DNA from: Psilocybe cubensis
Lineage: Eukaryota
Direction of reading: 5' to 3'
Assembly: GCA_017499595.2 (NCBI GenBank)
Contig: CM038998.1
Coordinates: forward strand, 1,426,001-1,490,000
DNA: 64,000 nt
Both the position numbers and the translations under genes were made by a program. The notes beneath the pieces were generated by a model that saw only the letters and a program-made list of their open reading frames with translations, searched no databases and had not been told where the DNA came from. Below, piece after piece: positions 1 through 64,000 of the stretch. The stretch's first letter is position 1. Each line of letters begins with the position of its first letter.

Positions 1-3000
1 CATAGGATCATCACCTTCAACGGAATGTCTAACGGGCTGAGGCCAAAACCCTGATAACGCCTTCAAAATAGAGTTCCTTTCCGTGCCGCCTGTAAGCTCT
101 AAATCCGATGGAGGGGGTGTGAGCGTCGTATCTTGCTTATTTCTGATTGTGGCAGATAAGAATGGTGACGAAGGTACTGATATCTGACCAGGAGGAGGAA
201 GCGATGTTGTAGGTTCTTCTTGTCCTATGGGTAAATGCTCTGTTGATGCTAAATCAATCGTCGGAATCACTTTGGTGACAGGCTCCGTGGGTAATTCCTC
301 ATTTTTCTCTGGCAATGTTTGCGCAGAGGTTGCCGTAGCAGGCTGATCTTCGTCGTTCCCTTCATCTTCATCATCAGCTTCGCTGGAAGAATCAGAACTT
401 TCAGAGTCGTCGCGTATGGCGTCCTTTACACTGTTCAGCACCTCAACTTTAGCACGTGCAGAGGCAACTGGGCGGGCGCGTTTCCCGCGAATCACAGCAT
501 ATCTACTTTTAGACCGTTCGGCGTCGCGACCCAAGCGTTCAAAGTGTTTTGCTATATTGGAAACTTTATTTCCAGTGCCACTAGGAAGCCTTCGAAAAGT
601 TGACTTAGTCGCGGAACTCGAGGAAGGACGGGGTGGGGGTTTGTCTTTAGTTCGACTGACGATGCGCGGCTTTGGTTGTTTAGGACCAGGGGGAACCGGT
701 TGTTTGCCAGATGGAGAGGAAGGACGACTAAAACGAACCTCTTTCCCATGAGCGCTGAAAGAACGTTTTTCTGGAGAATGCCTTCGGGAGGAAGATTGTG
801 ATTCAAGATTGGAACCTTTCGGGGCTGGAATGCGACTACCGTTTGTTACAGCAGGTGATCGACGAGAATGGGTCAGATATTTTGGAGCAACATTGGCAGC
901 ATAACCTTGTTCAAAATCAGAGGTGGATGCTTTTCGGACAGGAATTCGGTGGCGACTTTTACTGCGTATTGGCTGCCTTAAGGTCAATTGGGAAGGATAT
1001 TCTTGTTCGCTTTCTGACATGGCTGGTTTCGGTGGAAATGCTGTTCTCGTCAATTCGTGTATCCCCTGAGCAGGTAAAAAATCTTGATATTTTTTGACCA
1101 AGTCCGCAACACTCATGTTGGAATTGAGGCGCCTTGGAACTCGAGACGGCCTTGAAATTAATTCGTCTATCGTAGGTTCGAACTTCCCATCATCCTTGAA
1201 GAAAGGTTTAGTAAAGCATAACTGGAGCACAAAAGTAAATGCCAAACCTTTATGATATTCGTTGTTTCGGCGTTGGCAACTTCTTCACGAGGAGCTCCGA
1301 TAGTGGAATCGCTGTCCGGATCTGACTTCGGAAGGTCTTCATGGACTTCATTCTCAGATACCCCTTCTGTATTCTCCTGTAAATTTGAATTTAAGAAAAG
1401 TTTCTCCCCCCGTTCGTTGTTGTCAGCGCTAGATTCGGTGTCTGAAGCAGATGACGCAAATGCGGAACTACTAGCTGCAATCCTACGTGACTTGTATGGG
1501 ACTTCCTCGGCCTCAGAAACGCTTGAAGAAGGCAGGTGGGGACTGTCGAAAGCATTAGCTAAATCGTATCTTCGAGGCCACATAGACCTTATGGAGTCAA
1601 ATGCAGACGATCGATTACTGTTCCTATTGATGGAGTTCTGAACTGGTCGTGGTTTAGGCAATCTATCGAAGTCCATTTGCCATGCAACAATTTTATCCTG
1701 ACGATATGCATGAATTTGATTAAGGGCCAGTGTATCTGTAGGTGGCGTATTTCTATAGGTCTCGTTGATGGATCGACTGATATCTTCTCTTTCAGACTCT
1801 GCCCTGGTGATCAAGGCATTGATGTCCGCCAAAAGGCGTGCGTCTGTCTCTTCATCCCCTGTCGCGGCATCGATGCTAATCAACTTGAGATCGTCAATCA
1901 AACCAGTGTACCAAAGCATATTACGATAATGTAGCCTTTCGAAGTCTGCATTTTTAAGTTCAAGTTGTGTCTCAGGCCGAACGCGAATGCGGAAAGGCGG
2001 ATATACGATTTCCTGTAAGACGACAGGATCTGCTTGGAATCGCACTGTCATGCCCTTGGTGGCAAAGAATCGGACGTGGTGTTGATATATGTTGTGTTGG
2101 CACCCTGCTCCATGTACAAGCAAAACATCCGCCGGGTAGAAATGAAGTTCCAAAAATTTGGCAAACGAATATCGCATCATTTCTTCCGAAACAGGAATGA
2201 ATGGCGTAGCTGATCCACATACTCTACAAGCACTCCATGTTGTAACAAGGTCGTATGATGGATAGCCGATAATTTGGCCGTCCCATTGCTCAACGGCGAC
2301 CGATAAGGATGTTTCATTGTGCACATAAACTTTACAATGTCGAGCAAGAGGTTGTTCGCAACCTTTGCCTGTGCAAATAGCCTTCGGATCCTGGTACTGC
2401 ATAAGTGTTTCATTAACGGACTTCTCGATAAATTGACCGAGTGTCATGTCATTTTCCCCGTAGAACTTGATATATGTTATTCGAGGAGCGAAACAAGGCC
2501 GATGTAAATTGACATCAGCGGAAGAAACAGTGTACTCTCTGACATGAATGCATTGATATTTTTCGATGACAAAATCGTCGGCATTTTTTCGCAAATACCA
2601 CTCCCAAATACGACGGAATTCTTCATGCTGCCATTTCAGGAACGTGTAGTAACTCTGATGGTGAATATCGGCGACAGTCTTCAAACATTCCGGTTCCTCT
2701 GGAGTAAGGAAAGAGGATGAGACGGCGGAGAGTGCAGGTGTAGTGGGTTTCGAAGGGCTAGGTGATGATGTTGGCAATGAAAAATACGAGTCCTGATCTG
2801 CAAGGCTCGCGGTAGGGAAACCATCTGCGTTCAAAGGAGTAGACGGAATATTTAAGACAGGTAGCGCCTCAATCTGTGCGAATATATCTTCGCATTCTTC
2901 AATGTTAGAAGTGAGTAGTCCATTGCCAGTTGGCGTCAACGCTGTGAGTGTCTCCTCGTGCCGATGCATCGATTGGAAGCGTTCTTCTTTCCGAACTATT

Positions 3001-5835
3001 TCATCTTCCCAAGCTCTCTTTGCCTCTAACAATTTATTGTCAAGTTCCTTCATTCTTCGAATAGGGTATGGCGGGGGGAATCGTAGTGTAGAAGAGATGG
3101 AAATGAAGGTCTTGGTATAGGGTTCGAGGGAATCGTCGATCCTTCGAGTCAAACGAAGTTGCTCCGCATCTTCATTGGGAAGATCCTCTTCTGTTCCATC
3201 GATAGGAGGGCTTACAACGCCATCTTTCTTTTCAGGCTCCGTACTCGATATGAGAAGCTTAGGTGCTGAGAAGTTAGCAGAAGGTAGCGAATTCATCGAC
3301 ACGTCGAGTTGTAACTGGCGACTTTCAGAAAGGGGTATAGCAAAGGCATTGTCGGACGGGAGGCTGATGACAGAATCTTTCCAAAGGTGGGTTTCTAGCT
3401 TCAAATTTCGAACGACGAAGGTAAGGAAACGTGTGACCTTTTTAATGCGCCGCAAAGTATCAATATTTCCGCCGCGCAGGATGATTGTGCATCCCATATC
3501 CCGATTGCAGCCTTCAAAACGCATATAAGTCTTGCGATGGCCTGGTATCAGTGGATGATCGTAGGTTTGAATACAATAGCGTGCACAGTGACCTAATCTA
3601 GGTTCAAGTGCCAATTTATCCATTGATGAGAACACATCGCCCTGTGTCATCCTTGCTATGGTCTGAATGGCGGACGATTTAACAGTTCGAGCAACAGCGA
3701 TATTGTGTTGTGCAAGAGCATCTAATGCAAGTCTAGACACAGATTTTTCAACCAGAACAACATGGGGCCTAAGAGCTGCGATGCGAGAGGCAAGATTGCC
3801 TAAGTATTCTTTTTCCTGACGCACAATTTGACCGAAGTGCATATATTGACCCTCGACACGTGAAAATTCCAAGGGAAATGTCACTAACATGACCCGTGGA
3901 TTAGCCTGGAGTCTCGACATTCGCTTGTGGGCAACATTTTTGGTGATGACGGCTCCCGTAACGTATTCTGAATCCCTCGGTTTTCCACCAGGTATTTTCT
4001 TGATTTTGACATATCGTCGAACATCCATATCTTGTCCTTGTCGATGAGGAAGCGAAGTGAAGGTCATCTCCCTTGCAATACGAAGAGCTAGTCGAAGCAA
4101 GGTTTCTTCCCATTCCCTGATATTTGGGATTTGTTCGCTAGTCAACATTTGACGCAGCATAATCTTCAAATGGTGCATTGATGCAAGGTTAAGCTCTTGT
4201 GCATAGCTAGCAAAATAATGAGAAGCATATCAGTGACCTAACAAAGTAAAACTTACGCGGTACTTTCTCGTCTCATACGCCATCCAGGCTCCACTTCCAA
4301 GGTCTGTGGCTCCAACCTGCTCTGCACCCGACTCCGGATAAAAGGCGTTGCAACATCAAATTCCCCGTATGGATGGCTTGAAGTAGTTCTTGATTTCAAC
4401 TGGAGGCGAGGCGTCCCTAATTGCTCTGGAGACCCAATTGGAAACTGAATGGAGCTTTGAGAAGCATCTATATCGATAGGTTTGGAAGCCGGAAAGTCGA
4501 TTCCAAGTTGCTTCTTAATCTTGCCATTCGGTACTGTGTGGTCTACGGGTAAAGAAGCAGGAGGGCTTTCCTGGTGTTCTTTTTCTTCGTCTGACAATGC
4601 TCGACGAAACGGCGCGGGGTTGTCCCTAACTGATTCCCAGACTCCATCTTCTCCTTCTCTCATGAGAGGTGTTTCTGGACGCGAAAAGCTACCATCCGAT
4701 CCGTATAGGGGCTTTCTGGTCTCTGCTATAGAGAACAAGTTAAATGGCTCGTTCGCAAAAAGGTGGGAAGCGGAAAAGGGCGATTGGGGGTGAGGTAAAC
4801 TAGTAAATGATTCAATTCCCATTTGATGTGCTGGGAATGTGGTAGCCGACGATATCACTGAGCGCCTATCATCATCATCGTCCTCCTCCACTTTAGCAAG
4901 TTTTTCTAGACATAAATTGCAGACGCGGACCATCCCTTCCGAGCCGAACCTAGCTCCCTTGATTATGTTCGAAGCGCAACGCGAACAAAAGATTTGTCCT
5001 AGAGTAACTTGAATGGAAGCTTCACCTCAACAGTAAAATGATTTCTTACCGCATATCCGACAGTGGTGTTTCCTTCTCCACGTAGTAAATATGCTCTTAC
5101 AGTCATAGCACTCCTTGCAGTTCTCATCATCCATCCAATAGTCGCGAGACAAACCTATACTCATTAGATAATAAACTTGACAGTTCTAAGATAATACATA
5201 CCTTCACCCCTTAACCTTCGCATAACTTTGGATACTGACCCAGATCTATTATGAATACTGGTTGTGGTTTTGATGCTGCGCGCATCATCCTGGATGGGAA
5301 AGCCAGGAATTGAAGTTCCAAATGGAGCATTATCAGCAAGGTCTATGCCAGGGGAGTATGGAGTTTTCGGTGCTGTGCTTCGGTCATATTCAACTGTGTA
5401 CGTCGGAAGCTCTGACTGAGCAGGTGTTAATGAGACAAGCGGAGGAGCTGCTTGTGCTGGAGCGGCAACAAGAGGATTCGGTCGGTCAGATGCAGACGTC
5501 CTCGAAGAGAAATTAGATGAATTTGTTTGAATAGTCGCATAGGTGGGACGTCGAGCTTCAGCGGTATTGGTCACAGTGTTGGCGTTGTTATTGCTTGTGG
5601 TCGCATTTGTAGTAGTTGCTGCCGCGGAAGTAAGCGGGGCTGATAAGGAGTTCTTTACTCGTGAAAGTATTGACGTAACAAGGGTATAGGATGACTGGTC
5701 ATGTTCATCTTCTTCTGAGAAGGGGTTGAATGAAGTAAGACTCGCTATATCATCGTTCAATTTAGTACTGCTCCTCGACCTGGAGGATTGGCCGCTGACA
5801 GAGTCTACAAGAGGAGACGCGGTTGGAGATTCCAT
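1..5835 (-). CDS. FAB1: 1-phosphatidylinositol-3-phosphate 5-kinase Fab1/PIKfyve (5' part; the gene continues past the left edge, and the kinase domain is not in the window)
   Basis: ATG at 5835. A FYVE finger is spliced over exons at about 5154-4900 ([43 protein letters not shown]...VRVCNLC). ORF 1167-4178 holds a Cpn60/TCP1-like domain ([10 protein letters not shown]...[13 protein letters not shown]) and the Cys-rich Fab1 conserved region ([12 protein letters not shown]). GT-AG introns separate the exons. Confidence 0.95.
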
Positions 5836-6308
5836 TGGCAGACCTGCTGTTACAGTGTGGGGAGATGGGAAGCGATAAATAGCTGGAGCATCTGTTGCAC
5901 ACCTGCTAAATCGCTTTCAAGTTAGGGACCTTCACAATGCGATCATCGCAGATCACGTGGATCGAATTTACTGAATCCGACTCAAAGGCAGGCATTTCAT
6001 TTCTGCACAATTGACCATAGCAGAATATAAGTCGTGCACAAGTAAATTTCGCGTCTTTGAGACAGACAAAAAGATTGGATCTCTCTATATAACTTTCAGT
6101 TATTCCGTTGAGAAATAATGTGCTTTAACTTGATTATGTCACTATTTGCACGTATTTAGTCTCCTATTCTTGCACGTGCACTAATGGCTTGAACTACTAA
6201 CTGCCGTAATTATCTGGGTTTGGCTTACAGTAACCCATTGTCCTCAAGGAAGATCCACGCATCCAAAGCGCTTCAAATCCTAATCGCGTTGTACCCTACC
6301 TTGCAAAT

Positions 6309-8341
6309 ATGGATGATGATGATGCTGACTATATGCAAGGAAGCGATGATGAAGTATGTACTATATGTCTTTCCCGGCGTCATGTTTACCAATTACTTAC
6401 TACCTAGGACTATGGCTTCGATTACTCTGATAACGATGATGCCAACGAGTCCGGCAGTGTGGATGTAGAAAACATGTATTATAAAGCCAAATGTGTGTTA
6501 TTTGTTGTTTGTTGTCTCGAACACATCATTGAATTCCGGTGTTCGAACCTAGCAAAGAAAGAAGATAGCCCTGAAGAAGCTTTGAAAGAATTCCGCGCCA
6601 TCGTGGATCAGGAAGATGAAAAGGGAGACTGGTTTGTGATACGCAAAAATTGTCATATCATAAACTATTTAACAAGTATTTAGGGGATTCAAAGCGCTTA
6701 AGCAAATGACCAAACTTCTCTTTCAGGTGCTACACAGACCTAGCGAGGCCCTGAAGACGTATACAGAACTTCTCACGTATACCAAATCGGCAGTAACGCG
6801 CAACTATTCCGAGAAATCTATCAATGGAATTCTGGACTATGTGGGCGGTGGAAAGAGCGGTGTGGTTGAAGTTGACGTACTTGAGAAGTTCTACCAGGTC
6901 ACCCGGAAAGCCTTAGAAGATGCAAAGAACGAGGTACGTTTTACCTTTTAGTGACCTTTGTCTTTCATTAAATATCCCTCAGCGTCTTTCGGTCAAAACA
7001 AATTTGAAATTAGCGAAGTTGTGGCTTGACCGCAAAGAGTACACACGTTTGTCCAAGGTTTGTCCTTTAAGGTAGTAATGAATATGAACATGGCTGATAC
7101 TTAAATCATTACCGAAGCTTATTCGAGAACTGCACAATGCCACAACTTCTGCGAATGAGATTGACGACCAATCACAACGCGGTACCCAGCTCTTGGAAAT
7201 ATATGCTTTAGAGATTCAGATGTACAACGAAACCCGAAACGTCAAGAAGCTCAAAGTAAATACCTCTCCCGCCTATTAATAACCCTCTGAAAGCCTTATT
7301 TGATACAGGAAATTTACAATGCCAGTAATGCTGTGCGCTCAGCTATACCACATCCTAGAATTATGGGCGTTATCAAAGAATGTGGTGGCAAAATGTGGAT
7401 GGGTGAACGTAAGTTCTCGCATACGATTGTCTATTCATTTTCCAGAGTCAATGACTATACCTCAAAAGGTCAATGGAACCGAGCCAGTGAAGACTTCTTT
7501 GAATCGTTCAGAAACTACGACGAGGCTGGATCGCCGCAAAGAATCCAAGTTCTCAAGTACTTAGTATTAGCGAACATGCTTACTGGTAGTGAAGTCAATC
7601 CATTCGACAGTCAAGAAACTAAACCGTAATCACGTTCTGTCGCTGTTTGGCACACAACAAATTGCTGATCGGCTGCACATTCTAGATACAAGACCAAACC
7701 TGAGATCAAAGCAATGACAGATCTAGTTGATGCATACCAACGTCGTGAAGTGCACTTGGCGGAGAAGATTCTAAAAGGTATGTACAAACTGTGGATTTAT
7801 GAAGGTGCTTAAGATTTTACAGACAACCGGTCAACCATTATGGATGATGGCTTCATTCGGTCATATATCGGCGAGCTACTTCGTAGTTTGCGTACCCAGT
7901 ACCTAATCGACCTGATCAAACCATACACCCGATTGGAGCTTTCGTTTCTCGCCAAGGTATGCATATTCAGAAAGACCAGCAAGGCGATGGAAGGTTTACT
8001 CGGAAAATTAGCAACTCAATGTAGATATCGAAGAAGTGGAAGAGCTCCTCATTGGCCTTATTTTGGAAGGTAAGGTCGAAGGCCGGATTGACCAAGTTGG
8101 CATGCGACTTGAGCTTGATCGAAAGTCAGTGTGTTATTTTGACAATTCTTCTGTCAATTCTTATTATTACTTTAGACAAAGTCTGGAGAAGAAAAGATAT
8201 GCTGCGCTGAGTCAATGGACAGACGCTCTAGAGTCTGTTCATGGTGTTGTTGTCGGCAAAACTGCCAGTACTTCTAGGGGTCCCGATCCTGTGATGTTGG
8301 GGGGAGAGAGCTTCGGTGTACGGGACGACAGATGGAGTTGA
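6309..8341 (+). CDS. CSN2: COP9 signalosome subunit 2 (PCI domain), multi-exon
   Basis: Spliced peptides [97 protein letters not shown] and LIKPYTR match hallmark CSN2 motifs. Confidence 0.96.
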
Positions 8342-8536
8342 TAGTGTATATCATTTGTCCAAGTTGATTGAATTACTTTCTGTATATTAAAGAACTGTTA
8401 AAACGAACCCTCTTTCGCCTGTATAACGACTGGGCATGGTGGTAGGTATATTGGGTTGAATAAGTCAACAAGAGTGTAAACTGAAAGATACCATTCAGCA
8501 TGATGCCTCATGAAATTGAAAAGGTGGAACTGACAT

Positions 8537-9103
8537 CTAAATATGCCTGTTGATAGCTTGCCACTCATATTTCCATCCTGTACGCGACGGGGTATCCGTA
8601 GGTATCCGTAATTCGCGAGGGAAGAGCCCACGTATCCGGGCCTCCAAAGCACGAATATGGGACACTTTCATATTTTTCATCGCTTCCACCTCCTCTGGAA
8701 GTCTAGCACGCGGGTCATCCTTCTTGTTGGCTTCCATAAACAACCTCTGATCCACCTCATGCAGAACGTCCATGGCTCTCTTCATGCACTCAAACTTCCT
8801 AGCCGTCTCTGCCTCCCGAGCCTTTCTGATATGTCGTTTATGGAGGAGCCACGCGCGCTCTATTGTTTCGTGGGCTTGAACGGATGGAATGGCAAGACGC
8901 AGGGCACGTCCCACGTCGGGGCGCCATGTACCAGTTGGTGTCGCCTTATTCCGCAGATTCGCGGGATAGAGAACGCGTCGGATGATCTCTTTTTGTGGAT
9001 CGTTTTGAATTTCAGCGAGTCCAGGAGCAGCATAATGCCTGATGGCAGCAAGTGTTTTGATAGGGAGCCTGGACTTTGCTGAACGAATTAATGAATTCGA
9101 CAT
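8537..9103 (-). CDS. MRPL28: Mitochondrial large-subunit ribosomal protein mL40 (fungal MRPL28 family)
   Basis: 188-aa ORF with a basic N-terminal presequence, the motif HETIERAWLLH...R and a C-terminal FPRELRIPTDTPSRTGW typical of the mL40/MRP-L28 family. Confidence 0.8.
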   Translation of the reverse strand: MSNSLIRSAKSRLPIKTLAAIRHYAAPGLAEIQNDPQKEIIRRVLYPANLRNKATPTGTWRPDVGRALRLAIPSVQAHETIERAWLLHKRHIRKAREAETARKFECMKRAMDVLHEVDQRLFMEANKKDDPRARLPEEVEAMKNMKVSHIRALEARIRGLFPRELRIPTDTPSRTGWKYEWQAINRHI

Positions 9104-9779
9104 ATTGGCGGCTGACTGAGAACAGAAAATTGGCAGTGAGTTGTCTTCTGGATTTGGGTGTTATTCCCACGAATGGCTTACGGACTTGTAATTGTCGAAC
9201 ATCTCTGGCTTTGAATATACATTGTAATATATGGACATCGCTAGGTATTTTTGAGAAAATGATACAGAAGCAAGGCAAGTTTTGAAAGACCCGCGTCTGT
9301 AGACACTTGGATCGGCGATGATACAAACCAGTAGTTCTGCGACAGTTAATTACCAAAAACATGGGAGAAAATGCAGACAACGAGTTGGTGACGTTGGTTA
9401 TGACAGATGGAGACAGCAGGTGGCATTAATTATCAACTGAGTCTGTGCAGCTTGGAAAATATCTTGTCCGAAACGGAAGCTTCAGTCCAGGAGCCATGGT
9501 CGTGAGTTACGTTTCAGCAAAAAAAAAACTAATATCGAGATGTTTGAGCACCCTAGGATTTCCTGATCGGATTTTTTTCAATCTGCAATCCGGGCGATGC
9601 ATTGATTCTTCGAATGCACAAGTGGTTTCGATGTGAACTTCTCCGACTCGGACACGGTGGAATATGAATATGATGCGGCATCTGCGGCGGCCATTCCCAT
9701 TGCCATCAGCCCAACGTTCACACGGCTCAATTTGGTTTACGGATGAGCAAGTCGCGTTCTCTAATTCCATAGGTTCAAA

Positions 9780-10917
9780 ATGCTTTCCCCACTCCTTCGG
9801 CAGTGTGTTTCATCACCCCCAGTACGTGTTTAGCATCATTTACTATACAATGTCCTGAACCATGAAATTCGGCGTAGTGTACTGCGTCTCGAGCACGCCT
9901 ATTCAGCACATCTGTGGCATTGCAATATAACCGGAAAAACAATGCATCTACGATACGCGTGCCTTCGAAAAAGGCCCAGGCTGCCAAAGCTAGGAGAAAG
10001 GCTTTGCTTGCGGCGAAAGAAGACAGTCGTTTTCTTAAGCTTACTCTAGAAGACGCCATCGCTGTTCTCCGGGTAAGTCTGGACATATACCATTGACGTA
10101 GTGACTGGCTAATAACATACTCTGTAAACCAGGCCGTGGAAGTTGCCTCTCCAAAGTCTACCTATGAATTAACGGTCAAGACCAGCGTTGGAAATGGTGT
10201 CGCTGTTCCCAGAGGCAGGGTGAACCTTCCTCGAGAGGCCAAAGCCAAGACCGAAGACAAGATTCTCGTTTTCGCAGAGGGGAGAATCGCAGAAGAGGCA
10301 AAGAAAGCTGGAGCACACATTGTAGGCGGTACCGAGTTGATTGATGGTGTACGTCTCTGTGATACTCCACATTCTTGTGATTTTTGACTGCTTTTCAGAT
10401 TTTGACCAATCGTATCCGTGCAACTACAATTTTGTGTACACCTGCTCTCATCAGAGCCATCACACCGAAACTCGGTCGTTTCCTTGGCCCCTTAGGTCTC
10501 ATGCCATCTGAACGACGAGGCACTGTTACAGAGGACATTGCCGGATACATTCAGAAGCTCCACGGTTCAAGCGAATGGAGGGCAGATAGAACTGGGACAA
10601 TCCGGGCTCCAATAGCGACAGTGAGATGTTAATGCTTATTCCCCCATTTTTTCCCACTTAGCAACATTATAGATGAGCTTTCCGGTGGAAGATGTCGCCA
10701 ATAATTTCCGTCAATTTTTGTTGTCCGTGAAGCGAGCGACCGGCAATTTGAAGGATTCGGAGAATACAGATCGTAAATCTGGAGGAGCTAAACCTGGTAT
10801 GTCCTTCTTTGAGAATGTCGTTGATGCCGTCTGATGGTCGCAACTCTAGTTACACCCATTACCAGAGTGTTGTTAAGCTCTTCAAAGGGTCCAGGAATTC
10901 GGATAGAAGATTACTGA
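9780..10917 (+). CDS. MRPL1: Mitochondrial ribosomal protein uL1m
   Basis: Presequence MLSPLLRQ...RARLFSTS followed by L1 motifs RGRVNLP, ILVFAEG, AKKAGAHIVGG, LGRFLGPLGLMPSERRGTV and C-terminal LSSSKGPGIRI. About 6 exons. Confidence 0.9.
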
Positions 10918-11231
10918 AAAAGTACAGCGCCTAGATGAGATGTACTATTGTTACCCTCGGATAAAAAATTCGTATTCGTTTGCTTATCGAAGCACTTAAT
11001 GCAACATATAAACTCAGATTGGGAAAGGTTATAGCTGAGTTTAATCTATGTCTGGTTTACAAAATATAAGCAGGTTAGTACATTATAGTATTAAATAATC
11101 TATACGGCAAAAGAGCGATGGGTTATAATGCAGGGGGTGAATTGTAGAGGTGGGGATGGCTACATCTTTCAAGTTAACACAGTGACTGACAAAGTCGCTA
11201 AATGTATAGGGCAATAGGATCAGCGATTGTA

Positions 11232-13500
11232 TCAATCTTGCCAAACCTTGTCTCCGCGAGTGCGAGCGAACTGCTGCTTAGATTGCTTCTTGCGTTCTCG
11301 GACACTCAACGCTATCTCGCCATAGCTTTGTTTTTGGCGAGCCTTGAAACTATCCTTTCTTTTCCCAATGTCTGCCCCGGAGCCACGATTGCCTTTCCTA
11401 ATCCTTGGTTGGTGACGCTCTACCGGCGCGTTTTTTGGTGCATGGGGGAAAAGATCCCCCCAATTAGACTTCCGAGCATCATAGAATGGCTGTTTGCCTT
11501 GGGACTTAGGAATGGTAATTCGCATCAATTGTCCTAATATAAGCATTAGTGAAAGTTTTTCAATTAATCTTTACCAGGGTTGACACACCTTCTTTGGTGC
11601 AGCTATCTAAGATGATGTGCCCAGGATTTTTTATTGGTCGGAAGACAACTCTGGGCCATTCGTATGCTTCTCTTCGGAGCGCCACCTGCAGATCTGAATC
11701 CCCTAGTTCGTCATCTTGAAGGGTAATGGTACCCTCGGTTTCGGGTATTTCAGCAGTGAGAATATTGTTAACAGTGTCATTTGCATCAAGTTCGACTTTC
11801 AATTCTCTCATTTCCTCATTGGCAAAACGGGCCATTTCCATAGCCCTTTTCCCTACTGCACCAACTCTACCGACCGAAGTATTGACTAGCGTAGGACGAG
11901 GGCCTCGTCGAATGACAGTGTACGAATACCCGATATCTTCGTGGCCAACACGTGTTTGTTTGCTGTGTCGCATGAATGGTGGACGTTGTAGCCGCTGAGA
12001 AAATCCGCAGGTGAGAGTGACGCCTCCCGGACGAAGCAAAGGGCAAGGACGATCATGAGGACACTAAATTGATGTTAACAGTCGATTGGGAGTAGACGAA
12101 AAAAATATTACTGGAGCAAGAACGTGAGAGCCCACAACATCCAATTTCGCGATCGCAGGGTCCTCAACCTCTTCATTACCCAACCGTAACAGATATTCTC
12201 TTGCTTGAGCAACAGCGTGGAAACCTTTTTCTGTATTATGATCAATAATTACCTGTGTGCGTATGTTATTTCATGGTATAAAAATGATGACCAAATCTTA
12301 CTATGGTATGAGCACCACTGTCCCACATCTCCTGAACAATTTTTTTCTGGGCTGTAGCTGTCGACAACGACGTGAGAGCGAATGCCGATAATGCTATTGT
12401 AGCCGGTCCTTCCTCCCGGAGCACCTTGTGTTGTTGTTCGTTAAAGGACTTCTTCCACGAAATATCAATGGAACCAGTTGGAACACCTGGGAATAGTGAG
12501 ATGTGCAGTGATAGTTAAATAGAAAAGGTCGAAACGTACGGGCAGCCAACTTCTTTCCGATAGACGCTAGTCCAACACGTTTCTCAATCCCAACGTAGGA
12601 TAAAATTTTAGATTTTTCGATAACTGCATCCTGAACAGCGTCGGAATCCAGATTGCTTTGGTGTTGAAAAGAATAAACTGAGGCCCTTGGCAACTTTTAG
12701 TAGAAGATGCAATTTGCTTGACTCAAAATGCATACCATAGTCCACTTCCAGTACCCGCACCCCAGTCTATTATTCTGTTCACTTCCCATGAAGGCTCCAA
12801 TCTCTGTTTGATGTGTTGTAAAACCGACATGATTGCTGAATAGTGTGCCGGGAGAGCTACAGTAGCAAATGCCATTCCGTCACGGATAGCATGCCTCATA
12901 GCCTGTTCTCGAGAAGAATATTTGACATCATACTCTGTATCCCACTGCCCTCCGCCACTTTCATCCTCAGGCGCTTTGAAAAGACGTGTCGAATCGCCGC
13001 GCAAAGCCAAAGTTCCTTCCTCTATATCAGGAATACCGATTTAATGAATCACCAACAAGTTTTACAGAAATATTACCGAAGATCAACTGGTCTACAGTAG
13101 ATTTTAATTGTTCCGGGAGAACGACCATGGATATCCGCTTGGAACCGAACAATGCAGCAGGAGATTTTCGGTGTTCAGGATCGTCGGAATCATCTTCGAT
13201 TGTGGGTTCAAGTGGCATTTGCATTGGTAGCCAATCTTGAACAGATAGTTCTTGCGTTACCTGGCTTGATGACCCTTCAATAATCTCCAATTCTCGATGT
13301 ACCGGTGGATTGGCTTTGTTGCTGTTCAAAGCAATATTGATGTCGTTGAGCAAAGCTTGATAGCTAGGATCGAGGTTCAAGGTAGGTTTTGGAGACGCAT
13401 ATCTCCTGGCCCCAGTAGTGCTAAGCGCACCATAGAAAATGTACCTCAGCGAAATACGATTCCCTATCCGCTGAGGAGTTAAAAATGACTTCCTTAGCAT
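11232..13500 (-). CDS. RSM22: Mitochondrial small-subunit assembly factor / methyltransferase-like Rsm22 (METTL17 family)
   Basis: SAM-binding-like IIDWGAGTGSGLW, the Cys motif AP/CPHDRPCPL...CGFSQRLQRP, WPRVVFRPIKNPGHIILDSCT, and FYDARKSNWGDLFP. Confidence 0.9.
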
Positions 13501-13696
13501 CCTTGCTTTGGGGAAGTGAGGTCCCTTCCTTAACTTGAGGGGACAACAAAACCAGTTCATGACTCGGGCCGGGGAAATTTGATGTTCGCTTATGTAAGGT
13601 CCTATTAGTCGCGACCATTGCAGTCATCGCGACTAACACGGTATACCCGCTTTCAATTCTCGAGAAAACCTATTATCTACCAAATTCCTACGCGGA

Positions 13697-15664
13697 ATGT
13701 CGTCAATTGCATCTAAACGCTATGGCGTAGATGGGGATGAAGAATCAATGGAGGAAGATCGACCCAGCAAACGCGCAAGGATGAGCGTTGAACCAGAAGA
13801 CCAAACGGTTGGTTCAAGGCCTCAGGACAAATCAACCGGTAAAGAAGCGACCGTCATCGAACAAGGGGATGAAGAGGATGAGAATGAAACACCAGACCTA
13901 TCTGAGGAAACACGAGCATCTGACCTATACTTGGACACGGTATATTCCTTCATTAGTTCCTCGTTCTACCCATACTGATTCATTATGCGTTTAGATTAAT
14001 AGAGCTAGCTTGGATTTCGACTTCGAAAAGGTCTGCTCTGTTTCTCTATCCAATATCAATATATATGGATGTCTAGTCTGTGGCAAATACTTCCAAGGTC
14101 GAGGCCGTAAATCCTACGCATATGCACATTCCATTCACGACGATCACCACGTATTCATAAATCTTGAAACTACAAAAGTGCCTTTTATGTTCTATCATAA
14201 TTATGTATATGATCTAACAGGGATATAAGGTCTACGTACTTCCAGATGGATACCTTGTGTCTGATCCTTCGCTGGATGACATTGCCTATGTCCTGGCGCC
14301 GACCTTCACCAAAAATTCCGTATCCAGCTTGTCATCCCCTTCACACCTTTCTCGACTCTCTTACGATCTCGGACACAAACCATACCTATCCGGATACGTT
14401 GGCTTGAATAACATCAAAAGGAACGATCATCTGAACGTCATCATCCATTCCCTTTTGCATGTCCCACCTCTACGGGATTATCTCTTGCTGTCAAATTTTC
14501 GCGGGAAAGAACCGGAACTTTTGAAAAGGTTTGCGGGTTTAACGAAGAAGATTTGGAATCCTAGATTGTTCAAGAGTCAAGTCAGCCCTCACGAGTTTCT
14601 CCAAGAGGTAAATAGAGCCAGTGGAGGAAAGTTCAGTCTAGAACAACAAGGTGACCCAGTCGAATTTCTTGGCTGGTTACTTAACCGCCTCCATAAAGAT
14701 TGCGGTGGGACCAAGAAGAAAGATTCTAGTGAGTTAGCTCCATGCATTAGATGGCTTCATTTAATCATGAGGTATCGAAGGTGTAATTTTCAAGACCTTC
14801 CAAGGAGAGCTTAGGGTTGAAACACAACAGGTGTTGGTTCGACCAGAGTCTGGACCAAATGAAAAACCCAAATTTGATATAGATCGTGGTATGCCTTCAT
14901 CGCTAACTCACTCTTTCGTTGATTCAGGTGCTAAAAAAAGTATCCCATAGAATTGAAAACATCAGTTTCACCTTTTCTGTTTTTAGCCGTCGATCTACCT
15001 CCCCCTCCTCTCTTCCAAGACGCCGTTGAAAAAAATATTATTCCGCAAGTTAGCATCCATTCTGTGTTAGCGAAGTATGACGGAAGGACTGCCCAGGTAT
15101 TTGTTTAGCTTTTTTATCATCTTTACCACGACCAATGTTACGTAGGAATCACCCGGTCAACTTCGTAGATACAAATGCCAGAGACTTCCCCCTTACATTA
15201 TTCTTCACTTCAAACGCTTTACGAAGAATATATTCGTAGAAGAGAAAAACCCAACTATCGTTAATTTTCCGTTACGTGGCCTAGATTTCAAAGAATGTAT
15301 GTGCTCTCATCATCATTTAATGCCTATCAACCCACTTTTTTATTTCGCAGATGTTGATGCTCCTCCAACTAATTCGCCCACAATGTACGATCTGATCGCC
15401 AACGTTACCCATGAATCCGTAGCAGGGACCACCAGAGATAAGGAAAATACTGTGTGGAAAGCCTACATCAGAGCAGGAGGAGGAGGAGGCGATAATGAAA
15501 AATGGTTCATGATACAAGATCTCATTGTGGAAGAAACACGGAAAGAGATGATATTTTTAGGCGAGACAACCTTGCAGGTAATTATTAGTCTGGATTGCCG
15601 GGCAGTGAGCAACAAACTCTAACAACTTGTTTGATAGATCTGGGAGCGCAGAAAAGACGTTTAA
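13697..15664 (+). CDS. SAD1: U4/U6.U5 tri-snRNP-associated protein 2 (Sad1/USP39; inactive USP with ZnF-UBP)
   Basis: LYLDT/INRASLDFDFEKVCSVSLSNINIYGCLVCGKYFQGRG, YVGLNNIKRND, KIWNPRLFKSQVSPHEFLQ, FVEEKNPTIVNFP, and terminal QIWERRKDV*. Confidence 0.95.
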
Positions 15665-15797
15665 TAAGCGGAAGACACCTAGCGCCTGCTAGTCAACCTG
15701 CCCACTTGGGTGCTGGCAATGGTGCTGCTGTATATTGATTAAATGGCATCGTGGGCACTCGAGGTACTGGACATAAACAGTGGAGTCGACTTTTACG

Positions 15798-16111
15798 TTA
15801 GTGGGTCTCCCTATTCTTGGTACTGTCTTGTCCCTTCGGGAGATCGTTCGCGCCTATGACGTTTTGGTGATTCGGTGTACCAGTGCTACGTCTAGTTAGA
15901 AATAACAGCAATCAGTCCCTGAATGCATGTGATTTATCTGCTATAACGAACCGTTTCTCCGTTTCCTGCAGAATCAAAGGTCTGAAAATGTAAACTCCCG
16001 ATACAATGCCTGCAGAAGTTGAAATGACGTTTACCAAGTCCCGACAACGAGCGAACACACACCTGCTGTTGATGCAACGAGGAATGGGGTAGCTCGACGA
16101 ATTGCGGACAT
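15798..16111 (-). CDS. 66-aa single-TM microprotein, PIGBOS1-like (3 exons: 16111-16063, 16009-15952, 15891-15798)
   Basis: Manual splicing of two canonical GT-AG introns gives 201 nt in frame: MSAIRRATPFLVASTAGIVSGVYIFRPLILQETEKRRSTGTPNHQNVIGANDLPKGQDSTKNRETH*. GIVSGVYIFRP resembles PIGBOS1 GIAGGVYIFQP (recalled). Confidence 0.75.
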
Positions 16112-16582
16112 AGTTTGTACCTGATGAAAACCGTCCCGTGCTCACTTCAAGAAAAGATTAAGATAAATATCTAATTGAAGGGAGAATTGTAAACGTTGGA
16201 AGCTCTTACCCGCACGATGTCTGAACAACGGGATATAACTGTGAGTCAAGGTTGAGTCAAGAGTCAAGTGATCAAGTCGTTCAACTTCAAACGCATAGCG
16301 CCGTTTGAAACGGACTTCAAACGACTTTGAAAATGATGAATTGAGATCCCGCAAAATTCAAATGGGTTTACAAGGACAAAGGTGGTGTAACATTTACTGC
16401 AAAAGGAAATCCTAGAACAAACTTGAACATCAGATGAACACCGATGCTGCTGCTCAATCAATTATGGTATCGGCCAACAAAAGAACGGAACTCGGTAAAA
16501 TAAGCAAGATATATCGTATTCCTGATATTTAGGAGAACTTGAAATACGGGTCTTTCACGAATGCATTCAAGTTCACAGGATC

Positions 16583-17046
16583 TCATTTCTTTTCCAAGTC
16601 GGCTTTGATCGCCTAATAAGTGAAAGCAAAGATATAGTTACTAGATGATACAGAGGACATATCAATCAATGCTTACCGCGAGTGCCTTCTTAGCAGCCTC
16701 CTGCTTAGCTTGGTTTATGGTGGGTGCCTCTGCGGTACCTTTGACGACTCCTGAAACTAGGAGAGATTCAGAATCCACCTCCCATTAGTATAACTATATG
16801 TCTGACTTTTGCATTCGACAAGCCAAGTCGGCGCATGATCAGTGCCTTTCTTGGTTTCCGCCCAGCTGAGGGAGCTCGTTGATTGAGTCTTAGCGAGGTC
16901 TATACGTATATTAAATGATTCCATAATCATTGGACAGTGAGGGGAAATGAAAACGCACAATTGTGAAGCGAAGTAACGGGGTCTAAGGTGAATGTCAGGA
17001 TCTTATATAATGATGCAGAGTGAAAGCGTGAGCACTCACTAGACAT
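16583..17046 (-). CDS. 77-aa stand-alone double-stranded RNA-binding domain (DSRM) protein (5 exons: 17046-17040, 16982-16959, 16899-16807, 16756-16677, 16612-16583)
   Basis: Four GT-AG introns give 234 nt in frame: MSNPVTSLHNYLAKTQSTSSLSWAETKKGTDHAPTWLVECKISGVVKGTAEAPTINQAKQEAAKKALAAIKADLEKK*. This fits the alpha-beta-beta-beta-alpha dsRBD consensus (NPxSxLxxY, GxxHxPxW, G-A, AKQxAAxxAL). Confidence 0.82.
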
Positions 17047-20000
17047 GGTAGGTTGATCTAGGTGAGTTGAAAAGAGGGCACCAGAAGTTGAGAATTGGTG
17101 AGCAATCGTCCGTCCTTTTGTAGGCGCTTGGTCGACCGAGAAATAAATATTAGTGATCAGAAAACCCGGCAAACTGTGTATCTATGCCAATTAAAAAATG
17201 TCCGAGTGAAAGACTTGATGGGTAATGATGCATCTGCTTGTACATTCAGATCATCCTATTGATCGCCCGCATCTTGCGGACAGATCCACACATACCAAAC
17301 AAAACAAAAGGTGGCATGCTTTAATAACCTATATGAACCATGGGGTCAATGTGGAGCTCGATAGAGATTGATAAAGTATGAATCATCTTTGTTCGTATCA
17401 TATACGCTTTTGTGCGAAACGGGTATTCGGAAAGTGAAGGCGCATTCCAGCCCTCCGACAGTGGTCGTGAAAGCAAGACTCGGGGAAAACCCTGCGATAA
17501 TTCCAATTGGTTCGAGACAGGACAGATGGATCTATTTCTCAAATATGGATCTGCGAGGGATTTCAGGGGTATTCAATGACCTGAAAGGCCAAAGACGCTA
17601 TCCTGGGTAGCCCGTATGTCCCGGACAAAGTCGCTGGCTGATCAGCTTGCCTCGGGAGCGTTGTCCATAGTCGTCTTGTCGGTAATTGACATGAGCGTCT
17701 CGGCGATAGGTATTTTAAGGAGCTTGATATCTGCGCTTGGATGTTCACATGTTCTAATGGTAATATAAGGGAAAGTCATAGAGCTGGAAAAAGAGTATAA
17801 TCTTTAAAATTTCCATTATGATTGAGGAAAACATCAGCAAATAACCCCCGAATGATATCATCTGTAGCCCCCTTTTTGTCGGTTCACTTACTTCGAAAAA
17901 TAGTTCCCGTGTAGCTTATACCCAGCTAGGTCATGGGCGCAAGACGGTCCGATTTCCGAATAATATCTGAAAGTGTATATGTAGAAAAGAAAGCGTCGTT
18001 GTGTAAATATGTCACCAAGAAGGAGCAAATCGTGCGGTGGGAATACATCCCTTTTGTTAACTAGTTCATGAGCCAATTGTCAGCCAGTAGTTTCATGCAT
18101 ATATCGCATTAATATCAATGGGATGTACGTCATACAGAAATGCAAAATTACAGGGCAAATTAGACAAAACAAAGAAGCCTGCGAATCATTGAGCATGGAA
18201 AGAGTAAAATCCGTCAAGAGGTGCCTGAAGAACTGGTGCTTGCTCCCACAAGATAGGCCCACGCAATGTCGGCCGCAATGTTTTTGGCAGCATGCTTTTG
18301 AGGAGCAGTCCCTTCCCCACGTGGTACACCGTTGACTACATTGTTTCCATTTGAGCTGCTATCTGTCAGAAGGTCAGGCATGTAGATGCTCACTTTTGCA
18401 GACACAGGTCCACATTCTCTCGTGGGCAGGGCCCGAGCATGACTCAAGCCAACTAAGTGCTGTTAACCGCCCATGGGCTTGAAGGTCTAGATTCCCGCCC
18501 GGGTAAGCAAACTGTGCTTGATATTGGAGCCGACTTACAGATGTTGAGGCGAGAAGTGCCTGTCATGCGTGATAAATAATGCAGAGAAAAAACATCGTGT
18601 GAGTCTACTCACCTGTCGATGTCTGTGACATTCTAACTCTGCTGAAGATTCCCCCTCTCAGCCTCGACGGCCTTTATATCCCTTTCAACGAACCCCCGCA
18701 AGTGCCTTGTCCTTTCAGCTCGACATAAAAGGCACCATTAATCATCGGAAGATTAACATTAATCCATGTCGCAAATCTCGATAGTTGGACAAAGCGAGAA
18801 GCCAAGGATACTGTATAGAGAAGAGGGAATGGTGGAGTGTATGAAACGATTGCAATTTCCAGGGAAAATAAAAAACAGCGAAGGTGGGATGCCACTGTGC
18901 GCGAGGTCAGGCAATACCGCGGATTGAACATTTAATGGAGAAGACGGGGGTTATGATCACTGGTTCCTTCGACAATTTCTGCATTGTCCTGTTTGCGAAG
19001 TCTCTTGGTGGGAACAAAAGACATGGCTGGGACTACCAGGCTGCGGGTAAGGACACTGGAAGGTTGGTTTCAGCCACGCGGAGGCCACGCACGAAACGGA
19101 ACTCGACTCGAATATCCGATGAAAACCGCAACATCAAAAAAATTACGGAACTCAAATATGGGTCCAAAGGTACATTAGCTATGGAACGGCGGTTAGACAG
19201 ACCGAGTCCAAAACACGGCGAAGAGGTGGATATACATACGCATCACTGCAGCGGCTATAATAGCATTGTAAGAGGTGATATTTTGTGATATTTGAGAAGT
19301 GGATCTGGTTAATCGATGGCTACTAGAGGATGAAAATATGGCAGGCCGTGCTCAGTCGTGGTGCTGTTGTACCATAAACTTGGCCCAAGTTTGCTGATTG
19401 CGGTCGCGTACTTATCGGCACAAATATTTTCTGTTATCCTACGATTCTTCAAAAACAGTGTGCAAGCAAGGTCCAGATGGTTCTTCACGTCATATTCAAC
19501 GTATACTGATAAAGATGGCGCGGGATAGCACATATATGTACCAGATCGGTTCCAGAGATCCAAGTACGGTTGCCTATAAAAACGTTTCTTGATGAAGTAA
19601 ATTTGGACGTGTCTCCTTGCAGAAAGTAGTTTAGGAAGAAGGTGCGGCGTAGCTTTCCAAACACATCGTGCGAAGAGAAAGATTTGAGAAGAAAATCCTC
19701 ATTTTGCAAATGCGACAGGTACTGACGGGCATTTGGCCTTGTCTGTCATATTATTTACATCAACGCTCAGAATACAGAGCGAGTAATCATCCATCTAGGG
19801 TTCCCGCGTTCAATGGATGAGACTAAAGGCGATTTTATCATCAAGATGGATCAGAGACGCCGGTGGAATTTTCCGCAAACAGATCGATCAAAACTCACCC
19901 TAACTGGTTACCTGAGGAGAGGAAGTCCAATGGCATAGCGCATAGAATCTTCATTTGACGCTATGGACTTCGTGGATAGAGAGCCCTGATGCATATCGCG

Positions 20001-21644
20001 ATTCTCTCTTTTTCTCTTTCTTGTTGAGTAACCAAGCATCCAGCAAAATGCTTATCCATCGGCTAGATTCTGTGAGATCTGTACAGCGCCCGTGTCCAAA
20101 ACGTCGGATATGCTAACTGGGTATCCCACAGTGAATATTTCGGACACCGAACCAGAGTCAAGAACTGAAAGAGGCTCACCACGGCGAAAAACTGCGAGAT
20201 GCAGTTTAGATACAAATCGAACATGTCGGAATTTTGAAAAATTGGGGTATGGCATTGAATCGCTTTGTCCAGGGAAATCGTTGTTCCCCGATTGGCAAGT
20301 GGATCCTTGGATTTGCGGTACGTGCTGCAAAATAGTTGCGCTTTAACTCGATACTTAGTTAAGTAAATCCAACAGGAATCTGCGAAGAGCTGGAATGAAA
20401 CCCGTGTTTGGTTCTATTTCACAGACACTGTCAAGCTTCGAAATGCCAGAGTACTCATGATTTCACCGGGTAGGCAGCCTGGCAACACTAAAATGTATCC
20501 ACCTTTGAGCTTCGAATAGGATGGATCATTTGAAAGTATACCAGAGAGAAATGGCACATGAAGCAACACCAACAGCAGACCAGTCATCGTAACCGGAGAG
20601 GCCGCGGAAAATTTGTACGCTTGAGCTCGGAGGGATTACATTTTGGACACAGTGTCGGCAAATAACAATTCCGAGTTTGAAGAAGTGATGGGCTTGATAA
20701 TGGACATCGACATGGCTCTGTTTTGAGACAACTCAATGACATACATATTGACTGCACAAAAAAGTTCGATTTGCGGAGGCTATGTCGTGATACACGAGCC
20801 ACCTACTAAGATACAAAAACTGGTCAAAACAGAGTTACCGACATCAGTTCGGGAGGTCATACCTCATTATGGATCTTAGCGGTGCGTTTGCAGTGAGAGA
20901 ATTATAGTTCACCAGAGGTTCTTCGCGTTGGCCTGTTTTTTGCGATATAATCATCGAAGATAGATCACAGCAGGCGGGAAGTGTTCGCGCGCTTCGAGGA
21001 ATGTTGCAATCAGAACATAGATACATATGCATATTTGAAAGTGAGAAGATGGCCAACCCAATCGAGTGAAAATGTCTATTCTGGTCTGCGGATCTAATCG
21101 GTTGATAAAGGACAGACACTGGAACGGCCTGAAAGCAAAAGACTGCCAGGTTGCAACAGACGGTGATAAGGACGAACAGCGGCTGTACGGCTGTACGGGA
21201 AAATGTCTTGGATATTTTTTCTGCAACCTACATTCGCAATATCTCCGTCTAGGAGATGGTGTGGGGGATATTGAAAAAGCTTAATGAAACAGGAACAGAA
21301 GCAGAGGTAATTGAGCGCATATATGAGGGCAAGACGAGGTGATATGTCAGAGCACGGCACTTGAATGAAGGGCGTGCCGGAATGAAGATTGTTTAAAATG
21401 AATTGGCGCGGAGAGTGGCAAGGGCGGCAAGTTGCGGAGATGTGAGCGTACAGGGATCAGACAACTGCACAAGACAACCGGGGTCTGTCCTTTTACATCA
21501 GCACTCTTTTTCTCACTCATCGTCCTTTCCCTCCCCACCGCCCTGCTCGTCGTCCACGACGTCCTCCAGCCATCCTATCCATCCTATTTCTTGGCCCAGT
21601 CTCTCTTCCCACGCTCTCCGCGTTCCTTTCTAATTCTTCCGACG

Positions 21645-21695
21645 GTGACTCTTCTTGTACCCAATTTCAACTGCTTTCTGACTGACTTCGTCCAG
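21645..21695 (+). other. Probable 5'-UTR intron of the G-beta gene
   Basis: GTGACT donor, CTGAC branch site and TCCAG acceptor, 51 nt long, inside a pyrimidine-rich leader about 50 nt upstream of the ATG at 21748. Confidence 0.5.
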
Positions 21696-21747
21696 TACCC
21701 CCATCCTCCGCCTGTCTCCTCCAAGTCCCACAGCACACCCCCCAGCC

Positions 21748-23023
21748 ATGTCTCAAAATCAAGGCGATATCCAGGAGCGTATTGCTGCCGCGCGTAGAGA
21801 AGCGGAAAGTTTGAAGGAAAAAATCAGAGCAAAGCGAGAATCATCAGCTGATACTAGCTGTGAGTATTTCTGACACCTCACGCATGTCGCTCTCGGTGTC
21901 TTACACTGAATCCAGTGCGTGCTATGGCCGCAGAGGTCGATGCGCTCCCTCGAATTGTAATGCGCCCTAGGCGCGCTCTCAGGGGCCATCTTGCGAAGAT
22001 TTACGCTATGCACTGGGCTGCAGACAGACGCCATCTTGTTTCTGCCTCTCAAGATGGAAAGCTCATTGTCTGGGACGCTTATACCACTAACAAAGTTCAT
22101 GCTATTCCCCTGCGATCCAGTTGGGTCATGACTTGTGCTTACTCACCATCGGGTAACTTTGTTGCCTGTGGTGGGCTAGACAACATTTGCTCCATTTACG
22201 CTTTGAACAACAAAGACGGGACAAGTGCCAAAGGCGCCCGTGAGCTGAGCGCCCACTCTGGATATCTCAGTTGCTGCCGCTTCATCAACGATCGCCAAAT
22301 TGTGACCAGTTCGGGTGACATGACTTGTATGCTTTGGGACATTGAAGCTGGTGTACGAGTAGTCGAATTCAGTGACCACACCGGAGATGTCATGAGGTAG
22401 AGTCCTTCATGTACTTTTCTTTTGTTGCATGGCGTTAATTTTTTCTTAGCCTTTCCTTGGGACCTAATCAAAACATCTTTGTCTCTGGCGCCTGTGATGC
22501 GACTGCCAAACTATGGGATATTAGAACTGGTCGCGCCACACAGACATTCACTGGTCACGAGTCAGATATCAACGCCGTCCAGTATGTATCAATTTCATAT
22601 GCAATCAATTTGAGACAATTTCAACTGATTGCTTTTACCCCTAGATTCTTCCCCAACGGTGATGCATTTGCTACCGGTTCCGACGACGCCTCTTGCCGTT
22701 TGTTTGATATTCGTGCGGATCGTGAATTAAACGCCTTCACCCATGATAACATTCTGTGCGGTATCACGTCTGTAGCATTTTCAATCTCCGGTCGTATCCT
22801 TTTTGGAGGCTACGATGATTGGACTTGCAATGTCTGGGACACCTTGAAGGGAGAGCGTGTTGGTGTTTTGACAGGCCACGAGAACAGAGTTAGTTGCTTG
22901 GGCGTCAGCGTTGATGGAATGGCTCTTTGCACCGGTAGTTGGGATAGCACCCTCAGAGTACGCTCTCCGATTTATGTATGCGCGAAAAAATTGCTTACAC
23001 TCTTTTTTCAGGTCTGGGCGTAG
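21748..23023 (+). CDS. GPB1: Heterotrimeric G-protein beta subunit (WD40)
   Basis: N-terminal coiled coil ([17 protein letters not shown]), [67 protein letters not shown] and [11 protein letters not shown]. Near-identical to fungal and animal G-beta. Confidence 0.98.
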
Positions 23024-23566
23024 TGTTTACAAACTAATGTTTTGTTTCTTTCACCGTCGCTTCTTCGATAGAAGAAGAAATTTTTTTATCCGTCGATGTC
23101 AGTTGCGATTCGGTGTCTGCATCTTATATGACAATCTATTACTTACTTGCGAGGGCTTTTGAACATGATGGAAATGGGCAAAAGAGTTTATTGTTACTGC
23201 GTAACTGTAGCGTTCATCAATGTTCCAACTTCGATACCAGTTTTCTTTTCCATCTATTGTTCACAGCTCCATTGCTTTTCTCTGTGCTCTCTGGTTTCTA
23301 TTCCTTTCTTTCTGTTTATATACCGGCAAATTCTATTATTACTGCACTCCCTATGCCATAACCTTTGTCTTTTTACGTTTGACCACAGCTTGGAAGACAC
23401 GTCGACACATCGGGAGTGGTTTGAATCTCGTGATGTGCTACGGCTTCCGTTTTTGGTAATACATATTGACGTCGTCGACGCGACAAGTCGATTCACAAAC
23501 GTTGCTCATTTTTCATTCACCTTCACATATATTGCCATCGTTGGCAAACAACTCCAAGCATTCAAT

Positions 23567-26446
23567 ATGTCAGAAGAAGACCGCGCAGCCAAGGCAGCAA
23601 GAGCAAAGGCTTTGGTAATGATTTCTCTTTCAATACTTTATTACCCTGCTTAATTTCAATGTTCATCAATGTACTGTAGCTCAAGAAACGCCAACAAAAG
23701 AAGGCTGCGGACTCTGTTGCCGCCGTAGTGAGCTCAACCTCTGGCTCGCCCGTTGTTCCTTCCAGGACTTTCTCTCCAGCTCCGGAGGAAGATAAACGAG
23801 ATTTAGGAGACGTGTAGGTCATGTTCTACCAGGCCGTGGTCATTCTTACAATAGCAGGGCTAATATGCATCCGCGCAGCTTCTCTGCAGACACCTCAGAC
23901 ACTTCATGGCTCACTTCATTGCCGCGAGTTACATCCTCTCCTCCGCCTGCTCACATCCCACCAAAATCACCACCGCCTGGTCGCCGTGTATCCCTGGTTT
24001 CTCCCCAAGCCGTAGCTGTGCCAAACGACCACCCGGCTTCTTCGTCAGCAACATTACTATCTGCAGATCCCGCTACTTTGCAAGTCCAGTTAGGCTTACT
24101 TTCTAAAGAGAATGAAACGCTGGTTGCTACAATAGCCCAGCTACGGCAGTTCGAGACTGGTGGGTCCAGTTATGAATCTATAGGTTTCCTGTCATAATTA
24201 TCGTCCTAAAGCTGCTCAGGAGGCGCAGACCTTACTGGAAGCCGAACGGAAAGCACTTCAGGCACTTCAGTTTGACTATTCCAAGTTACAATCGGATACA
24301 AATATTGCTCTTGCAAATGAACGAGAAACTGTATCGTTATTGGTGACAGAGAAGGCTCATTTAACCTCGGAGTTGCAGAAACGTGAAGAATTTGAATCTA
24401 GTAAGCCAATGATATATCATCTAGTGACGGTCACTGATAACATTGCTCCAGAGGCTCAAGCATTGGAAGAACAGCTAGAGACAGAGCAAACGAGGTCGAA
24501 GGATCTAACAACTCAAGCCTCAGAGTTACAAACACAGGTTCAGGATGTATCTCAACGTTTGAAACAACTCGAATTTAGAGAGAAAGAAATCCTTGACCGT
24601 TGTAAAGATCACGTACGGTGTATAACTTTGCGATGTGGTACACCGATGATCAACTCATTCATAGGAACGCCAATTACACATTGCCACTACCGCGGGAGCA
24701 GAGTCACGCAAAGAGGCCGACGAAGCGCAACGCAAACTGCGCGAATTGGAGGATCAAATCCAAAGCGACGACCGCGTTGAACGCCTGGAATCATCCTTAA
24801 AGAATACTCAAGATCGTGCCGATGAGCTGGAGTTCCAAGTATCCAAACTCAAACAGGTACTTAAATGATTGAAATTATTCACACAACCCCACTCATCGTC
24901 AACATAGAGTTATGCATCCCTCAAGTCCGAAAAAGAAGCTCTTGACTCCCAATTGAACAGTAGTAAAGCGAAGGAGTCAGATTGGACTGTACAGCGATCG
25001 AAGCTTGAATCACAGGTTGACCAGGCTCGAAAAGAGCTAACTGCCATCCAATCTGAGCGCAATGCCATCATTGCAGAAAAGTCGAAGCTTCAAGAGGTCA
25101 CAGAAACTCAATCCAATACTATCAATGGCCTTGAAGAGAAGCTTACTCTGGCCACGTCTGCTCTGGCTATTAGTGCCAAACAGGCTCAAAATCTTCAGCA
25201 GGATCTGAAGAATGCTATCCGACGAGCAGACGATGCAGAGAATACTCAGAGAAACCTGCAAGCTGAAGGGAGCAGACTTATGGAAGCTGTTGATGAAATG
25301 CGCCCGAAGATCGTGGAGCTTACGTCTACCAAGCTTGAACTTTCTGAGCGGGTGGAAAATCTGGAACACACACTTCGAAACCGGGATTCTGTCATATCGC
25401 AGTTGGAAAATGACTTAGGGGAAGCACGCGAACAGAATGAACAGATTGAGGCAACATGGAAAAAACGCATGGAGGAACAAGAAAAGCGACACAAAGAAAC
25501 TCAAAATGGTGTCACGGATATTCAAAAGGCGTATACCGAACTTCAGGAAGAACTCAATAGCGCCTTAGCTAGTGTCAAAAATTTGGAAACCCAACGCACA
25601 AATCAGCATCAAGAAGCATCACGTCTTTTGGAGGAGGTCGAGCGTTTGACAATTCTCCTACAAACGCAGGGAGAAGAATTAGACGCCGTTAGGCATGAAC
25701 TGGAAGCACGGAATGAGGCACATGTAAAAATTTCTCTTTCAGTTCCATATTCTATATCTGATTTTTTTTGGTAGGAGGAAGAACAAGATTTTTTGGAGCG
25801 TGCCCAAAACGAGATTGAAACCCTTCGAGCCGAAATTAGTGCCCGAGATAGCGAAATTGAACATCTTCGTGAATCTACCAAATCCCCTCAGTCTGATGCA
25901 CCTAGATCTCTTGACGACGAATTACTCAGCTCGATCAGGCAGCAGCACGCAATAGAGATTTCCGCCGCCACCTCTCAAATTAGAGCCTTGGAAAACACCA
26001 TCTTTGACAAGGATAGTATCAATCACTCACTCCAGAAGCAAATCAACAAATTAGAAGAGGAGTTGGCTCACTTGAGGTCGAACTCGCGACTGGGACCGCC
26101 CTCAAGACCAGCCAGTCGGTCGCTGGAAAATGATGTCCGCCGGTCGTCTTTGCACTCCCACCGAGGGAACCAGCCACCTTTAGCTCGCACAATATTCGAT
26201 CATGCCATGACCCCCGAGACACGCCATAAACGGAAGGTCAGCCTCAGTATGCTGAAAGCTCGCATAGAAAGTGAGGCGAAACCGATCTCCCAGCCAGCAT
26301 CCCGGGCATTGTCACCAGTTCATTCTGAAGGCCATTCTCGACCATCATCGGTAGCATCAGTACCGCATATACATCGACCGCAGTTTTTGGACGAGTCTCA
26401 CGTATTTTGGTGCCACTCATGCCAAGGGGATCTTGTAATTCTGTAA
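23567..26446 (+). CDS. Long coiled-coil golgin, GM130/Bug1/Golgin-45-like
   Basis: N-terminus MSEEDRAAKAARAKAL/LKKRQQKK, several hundred aa of heptad-rich E/Q/K/L sequence, and C-terminus FLDESHVFWCHSCQGDLVIL*. About 8 exons. Confidence 0.7.
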
Positions 26447-26601
26447 AATGTCCACCTAGTATTGGGATTATAGTAGCTACGGCTGTGAAGGTATTACACA
26501 AAATTGAAGTGACATTGAATGTGATGAATTCCGATGAACAAAACAAAAGAGAGAAAAATAGTTCGCGCATGATTTCATGAGTGGACATTGTCTGGCATTA
26601 T

Positions 26602-29600
26602 TTAAAACAGCCCCTGGCGTTTAGATTTCAGATTGCGAAGCCTGGTACGAAGATCCTGACAAAGCAAAAAATCATTAAAAGACAGATAAAGAGAGAATCA
26701 TTAGTCGAAGACAGACCTCTACTTCTTCTGCCCGCAAGGTACCTCGCCGTTGCTCATGTTCCACTCCGCTTTCAATGCTTTCAAGAACATCGTTGATCAA
26801 TTCTCGGTAGTTGACACCAAAGAATTGGGTAAGTTTTGCGGCCCTTCTTCGACGCAATTGGAAGGTTGTAATCTCCGCCTTGGGCGTGGTTACACTGTAT
26901 TCTGAACCTGCCAAAGATATCATGGATGTCCTGGCAGGAAGCGAACGGCGTCGTTCGGACTTGATTGTGGAAGCTATTGAGGCACGTCGGTCCAGCCGAG
27001 TTGAGAAATCTTCATCTGCTTTGGGAGTAGGAGTGTCCGTATTGTTGAGATAGTCATGTAGCTCAGCCAAAGACTCTCTATCGTCCTGAATAGGGGACAA
27101 ATGGTCCGGGATTTAACAGTCCGTTCAACTACAAAGGTAGATCGAAATACTTACTCGGTCCAAGATATCATTCAAAGAATTCAAAGAGTGTTGATAATGG
27201 TTGTATATTAAAGAGTGTCGGATGTTTATATGGGCACCGCGGTCTTCAAATCCGTGGTCGTCTTTGCCCTTTGGCAAGAGTTGTCGGTTAGATTCAGATG
27301 TACCAGGACGATGAGTCTTCTTCGTCTTGGGTTTGATATAAGTGAGACTCATATTCAGAGTCTTTGTGGCAGGTAAAGCGGAATCGGAAAGGACGCCAAT
27401 AGGGATTGGAGGGGTTGACGAGGAAGGGGATGGACAATGGCGAGTGTGATAAAGCGTGAGAGGAGGGGCGACTCCAAAGACCTGCAACAAAGATTAAGTG
27501 GGTGCCTCGAGATAAAGAAAATTATCCATTGCGACATACCTTTTCCATCTTCTGAGCTCTTCGTACATTGAGAGCCTTCTCCTTGTCGTCCAAATCTTCC
27601 TTTACTCTGTCAAGTTCATCAGGCCTAGTGGATTGCGGAGTGCTCGAAGAGTTGCTCCTTCTGCGTCTCAGCCAGGCCTTGCGGCTGTTTTCGTCGTTGT
27701 CAGAGGAGCTTCCCCTATACGCTGAAGGGGCCATGCTGGCAGCAGGCAAAGATGCTTCAAGATCTTCGATCCCCAAAACTAAATTGGCTGGGACGCGGGA
27801 ACCCAGAAAGCGATGAAGCTTGGCTAATCTTTCACGTTTCCTCCTGCGTTCGTCGTCAGGCTGGTCATCCAGGGACATTGTTTCAAGCAAAGAATGAGGT
27901 GGTGACTCTGGGAGCAGTTTCTCCGATGGTTGGCTAGCAGAAACTGGGACCTCCTTCTCGTCGTCAGACAGATCAATGAACGATGTACGTGAACCTGATT
28001 TGATTTGACTTATTGGCTGATGTAGGTCATTTGATTTACCCGAGTAAATTGCTGAACTGTTTTTAGACTTTGCTCGTGGTGGAGCAGGATAACCTTCCAA
28101 TGTAGGGCTCACGATGCTCAAAAATGAGACATCATCTGGAGAGAGCGGCATAGAATGCCTTCTCATGCCGTCCAAGTAAACAGCGTTGGATTTTCGACGT
28201 CGCGGTTTTGAAGATGGGTCTGAAGAATCACGGCCAGTATCCTGTTGAGCCATAGCGTCTGCTCCGGGAGTTTGGCCAAAAACACGGGCTAATTTACGGG
28301 ATTTTCGTACGAGGTCAGCACGTTCGTCGACATCGAGAAAGTTTGTCGTTGGCGGTAGCTGGGTATCCATAGTGGTTTGGTCATGCAAAGCTAATGGCGG
28401 CGGGGAACGCCTCGGAGACGTTTGTCTCGACTTCATTGTCTGACGGTTGAAGATAGGTTTCGGAGTAGTAGGAAGAGGGGGTTTGGTAGACTGTTTTGGT
28501 TTGGTATCGTCGGGATATGGGATAAAACTGTTCTCAGAGACTGGAGAAGGAGCGAAGCTTATGGGCGACAGTGGCTCTTGTGTTGAATCTGAGGGTGAAT
28601 GCTGTCCGAAATTAAAAGCCGGATTGGCTGGGGAATAAATATCCATGAAGGAGTTGCGGGCCATGTCGTAAGAAATAGGCTCGTTGAGGAGTGAATGCTG
28701 ATGAGATTGGTCCGAACTTCCGGGGTATATAGTGCTTGAGATGCTGAAACGAGGACCGTTTTCCTCTGTAGATGCTGGGCGAATAGAAGATGTGTTTGAA
28801 GAGTCCATAGAAGAGATAGACGACTGTGGTCCGTGAGAAAGTAAGGGTCGCCGCCGCCAGGGTGTGTTGACGACACCGTCACCGTCAGGGTCATCTGGGC
28901 TGGGGCCAAGCGGGTACGGCACTGCATTAAAATTTGCAATGGCTGCTCGCGGCATGTCTAAAAGAGGGTCAAAGGTAAACCTAATGCCCAGCGGGGAGAA
29001 AGCAAGACATACCTTGGGACATCGGCTTGGTTAAGAGCCTGACAGCGCTCCTCGGGTGGCGGAGAGGACTGAGGGAAGAGGGCGAATCGAGTTTAGCGAC
29101 ATATGTTCGAGTTGGATGTGATTGTTGCCGTGCATTTGAGCCATCATTCGGGGTCCATGGCAGTGCTAATAATGTCACTGACTCTGATCCGTCACGCACT
29201 TCCTCCTCTTCAACCCGCATAAGCACGTCCTCCAGTGTCGGCGCAGGATTAATGTACGGGTTCGACAACGACGAGCTCGCTGCTCCCATCACCCTGCTCA
29301 CCGTCTCTGCTCCTCTTTTATCCTCCATTTCCAATGTCTGTCGCCCCCCTTTTGCTGCCAAATGCGGCCACTTTGGTCCTTTCACCCGTCTGGGCGGCGG
29401 CGGAAGCCCTGGTAACTCTCCGTGCTGAGGCGAGACTCTCAGTGCGGACTCTGGCGTGCCTGGCTCTGTCCCGCCTGCCGTGTTGCTAATCTGGGCGCGT
29501 ATCCGATCTTCATGCTCCAGTAGCGCGTCGAGATTGGGCGAGATTACTAATGACCGTGGTGTTACCCTTCTTGTTTGTCCTGGCGACACAACATCGTCTA

Positions 29601-29640
29601 TTGCATTCGACGACGGATCCGTTGCTGTACTCAGACTCAT
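26602..29640 (-). CDS. Hypothetical S/P-rich protein carrying four KLxxxFG-type motifs
   Basis: ORFs 28981-29670, 27522-28955, 27125-27490 and 26675-27100 join through GT-AG introns. The last exon, 26655-26602, reads DLRTRLRNLKSKRQGLF*. Confidence 0.75.
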
Positions 29641-30469
29641 ACTATATCCCCAACCTGATGGTACTGGCACCTGCCTAGATATGCGACCCCGCGGTTACAA
29701 TCTGAAGCAACTGGCCAAACGTCAGTACAACTCTCATTCAAACTGAAAACTGTAGATACCTTGGACAGCGGCCGCCGGACTCTGTGTCTATCGCTATTGC
29801 TAGAATTTAATTGAAGCCTGCGCCTATCTGGTTCTTCTAGCAGGTTATAGTTAGGAGGATGATGTCTGTCCAACTTCATCCACCACTCTCTTGATATCTG
29901 ATAGACACCGCGAAAGCTGTCTCCTCGTGTTCCATTTTTGATGATGCCGTGCAACGTTCACACAGTAAAACGCCTTACTTCCTCCGCTTCGTCCGACCCA
30001 AAGGCGTCAAGGAAACCTCCGCTTTCTATCCATCTCTAGTATCCGTTCCAAGAAAAAGCTCCAGTTTATAGGCTATGGTAGGATTGTTATATTATTCAGA
30101 CAGTCTCCTTCAACATAAGCAAATGTACCCACTTGAGCTAACGAAATGAAAGGACACAACTCTCCAGAAGGCTGTGTACCTCTTGATTAATAGACACATG
30201 AGTGGTTTTCATGACAACCTATGGGTATATGACAGATCATCAGCTTTTTCTTACCATTTGTGCACCTCACGAACTTTGGGTCAGTATTATTGGTCTTCTT
30301 ACCCGTCGATCAATGTGCACAATGGTTCCCAGAAAAGTCGAGAAGGGGCAGAAATTTCATGATAGATTGAGTTAGAATACAATGTAAGTAATAATAGGTG
30401 TATACATGATACAGTGCAAGTGAATGTCTGGGAGATGATTCCAAAAAAAAAGTTGTTCCGTAAAGTAAT

Positions 30470-33400
30470 TCAAGCTGGAGCTGGCATCTGAGGCCGGCGA
30501 GGAGGAAGAGCCGGAGGTGACTTGGGCTGAGACTGAACATCAATGGCCACCGAGCTGGACGGATGAGAATTTTCGGTGCTTGAGTCCATGTCTATGTTGC
30601 TGCTTGTTGACAATTCTTCAGTAGAATCGGATTTGACTACAGGATCGGACTTGGACGCTAAAGAGGTATTAGCATTAATAGGCTGCGAACGGTTTATGTC
30701 CTTCTCCACAATATTCTTCAGAGTTTGTGATGCAGTCGTGGTGTCTGGCGAAACGATAGTCGCGGGTCGCATTGTTGGAAACCTTGGTGGTAGTGGCGGT
30801 GGGGTCGGCTTCGCCATAGTATGAGTCGGTGACGAAACAATTATTGCTGCTGGTGCTAACGATGGGGGGTCATCATCAGGGGTCTCAGTCCGCATAGGAT
30901 CATCAATAGACTGCTGTTGCTGTTGCACATTTGGCTCTGGTTGACCACGGGTATCCGAATCGTGGCCCTGATTTGACGGATTCTTCCACAAACGATACAC
31001 AGATTGAATGGCTGGATTTTTTAAAAGGGGAGTGTCCGACTGTGCCGGTGGTTGAGGTGCAGCAACATGCCCCATCGACTGTACTTCTCCACGATGGCTG
31101 GCATGAATGCCGGGAATAGACATGGTCTTTGCAACGGGTTGAACATGTATAGGGGCATGTCTGACAGGTTCATTGGCCTCTGGCAGATCCTTCAAGTCTA
31201 CTTCAGTCTCTACCCCGCTAAGTGAAGGGGAGGATTTCTTCGTTGTCAATCGAGGGGTTGTCAAACGGGCCGCCGACGTAATGATCGAAGGATTGGCAGG
31301 TACCTCGGAATAAACAGAGTTACTGGGTAACGCCTGATTGGGTGAGCTCATAACTCTTGCCCGTGGTGTAGTAGGAGACGCAGCCGACTGCAGTGTGTCC
31401 GAGGATTCGCCACGCTGATGAGGTGCTCTCTCCTTCCGCTCGGCTACCGCTGCTCGCACCTCCGCATAACTTGCCCTTGCCTTCTGAGCAAGCGTACTAG
31501 ATCCGTCAGACCGTGGTGGGCTACTCCCCACTTGGGGACCATCTTCCCCAGACGAACTAGCCGAATCTTTCTTGAATCCTGCCCAATTAGCACCCCATTT
31601 TCGGATAGCCTCTTTCGCAGAGTTACTGATAGCTTGTTTATCGGCTCCTGCAGCTTTCGATTTCAAAGTTGAAAAGAAGGAAGGCGGGCTTGCAGAACGG
31701 GCGATCTGGGCTGCGTCCGAATTTTTGCGAGGGGTATTTGGTACGGATTTCGGTTTTATTCCGGATTCTTCGTTTTCTGAATAGTTGCCGGCGCTATACG
31801 AGAACTGCGACGACGAAGAACGACGGGAGCTTTGGCTTGTACGCAATTGTTCAGACTCGTCTTTCACCGAGCGCTCTGGTGTAAGAGACCGAGGACTTGA
31901 CGATTTCGGAGTAGATTGAGAACGGGGACTTGAATTTCTCTCCTGTTCAACAGTACGGCCACGATCTCCGTCGGAAGAACCTTCCTTGACATTAGGAAAT
32001 ATACTATCTGTAGTCAACGAATTAAGATCTTCACTGCGAAGAGAGTTGAACCAAGTAGAACGTCTTGTACTGTTATTGGCTGAATCTTGGTGATCGTCAA
32101 CCAGATCTGTGGAAATTATGGGAATATCCACAGGGGCCGACACAGAACGCTCCATTGAATTCGTAGATGTCTCTTCTGTGTGTTTCGAACTAGTTGAGGG
32201 GGTGGAATCCTTAGAAATTATGGATGAAGTGTCCGGTAATGGCATGGACGCAACAGATTGGACATCATCTGGTATTGGGGAAGGGACAGTTGTGGAGACG
32301 TGTGGTTTTCGTCCTGCCTCTGGCCAGATGCCGCCGCGGTGTTCATAAGGTGCTGTTTCGAAGAACGCAATATCGTCCATATTTGGCATTACAACCGACT
32401 CTTGGATCTAAACAAATGCCAAACATGAATTACAAGCAAGAAAAAATAAACGTTGGTACATACAATTTCTTTGAATTTCGATTCAATGGTACCCAGAATC
32501 ATGCCCCACGTAATTTGACGATCGCTTACAATAGGTTCTACCTCGAGGACCATTCTCGGTGTCTGTGTGAATGCATACCAAATACGATTGCTAGGCGGGC
32601 GCTTAACCTTGATTAGGAGGTTTCCTTCCAGTTCCTTGAGGACAGCAGCCAGAACCAGTTTGACTGTGTAGGATTTAAATCTAGCACCTAGGTTGATGAC
32701 TGCAGTGGCTTCAACTGTAATTCGCACCTCCCCCTTGTATTGAAGATGAACTTCCATAGACGCGTCTCCTTCTTTGGTCAGCTCCTTGAGCATGGGTTTA
32801 CTCAACATAGGAGGCTTATTGCCAACCGACACTTGCGTAACAGCGATTTCTGTAAGAAAAGCTGGACGTTTGACTTTAGAAAGCTTCTTCATCAGCCTGC
32901 CAATGATGTACGCCTCAAGGTTATGGGTCCTGTAGTGACTAAAGAATATGCGTCCCAAAAGTGCGTTTAACCAACGCATGGGTATTACGTCCGGTTGTGC
33001 ATCCAAGGTCGAGACGAGATGGTTCATATCATCAACGGAAAAAATACTGTTCAGTGGCGAAAGAGTTGGCGTTTGAGCTGGATGCTCCGAGGCGTGAATA
33101 AGAGCAAAATACCAGTCCTCCATTTCGACGTTCGACCGGACAAAAATAAACCAAGGTGTCGAGGGATCCAACGCTTCCTTCCTGGCCTCATCTTTGACCT
33201 TCTCGGAGTCTAGCTTATTTTCCCGCTGGACGTCCCGCTTTTTCCCATTCGAAGAGTCTAGTCTGTCTTCTACGCTCTCCTGTTCGTGGCCCATTTGTCT
33301 GGTAACACTGGGCATACAGTTTGATTGGATTATCTTTGGCTTGAGGCAGATGGCGTTGCGTTTAGCAAATAGTTCCCCATCAGGCAAGTCCTCGGGGTAG

Positions 33401-33870
33401 ATGACGACCTGGTGTCCGCTGAGTTCCACCGCTGCCTCGCATTCCGACATATCCTCATCTTCATAAAGGTAAAGAACCTTACCCTTCAGCACGACATACC
33501 ACATGTCTTTAGGCCGCGACCTCTTTGGATCCTTGGAGCGCGAATCCAAAAATGAACGAACGAGAGTGACGTAGCTCCCATCCCCAGCAGTCTCCTCGAA
33601 TGTCCGGCGCATGGTCAGCCATCCTTTTCGCGTACGCGGGGTGTCGTTTATCTCAGTGTTGGAAAGTTTCTCAGGTGATGCTTGTTCTTTGCCCCCATCC
33701 TCCCCGTCCTCTTTGTTGGTGGTTTCTAGTCGTTCCCTGGTCTTCTTGGCGACATCGGCATCCCCAACCGGGACAGACGTATAGATAGTGATGAAGATGA
33801 CAGAAATAATAAGTAGGGGAACGAATGTTATACCTCCGAGAACGTATGCATAGAAGAGGGCTCTAAGCAT
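30470..33870 (-). CDS. NVJ2: Nvj2/TEX2-like membrane-contact-site lipid transfer protein (TM-PH-SMP, disordered C-terminal tail)
   Basis: N-terminal TM ([16 protein letters not shown]), PH-like [16 protein letters not shown]...EMEDWYFAL, and [15 protein letters not shown]...[15 protein letters not shown]...[13 protein letters not shown]. One intron at about 32457-32408. Confidence 0.85.
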
Positions 33871-34050
33871 CGCCTAATGCCTGGTGGAGGTTACTGAAGA
33901 AATGGGTGTGGAAGGAGTCCGTACAATGGCGAGCCCAAGAGGGTCACGGTGACGACTGTACACGTGTACGTGACAGTAGTCACCATCAAAGAATTATAAT
34001 GGTTTGTTACTTTTCAGCGTGTTCAACTTTGGTTCAACTTTAATACTTCG

Positions 34051-35611
34051 ATGATGGGTTCATATGGGCCTAAATTCGACTCTAACAATGGGACGTTCAC
34101 ATCCCCGTATTGTTCTCCTCTTTCTCCGAGCTCAAGAAAACGTGATATTGACATGATATCCGCCAACTCTCGTGATTCGGATTCAGATTCCAGTAATTAT
34201 AGTACCACGCGGAGGATCCGTGGTGCATCCAATAAACGTATTAGGACGGTTCCCCAGAGAAACGATCCGTCTGGTTCCTCCCAGAGAAATCAAAGTCTAC
34301 CTGCATCTATAATCAAGAAAATGACAGGCACACTCCCTCCGTACAACGATAATTCCACTTGGGTTGATGACCCAACTAATAACAAGGTGTATATGTATGG
34401 AGGGATCCGGCCTGGCGATGATTTAAATCAGCCCTCGACAGACTTTGGATAAACCTAACAGACCCTTACCCCGTCTTGGACAGCCAGGATGTACCTTTTG
34501 GCGCTGCGGAAATACTAGTCTAATTGTTATGTTTGGAGGGTATGATCTGGAGGCAGACAAACCAAGTGCTCGAGTCATCATTATAAATCCTAGTGCTACT
34601 GAATGGTGGTACGAAGAACATCTGGACATAGGAGGGCCTACTCCCTGCATTTCCCCGTCTCTCGTAACTGTGGGCAACAAGATCTACATATTTGGCGGCT
34701 ACCAATCGTACAATGTTGATCCAATGCCATGTTATTCCTATAGTGTTTTGGAATGGGAACCTTCGTCGGCCACTTCACGAAGTCTTTGGTCCTGGAAATG
34801 CTGCAATAATCCGTATAAACAACCTATGCCTGAGAAAACAATAATTGGAGAAGCTTTATCAGTATATAATGGCAAATTCATTTTGTTGGCCCCCGGGAAA
34901 ACCAACGAACACGACAAAAACAACAAAGTGGGTATTAAATCCTGTGTTTTTCTATCTTGACTAATGTTAGATTATGCTTTACAGTATCTTCGATTTACAA
35001 ACCAGAACTTATTCTATTTTCGTCCCTCTGATGAAACTTTTCGACCTCTATTCCTCCAGGGAGATACCCCTAAAGATATTGGGTGGTATGTAATTTGCGA
35101 CCTCCAGTCTACAATGGCCACCGTTACTGCGGGTAATCTACCACCTTTCATAAACCTGAATGTTTCAGCTACTGTCGGTTCTGTACCAAAAAAGAGGGGC
35201 CGCCCACCTAGAAATTTGCCATCATCATCATCACCATCACCCTCTGTGGCCTTTGCACCCCCTTCTCACCCAAGAACTCCATTCTTCCCTCCAATCCCCT
35301 CCATTGTCATATGCGCGTGGATCGCCCAACGCGAGACCCCTCATGGATATATAGATTTAGAACGGACAGACCCTGTTGTGGTGAATTATAAGCCCGAAAT
35401 ATGGCGAATCACCTTTGGACCTATGGACGAATGCGAAAATCTTGATTATATGCAAAAAGTCTCCCAAATGGATGCTGATTTTCAAGGATTTACGGTTGCC
35501 AATGGACGCATGTATCTTCTTGGATCGGATCAAAAAATAAAATCCTCGTTTCCAGATAGCAAGCGACTTGACACATGGAATATCTTCCTAGATCTTACTA
35601 CAATCTCTTGA
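34051..35611 (+). CDS. Kelch/galactose-oxidase-like beta-propeller protein with an AT-hook; reading frame broken or spliced at about 34395-34461 (possible pseudogene)
   Basis: Kelch-like VYMYGG, IVMFGGYD and KIYIFGGY repeats spread over three ORFs, an intron at about 34928-34984, and PKKRGRPPRN (AT-hook) near 35187-35216. Confidence 0.6.
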
Positions 35612-36075
35612 TACATGCACTTCTTCCTTTCTTGATATTCGGCATGTAGTATGCTTTACCTCCATGCCCACAACTTCAACATCAGACACCGTTCTGGTAT
35701 CTTTGATATTCGCTGCAGTCTCCAATAACCAAGCTCGCTACTACCACATGTAATATATTTGTTCGTCCATAATATTTCTTATGTACAATCGAGTAATTTC
35801 TTGGAAATCATATTCACAGATACAACAGTACTATACAACTCGAAGATACTATACAAGGATAACTCCAAAATTACAGGGATAGAAGAATTACTAACAACGA
35901 CAGTTGACAACACAGTTTTCTAACAATAAAACGAAGAGAAGTATCAGGGTATCTAATACACTGAAGCGGCATTAATGCTATCGAAGCCTTCAGGGTACAT
36001 GAACATTGAAATTGCTTTTTTTGCAGCTTTATCGTAATTTGGAATGTAATCTTGAAGTACCCCTATGTTGAAACT

Positions 36076-37114
36076 TTATCTGCAGTGACGACCTTTACTT
36101 CCACTGCAAACGAGTGACCGGCATGGTTTCTTCTTGGACGAAATGGGCTTTGAAAAAAGCCCACGTCTATGCTGCTCTTCCAAAGAAGGTAGAATGGCAA
36201 CCCACCGCCCATTTCTCCATTCCCAATCGTCAATATTGGGTAAGAAGCTGGACTCTAGGGACATTGGGGGATATATTTTGTTGAATACCGGGTGAGATGG
36301 AACAGGAAGGAGATTTCCGAATGCGTTATCTTGGTATGGGATGCAACTAGATCTTTCTCGACGTTGTGGTGGCGCCAAAGTGATAATGATTGACGGAGTA
36401 GAAGGATGAGTACTATGAATAATAATGTTCTGCTTGGTCTGTGTAAGGGAGGGTAAGAATCCAAGTAGTGATTATTATTTGTTTCGAACTTGACCTGAGA
36501 AGACCTCCGACGTTTTCTTGGAGGCCGGTCGCCCATAAGAAGTTTCGGACACAGAATTTCATTGCTACGTTCCATTTTCTCTACGATTTCAACCTTTTCA
36601 TTGTCGTTTAATAAACCTACAGGCTATAATCCAAACAATATCCAATTAATACAGCGGACAAAACACCCTAGCAGATCGACACACCAATATATTCTGAAAA
36701 GATTCTTCATGACGAGATTCCAGATCATGAAGAAGTTGCGCAATATTTTCCAAATCGCTGCTCAGCGCTTGTTGCAGGTTTGAGCAAAGGGGAGCAATGA
36801 CTCTCCCGCAAGCCATGACGGGACTCCATAAGTTGTCTTTTGCTGATGGAAGAAGGCTCCGCAAGGCTTCAAGGTCAATCACCTAGCATTTTATTCGATT
36901 CAAAGAGGAGAGTGCAGGTTATGAAAAAGAAACCCACCAAGGCATGTTCGCCATCCTCATTCTCCTGCGTGGAAAGCGCAGAAGAATCAAAGCATACGTT
37001 CACCAAGTGAGCGGTTGCTGTAGTGATACGGGCCAACATGAGGGCTACTAAAGCCTCTCCTGCAACGTAGTAAGAATTCAACGGAGATGCGGATGACCGT
37101 CTACAGCAAACCAT
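36076..37114 (-). CDS. Hypothetical protein (about 4 exons)
   Basis: ORFs 36875-37159, 36646-36882, 36255-36575 and 36076-36378 can be joined in frame through plausible GT-AG introns. The last exon reads TPSIIITLAPP...YQDNAFGNLLPVP...WEWRNGRWVAILPSLEEQ. The start codon is uncertain. Confidence 0.55.
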
Positions 37115-38031
37115 GGAGAAGAAGGACAAACTTCCTGTAGGGGCAGGCAGCCTGGTCACTTCCCCCGCATAGATCCGGCTACCCGGTAACCCATTTGCCG
37201 ATGCCTAATTCCATAGTCTATTTTTGTCTTTTTAAGTTTGCCATCTGCCATCAACACGAAGGCTAAAGCACTAACGTTAATGATGTTTATCATCCTGATG
37301 AGTCCCGCGGCAACTGTTCACTCAACATCAGCACAATCATCAATCTCCATCAAATGATAAATATACGAGAAAGTAAACTCTTTGGTGAATCCTGGGCGAA
37401 GGTAGGCATGTCCATGAAAAGACCCAAGATGAAATTAAACTAGTGATCTGAAGAACAGCTGTGATTTGTCTTTCTCCAAGATAGCAACGTCTCCAGGATA
37501 AGAGTCAATCCCGGCATGGCGGTTTTGGTACATCACACCAGCGTCAACATTTGAAAGCTATCTCGTGTCGAGTAACCCAGGTCCGCTGTTCGTATGCCAT
37601 GACCATCCCTACGAAATTTTTCACTAGAGAAACTGAACATTGCGCCCACCGCCTGGTCAACGCCCGACATCCTGATCAATCCAGCTAAAGACCTGTCGGT
37701 TTGTCTACCAAGTACCAACAGCGCACTTCTGGGTTGTCAGACTTCGCTGGCAATGCGTTTGACCTTGGCCGTTTTCCACTACGAGTAACTATTATAACGT
37801 TTTGGACACATCATTTGCTCAGTTACTGCAGCACCCAATACTTTGGGCTTTATGCTGTCGTTAACCGTCTGTATGCGAAAGTTTCGTAACAAAGGGGAAA
37901 TGCTCTTCCCTAGATATTATAGATTAAGCAAATGACAACGTACGAGGTCTAATCTATGAATAAATACTGCAAAAGTTCACTGCAAAGAGTTCGTTGTCCA
38001 AGAAATAAGTACATCGCAGAGGAAATGCAGG

Positions 38032-39477
38032 TCACCATGTTGGTTTAGTGACGAGTTCTGTGAGCATATCCAGCGCCTGTCTGGTTTCGCTGTCCGGTAG
38101 CAAATGGAGCACATCTTGCGCCTTTTGAGCATACGCATGGGCTAGTAGTCTTGTACGTTCAACGCCCGTCGTGTTTTGGATATAATCCACGGCCTGATAT
38201 TTGGTTAGCCTGTCACACGACGAACATATTTCTTGATTGCTTACGATGTCCACATCACCTGGTGCCGTGAAATTACGTTGAATAAGGGGTAGCAACTCAG
38301 GACATTCTTCGGAGGCAAACAAAGCTGGTCCAGTAGCCAGTCCTGGCTGGATATTTTTCAGATTCTCCGAATCTTCCAGAAGCTAAATAGGAAAGTCAAT
38401 GACCATGTTTAGTTAAACATGTCTGTCGAACCCGCTCACTTGGTACGCCATACCCAAATTCCGGCCATAAGCATACGCAACTTCTTTCCGGATGTCACCC
38501 TCCAGAGCTCCTCCCAGAATAACGGCGGAACGGGCCCCCTTTGCCATCAGGCTGGCTGTCTTGAGGTATGTCTTTCGGAGGTAAAGTTCCCACGCAGCCG
38601 AGAGCGTTGTAGGTCCCTGTAGGATACCCAGCTCGGGCGTCTTGACTTGTTGCATACTCAGGATCTCTCCCTCGACCAGGTTTGAGATGACGCTCGCGAC
38701 AAGCTCGACAACCTCGCTCTCCCCAAGACGTGACAGAGCCGTACTGGCACGTCCTAGCAAAAAGTCCCCTCCCAGGATTGACAGTTTGTTCCCAAAGCCA
38801 TTTTGCTCTTCTTCTGCAGTTGAGGCGATCGTTTCATGCAGCAATGATGCCACATGAATCATTTCTACAATCTGCGCTAGCCGTATTTGTGTAGGAAGAA
38901 GCAGGGGCGGCGAGATGAGCGATGGAGGGATGTTATGGAGGGGTGCTCGTGGCGGCGGTGCTGGCGGTGGTATTGGTCTCTGCAATGCAAACACATCCTC
39001 GAATGATTTCGTGTGGTCCGGCATGCTAGGATTCCATTCATTGAGGGTTTCAGGAAGCCGCAAAGGGCGATCGAGCACCTCTAGCTGACCTGAACTGGAC
39101 TCATACGCAGCATCCCACTGTTTTTGTTCCCAGTCCTGCCCCAGGCCATTTGTCGCATGTGAAAATAGCAGCACCAGCAAAGAGCGAAGTTGCTTTGAAG
39201 GATGCAGGAAATAGTACTCTGCCATATCGGCTAGTCCGGGATGCGCTGAACCCAGGAGGTTAAGCATGTTTTTTCGTACATGAGTGAGTTCTGAGGCGAC
39301 GAGGAGGTAGGGATCTGGCCGCTGGCGCGTTTTTGGGAGGTCATGCTGGTTTGAAATAGGTTCCGGTCGTGACTTTGCAGTTGGCTCGAGATGTTGGGCC
39401 AAGACGGAGAGATTTCGTCGTTGACAGCGCGTAACTGGCAGTGATTTGAGTAATGAATGGAGAGAAGAAGGTCTCAT
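38032..39477 (-). CDS. Coq1/polyprenyl-diphosphate synthase paralog lacking both DDxxD motifs (Dlp1/PDSS2-like, probably non-catalytic)
   Basis: KQLRSLLVLL, RLAQIVEMIHVASLLH, FGNKLSILGGDFLLGRAS, YLKTASLMAKG, YAYGRNLGMAYQ and GLATGPALFA are Coq1-type motifs. FARM reads LLHETIAS and SARM reads YQLLEDSEN. There is a mitochondrial-type presequence. Confidence 0.85.
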
Positions 39478-39791
39478 CTCATGGATAACGAGTCGACTGG
39501 GAAGAGAGGGACTCGGCTGTCGAATGTGATCGCAGCCCAACTCAGGGAATTACAACAGGCTTTTTGCCAAATTTCCCGCGCACAATTATTCGCTCATACA
39601 TGACGGACTCGGCTCTTAAAAATAAATCCATTTGTAGTTGTTCTAATTGATATTTTACATATGCTACCGCGATATTAGTGTGCTGTACAATTTATCTCTA
39701 AAGCAATTAGATAGCTATGCAAAGGGTGAAAGCGAACAAAGGGGTATCAGTGTCCATGATGGCCGTAAGCTGCTGCGGGTTTTGCGCGCGC

Positions 39792-40379
39792 TCACATACG
39801 GGCAGGCGCGGGTGACATGGCTGTCGTCGTACCCATCGAGGACTTGCGCACAGTTACAAGGTCTCGGAATTTGCTCAGAGGCTTTGCAAAGTGTGTGGCA
39901 AGGGCCTTTCCCTGTCAGAGACTCGGTGTCGACTCGTGTTCGTCACGAGAAATGTATGAACGCAGGGTGCGAACCTTTGTCTGCAGTTCTTCCCACTCGA
40001 CTGCATCTGTCGCGTTCAAGGCGATCAACATCAGTGGTTGATGTTCTTCTGAGAAAACGGGTTCGGGCCCTTCGGTAAACTCGTCCACTGGAAGAACAAT
40101 GATTCTGCCGAGCTGTGCGACAAAGGATGATTAGGGTTGAAATGGATGCGGAGGAAAGGTCCTGACCTCGCTGTCGACCATGCCATATCCTTGTTCTCTG
40201 GTCTCCTGCCACACCTCTCCACACAAACCGACGATGATTCGGATTTCGTCCTTTGGGCGCGAGGGCTCGCTTGCAAAAGAGACAAGCTCGCCTGCGGGTG
40301 TGAGAAGAACGGCGGTGTGCAGATGAGGCGGAGACAGGACCTGTGCGAGCAGGGCGTGCAGTGTGGATAGCATCAACAT
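39792..40379 (-). CDS. Roadblock/LC7-fold protein, LAMTOR2-like (3 exons)
   Basis: MLMLSTLHALLAQVL...TAVLLTPAGELVSFA...IIVGLCGEVW...MVDSE/LGRIIVL...LMLIALNAT...LQTK/GKALATHFAKPL matches the LAMTOR2 pattern (L..VL.Q, LL..EG.LL, G.L.AKA.AL..YL.EPL). Confidence 0.65.
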
Positions 40380-40563
40380 TTCTGTGAGTTTGAACAGGGC
40401 ACCACTTGCACCGCGCCATAACCATTCCATGAATAGCCTAAAAAGTTTTCCATATCACGTGCAACCCCTAATAGCCACGTGGCAAAACAGATCTAGAGTC
40501 CATGGTGAATAGGTATACATTGTCGTGTTACAATTATGCATTAAGTATAATATTAAAGATCAA

Positions 40564-42965
40564 TCATACAACAACCTCCTCTATCCGAGAGGCTGTCCGT
40601 TTTTCACCTGCTATTGCTGTCCGATAACTATCCAGCTTATTCACGTCCAGCACCGCAACCTGTCGACACTCGAGCGCCATTGCGATCCGGTTCACCCCAT
40701 CATATTCCTGCCAGTCGATCTCAAATATACCCGGTTTTTCGAACCCAGCGAACCATGACCATATTCGAGCATATGTCTGTGACGCATTAGGCAACGCACG
40801 GAAATTAACATGGTTAACACGTACCCTTGTTTGGTACAAATGCAGCCATCCGTCTCCACTCCCAGTGGCAAAGAATTTTCCGTCAGGGCTAAAGGTTAGT
40901 GCGTATAATGGTGCTCTATGATCCTTGAACACATGTAAGCATTCCCCTGTCACTGAATCCCACAGCCGGGCAGTGCAGTCAAAGGATGACCTGATAACAA
41001 AAATTTAGTTGTCTCTTCGTATCAAACTCTTGGGTTTCTTACGTGGCAAGAAGTTCATTCGTCCCTGCCGGATGATCGACACACCAACCCACAGTACTGA
41101 CGGAATGCGTGTGGCCTTTTAGGGAAACACCATGATCCGATGCGGATAAACCAGGAATGGAATCAGCGGCCTCGTCAATATTATCCACTCTCCATATATG
41201 GGCTGTCCCATCGTCAGAACAGGATGCTAATCTGGTCCCAGCAGGATTAACTCTAATCTGGTTGATCTCATCTTTGTGCCCACTGAAGAAACCGTTAGAT
41301 ATCAAGTCATAATTCGACCAATTGGATACATACACTAATGTTTTGATCGGCTCATCCTCGTCAACGCGCATTACAAAAATACGCATGTCCGCGCCGGCGC
41401 TTGCAAATGTGTCTTCACTAAGCCACTCAATATCCAAACAACAATCTATAAAATATGTTAGAATCAACCGTTCATATACATAAAGAAGAGAACGAAGACA
41501 GACAGCCACCTTTGTGACATCGATACTGTCTGTGCAAGCGCTTTTCTTTCACATCCCATAGGCACGTGGTTCCGTCAAGACTCGCAGTCAATAACCACGA
41601 GCCATCTTTGGAAAACCGTGTTGAAAAGATCGGGCCCTTCTCATTACAAGACGCGATTATTCAGATACAGTCAAGGATTATGTGGTGAGATATCCTACCT
41701 GGTGCTGAGGATGCGAGAAGTATACCGAACCAGAATCGGTACATACACGAAGAATTGAATCATATGAACCGATGGCAAGTAGTGTTCCTTCTCGATTCCA
41801 ATGCAGTGAAGTAAGGTCTCCCTGTACAGCTCTTGACACATTATCCAAAACAAGAGGTTCCCCTGGACTCTCAGCATACTCGCCAGGAGTAGTAGGTGGG
41901 TCTGGAAGGTCCCATAGATTGACAACGGCGTCTTTCGATCTGAGATAGATTAAATCAGAAAAAACATAAAGGCTATTGTTCACCGATTACTACTGACCCT
42001 GAAGCCAGCAAATTGTGCATTTTGGGATTGAAGGCACATACGAATACCTATCTTTGCGTCAGTAAAATTTTCAGTAAGATCATGAAACATAAATACCTCT
42101 GTCTGATGTCCGGGAAGTAACAACATAACGCGAGGATCTGTTTTGTTATCACCAGGGCCTTGTGCGCGTGTTTCCATCCTCGTAGACGCCCGGTTGGTTT
42201 CAATTTTAAGACTAAGATCTTGTGAAGTTGATGCGGCAGCTAAAAAGCCAACAATAAGCTTAATTTCCGATGCGCATTGATACAAAGGCACAGACATTCG
42301 GAGCGTTCGTCAATGTCCATGTCGGTAGAGGCACGCCTTGCACGTTTCTCTACAGGTCCCTCACTCGGTATTGGTGATGTTTTCCGTTTCGTATTGATAT
42401 CGGGGGCAGATGGAAGTGATCGTGGTGGGCTAATTCTATGAGAGGTATGATTGGGCGCTTTTGTATCATTAGTCTGGGGACCGTTTCTGGATGGTACATC
42501 CTTCGGCTGTGAGGTGGCGTACGGACGTGATGTGTTGGCCAATGACGAAGTAATGCCGTGTGTGGATATTGAATCAGATTCACCAATATCCATCTGATTA
42601 TCCTGAAGAGAGTCGTGTGTTTCCTGAGGCGCGTCCAGAGAGCATATATGGTGGTCAATAAGGGAGAAATTGCTTTTGCAGTTAGTTGTGAGGGAATCAT
42701 TCCGCCAATGAGCCTCGACTTCAATATAAAGCAGAGCCTTGCTAAGAAGATCTACGAGCTGCCCGCGCGGAATGTGTTTTTGTGAAAAGGGCGAATTTTG
42801 CAAACGGCCTTCATTCCTAAGAGCGAAAGCAGAATGGTTGAAGCCTAAAATGAAATTAGAATTTGTATCAAAGAAGCAGAGAAAAGACTTGCCGCAGTCT
42901 TGAAAGTAGGAGTAGATGAGGCAGTTTACCTCTTCCGAGGTAATAACATTGGGGGGAGAAATCAT
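40564..42965 (-). CDS. SIF2: LisH + WD40 protein, Sif2/TBL1-like (Set3/NCoR-type complex subunit)
   Basis: N-terminal LisH ITSEEVNCLIYSYFQD/GFNHSAFAL...PRGQLVDLLSKALLY, and WD40 repeats (LLPGHQTE, GSYDSILR, GHKDEINQIR, LASCSDDGTAHIW, FATGSGDG). Confidence 0.85.
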
Positions 42966-43204
42966 GGTTGAACGCACAGAGCGTGCGCTTTGTATGATAT
43001 CGGCGTCCAAGTTTGAAGTGCGAAAGTGACAGGGTCACAGGCGTGATAACTCGTTTGTTTGCAAATGCTTGGCAAGGGACTCAAAGGAGCTGCTGATCAA
43101 TTCCCTGCACCGAGTCCTCAAGTGACATAAGCCACTCGGTCCAGATATGAGTGGACTCTTGCCGATGGAGGTGAAGCCTCCAGCTTCTTCTGCTGGTCCA
43201 AGAC

Positions 43205-45770
43205 ATGGCAGACCAAGATGATACTCGCGAATCCTACAGAAGAGCTAATCCTTCCCGCGGGGAGCCCGCTTCTCTTCAGGATGTCTTGTCTGGTTAGTCT
43301 TCCGTATTGCCTTCTTTACACCCACTCGTTGAACTAGTTTCTAGCTCTCTTCGCTCTGCAGCCCCAAAATGCTTCTCACGTATCTATCGACGCCGGGGGA
43401 AACACACGTTTGAGAGTGTCTGAACTAACGCTACGAGACATGGCACGACTACTAAGCTCAAGGCCAGTTACAACCGCTGATCAACGATCGGCCTCCGCAC
43501 GCGCTCACCATTCCATGGTCGCCGACGACGACGATGATGATGATGAATACATCCCCATTGACGATGATGACGACGACGAAGATACATATAATCGGCCAGC
43601 CAGAAGGCGAGGACGCCCGTTCTTTCCCCCAGTCACAGAACCAAAGAAAGAAGGTTTGGAATTGTTGGCTAGTGGTGACTTTGGGAGGGTCGGGGTAAAG
43701 AGCCGCGGCAGGAGAAATAGAGCCAATATTGCAAGAACTATATTAGGAAGGGGCTCTCATCCAATTCCTTTGTTCAATCGAGAGGACATTCTTAATGTGC
43801 GTCCCCATTCTGTTTATAATCCTGTTACTCAGCCAATCTATTTTTGTAATTTGCTCAGAAATTCGTACCCAACACCAATGGAACGACAGTTGCAATTTAT
43901 GATGCAAACATGTATACTGCACAGTTTTCAGATGGTTTGTATGCGTGCACTCCCCTTACTGTCAAGCTCATACATTGCTTCAGATTCATCTTTTTATTAC
44001 ACATGCTCTCAAGGCCAGAACCAAAGTATCTATTTTCTTAGCGGTACCTTATGTGCTTTCCAACAGATTTTAAACTTCATATCTTTGACATGAGGGCTCC
44101 CCCACTCACACATTCAACTCCTGGACCATCCAGCCGAAGCATGAGTGACAGTGGTCTCACCACTCGAATGCCTTTGAGGAAGGTCATCCAAGGCCACCCA
44201 GGTCGGTGGACCATTACCGATGCAAACCTTTCTCCAGATAACGAACGGTGCATATTTTACTCCTCGTCGCATATTGTAACAGTTCTGATCACAAGTCCTG
44301 CATCAGCATTGTGTACTCGTCCATAGTAGGTGCTTCATTCACATTCGCATGGCCAAGTTCCACTGATGTATTTCTAGACACCGACAGTTTACATGACCAG
44401 TACCTCACCTGATGGAAACAATTCACAAATTCCTATTCCGTTTGCTGACCACCCTAGTGGTAGGGGACATTATCATTCTAGTTTCGGAATATGGAGTTGC
44501 AGGTTTTCAGCTGATGGGAATGAAATCGTGGCTGGAGGAGATGGAAAGCTATTCGGTCAGGCGCCTTGCAACACCTTTTCTATCTTTAACTCACATACGG
44601 GATCAATAGTTTATGATCTTTTGGCCAACAAAAGGACGGTCAAGATACAGGCTCACGAAGATGATGTGAACAGTTGCTGCTGGGCAGATACAGCATCTGG
44701 CAACGTTCTTGTAAGTGCATCTGATGACACTTATATCAAAGTCTGGTATGTATCGATTTGATTTCTCGTGTGGTCCGTCGTAATTGAACCTTTGAAAGGG
44801 ATCGTCGGTCATTGGGCTCATCTCGCAAACCATCTGGTGTTCTCGTTGGACATACTGAGGGAATTACCTATGTATCGGCGAAAGGCGATGGGAGATATAT
44901 TGTCTCCAATGGCAAGGATCAGGCTGCCCGTCTATGGGACCTGAGAAAAATGCGATCTAGCGCCGAGTTTGACGAAATACGACTCGATCGCAGGTACTAT
45001 GGTATTCCTGAATTCGATTACAGGTAATTCCATTCCTTGTGTCAGATGCGGGAAGCGGGCGTTGATATGTTATTTTGTAGATATCCGTACTATCCTGAAC
45101 CGAATTATCCGGCCCATCCTAAGGACTGTAGTGTTATGACCTTCCGTGGTCACAGTGTACTACGGACGCTTATTAGATGTCACTTCAGTCCTGCAGAGTC
45201 TACTGGATCTCAGTACATCTATTCTGGCTCAGCGAATGGGCTAATACATGTAAGGCATCTCTTCGCTTCAACCACCGTGGTTTGGATCATCATGTCGTCT
45301 CCGCATATTTAGATCTGGTCTCTTGATGGACGGATAGTTCAGGTTCTGAACCGTTCACGCACTTTGCCAGCATCATTTTCACCTTCAGGAAGGGAACCAG
45401 AATCCACAAGAGGTATGCAAAGCAGTTGTGTTCGCGATGTCAGTTGGCATTCACAGGCGAGTCTATTATTATTTTTCTTGACGCACTTCCCTCATGACGA
45501 TGGGCCATTTAACAGGAACCGGTTATCATGAGCGCTGGATGGGAGAACGCCCGGGGTGGTACTGTCATCGCTCGGCACGAGTATAAAGGGTTATCAAAGA
45601 TGCCAGGGGCTTTGGAAGACTGGGTAGAAAAGAATCGCCTAGAGACAGAAGAAACGGAAAATAGACCTAGGAGATCAGGCCGCCTCGCCCAGCAACGAGG
45701 TCTCATGCCTGGAACTTTTCATCATGATGAAGACGAGGAGGAAGACGAAGATGATTTCGATTTTTTCTGA
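43205..45770 (+). CDS. DCAF11: DDB1-CUL4-associated factor 11 / WDR23 (LEC14B-like WD40)
   Basis: GRWTITDANLSPDN, FGIWSCRFSADGNEIVAG, AHEDDVNSCCWAD, VGHTEGITYVSAKGDGRYIVSNGKDQAARLWDLRKM and MTFRGHSVLRTLIRCHFSP...QYIYSGS. Confidence 0.92.
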
Positions 45771-48156
45771 GCTTCCTTATTCCAGAGTATCAATGCCCTG
45801 TGGCTCTGGAAATGATGGGAGTTGTGTGAGTATCTATAGGATTGAAGCATGTCGTATATAAATGTGTGTGCATCTAATGTATAGTAGATGGTCTTATGGG
45901 GATATTCATTTGCCCAAGCCACGAGGGGCCGAGGTGTCTTCACCGTGGAAAATGACATCCTAATGATGAAATCGTGGTTCACGGCTTTCAGAGCATCTTT
46001 GAAGGGCTTGGGTGCCCAAGAAGAGTTGGGAAGTGCGAGAAACGAAGGATATTTTGTGGGTCAGGAGCATTGGTAGCTCGAGATTAACCCCTGAATGGCT
46101 GTTTTATAATTTGTCGGTCTCTTGACCTGAGCTAGACTTCGGCTCCAGTGGCATGTTTCCGTTCCTCACTTGTGTTAAATATCGTTGACGAAGTCGCCAC
46201 ACATGGCACCGATTAAATATGCCGTCAAATCAAGACAACCTGAGCTTGCCACATCCCTTGGCTGACATTATTGTCATGCATACCTAACACAACTCCAACA
46301 GCTCAGATACACGTACTTCGCCGAATATTTAATGCTCGCTCCCACCCTATTTTGGTCAAATGTTGGTAGCATTCATATCCACAGTCAGCGTTTCAACTCT
46401 GTTTGTACCGTTATCAATATCGTCTCCCGATTCACTAACAATGTGTATTCCTGTTATCATGTCCACCGTCTTTAGTGAGCAAACTATCATTTTTGCTCAC
46501 CAACGATGGCCACTTCCGGGACTATCTATTGCGTGCGCAGTGCCATCGGACATCTTTCATGTGATGAAATCACTTGTTGGGCACCACGCCATTCCCGTTT
46601 TGCCTTTAGCAGAGTAAATCGAAGCACTGGGAATCTCGTCTATTCGTATTCCAAAGTTCGCAAGTAAAAATACCCTGTGTGAGGAATTCTTAAACCGGAT
46701 ATTGGTGCACAGGTGTTGCGAATCGCAGTTGATTGGACTATGGGAGCCGGTTGGCTTCGCCCGCCCAAAAACCCATTGCACAACTGCATATGCAGGGTTT
46801 TAGAGTCCCCATGGAGGCTTTAGAAAACTAGAAATTTAGCCACAGCACAGTAAGAGCAACTCCTGTTTGATAAGTTCGTCATGCCTTCTCCGATCATCTA
46901 AGCGTTTGAATGTAGTTGAATGTCTATGCGCTGTTTCAAAAGAGCCTCTTATCGCCGAAAGAGGTGGTAAGCATCCATCTAAATCAGAATACAGAGCATA
47001 TACTTTCTGTATTTTGAATCAAGGTAGACCATCCACAATGGGTTAAATTTTTCATGTTATTTCTTGAAAAAGGGCCGTCAACAAGAAAAGATACCTGTCG
47101 ATCAGAATGGTCATTTCGAGATTGGAGTTGGTCATATGTGATAGGGCTTGGACTGCAGCCAGCTCCGCCTTGAGTCCCAAAGCCGGTATCGATGGAATGA
47201 ATTCACAATGAACCACGAGTACCTGTGAAAGCAGGCAAAAATTGCTTGCTTCTATGAGAAATCGGGGTGAATATGTACCGGAAAATGGGACTCGCGATGG
47301 CTGACAGAAAGGTTCAATAAATTTTGTCATTCAAAAATGTAAGGCTCAGCTAGAAATTCGCTATAAGTGCATCGTATTAATCGGAAACAACAGTGCAAAC
47401 AGACATCATGCATGTCGCTGTTCTGGTGGACGTGGGTGCCCGGATCCAGCATGAAAGGTGGGTCCAAAAGGCGACGGCTGAGCATTTTAACGGTGCGTTG
47501 AACAGCAACTGATGACTCGTGATATCAGGATATGCAAATGTAATTATGTACAGGATGGGTCTGGCTGTTGGCAACTGGGCAGGGCCTGTGGCTACATGAG
47601 GACAGCAACGCGGGCGCAGTTCTTTGGCAATAATACATCGAGAACGTGGATTAAGAAGGTAGGCAGCATTAAACTTACGACAGCCTGCCGCAAAAGGCTG
47701 CGAAAACGGGCCCAACTGACTCGGAAGGGGATTGGTGAGTGGCGTTGCGGTGCTTTCCATGGCCTTCTGAACTGATTACCCTGATATAGCATTTGCCAGG
47801 ACCAGTGTCAGACGTTTCCGGTTCTGCGATTGTCTTGCGATCTGAAAGAAAAGATGCTTCACGTTTCGGCGAAAGCTTAGCGCCCCGGTCGTCATTGCCG
47901 CAGTCCATAGTATTGGCTGACCCAAGTATGGCCATCAACGGCGTGGCGTACCTGATCTCCCTTTGTCTATTCGCCATATAATTAACTTGCCAGTATAACA
48001 CATGTCCCTTGTGGCTGGGCATAGGAACTCTGGAGAACTATCTGGCTCCAGCGTACGTGATGCAGTTAAAAGGCCCCTACAGTCGCCATTCTCGCCTTCT
48101 TCCTTTCCCTCCCATACACTTCTCTCACTCTCCCCATCACCCATTTCTGGAGAGAT

Positions 48157-49137
48157 ATGGCAAGCTATCAAGGAAACGCCAACCCCCTATTTTCTCCATA
48201 CCCTGCAGGTTCAGTGTACCTTGAGTCCGCCAATGTGCCGACAAATTTTTCCTACCAGTGCACATCTGGAGAATCAAGTTCCTCCGCGCTCACACGAAAT
48301 CAACTCGCTTCATCTTCGCAGACTTACTTGCCCAGTGATCTTCCAGAGCTATATTATGACCAGGGCTGGCCTTCTCCTCCCTCAGCCACTTCTTTGAACA
48401 TGGTCTCAACTCCATCGCCAGACTGGCCGATGTCATGGGAGCCGTCTGAACCTAAATTCAAGGCTAATGAGCCACTTTATCTACCTTCGTCATGGCAAAC
48501 ATCGTTCGCTGGCCCAAACCTCGCCTCGCGCCCCACAATAGCCCCGATTGATACCAATTGCAGTTGGAAGCATTATCACCACAAAACCACCGAGTCACCC
48601 AATGTCATGTTGGACTCGTTTGACGATTACACCTCAACGCACCAAATTTCGTCATCATCTTACCCACACACATCTGTCGACAACAAGTTGATCACAGATT
48701 TTGGACATTCTGCATCATCATTATTTTCTTCTCCCCTGTCTGAAAATATGTCAACTCCGGCTCTTCCAGAACCGTTGCCAATATCTCCATCATCTTGTCC
48801 ACCTACTACGGGCCAGCCTCCATTGAAACTTCATCAACCTCGGCCTTCTCGTCGAATTCCCATTATTTCTCTGTCAGATTTAGCTTCCGCGTGTGACACA
48901 CTTCCTACGCATTCAAAGGAGCCGAAATCCAATGCGCCGGAAAGGAAGAATCCAACTAGTCGTCCTTCTATGTCAACATTCGCAGGTCCAATGTATTCAT
49001 CCAGTAATCATTCTTCTACACGTTCTTTCCCTGTCAGTATCGACACAGGAGATTACAGGTCGACATTGCAAGTGGGAAGTACCATTATGTGCTCTTGCGG
49101 TTGCGGTCAAAGCACGACATCATATCCATTCCATTAA
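48157..49137 (+). CDS. Hypothetical intronless S/P-rich 326-aa protein with a C-terminal CSCGC motif
   Basis: Long ATG-initiated ORF after a pyrimidine-rich leader. It contains KLHQPRPSRRIPIISL and MCSCGCG. No family recognised. Confidence 0.65.
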   Translation: MASYQGNANPLFSPYPAGSVYLESANVPTNFSYQCTSGESSSSALTRNQLASSSQTYLPSDLPELYYDQGWPSPPSATSLNMVSTPSPDWPMSWEPSEPKFKANEPLYLPSSWQTSFAGPNLASRPTIAPIDTNCSWKHYHHKTTESPNVMLDSFDDYTSTHQISSSSYPHTSVDNKLITDFGHSASSLFSSPLSENMSTPALPEPLPISPSSCPPTTGQPPLKLHQPRPSRRIPIISLSDLASACDTLPTHSKEPKSNAPERKNPTSRPSMSTFAGPMYSSSNHSSTRSFPVSIDTGDYRSTLQVGSTIMCSCGCGQSTTSYPFH

Positions 49138-49661
49138 CTTTGAAACCCTCTATTGACTTCAATTATTTTCGCCCATTTGTACAAACATCATACACATTAT
49201 CATCGTTATTACTACTGCATGAGAGAGACCGACGTTTACAGTACATTACAGAATAGAAGGATACATTACAAATCGAATCATTCATAAATAACGAAAAAGG
49301 ACATGCTTGGTATCCAAAATTGGTATATCGCCGGCATTTGGAAATAGAAGATAGAAAATGAAAGGTATCGCAATCCATTAACTGTACAGGGTTGGAGGCG
49401 CTGGAATATATGGTGTTTCAAAGTTACGAAGCGGAGGGAAACTAACTTGGCCGAACAACGACAAAACTTCGCCGGTCGGGATAAAAACATTGATATGAGG
49501 AAGGCCATACGAAGGCGGGGGGTGTCATTGCGTGCGATTGAGACTCATGTGTTCATAAACCTTTGCGCACTTGACGTTGGCTATGTTTGTCAGATTAAAT
49601 AGTAAAAAACTCACCTTCCAAGAACAGGTGCATTACCAACCTCAATGCTGTTGGTATGTCA

Positions 49662-51099
49662 TCAGACATGATATGGGCCACCAGATGTTCCATGATAATG
49701 GCCCGATGCTATATCAAGGGCATTGTTCCTGTCGAGATTATCATGAATAGCATCTAATTCAAAGGCATCGATGGCGCTACTCTGGCAGATATCGAGATCA
49801 TCAGAAAGCCATTTATGTAGCTCAGGACAGTCCGAAGCAGAATCAACAAGCAGTGTTTTCGTTGATTTAGAACCCATTCTCCAAGATCGAGAACGCAGTG
49901 ACTGCACCGACATGGGAAGCATATGGTCAAAAAAAGCTTGCGCCTTTTCGTTCATGAAGCTGTGGTATGTCCCAACAGATTCGTATAGAACCATGGGTAT
50001 ATTGTTGTCGATTAGATTGTAAAGCTCAGTTCTCTCCGCCTCAGTAAGTAGGCCATGATCAATCGCAGTTATAGAATCCATTTCGATGGCGCTCGATTCA
50101 GTTTCCAAGAAAGGCTGCTGCAAAGCAGGTACAGGGAGCTCGGAATATCCAGAAACAAATTCGTCGTCAGGTAAAGTCAAGAAGTCCGACATGTCGACAG
50201 TATCTTCTTCCTTCTCATCGGAGGTGTCGCAAGAAACAGAAAGTCCAGGACAAGGCATAGACGATTCCCAGTCGGTCTCAGTTCCAGAAGAAGAGTTAAA
50301 AGGGCCAGCTTCATTTTCAGAAGAAACGCCACACAAAGCAGGAATGAAAAAATCCGGTTCGGTTTTGATAGCGACTGGGGGTATTTCCGGAGATTGCTCC
50401 AATTTTACTCGAAGTTTTCTTTCCTGGGCTTTGACTTGTCTCTTCGGTACCTTTGGTCGACCCCTCGCGGAAGGTGCGACTTTGCTCAGGAAAGGTCTTT
50501 TAGGTGGTGCGTTACAGGAAGGGCTGACTTCTTTATCTATATCGGCAGACTACACTGGGGTTATCGTGTTAGGTGAAAGAGAACTTTAGTCAACTTACTT
50601 TAGATGCTGCTTGAAGTTGTGCCTGGGCTGCTTTCGCCGCGCGCCCTCGAATGAGATTGGTGTGTTTGTCCTCCTTTGCAACACGTAGACCTGCGACTTC
50701 GTTTAGCCAAAGAACATATATTTGGCGTGCGAGAGATACGCCTTTACCTCTTGAGTGAAAATAGTCATATATGTGCCTTCGGTCGACCGAGTAACGCTCT
50801 TGAAAATCTTTCCTTACGGCAAACGTTGGCATTTTTGCACCAGGAACGATGTGAGCTTCCATTTCAGCAACAAGATCTGGCCCAAGACGTATAGCAAGAC
50901 GTTGTGGATTGACTCGACGAGTCTTAGGGCGACCATCTTCGGTGAGATCCCACAGCATCCCATCATCATAGCTATCCTCTACAGAGTCGCGGATGCGCTT
51001 TCGCGAGTTTTTCGAGTCAGGTGTATATAAAAGCCCCGAATCAGATGGACATTCGGAAGTAACACCTTCATCGTCTCGGGAGCTTGAAGGTGTCGCCAT
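49662..51099 (-). CDS. Atypical homeodomain-like putative transcription factor with an acidic C-terminus (3 exons)
   Basis: RRVNPQRLAIRLGPDLVAEMEAHIVPGAKMPTFAVRKDFQERYSVDRRHIYDYFHSR/GLR shows homeodomain helix spacing. Introns at about 50747-50693 and about 50598-50552 link it to ORF 49662-50402. Confidence 0.65.
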
Positions 51100-51380
51100 A
51101 GGTATTGGCGAAATGTCGGCACTGGGACAACACTGAGTGACAAAAAATCAAGGCACAAACGTAACCGCATTAGGAAGTAAGAGACGAACGCGTCATTATG
51201 GAAAATACATGCACGTGACTGTGCACCAGCGCTTCGTTGACAATGGTTCGTCTGCAGTACGACAAAATTTAGATATGACGGTACCAAACACAGTAATCTT
51301 CTATGTTTGCGTTATCACTAGGGATATATCCGATACATTGACAAACATTATTCATTCTGTCCTAGTTGAGTTGTGTATTC

Positions 51381-54300
51381 TTAAAAGTACAAGCTAGCAG
51401 CAAACACAACTAGACAAAAAATAAGATATCATGAATGAATAATAAAAAACAGACTGAAGACTTACTGTCTCGTTTGATCTTGATCTGACACTCCTCCATC
51501 TTCTTGAACAGTTCAGCATCGCCTATAACACGAGCGGCATCTCGAACTTCACGGCAAGTCTCATCTAGTCGAGTGATAACGCGAACAATGGTCCCTTCCG
51601 CGACGTCTGTCAGTGCAGTTATTTGTTCGAATGGCTGGAATAATAGTGAGAATATAAGGCAAATTAACGAGGACTGCTCCATTTACCATGCCTTTAGCCC
51701 ATTCATAGACCACTTCGACGAGCCCAAACTTGAGGTTGGATCGGAATTCTTCTACAGAAACCTTGTGGAAGTCTTGAACTCTGCCAACTCGGTCGCTAAT
51801 TGCCACGATGGCATCTCGGCCCACTTCCAGCTTTGGTGATAGCAGAGGCTCCACGTCCGTTTTTTCTTGGAAAACAAAACACGACAGTAAAGCAACAACT
51901 TCCTCAGGGTCATAACTGGCCAATGTGTTTTCCAAAATCAGCTCAGTCAGGACAAGCTCATTCGCTGAATTGATCTACAACATTTTCATACACCTGCATG
52001 AGTGTACCCATGCTGCCAAAATATAAAGCAACATACCTCACAAGCCACACGGCCTTTCAACTGGATGGTAGAATTTTCATCGATGAATTTGAGGTCTTTC
52101 AAAACAGCAATGCGTTGTTCGTAGTCTGGTATTAACTCCAAGTTTTGATCCGATATCGCAAGTTTTAAGAAGGCTATGTTAGCTCGGAGTATCTTCTGTC
52201 CGTGTATCAGCCTATACTGCTCGCTGTCAGGACGTTGTGCTTTAGAGATTTGGAATATGACGTTACATGATGATCAAAATCCGGACACATAACACAGATA
52301 TTGTTCTGGATTTGTCTGACCAGAAAATCTCGAGAGCGTAGAACTTCTTGGAACTCCAAAGAACGCATCCGGCTCCAGTCAACCTCTGGTATCGATTCCC
52401 CTGATGACCATTCTTCAACAACTGACTGGAGAGATGAGATGGCATCTTTCATTCGTGAAATCAGATGCCGATCGACAATGTCATTGACCTGAACCTGTCG
52501 ACGATATGAGTAGTTTGTGTACATGTTACGAATCAAAAACGGACCTGAATCATGCGGTTGCTAACCATGACAATACTAGTTAGCGGAACAGCTGTTAGTT
52601 CATAAACTCCGGATTCGACTTTCAGTTGCTGGGGTTTTATTGGCCATGCAGGGGGAATGGCATAGGATTCGATATCTTGGAATTGAATTCACCAGTTAAA
52701 TGCCAAGGATGAACGAGAGCATTCACAAAAGTTCACCTTCTCCACCACTCTTAGTATTTGGATGGACCCAAGCAAGCACAAAATAAGTCTTAACCTTGGC
52801 GAGCAGTCCAGAGTCCAAGGTTTGAATAGGGGCTTGTTTGAGAATCACAGCAACGTTGTTAAGTCGGAAGTGCTAATGTGCAGCTCTCGATAAAAATGGA
52901 CACTTAAATATTACAGAGGACTCTTACCCCATCCCGTAAAATGACAACACGTCCAGCATTGAGTATCTTGGAACCTTGAGATTGACTGAGTGCCATTTCC
53001 AACAGGCTTTGATTTTTTTCTATGATATCTCGAGTTTGATCATAATGATGCTCGATATCCGGCAAACACTTTGGGCAATCCAACCGTGGCAAGGCGGATA
53101 GAGACCTTTCGCTCTAAGTCGCTAATTAGCACAATTAAAAACTGATGATCAGGACTGTTAATGACTGACCTCTATCACCTTCTGTTGCTGCTCGGGTAAA
53201 AGTCGTTGGGAAGAATTTTCGGAGAAACTACGTTTAATCATCTCTTCCACCCTCAAAGCTTCCACTCGTAGTAAGTTTAAAATCATGTTATACGTTAATC
53301 GGAATTGAGAAGAAAGCTTTCCTGGGACGCCAAGAATCATAGTATGGAGTGTCGTTTGCTAATATTGGTTTGAGCGACATAGAATTGGTGATAACACACA
53401 GGGAAGCAGACCTCAGGCAGATTGTCGTTTGCAATAATAATAACCGTCCCAGTAGGGTCAAGACCACGTCTACCAGCTCTACCGGCCATCTGCGTATATT
53501 CACCGGGAAGAATATCACGAAAATTGCGACCATCGTGCTTCCTAATACTGGAGAAAACCACGCATTTTGCTGGCATGTTTACGCCCTATAAACCACAAAA
53601 AAATGAGCAACGATAGGGAGGATAGTATTCGTTCCCCACCATGGCGAAGGTTTCTGTGGCAAAAAGTATCTTCACCAATCCACGAGCAAATAAGATCTCT
53701 ACCAACTTCCAGAACAACATTAATTAGGCGAGATTGGCATTAGCAAAACAAAATAAAAACCTACCTCTTTCACCAATGGAAGAAGACCACCGTGATGAAT
53801 ACCAATTCCACGAGATAGTAAATCCCGAGTTCTCACAATCTGTGGAAGTTTTCTATCCGAGCCTTCCCATTCACATTTAGGATAGAATTTATGAAAGGGA
53901 AATCAGACTTACCCTTCAGACGGGCGAGTGCCTTCTCAACGGCGACGTGAACTTCGCTCTTTTCCACAGACGTACACAAATCTGCATTTGTTAATGTCGC
54001 AGCGTTCTCTTCGCAACGTTTCTTCGAGAAGGTGAAAACAACAACCGGGAGTAGGGCCTTTTTACGCAGATGACCAAGCAGGTGCACGTAAAGATTTTTG
54101 TCCGCTCCGGTGTGAATTGTTCTCCCAGGTGCTCCTCCGCTGCCGCCACGCCCACCTCTCAGAGGTACAGGACCACCTCGACCACCGCCACCGCGTTGCT
54201 GTCCTCGCTGGGCTGGGGCGGTGCCACGAGCACCAACACGTTGAACAGGGGGGAGTCCTGCAGCTTCGCGTTCTTTATCTTGTTTTCGCCGCAAAGCTTC

Positions 54301-56248
54301 TCCAGCTTCTTTGTATCTAATAAAATGTAAATCCACACGGAGGAGTTTATTTAAGACAGCGACTTGCCCTTGGCTAACAAAGTTTCTCTGTGCATCGACA
54401 ATCTTATACGTATCACGACCAGCATATAGATAATGTTCAAGTGGAACGGGACGTTGAGGTGTAGATATCACATAAATATCCTTTTTCTTCGTCCGCCTGT
54501 GTGGCCAAATAATATAAAAATCAGAAAAACATAGTCGGATATGAGCATCTCACCCAACCCAATCAGCAAACTCTTTTGTGTTCGGGACGGTTGCGGACAA
54601 CAAGATGATATTGACATGGTCAGGGAGCATGATAATGACTTCTTCCCAAACGACACCTCGCTATTGCAATCAGGAATGAGCTCAAAGTTTTGCAAGGCTA
54701 GTGAGGCGCGTATACCTCAGCGTCATTGACATAGTGTACTTCGTCAAATATGACAAACTCCACGTCGCGTATAAGATCGGCACCTTTGTAGAGCATGCTT
54801 CGCAAGATTTCGGTAGTCATAATCAAGCAACTTGCTTCAGGATTTATTTGAACGTCTCCAGTTAGAATTCCGACCGATGAAGAAGAAAATGTTTGCTTGA
54901 AATCACGAAACTTTTGATTTGAGAGGGCTTTGATAGGGGATGTATATATAGCTCTAAATGGAAAAAGTTAAACTCAAGAATCGATACTTGATCCAAGTAC
55001 TTACCGTGTCATATGCTTCTCGGCCAAAGCTATAGCATACTCGGCCACCACAGTTTTTCCTGCAGAGGTATGAGCAGCAACAAAAACTGAATCACCCATT
55101 TCAAGGTGATATACCGCTTGTTTTTGAAAAGTATCAAGTTCAAAGGGGTACTTAATGTATTTGCGTTAGTTTCTGAAATGCAGCGGAAAACATTAGAGCA
55201 TACTTTATGGGCCATTTCTGGGACAAGTTCGTGAAAGTTCGTTAGAGGCATATTGACGTCGATGACATGTGCCCAATCCCGTGTTTGAGCCATAACTCTC
55301 TTCATGCGTCGTTTCTTCAACCCAACAGGCCTAAGGTTTGAGCGCTGCATTACAGAAAAGTTAAAGGGTATAGAATTTTTTTAAAAAAACGAGAATACTC
55401 ACCGAAGCGGGTAGAAGGGCATCTACTTCCTTGGTCTGATCCAGAGGAATCTCGTCTTCTACGTCAGCCTTCATATTGTGATTAGCATTGGGGCTGTGGG
55501 CACTGTTTTGTTGTTAATTCTGACCTCATTCTCTGCTTCATCCACATCTGCTTCAACGTCCTGTTCAAAATCAACTAAATTCTCATCCTCGACTGGATCT
55601 CCAGGAAGGCGCAGACCCCTCTCAAACCCAGGCGGAATTGTCCTGATGCCCTTTGGTTGCTCCGTATTCTTGCTATCTTTGGATAGTTCAAGCTGTGTGT
55701 CCTCAAATCCTCCCGGCCAAAACGGTACATATCCAGATTTCCCTCTTACAAAATTTTTGCTGGGTGCCGGGGTTCTGTCAAGCGACGTTGATGTCGAGCC
55801 AGTTTTTTGACGAACTGGAACCGTCTACAGGAAACAAATTTAATTTAACGAAGAAGCCACACCCCAATGAAATCTTATCGAACCTCCCTGTATCCCGTTA
55901 CCCTTCCATCAAGGCCAGAACGAATAAAGTTTAAGACTGTAGGTGGAGGCGCCGGCTCTGCGTTCAGCAAATCAGGAACGGAGATCTGGTGTTGCCAATG
56001 ACTGATAGAAATGAAAGGGTCAGTCGCCACTGATGCTGAAGTGAAGGCAGATCGCACACTTGATAAGAAGGTAGCCATTGGTCTGGGAAAGTACTGGGAG
56101 GTAAAAGAAGCCTTTTTTCTATATCGTTGTGAACCTCGGAAGCCGTTGGCGTTTCAGCTAATTGTAATCGTGCTAAAAACTTTGAAGCATCCTCAATGCT
56201 AGGATTTACGATCCGGTCGATAACTTCAAGGCGGGAATTCATATCCAT
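51381..56248 (-). CDS. SKI2: Antiviral DExH RNA helicase Ski2
   Basis: [94 protein letters not shown], an RG-rich insert, and the DSHCT C-terminus [17 protein letters not shown]...[13 protein letters not shown]. Confidence 0.96.
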
Positions 56249-56624
56249 TTGAGAATGTTTGATTAGATAGTCCTGTAGAGCAGGCGACACATAGGCATGT
56301 AATTGCGAGCTGAAAATAATGATACAGTAGTAAAACTCACTACATTGAACTAACGTAATAACACAGCCACCTGAAAGTGTTGTTGGATGAGGCTGGCTCA
56401 AGCGCTATGAACTTCATCTCGCTTAGGTACCTGAACCAAGCAACAATGAAATAATTCGTTGATCGATATAGAGAACAATTCCATTAAACAGAAATAATGT
56501 CTGAAGTTTTTGTATAGAGCACAGTATTACGCAGGATGTTAGGGTATCACATTAGTATGATTGGTTTCGTAAGTAGCAAGCCTCAAGCCAACTCTGAAAA
56601 GCTTAAGGTTGACCGGGACTATGT

Positions 56625-58084
56625 TTACCTTACTTTCTTCCGAGCGTATACACATTGTAATCGCGTGTATTGTGTAACTTTTCGCTCTTCCATTTCTCGT
56701 ATTGCGCCTTGTTCCAGGGTGTCAACAATCTCCTCCGGCAGGCCACTTCCCAAAAGTAAAGGCCTACCAGCGCCTAGAAATGCCTGTGTTCACTAAGGAT
56801 TAGCTTCGGAAAATAAATTTTGAAATAGTGAGATGCCGCACCGTTGTATTTTCTTTCATTTTCCGATAAAACCGCCGTGTAGCCTCTGTTTCATTGGGAC
56901 TGTAAGGCGGAGGGACTATTGGCAACCAAAATTCTCTATATACGACATCTTCGAACAAGGGATTGCTTAGTACCCATTCGTGAAGATGCGTTGCAGCGTC
57001 CACATCTCCGCCGATGTTCTTGATCGAGGCAGCCAAAAATGACATCCAACGGGCCCACCAAGGCGGAGCGACTTCGTGAGTGCCCAGTTCAAGGCGGTTA
57101 TGGTCTTTGTCGTACATGTGGAAATCGAACTCAGAAATGTCAAGTAGGCCATGAGGCCGCAGAACACGGCACATCTGATCGACAAGAAGATGATAGTCTT
57201 TGACCTGAGAAATGCATTAATAAGCCATGAGGCGAGTACAGAAAAGACTTAAAAGTCCGTACTCCTGATGAGATAAGACGTGCATGTACAACATTGAAAT
57301 CTCCGTAGAAGTGCTCCAAACCAAGATTAACATCATCTACCTCGCTCCTATAGGTAAATTACACAGTTCAGTGTGCATAGAAATGTCAGAGAATTGGACA
57401 CTCGCCTAAGGTTTGGTGGCATGCTTCTATCGAAGCAGGCTATATGTTAGCATTCGTCTATAGACTGGAAGGAGGTAATAGACGACTAACGGAGATTGCA
57501 TAGGTATCAAATCAACTGCGACAGCACTGCAATGAGGAAAATCCCGAGCAACGTCCATAATCCTGAGGAAATCCATTCATGAAGGTCAGTGAACTGCGTA
57601 AATGATATAAACTATCCGCCTTACCAACTTCCGCTTCCGCAACCAAGATCTAAGCATGCCTTCGTCTCCCCCGGGACATCGTCTGCCATGACAGCCTCCA
57701 TGGGAGGTGCATATTTTTCGCCCATGATATCGACAAATATTGTATGCTGTTTGTCTTAGAAAGATGGAAAATAGTCGTTGGTGGCGCATCCGGAGGAATT
57801 GGGCATCAACAGGGCATACCAAGTCGTTCTAGCTCCTGTTCGTCTGCGGGAAGACGGTAAAGTTCTGAGTACGTTTGGAGACCGCGACCGTATTCTTGCC
57901 TTTGGAAGTTTGCTTGCATTGAATCGGTCAGAGAAAGGACTGATTCCGGGGATTCTGAACGCATGGACGGGTCTACGTCGTAAGAGGTGAGTGAGCTTGC
58001 CATACTGTAGTCCGACTCGCTAGGGGGAGGCATTCCTGAGCGCACAGAGTTGATTTCGCTTTCGGTGTCGCTGTCCACGTCCAT
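56625..58084 (-). CDS. LaeA-like (Llm/TAM-type) SAM-dependent methyltransferase
   Basis: EYGRGLQTYSELYRLPADEQELERL/DKQH, CLDLGCGSGSW/IMDVARDFP, AVDLIPMQ, PPNL/RSEVDDVNLGL, VVHARLISSG, and RVLRPHGL. Confidence 0.88.
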
Positions 58085-59990
58085 GGTTATCAATGGACTA
58101 GTACTGAATTTGGGAGAGGACGGCCATTTATACGAAAAAAAACAGGCTTAAAGTAGTTTTTTGAATAGATCAGCGTGCGAGTCGGATTCGGCGGATATTG
58201 GTGATCCCCGAAGAATATATAAACGTGGCAAGGATGAGGAGGAACACGCAAAATCAAAATACAAGGGACAGACCAGACTACTGTTTGTGCCAACTTCTGC
58301 AATTGGAGTTGGCGTTTACTTGGCACGGTTGTGTTATTTCTGTCCGCTGCCGAATGTTACCGGCCTTTTCTTCCATTTTAGGCAATTTCTGGCCACACCG
58401 CCGTAAGGGCTCGCCCTCGCCAGTCTCGCGCCAAACCCACAATCTGACTCGGTAACTTGGAAGGTCTATTCCGCCAGTTGGCTGTACATGCCCCTGCATA
58501 CCACGCCCAATCCAGCTCCGCTAAACGTATCTGTCTATTAGGACTTGGTCGCTTCTTCTCTGCAACTTTATTCTCGGTTTATCAGGAAGAAATATCCTTT
58601 CTGTGGGCTAACACGCCTATGTTGGTTGTTCTCACTACAGCCAGCTGTTTTTAGAAACTCTGGGGTGCTCTCGCTGATACTACCACGCTTTATTTCTGGC
58701 CGCAGATACAGGCGCAGGGTATTTTTCGGTACACGGAGTCTCTTTGGGCTACACTTATTTACAAAAGGTATCAACAATGCGTCACCCGGGTTAACAGACC
58801 CCTACAGACCCTTCCTGTATGAGGCAGTGATCTGGGGAAGCTGTGAATCCATTTTGCCGGTACTACGGGGCTAAATATTGCGCTTACACACCGTGTTAAA
58901 CACAAGCACAACCTACGGGACATAATCTTTCTTTGAAAACCCCTGACATCAGCTGCTCAACTGTGCAGACAAACATACCGTATATACCCTCTGAAACAAT
59001 CTCAGCCGTCATGGTACACCAAAGTCCCTGTGATAACCCTTGTGGTGGCTTGATCTGCCTGGACAATCCATCAATTCATGTAGGACATGCTGCGTGTTTT
59101 GTCCCGATTTCAAAACGACACGCTCCGTTACCCCCGCCGATAACAGGGCACGGCGACTGCTGCATATGATACTTTTGAATCATATTCCGTCGAATCAGGT
59201 GTGCTTTAAGGATGAAAAAATCTGACGATTTATCTCATACTGGATTCTTTTCCATCTCATACTTCTTACCTCCGCCATCTGTACCGCAGTCGTTAAAAAC
59301 ATCGGGTCTTATAGCATAATTCCGCGAGGATGTCCTGTCGATGTAAACATTGTGGCAAGGGACAGGATTACCTACCAAATGTATCTTTGGTTTCCGCACA
59401 GACTAGAAGAATTTTCTGGATTCTCGTGGTGGATTGAATAGCCTCACCTTTGCCATAGGAATTGGAGCCGCCTTTTGATATTTTTGGAGCCCTGTTGAGC
59501 TAAGCCTGCCCCCTGACAATTGCAAGACTAGAAGGGACATGATACATTGCAGCTAAAGTGCGACTTCTTCAAGTTGTAGTGTCAAAGGTAAAGAAATGCA
59601 TGTCCGACCGATATATGTCATTATCCATTTGCCACAAACCCTTCTAGGTTCTTCTGTCCTACAGCTAGATAACCCATGCATGTCTTCAACCTCGCTAGCT
59701 TGTATATGCCATGCAAATTTTGATCTGAGCTCCCATAACTCATTCTCGTATTTAACTGTAATTTCGGGTACCTAGTTGATCACCGTTTGCATACCCATTA
59801 CATAGTAAACTTGCATATCTAAAGCATGTAAGGCGCATGGTCTTCACAGTCGGGTGGAGCTCTTACAAGCCACGACTCAAAAGAAAATTTTGACAATGAA
59901 AGCGACCCGGGTTATAATTCTTCTATTCTGAGAAAAACATGTTGACTGGTACATTGCAATGGGTATAATTATTTAACCTCCCTAGTCAAC

Positions 59991-61265
59991 CTATCGCTTC
60001 TTGAGTTGAGCAAACCTTCTGGATAGAACCTCGAATTCGTCCTCGATCGGCGGTGGACTCGAAACAGAAGACTTTTTAGAGTCTGTTGCTTTTGAAGATG
60101 GTTCAGGAGTTGTAGAAGAACTCCCTTGATCCTTTGATTTGTTTGCTTCGTCCGTCTTTTCGGTTGGATCAGTAGGTGGTACGTCTTCCTTTTGTTCGTC
60201 CTGGAAACGGATAAATTAGAATCTGTGAGGTTCTTTTCCTATCTAAGAGTTATGACGTACCTTCATGTCTTGGACAAGGCTCGCGGGATTAGGGTCATCG
60301 GGAGACGACCAGGGTACACCATATGCCTTGGTGATTTCTCTTATGTAGGCGTCTACCAATGCAGGGGCAGGAGTAACATTAATTATCTTGCTCATAACCT
60401 ACAAGATGCGGTGTTAAAACGTTCGCATATTTAGATACTTAGAAACTCGACAACTTACGCGATTGCTTACACAGCCATTGCGGTTCTCCATGACACCCAC
60501 AGCGAATTCACGTCCGTATTTGTGCATCAAGATATCCCGAAGGATATGCAATTCTATTCGCATGGCGTGAACCAGCATGGAAAATATGCAAACTTTTATA
60601 ACCTACCCTTGAGTTCAGTACGTGGTGCGGCATGAATAATACTGCACACCCCTTCAACAATACCTGCAAGGAACAAATTAAACTTTCCGCTCCAGCTTGA
60701 CTATTTTTCCTGCCCACCTGGATCGGGCTCTCGAGTACTGAGAGCCTATTAATGCCCGATGTCGTCGTAGAAGTAAAATATAGAATGCTCACTTCTGATC
60801 TAGAAGCCCGAATCGCGCCAATAGCAACTCGCAATACAATTCCAGGAGCTCCAGTAACTCGATATAAATGTCTTCATTGATTACTGTCCAGGGATCAACC
60901 AACGTTGCTGGGATGGTGAGGTAAAGGGTAACATACTCGTCTCTACCTTGATACGGGCAGTTTCTATCTTTCCTCGCTCTATCAAGTTGGCTATGTCGCG
61001 GCGAGCAGCCTTAGCCTGTGCTTCTTTCTTTTGCTGAAGCGTTCGCAAGCGCTGAACTGACAACCTGAAAGAGTGATGGATAAGATATGAGGGTATGGAC
61101 TTGCAGAATTAACGATCACTTCAGTTGAACCTTCAGACAGATAGGTTGTGATGAGTTATGTACTTGATCGTCCAGTCAGCGCGCGACTGTGGTTACTTTC
61201 TACGAGTGCGCAGGATCATTTGGCAGCGATCTCACCTTGGCTTTGGCGGAGTTCCACATCGACAT
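59991..61265 (-). CDS. IST1: ESCRT-III-associated Vps4 regulator Ist1 (DUF292)
   Basis: MSMWNSAKAK/VQLK/LSVQRLRTLQQKK...RRDIANLIERGKIETARIKVE, EDIYIELLELLELYCELLLARFGLL, KYGREFA, and the C-terminal MIM FEVLSRRFAQLKKR*. Confidence 0.92.
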
Positions 61266-62001
61266 CGTCAAGATATCTATTAGAAAGCGAAGTAGTCAGG
61301 AGGCAGCTTTAACTTGACAAAGAGTGTGCAAGGAGTGCTGGCCCGCGATCATTGCAAATGACGGTGTGCTTGCATTGAAGGCTGTTGGCAAATATGAATG
61401 ACAAATTGAGATGAGTCATGCAGAAGTCCTCTCAAGGCACCGTAAGCGATCAGGTTCAGGGACGACGACACTTTAAAGTCGCAACCTCAGCGAGGAACCG
61501 TTTCAATGATTTCTTTGTTCAAATGATTCGACAAGTCGAGGAACATATTTCGTTCGAGAAAAACAGGGCATGGAACACTGTTCAGTTTGCAAAGAAATGC
61601 AGTGACTAGACAGCATCTCGGCCGGGGCACATCTCCGTTGTGCTGTGCTTATTCGTGAGTGATTTACGGCGGGTTGGTGGAGGAAACATGGTATTTTTTG
61701 CAATGATTCTTATATGTCGACTATAGCTAGCTGATAAGCCAATGGCCGATGAAGGGTTTTACCCCTAATGGCGATTAACCGTCTGTGTTGATGGTTGTCG
61801 GGGCCCAGACACCTGGATTAGGACAGTCTGCCCGTTACAACTCGATTTCTTACTCACGACCGACTCTCGCCCCTTCCTTTCGATTCTCTCTCTATCTTCA
61901 TCTACATGCTCGCTCATTTGCCAATTCTGTAATACCTTTCTTGCTGTTCAATATATAATCGCTCCACTTTCTTGATACGATCGTTTTCTACAACTATAAT
62001 C

Positions 62002-64000
62002 ATGGTCTCTCAGACTCGCTCACAGGCTGTGCGTCAGTCGCTGCATCTCCTCATATCCCCTCCACATCCCAATTCCAAGGTTGCTGTCGCCCCTCAGACC
62101 CCTGATTCGGCTCCTTTGGTCGTTCAATCCGACAATATTAGCCCTCCACCGAGCCCCCAACAACCCGATTCCGTCATGTTCTCCGTACTTTGCCAATACG
62201 ACTTTGAAGCCCAAGAATCCGGTATGCTATCGTTCAGGAAGGGGCAGATATTAGATGTTGTCAAACGTGATGGGACGGGCTGGTGGGCAGCCATGCCGAA
62301 AGAAGGTACCGTCGTGGGCTGGATACCTCAGGCCTTTGTTCGTGCTCTTTCTAGCGATATGGCTGATCGGTTACGAAACTTGGGCGAAGAGTTTCGAATA
62401 CCTGAATTCGAGGCCGAAGAGCTCTATAACAACACACACACCTACGAGAGCGGCGCACATGTTTTTGATTCCGATTCTGACAGTCCCACATCTGCTACTT
62501 ACGAAGACTTCTTCAAGGTACATCTGTGTTCTACTCGCTGAATCAAGTTGCTAATGAATGAATTCCAGTCGCATTCTAGTTCTTCGATTGCCACATCCTA
62601 TAATTCAAAAGATACCCCAAACAAGGTCGAAGGCCGAACAATACCCTCCACTTCACAGTCGTCATCCTCTTCATCACGGCGGTGCCAACAACTACATCCG
62701 CCACCATCTCCGTCATCGCCCATGCCTATACCCCCTGCCGGAGTTTCGCGGTCTATATCGCTTGATAAACCTACTCCACTGACACCTCCGCCAGACACCG
62801 ATAGCCGAGCGAGAGCGGGTTCCCTGTCCAACCGTCATATTCGTCGGCGACCTGTCATGGTCAACGATGACCCAACATTGCGGCAGTTGTCTACTCTTAT
62901 TGAAACCCAGGACTTGAAGAAGATCGATGAAATAGCAAGTCCAGACATCACTGGTTCATTCGATGCCATGTTCAAGAGCACGCGGCAGGACCAGCTTCGC
63001 CGAAAACCCAGCCAGACAATCAAACAGATGACGAAGAAAAATTACATACCGACAATATCCATTTGTAAACCTCGCTATTTCAAGCCACAATATGCCGATC
63101 AGATTGATGAGGATGACAAGGGGCACATACGCTTTGCATCAATACCAGCTCTAATTGAACGACTAACGCTAGTTACAGGAAGTAACGATCTTACAAGTAA
63201 GTTGAACTGCTTTCAAATCTGGCATATGTACACTAAACAGTATATGTTTAGAACAAACCGAAGGCAATTCCTTCACAAATGTTTTTCTTACAACCTTTCG
63301 GACGTTCATGACTGCAGATCAACTTTTCGAGCTACTCATTGACAGGTTCAATTTGAGACCCCCCAAATCACTAATAGAAACTGAGTACGAGGATTGGTCG
63401 ACAAATCTTCGAGAACCCGTTCGTCAAAGGGTTCTTGAAGTTTTTGAACTATGGCTATCGAAGCACCGTCTTTTGGAAGAGGAACCTCACATTGGACGAG
63501 CTCTTGGCGCCTTTCTGAGTAATTTGGGCGGTACACATGCAGAGATGGCTATCAAGCTAGCAAAGGAGATCGCACAATCGGTATGACCAAGAATAGTATA
63601 TACAGAAGAAAACTCTAATCTTGTATTTACAGTCATCAGTCCTCCCATCTTCATCGTTGCGTGCTGTTTCTCCGAGCAAAACCAAAATGGCCAAAGCGCA
63701 AAGGATCGACCTACTTAAACTGGATCCCATACGCGTAGCAGAGCAACTCACTCTCTGGGAGTATGCCTTGTATATCAAAATAACTCCACAACAATGTCTC
63801 TCTTATGCGAAAGCCAAGGCAAGAACTAATCCAGACCCCGCGTTCGCCAATTTACAGGAGTTTTGTGCTACTCATGACAAGCTCAACGGATGGGTAAAGA
63901 AAACTATCCTCATCTCCGACTCCCTTCCCAAACGAGCAGACACCGTCGAATTCTGGATCAAAGTCGCCGAAAAGTGCCGAACGTTGAACAACTTCTCGTC
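62002..64000 (+). CDS. SH3-domain Ras guanine-nucleotide exchange factor (Cdc25/Sql2-like), 3'-truncated by the window edge
   Basis: SH3 (VLCQYDFEAQESGMLSFRKGQILDVVKRDGTGWWAA...VGWIPQAFV), REM (IRFASIPALIERLT; FLTTFRTFMTADQLFELLIDRF) and the start of the CDC25 domain (DPIRVAEQLTLWEYALYIKI; WVKKTIL...RADTVEFWIKVAEKCRTLNNFS). Confidence 0.9.

What the first reader, a model, noticed from the sequence alone, without database searches (positions are those of the whole stretch)
15798..16111. Hidden three-exon microprotein resembling animal PIGBOS1
Seen in sequence: two canonical introns join three tiny exons into a 66-aa ORF with one hydrophobic helix, ATPFLVASTAGIVSGVYIFRPLILQE. The ORF track shows only a chimeric fragment of it. 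Established knowledge (recalled): human PIGBOS1 is a roughly 54-aa mitochondrial outer-membrane microprotein (…LFATVLGIAGGVYIFQPVF…) that binds ER CLCC1 and tunes the UPR. Inference: this is a fungal member of that family, easily missed by gene callers, and points to a conserved ER-mitochondria contact microprotein in mushrooms. It ends about 130 bp from the SAD1 stop in convergent orientation.
Basis: partly seen in the sequence, partly recalled or inferred. Interest (0 to 1): 0.7.

Follow-up and report, generated by a model that had tools for sequence, protein, structure and literature searches.

The report
Mushroom member of PIGBOS1 microprotein family
This is a real, spliced mushroom gene for a 66-amino-acid membrane microprotein that databases already list as a relative of the human mitochondrial microprotein PIGBOS1, but its proposed job at ER-mitochondria contacts is unproven and a role in the respiratory chain looks at least as likely.

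Summary
Contigs of two probable-RNA runs (one study) skip both introns exactly; two DNA-like runs do not. A third intron lies in the 5' UTR, so the gene has four exons. It is not hidden: the identical 66-aa protein is already in NCBI/UniRef as hypothetical protein JR316_0000418 of Psilocybe cubensis. It passes Pfam PF23670 PIGBOS1-like at 42.3 bits (cut-off 27). Homologues are annotated across Agaricomycetes, and one is a diatom record. The functional inference is weaker. Conservation sits inside the membrane helix. The residues that line up with the human CLCC1-binding segment (30-36) vary freely. The only CLCC1-related gene found is a Brl1/Brr6-like gene. Published human data show PIGBOS1 co-purifying with HIGD2A and complex III/IV subunits and depending on TOM40 like inner-membrane proteins. 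Best reading (inferred, about 50%): a small single-pass mitochondrial helix acting as a respiratory-chain accessory or assembly factor. Verdict: an already known gene and family; modest interest.

The parts
16210..16240 (-). Non-coding first exon; its upstream limit is approximate, the transcript start is not known
   Evidence: Run X1 contig has 28 nt beyond the joint at 16210 and depth up to about bin 16236-16299; no ATG in the 61 nt above the donor
16145..16209 (-).
   Evidence: Joint 16144-16210 in X1 only, short side 28 nt; ends checked
16112..16144 (-). 5' UTR part of the first coding exon; 33 nt, in-frame stop upstream, no ATG
16063..16111 (-). Coding exon 1 (aa 1-16 and the first base of Gly17): short basic N-terminus and first half of the helix
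   Evidence: this frame alone matches PF23670 positions 1-20 weakly, E 0.16
16010..16062 (-). Intron 1, 53 nt, GT..AG, phase 1; position probably shared across Agaricomycetes
   Evidence: Skipped in X1 and X2; 6 of 103 hits carry a 5-20 aa insertion at this point
15952..16009 (-). Coding exon 2 (aa 17-36): conserved GxxSGxYIFxP core and the variable 30-36 segment
   Evidence: its frame alone gives PF23670 E 6.8e-6
15892..15951 (-). Intron 2, 60 nt, GT..AG
   Evidence: Skipped in X1 and X2
15798..15891 (-). Coding exon 3 (aa 36-66 and stop): unconserved, predicted disordered tail
   Evidence: no Pfam match
15665..15797 (.). 133 nt between the two convergent stop codons; 3' UTRs probably overlap
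   Evidence: one RNA contig runs through both genes, which does not show a single transcript
13995..15664 (+). Convergent neighbour with zf-UBP and UCH domains (SAD1/USP39-like, name recalled); start approximate; context only

Best explanation
Shown: an expressed, spliced, single-copy gene for a 66-aa PF23670 (PIGBOS1-like) protein, already annotated (about 97% sure). It has a short basic N-terminus, one moderately hydrophobic helix and an unconserved disordered tail. Inferred mechanism: it is a mitochondrial single-pass protein whose conserved work is done inside the bilayer. A flat face of small or invariant residues (A13, G17, S20, G21, I24) packs against another membrane helix. Most likely the protein is imported through TOM40 into the inner membrane, basic N-terminus on the matrix side, where it acts as a small accessory or assembly factor of respiratory complexes III/IV together with the Rcf1/HIGD2A-type protein. 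The confidence figure is for this mechanism, not for the gene's identity.
For: Splicing. Identity with an annotated record. Family. Single locus in the genome. Conservation in 62 chosen homologues: G17, S20, G21, Y23, I24, F25 invariant, A13 58/62, P27 61/62; positions 30-36 have entropy 2.5-3.4 bits; N-flank net positive in 60 of 62. The same core residues are invariant in the 10 hits of the search without a word index. A13, G17, S20, G21 and I24 fall within a 100-degree arc of the helical wheel. The model has one helix, residues 4-38, and a low-confidence tail. Human PIGBOS1 co-purified HIGD2A, complex III/IV subunits and carriers (PMC8664129, passages). In the TOMM40-knockdown table it is class 1 (log2 -2.32), like HIGD2A (-2.33) and UQCC3 (-1.79) and unlike CISD1, RMDN3 and AKAP1 (class 3, -0.53 to -0.68) (5 of my 6 chosen controls were in the held file, and their membrane assignments are recalled). 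The paper says most alpha-helical outer-membrane proteins are TOMM40-independent. A HIG_1_N (Rcf1/HIGD2A-type) gene is in this genome. The nearest non-family Atlas clusters include UQCC3, MITRAC7 and PET117 families, at scores under 0.9, so leads only.
Against: Chu et al. 2019 place human PIGBOS in the outer membrane by proteinase K protection and split-GFP, with the C-terminus in the cytosol, and show CLCC1 binding through aa 30-36 (PMC6814811); a 2026 preprint agrees. No localisation or interaction data were found for any fungal member. The invariance of the core is inflated by how the hits were found. TOMM40 knockdown also lowers some outer-membrane proteins indirectly. Yeast Ecm19, a possible but unproven relative (Atlas score 0.86), is dispensable for respiration. 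No animal sequence was among the named hits of my own searches, so the transfer of human data rests on Pfam and the Atlas.
Confidence: 0.5

Rival explanations
1. One reading: an outer-membrane signal-anchored protein whose cytosolic tail binds an ER or nuclear-envelope partner and tunes the unfolded protein response or ER-to-mitochondria calcium transfer. In fungi the partner would have to be the Brl1/Brr6-type homologue of CLCC1.
For: Human data. CLCC1 aa 204-378 is homologous to yeast Brl1/Brr6 (PMC13061601, passages), and this genome has one Brl1/Brr6 gene (PF10104, 93.4 bits). The 30-36 segment keeps a loose acidic bias: net negative in 41 of 62. The human helix is needed for binding as well as the tail, so helix conservation is compatible with this model.
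Against: Positions 30-36 and the tail are not conserved in sequence. The CLCC1-Brl1 homology covers only the TM / luminal helix / TM domain. No PF05934 match was found, though that search had no positive control. The human proteomics point inward.
Confidence: 0.17
2. An outer-membrane (or dual-location) mitochondrial microprotein with a CLCC1-independent job, for example helping mitochondrial fission as reported for yeast Ecm19, possibly as a homo-oligomer formed through the GxxxG-like face.
For: The 'Protein ECM19' cluster is the nearest non-PF23670 row of the Atlas search (0.86, 151 of 256 features; a lead only). Ecm19 is mitochondrial and acts genetically with Mdv1 and Caf4 in fission (PMC12642899, abstract, introduction and passages). 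Human PIGBOS self-associates. G17xxxG21 is invariant.
Against: Homology to Ecm19 was not shown by any alignment here, and ECM19 was not among the rows listed when only residues 1-40 were searched. The Ecm19 cluster has no common Pfam family.
Confidence: 0.2
3. The fungal (and diatom-type) proteins are a real family, but their likeness to animal PIGBOS1 is convergent similarity of short glycine-rich membrane helices. Human functional data would then not transfer, and the protein could sit in another membrane.
For: The aligned region is only about 35 residues and mostly hydrophobic. I could not see the Pfam seed, which may itself be rich in fungi. No named animal hit was among the 102 hits of the fungal profile.
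Against: Atlas features give 0.92 (199 of 256 shared) and 0.90 to chordate-dominated PIGBOS1 clusters. The match runs collinearly from residue 1. The human cloning primer in PMC8664129 Table S7 reads M-F-R-R-L-T-F by my own translation, like the MFRR start of P0004-type, P0006 and P0038 homologues. The human TM region is aa 7-29, in the same register.
Confidence: 0.1

Closest known systems
Pfam PF23670 PIGBOS1-like family (fungal members, e.g. JR316_0000418 of Psilocybe cubensis)
   Same: The spliced product is letter for letter this record and scores 42.3 bits. 100 of 102 profile hits carry precomputed PF23670. ESM Atlas holds Basidiomycota-dominated clusters of 60 and 143 members.
   Different: Nothing at the sequence level; no functional data found for fungal members.
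Human PIGBOS/PIGBOS1 (54 aa; Chu et al. 2019, PMC6814811)
   Same: Short basic N-terminus, single helix in the same register (human TM aa 7-29), small size, shared Pfam model.
   Different: 66 aa against 54. The coding sequence is split by two introns, whereas the human ORF lies in one exon. The segment matching the CLCC1-binding aa 30-36 is variable in fungi. It is not opposite a PIGB gene here; its neighbours are a zf-UBP/UCH gene and a small dsRBD gene.
Small single-pass respiratory-chain assembly factors (UQCC3, MITRAC7/SMIM20, PET117, DUF4516 families)
   Same: Size, single helix, basic N-flank; nearest other Atlas clusters at 0.78-0.84. Their inner-membrane assembly roles are recalled.
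   Different: No Pfam match to any of them; a resemblance in type only, not membership.
Yeast Ecm19 (YLR390W)
   Same: Small mitochondrial protein; Atlas score 0.86.
   Different: Longer (cluster representative 88 aa), no common Pfam family, homology untested by alignment. The paper states that no mammalian orthologue is known and does not mention PIGBOS.

Membership tests
PF23670 PIGBOS1-like | Whole-protein score over the curated cut-off (27 bits) | tested here: met
   42.3 bits, E 8.2e-11, aa 1-43 against profile 1-40 of 54; 10 of 10 true phmmer hits also pass, at 38.5-54.2 bits (the eleventh hit, P0007, is an unrelated 1805-aa PKD protein)
PF23670 PIGBOS1-like | Microprotein with one N-proximal membrane helix | tested here: met
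   66 aa; best 19-residue Kyte-Doolittle mean 1.56; one helix, residues 4-38, pLDDT about 86-92 over residues 11-30
PF23670 PIGBOS1-like | GxxSGxYIFxP core conserved among relatives | tested here: met
   101 of 103 hits, biased by word seeding; invariant in 11 of 11 sequences from the search without a word index
Animal PIGBOS1 (orthology) | Direct sequence or profile similarity to animal PIGBOS1, independent of the Pfam seed | tested here: inconclusive
   Atlas 0.92 and 0.90 to chordate clusters, but no named animal sequence among 102 profile hits; no animal sequence was available to align
Animal PIGBOS1 (function) | Conserved CLCC1-binding segment (aa 30-36) | tested here: inconclusive
   Variable among 62 homologues, entropy 2.5-3.4 bits, loose acidic bias. 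The register assumes that the 54-position profile is numbered like the 54-aa human protein; no direct comparison with the human residues was made
Animal PIGBOS1 (function) | A CLCC1 partner encoded in the genome | tested here: inconclusive
   No PF05934 match, but no control rang; one Brl1/Brr6 gene, the remote homologue, is present
Animal PIGBOS1 (function) | Outer-membrane location, C-terminus in the cytosol, UPR phenotype | not testable with these tools
   Needs experiment; the human literature read here is itself split
UQCC3 / MITRAC7 / PET117 / DUF4516 assembly factors | Profile match to the family | tested here: not met
   Only PF23670 matched at E up to 10; Atlas scores under 0.9

The most novel reading that the evidence does not exclude
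PIGBOS1-like proteins are an ancient eukaryotic family (animals, mushrooms, diatoms, perhaps yeast Ecm19) whose conserved job is inside the mitochondrial inner membrane as a complex III/IV accessory factor working with Rcf1/HIGD2A. The outer-membrane, CLCC1-binding role described for human PIGBOS would then be a later addition or a second pool. Fungi would offer a CLCC1-free system in which to settle the conflict between the two human data sets.
Probability: 0.35. Interest if true: 0.55.

Novelty: already known. Interest (0 to 1): 0.24.

Why it matters
As a gene find it is ordinary: the protein is annotated and the family, with fungal members, is in Pfam and the ESM Atlas. The residual value is comparative. 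The 2019 paper said PIGBOS has no homologues to infer function from, and two human studies disagree on what it binds. The broad conservation of the helix but not of the tail says where the ancestral function lies, and makes a fungal knockout and pull-down an inexpensive way to test it. A search of the held library for PIGBOS with 'fungi' gave 3 papers. The one I opened does not discuss homologues; the other two I saw only as listings. Most subscription papers are not in the library, so this is not proof that the point is unpublished.

Tried and rejected
Homodimer prediction of residues 1-42: no answer (score 0.05, mark 0.32; the alignment was not used), which is no evidence either way. Foldseek of the model against the PDB: no match at E up to 0.001. 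Sequence search of solved structures: two chance rows, E 0.94 and 7.5. No run was on record as RNA; X1 and X2 are the tool's guess, supported by their intron skipping. Alternative splice choices for intron 2 (7 other GT-AG pairs, including an acceptor 6 nt downstream) and intron retention were enumerated; none appears in the contigs, but contigs drop rare forms. Paralogues: other PF23670 hits in the genome are at E 0.2 or worse, two of the three with internal stops; rejected as chance. P0007 was rejected as a spurious hit. For alignment A2 I used 62 of 103 hits, chosen by eye. I dropped models with insertions, N-terminal truncations or extensions, fusions and many near-identical diatom-type records. 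The PF05934 search had no working control. The MitoCoP pull-down table (S5) was not among the 3 held supplements, so I could not see whether CLCC1 was enriched there; the main text does not mention CLCC1.

Full report
Observation. On the minus strand, exons 16111-16063, 16009-15952 and 15891-15798 give a 66-codon frame closed by TAA. The two introns (53 and 60 nt) have GT..AG ends. Five public runs hold the stretch and four were laid. The contigs of X1 and X2 (one study; RNA by the tool's guess) skip 15892-15951 and 16010-16062 exactly, and also five introns of the neighbouring gene. X3 and X5 cover the stretch unspliced. X1 also skips 16145-16209, a 65-nt GT..AG intron in the 5' UTR, so the gene has four exons. 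The 33 nt before the ATG hold an in-frame stop and no other ATG. The neighbour has zf-UBP and UCH domains (the name SAD1 is recalled) and stops at 15664, 133 nt away and convergent.

What it is. A search with the unspliced exon-2 frame returned one protein, P0001, which is letter for letter the spliced product. It is NCBI hypothetical protein JR316_0000418 of Psilocybe cubensis and is also in UniRef. The gene is therefore already called, not hidden. It scores 42.3 bits on Pfam PF23670 PIGBOS1-like (cut-off 27, E 8.2e-11), the only family at E up to 10. The exon-1 and exon-2 frames match consecutive parts of the profile on their own. One locus in the genome matches. A search without a word index gave 11 hits, 10 of them annotated Agaricomycete proteins that all pass PF23670 and one spurious. 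A profile of these found 102 proteins, 100 with precomputed PF23670. The named ones are Agaricomycetes plus two EukProt records, from the diatom Cylindrotheca closterium and from Tiarina fusa; I did not check these two for contamination. No named animal protein was among them. The link to animals rests on Pfam, whose seed I could not see, on ESM Atlas features (0.92 and 0.90 to chordate-dominated PIGBOS1 clusters), and on a similar start: the human primer in PMC8664129 Table S7 reads M-F-R-R-L-T-F by my translation, like MFRR in P0006 and P0038. Six of 103 hits carry a 5-20 residue insertion exactly at the intron-1 position.

Anatomy. In 62 of the 103 hits, chosen by eye for clean models, G17, S20, G21, Y23, I24 and F25 are invariant, A13 is kept in 58 and P27 in 61. 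The N-terminal flank is net positive in 60 of 62. From residue 30 on, the columns are variable (entropy 2.5-3.4 bits for 30-36), and the tail runs from 6 to 56 residues. The word-seeded search inflates the invariance, but the same residues are invariant in the 11-sequence set from the unseeded search. A13, G17, S20, G21 and I24 lie within a 100-degree arc of the helix. AlphaFold2 gives one helix (4-38) and a low-confidence tail, mean pLDDT 67. Inference: the conserved function is helix-to-helix packing inside a membrane, not a cytosolic binding motif.

How it probably works. Human PIGBOS was described as an outer-membrane protein that binds the ER protein CLCC1 through aa 30-36, self-associates and tunes the UPR (PMC6814811; passages and sections 9 and 14). 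A 2026 preprint adds calcium transfer and lower respiration on loss (passages). A second study found PIGBOS1 co-purifying with HIGD2A (the Rcf1 orthologue), complex III/IV subunits and carriers (PMC8664129; passages). In that study's TOMM40-knockdown table PIGBOS1 is class 1 (-2.32), like HIGD2A (-2.33) and UQCC3 (-1.79). CISD1, RMDN3 and AKAP1, which I recall as outer-membrane anchored and picked as controls, are class 3 (-0.53 to -0.68); a sixth control, SMIM20, was not in the held part of the file. The authors note that most alpha-helical outer-membrane proteins are TOMM40-independent. In this genome I found a HIG_1_N gene, no MCLC/CLCC1 match (without a working control) and one Brl1/Brr6 gene. 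Brl1/Brr6 shares only the membrane-fusion domain with CLCC1 (PMC13061601; passages). If the 54-position profile is numbered like the human protein, the human binding segment falls on the variable fungal positions 30-36. I therefore favour an inner-membrane accessory or assembly role for complexes III/IV (about 0.5). Next come an outer-membrane role independent of CLCC1, possibly Ecm19-like (0.2), the ER-contact model (0.17) and convergence (0.1). Every step from the helix onward is inferred: I found no experiment on a fungal member, and the direct outer-membrane evidence for the human protein stands against my preferred reading.

Comparison and novelty. Membership of PF23670 is tested and met. 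Orthology to the animal protein is likely but was not tested independently of Pfam and the Atlas. Whether it works like human PIGBOS is open. The gene and the family's presence in Basidiomycota are already in public databases. Searches of the held library (PIGBOS1; PIGBOS with fungi; PIGBOS with inner membrane and complex IV; ECM19) showed no title or abstract opening on fungal homologues. I opened six papers in part; the rest I saw only as listings. The Ecm19 paper (abstract, introduction and passages) does not mention PIGBOS. MitoCoP Table S5, which I could not see, bears on the CLCC1 question.

Verdict. A correct and well-spotted gene, already annotated, in a known family. Interest 0.24, held above the floor only because the conservation pattern gives a cheap test of a disagreement in the human literature.

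Noticed in passing
window 16590-17050 (- strand, limits approximate): A small intron-split double-stranded-RNA-binding-domain gene lies just upstream on the same strand (dsrm E 0.0055 for one exon frame, below cut-off). An Amanita muscaria model, P0068, joins a similar dsRBD (42-43% identity to two exon frames) to a PIGBOS1-like part. This suggests conserved gene order read as a merged gene model; an unfused A. muscaria record (P0054) also exists.
   Followed up: partly
window 16145-16209 (- strand): 65-nt 5'-UTR intron, seen in run X1 only.
   Followed up: yes
window 15665-15797: One RNA contig runs through both convergent genes, so their 3' UTRs probably overlap. Runs X3 and X5 carry an 8-nt insertion behind 15721 that the window and runs X1 and X2 lack, probably a strain difference.
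   Followed up: no
window 12723-13623 (- strand): Rsm22-family gene (mitochondrial small ribosomal subunit; PF09243) lies head to head with the zf-UBP/UCH gene.
   Followed up: no
L005/L006 (G000:C1:3558145-3558534): Only one Brl1/Brr6-like locus (PF10104) was found in the genome, where budding yeast has two paralogues.
   Followed up: no
window 15886-15891 (- strand): A second AG 6 nt into exon 3 would give an in-frame product two residues shorter; it is not seen in the contigs.
   Followed up: partly
P0063-P0100 group of hits: A tight group of mostly unnamed environmental homologues, including the diatom record P0100, has a conserved charged helical tail after the core, unlike the variable mushroom tails.
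   Followed up: no
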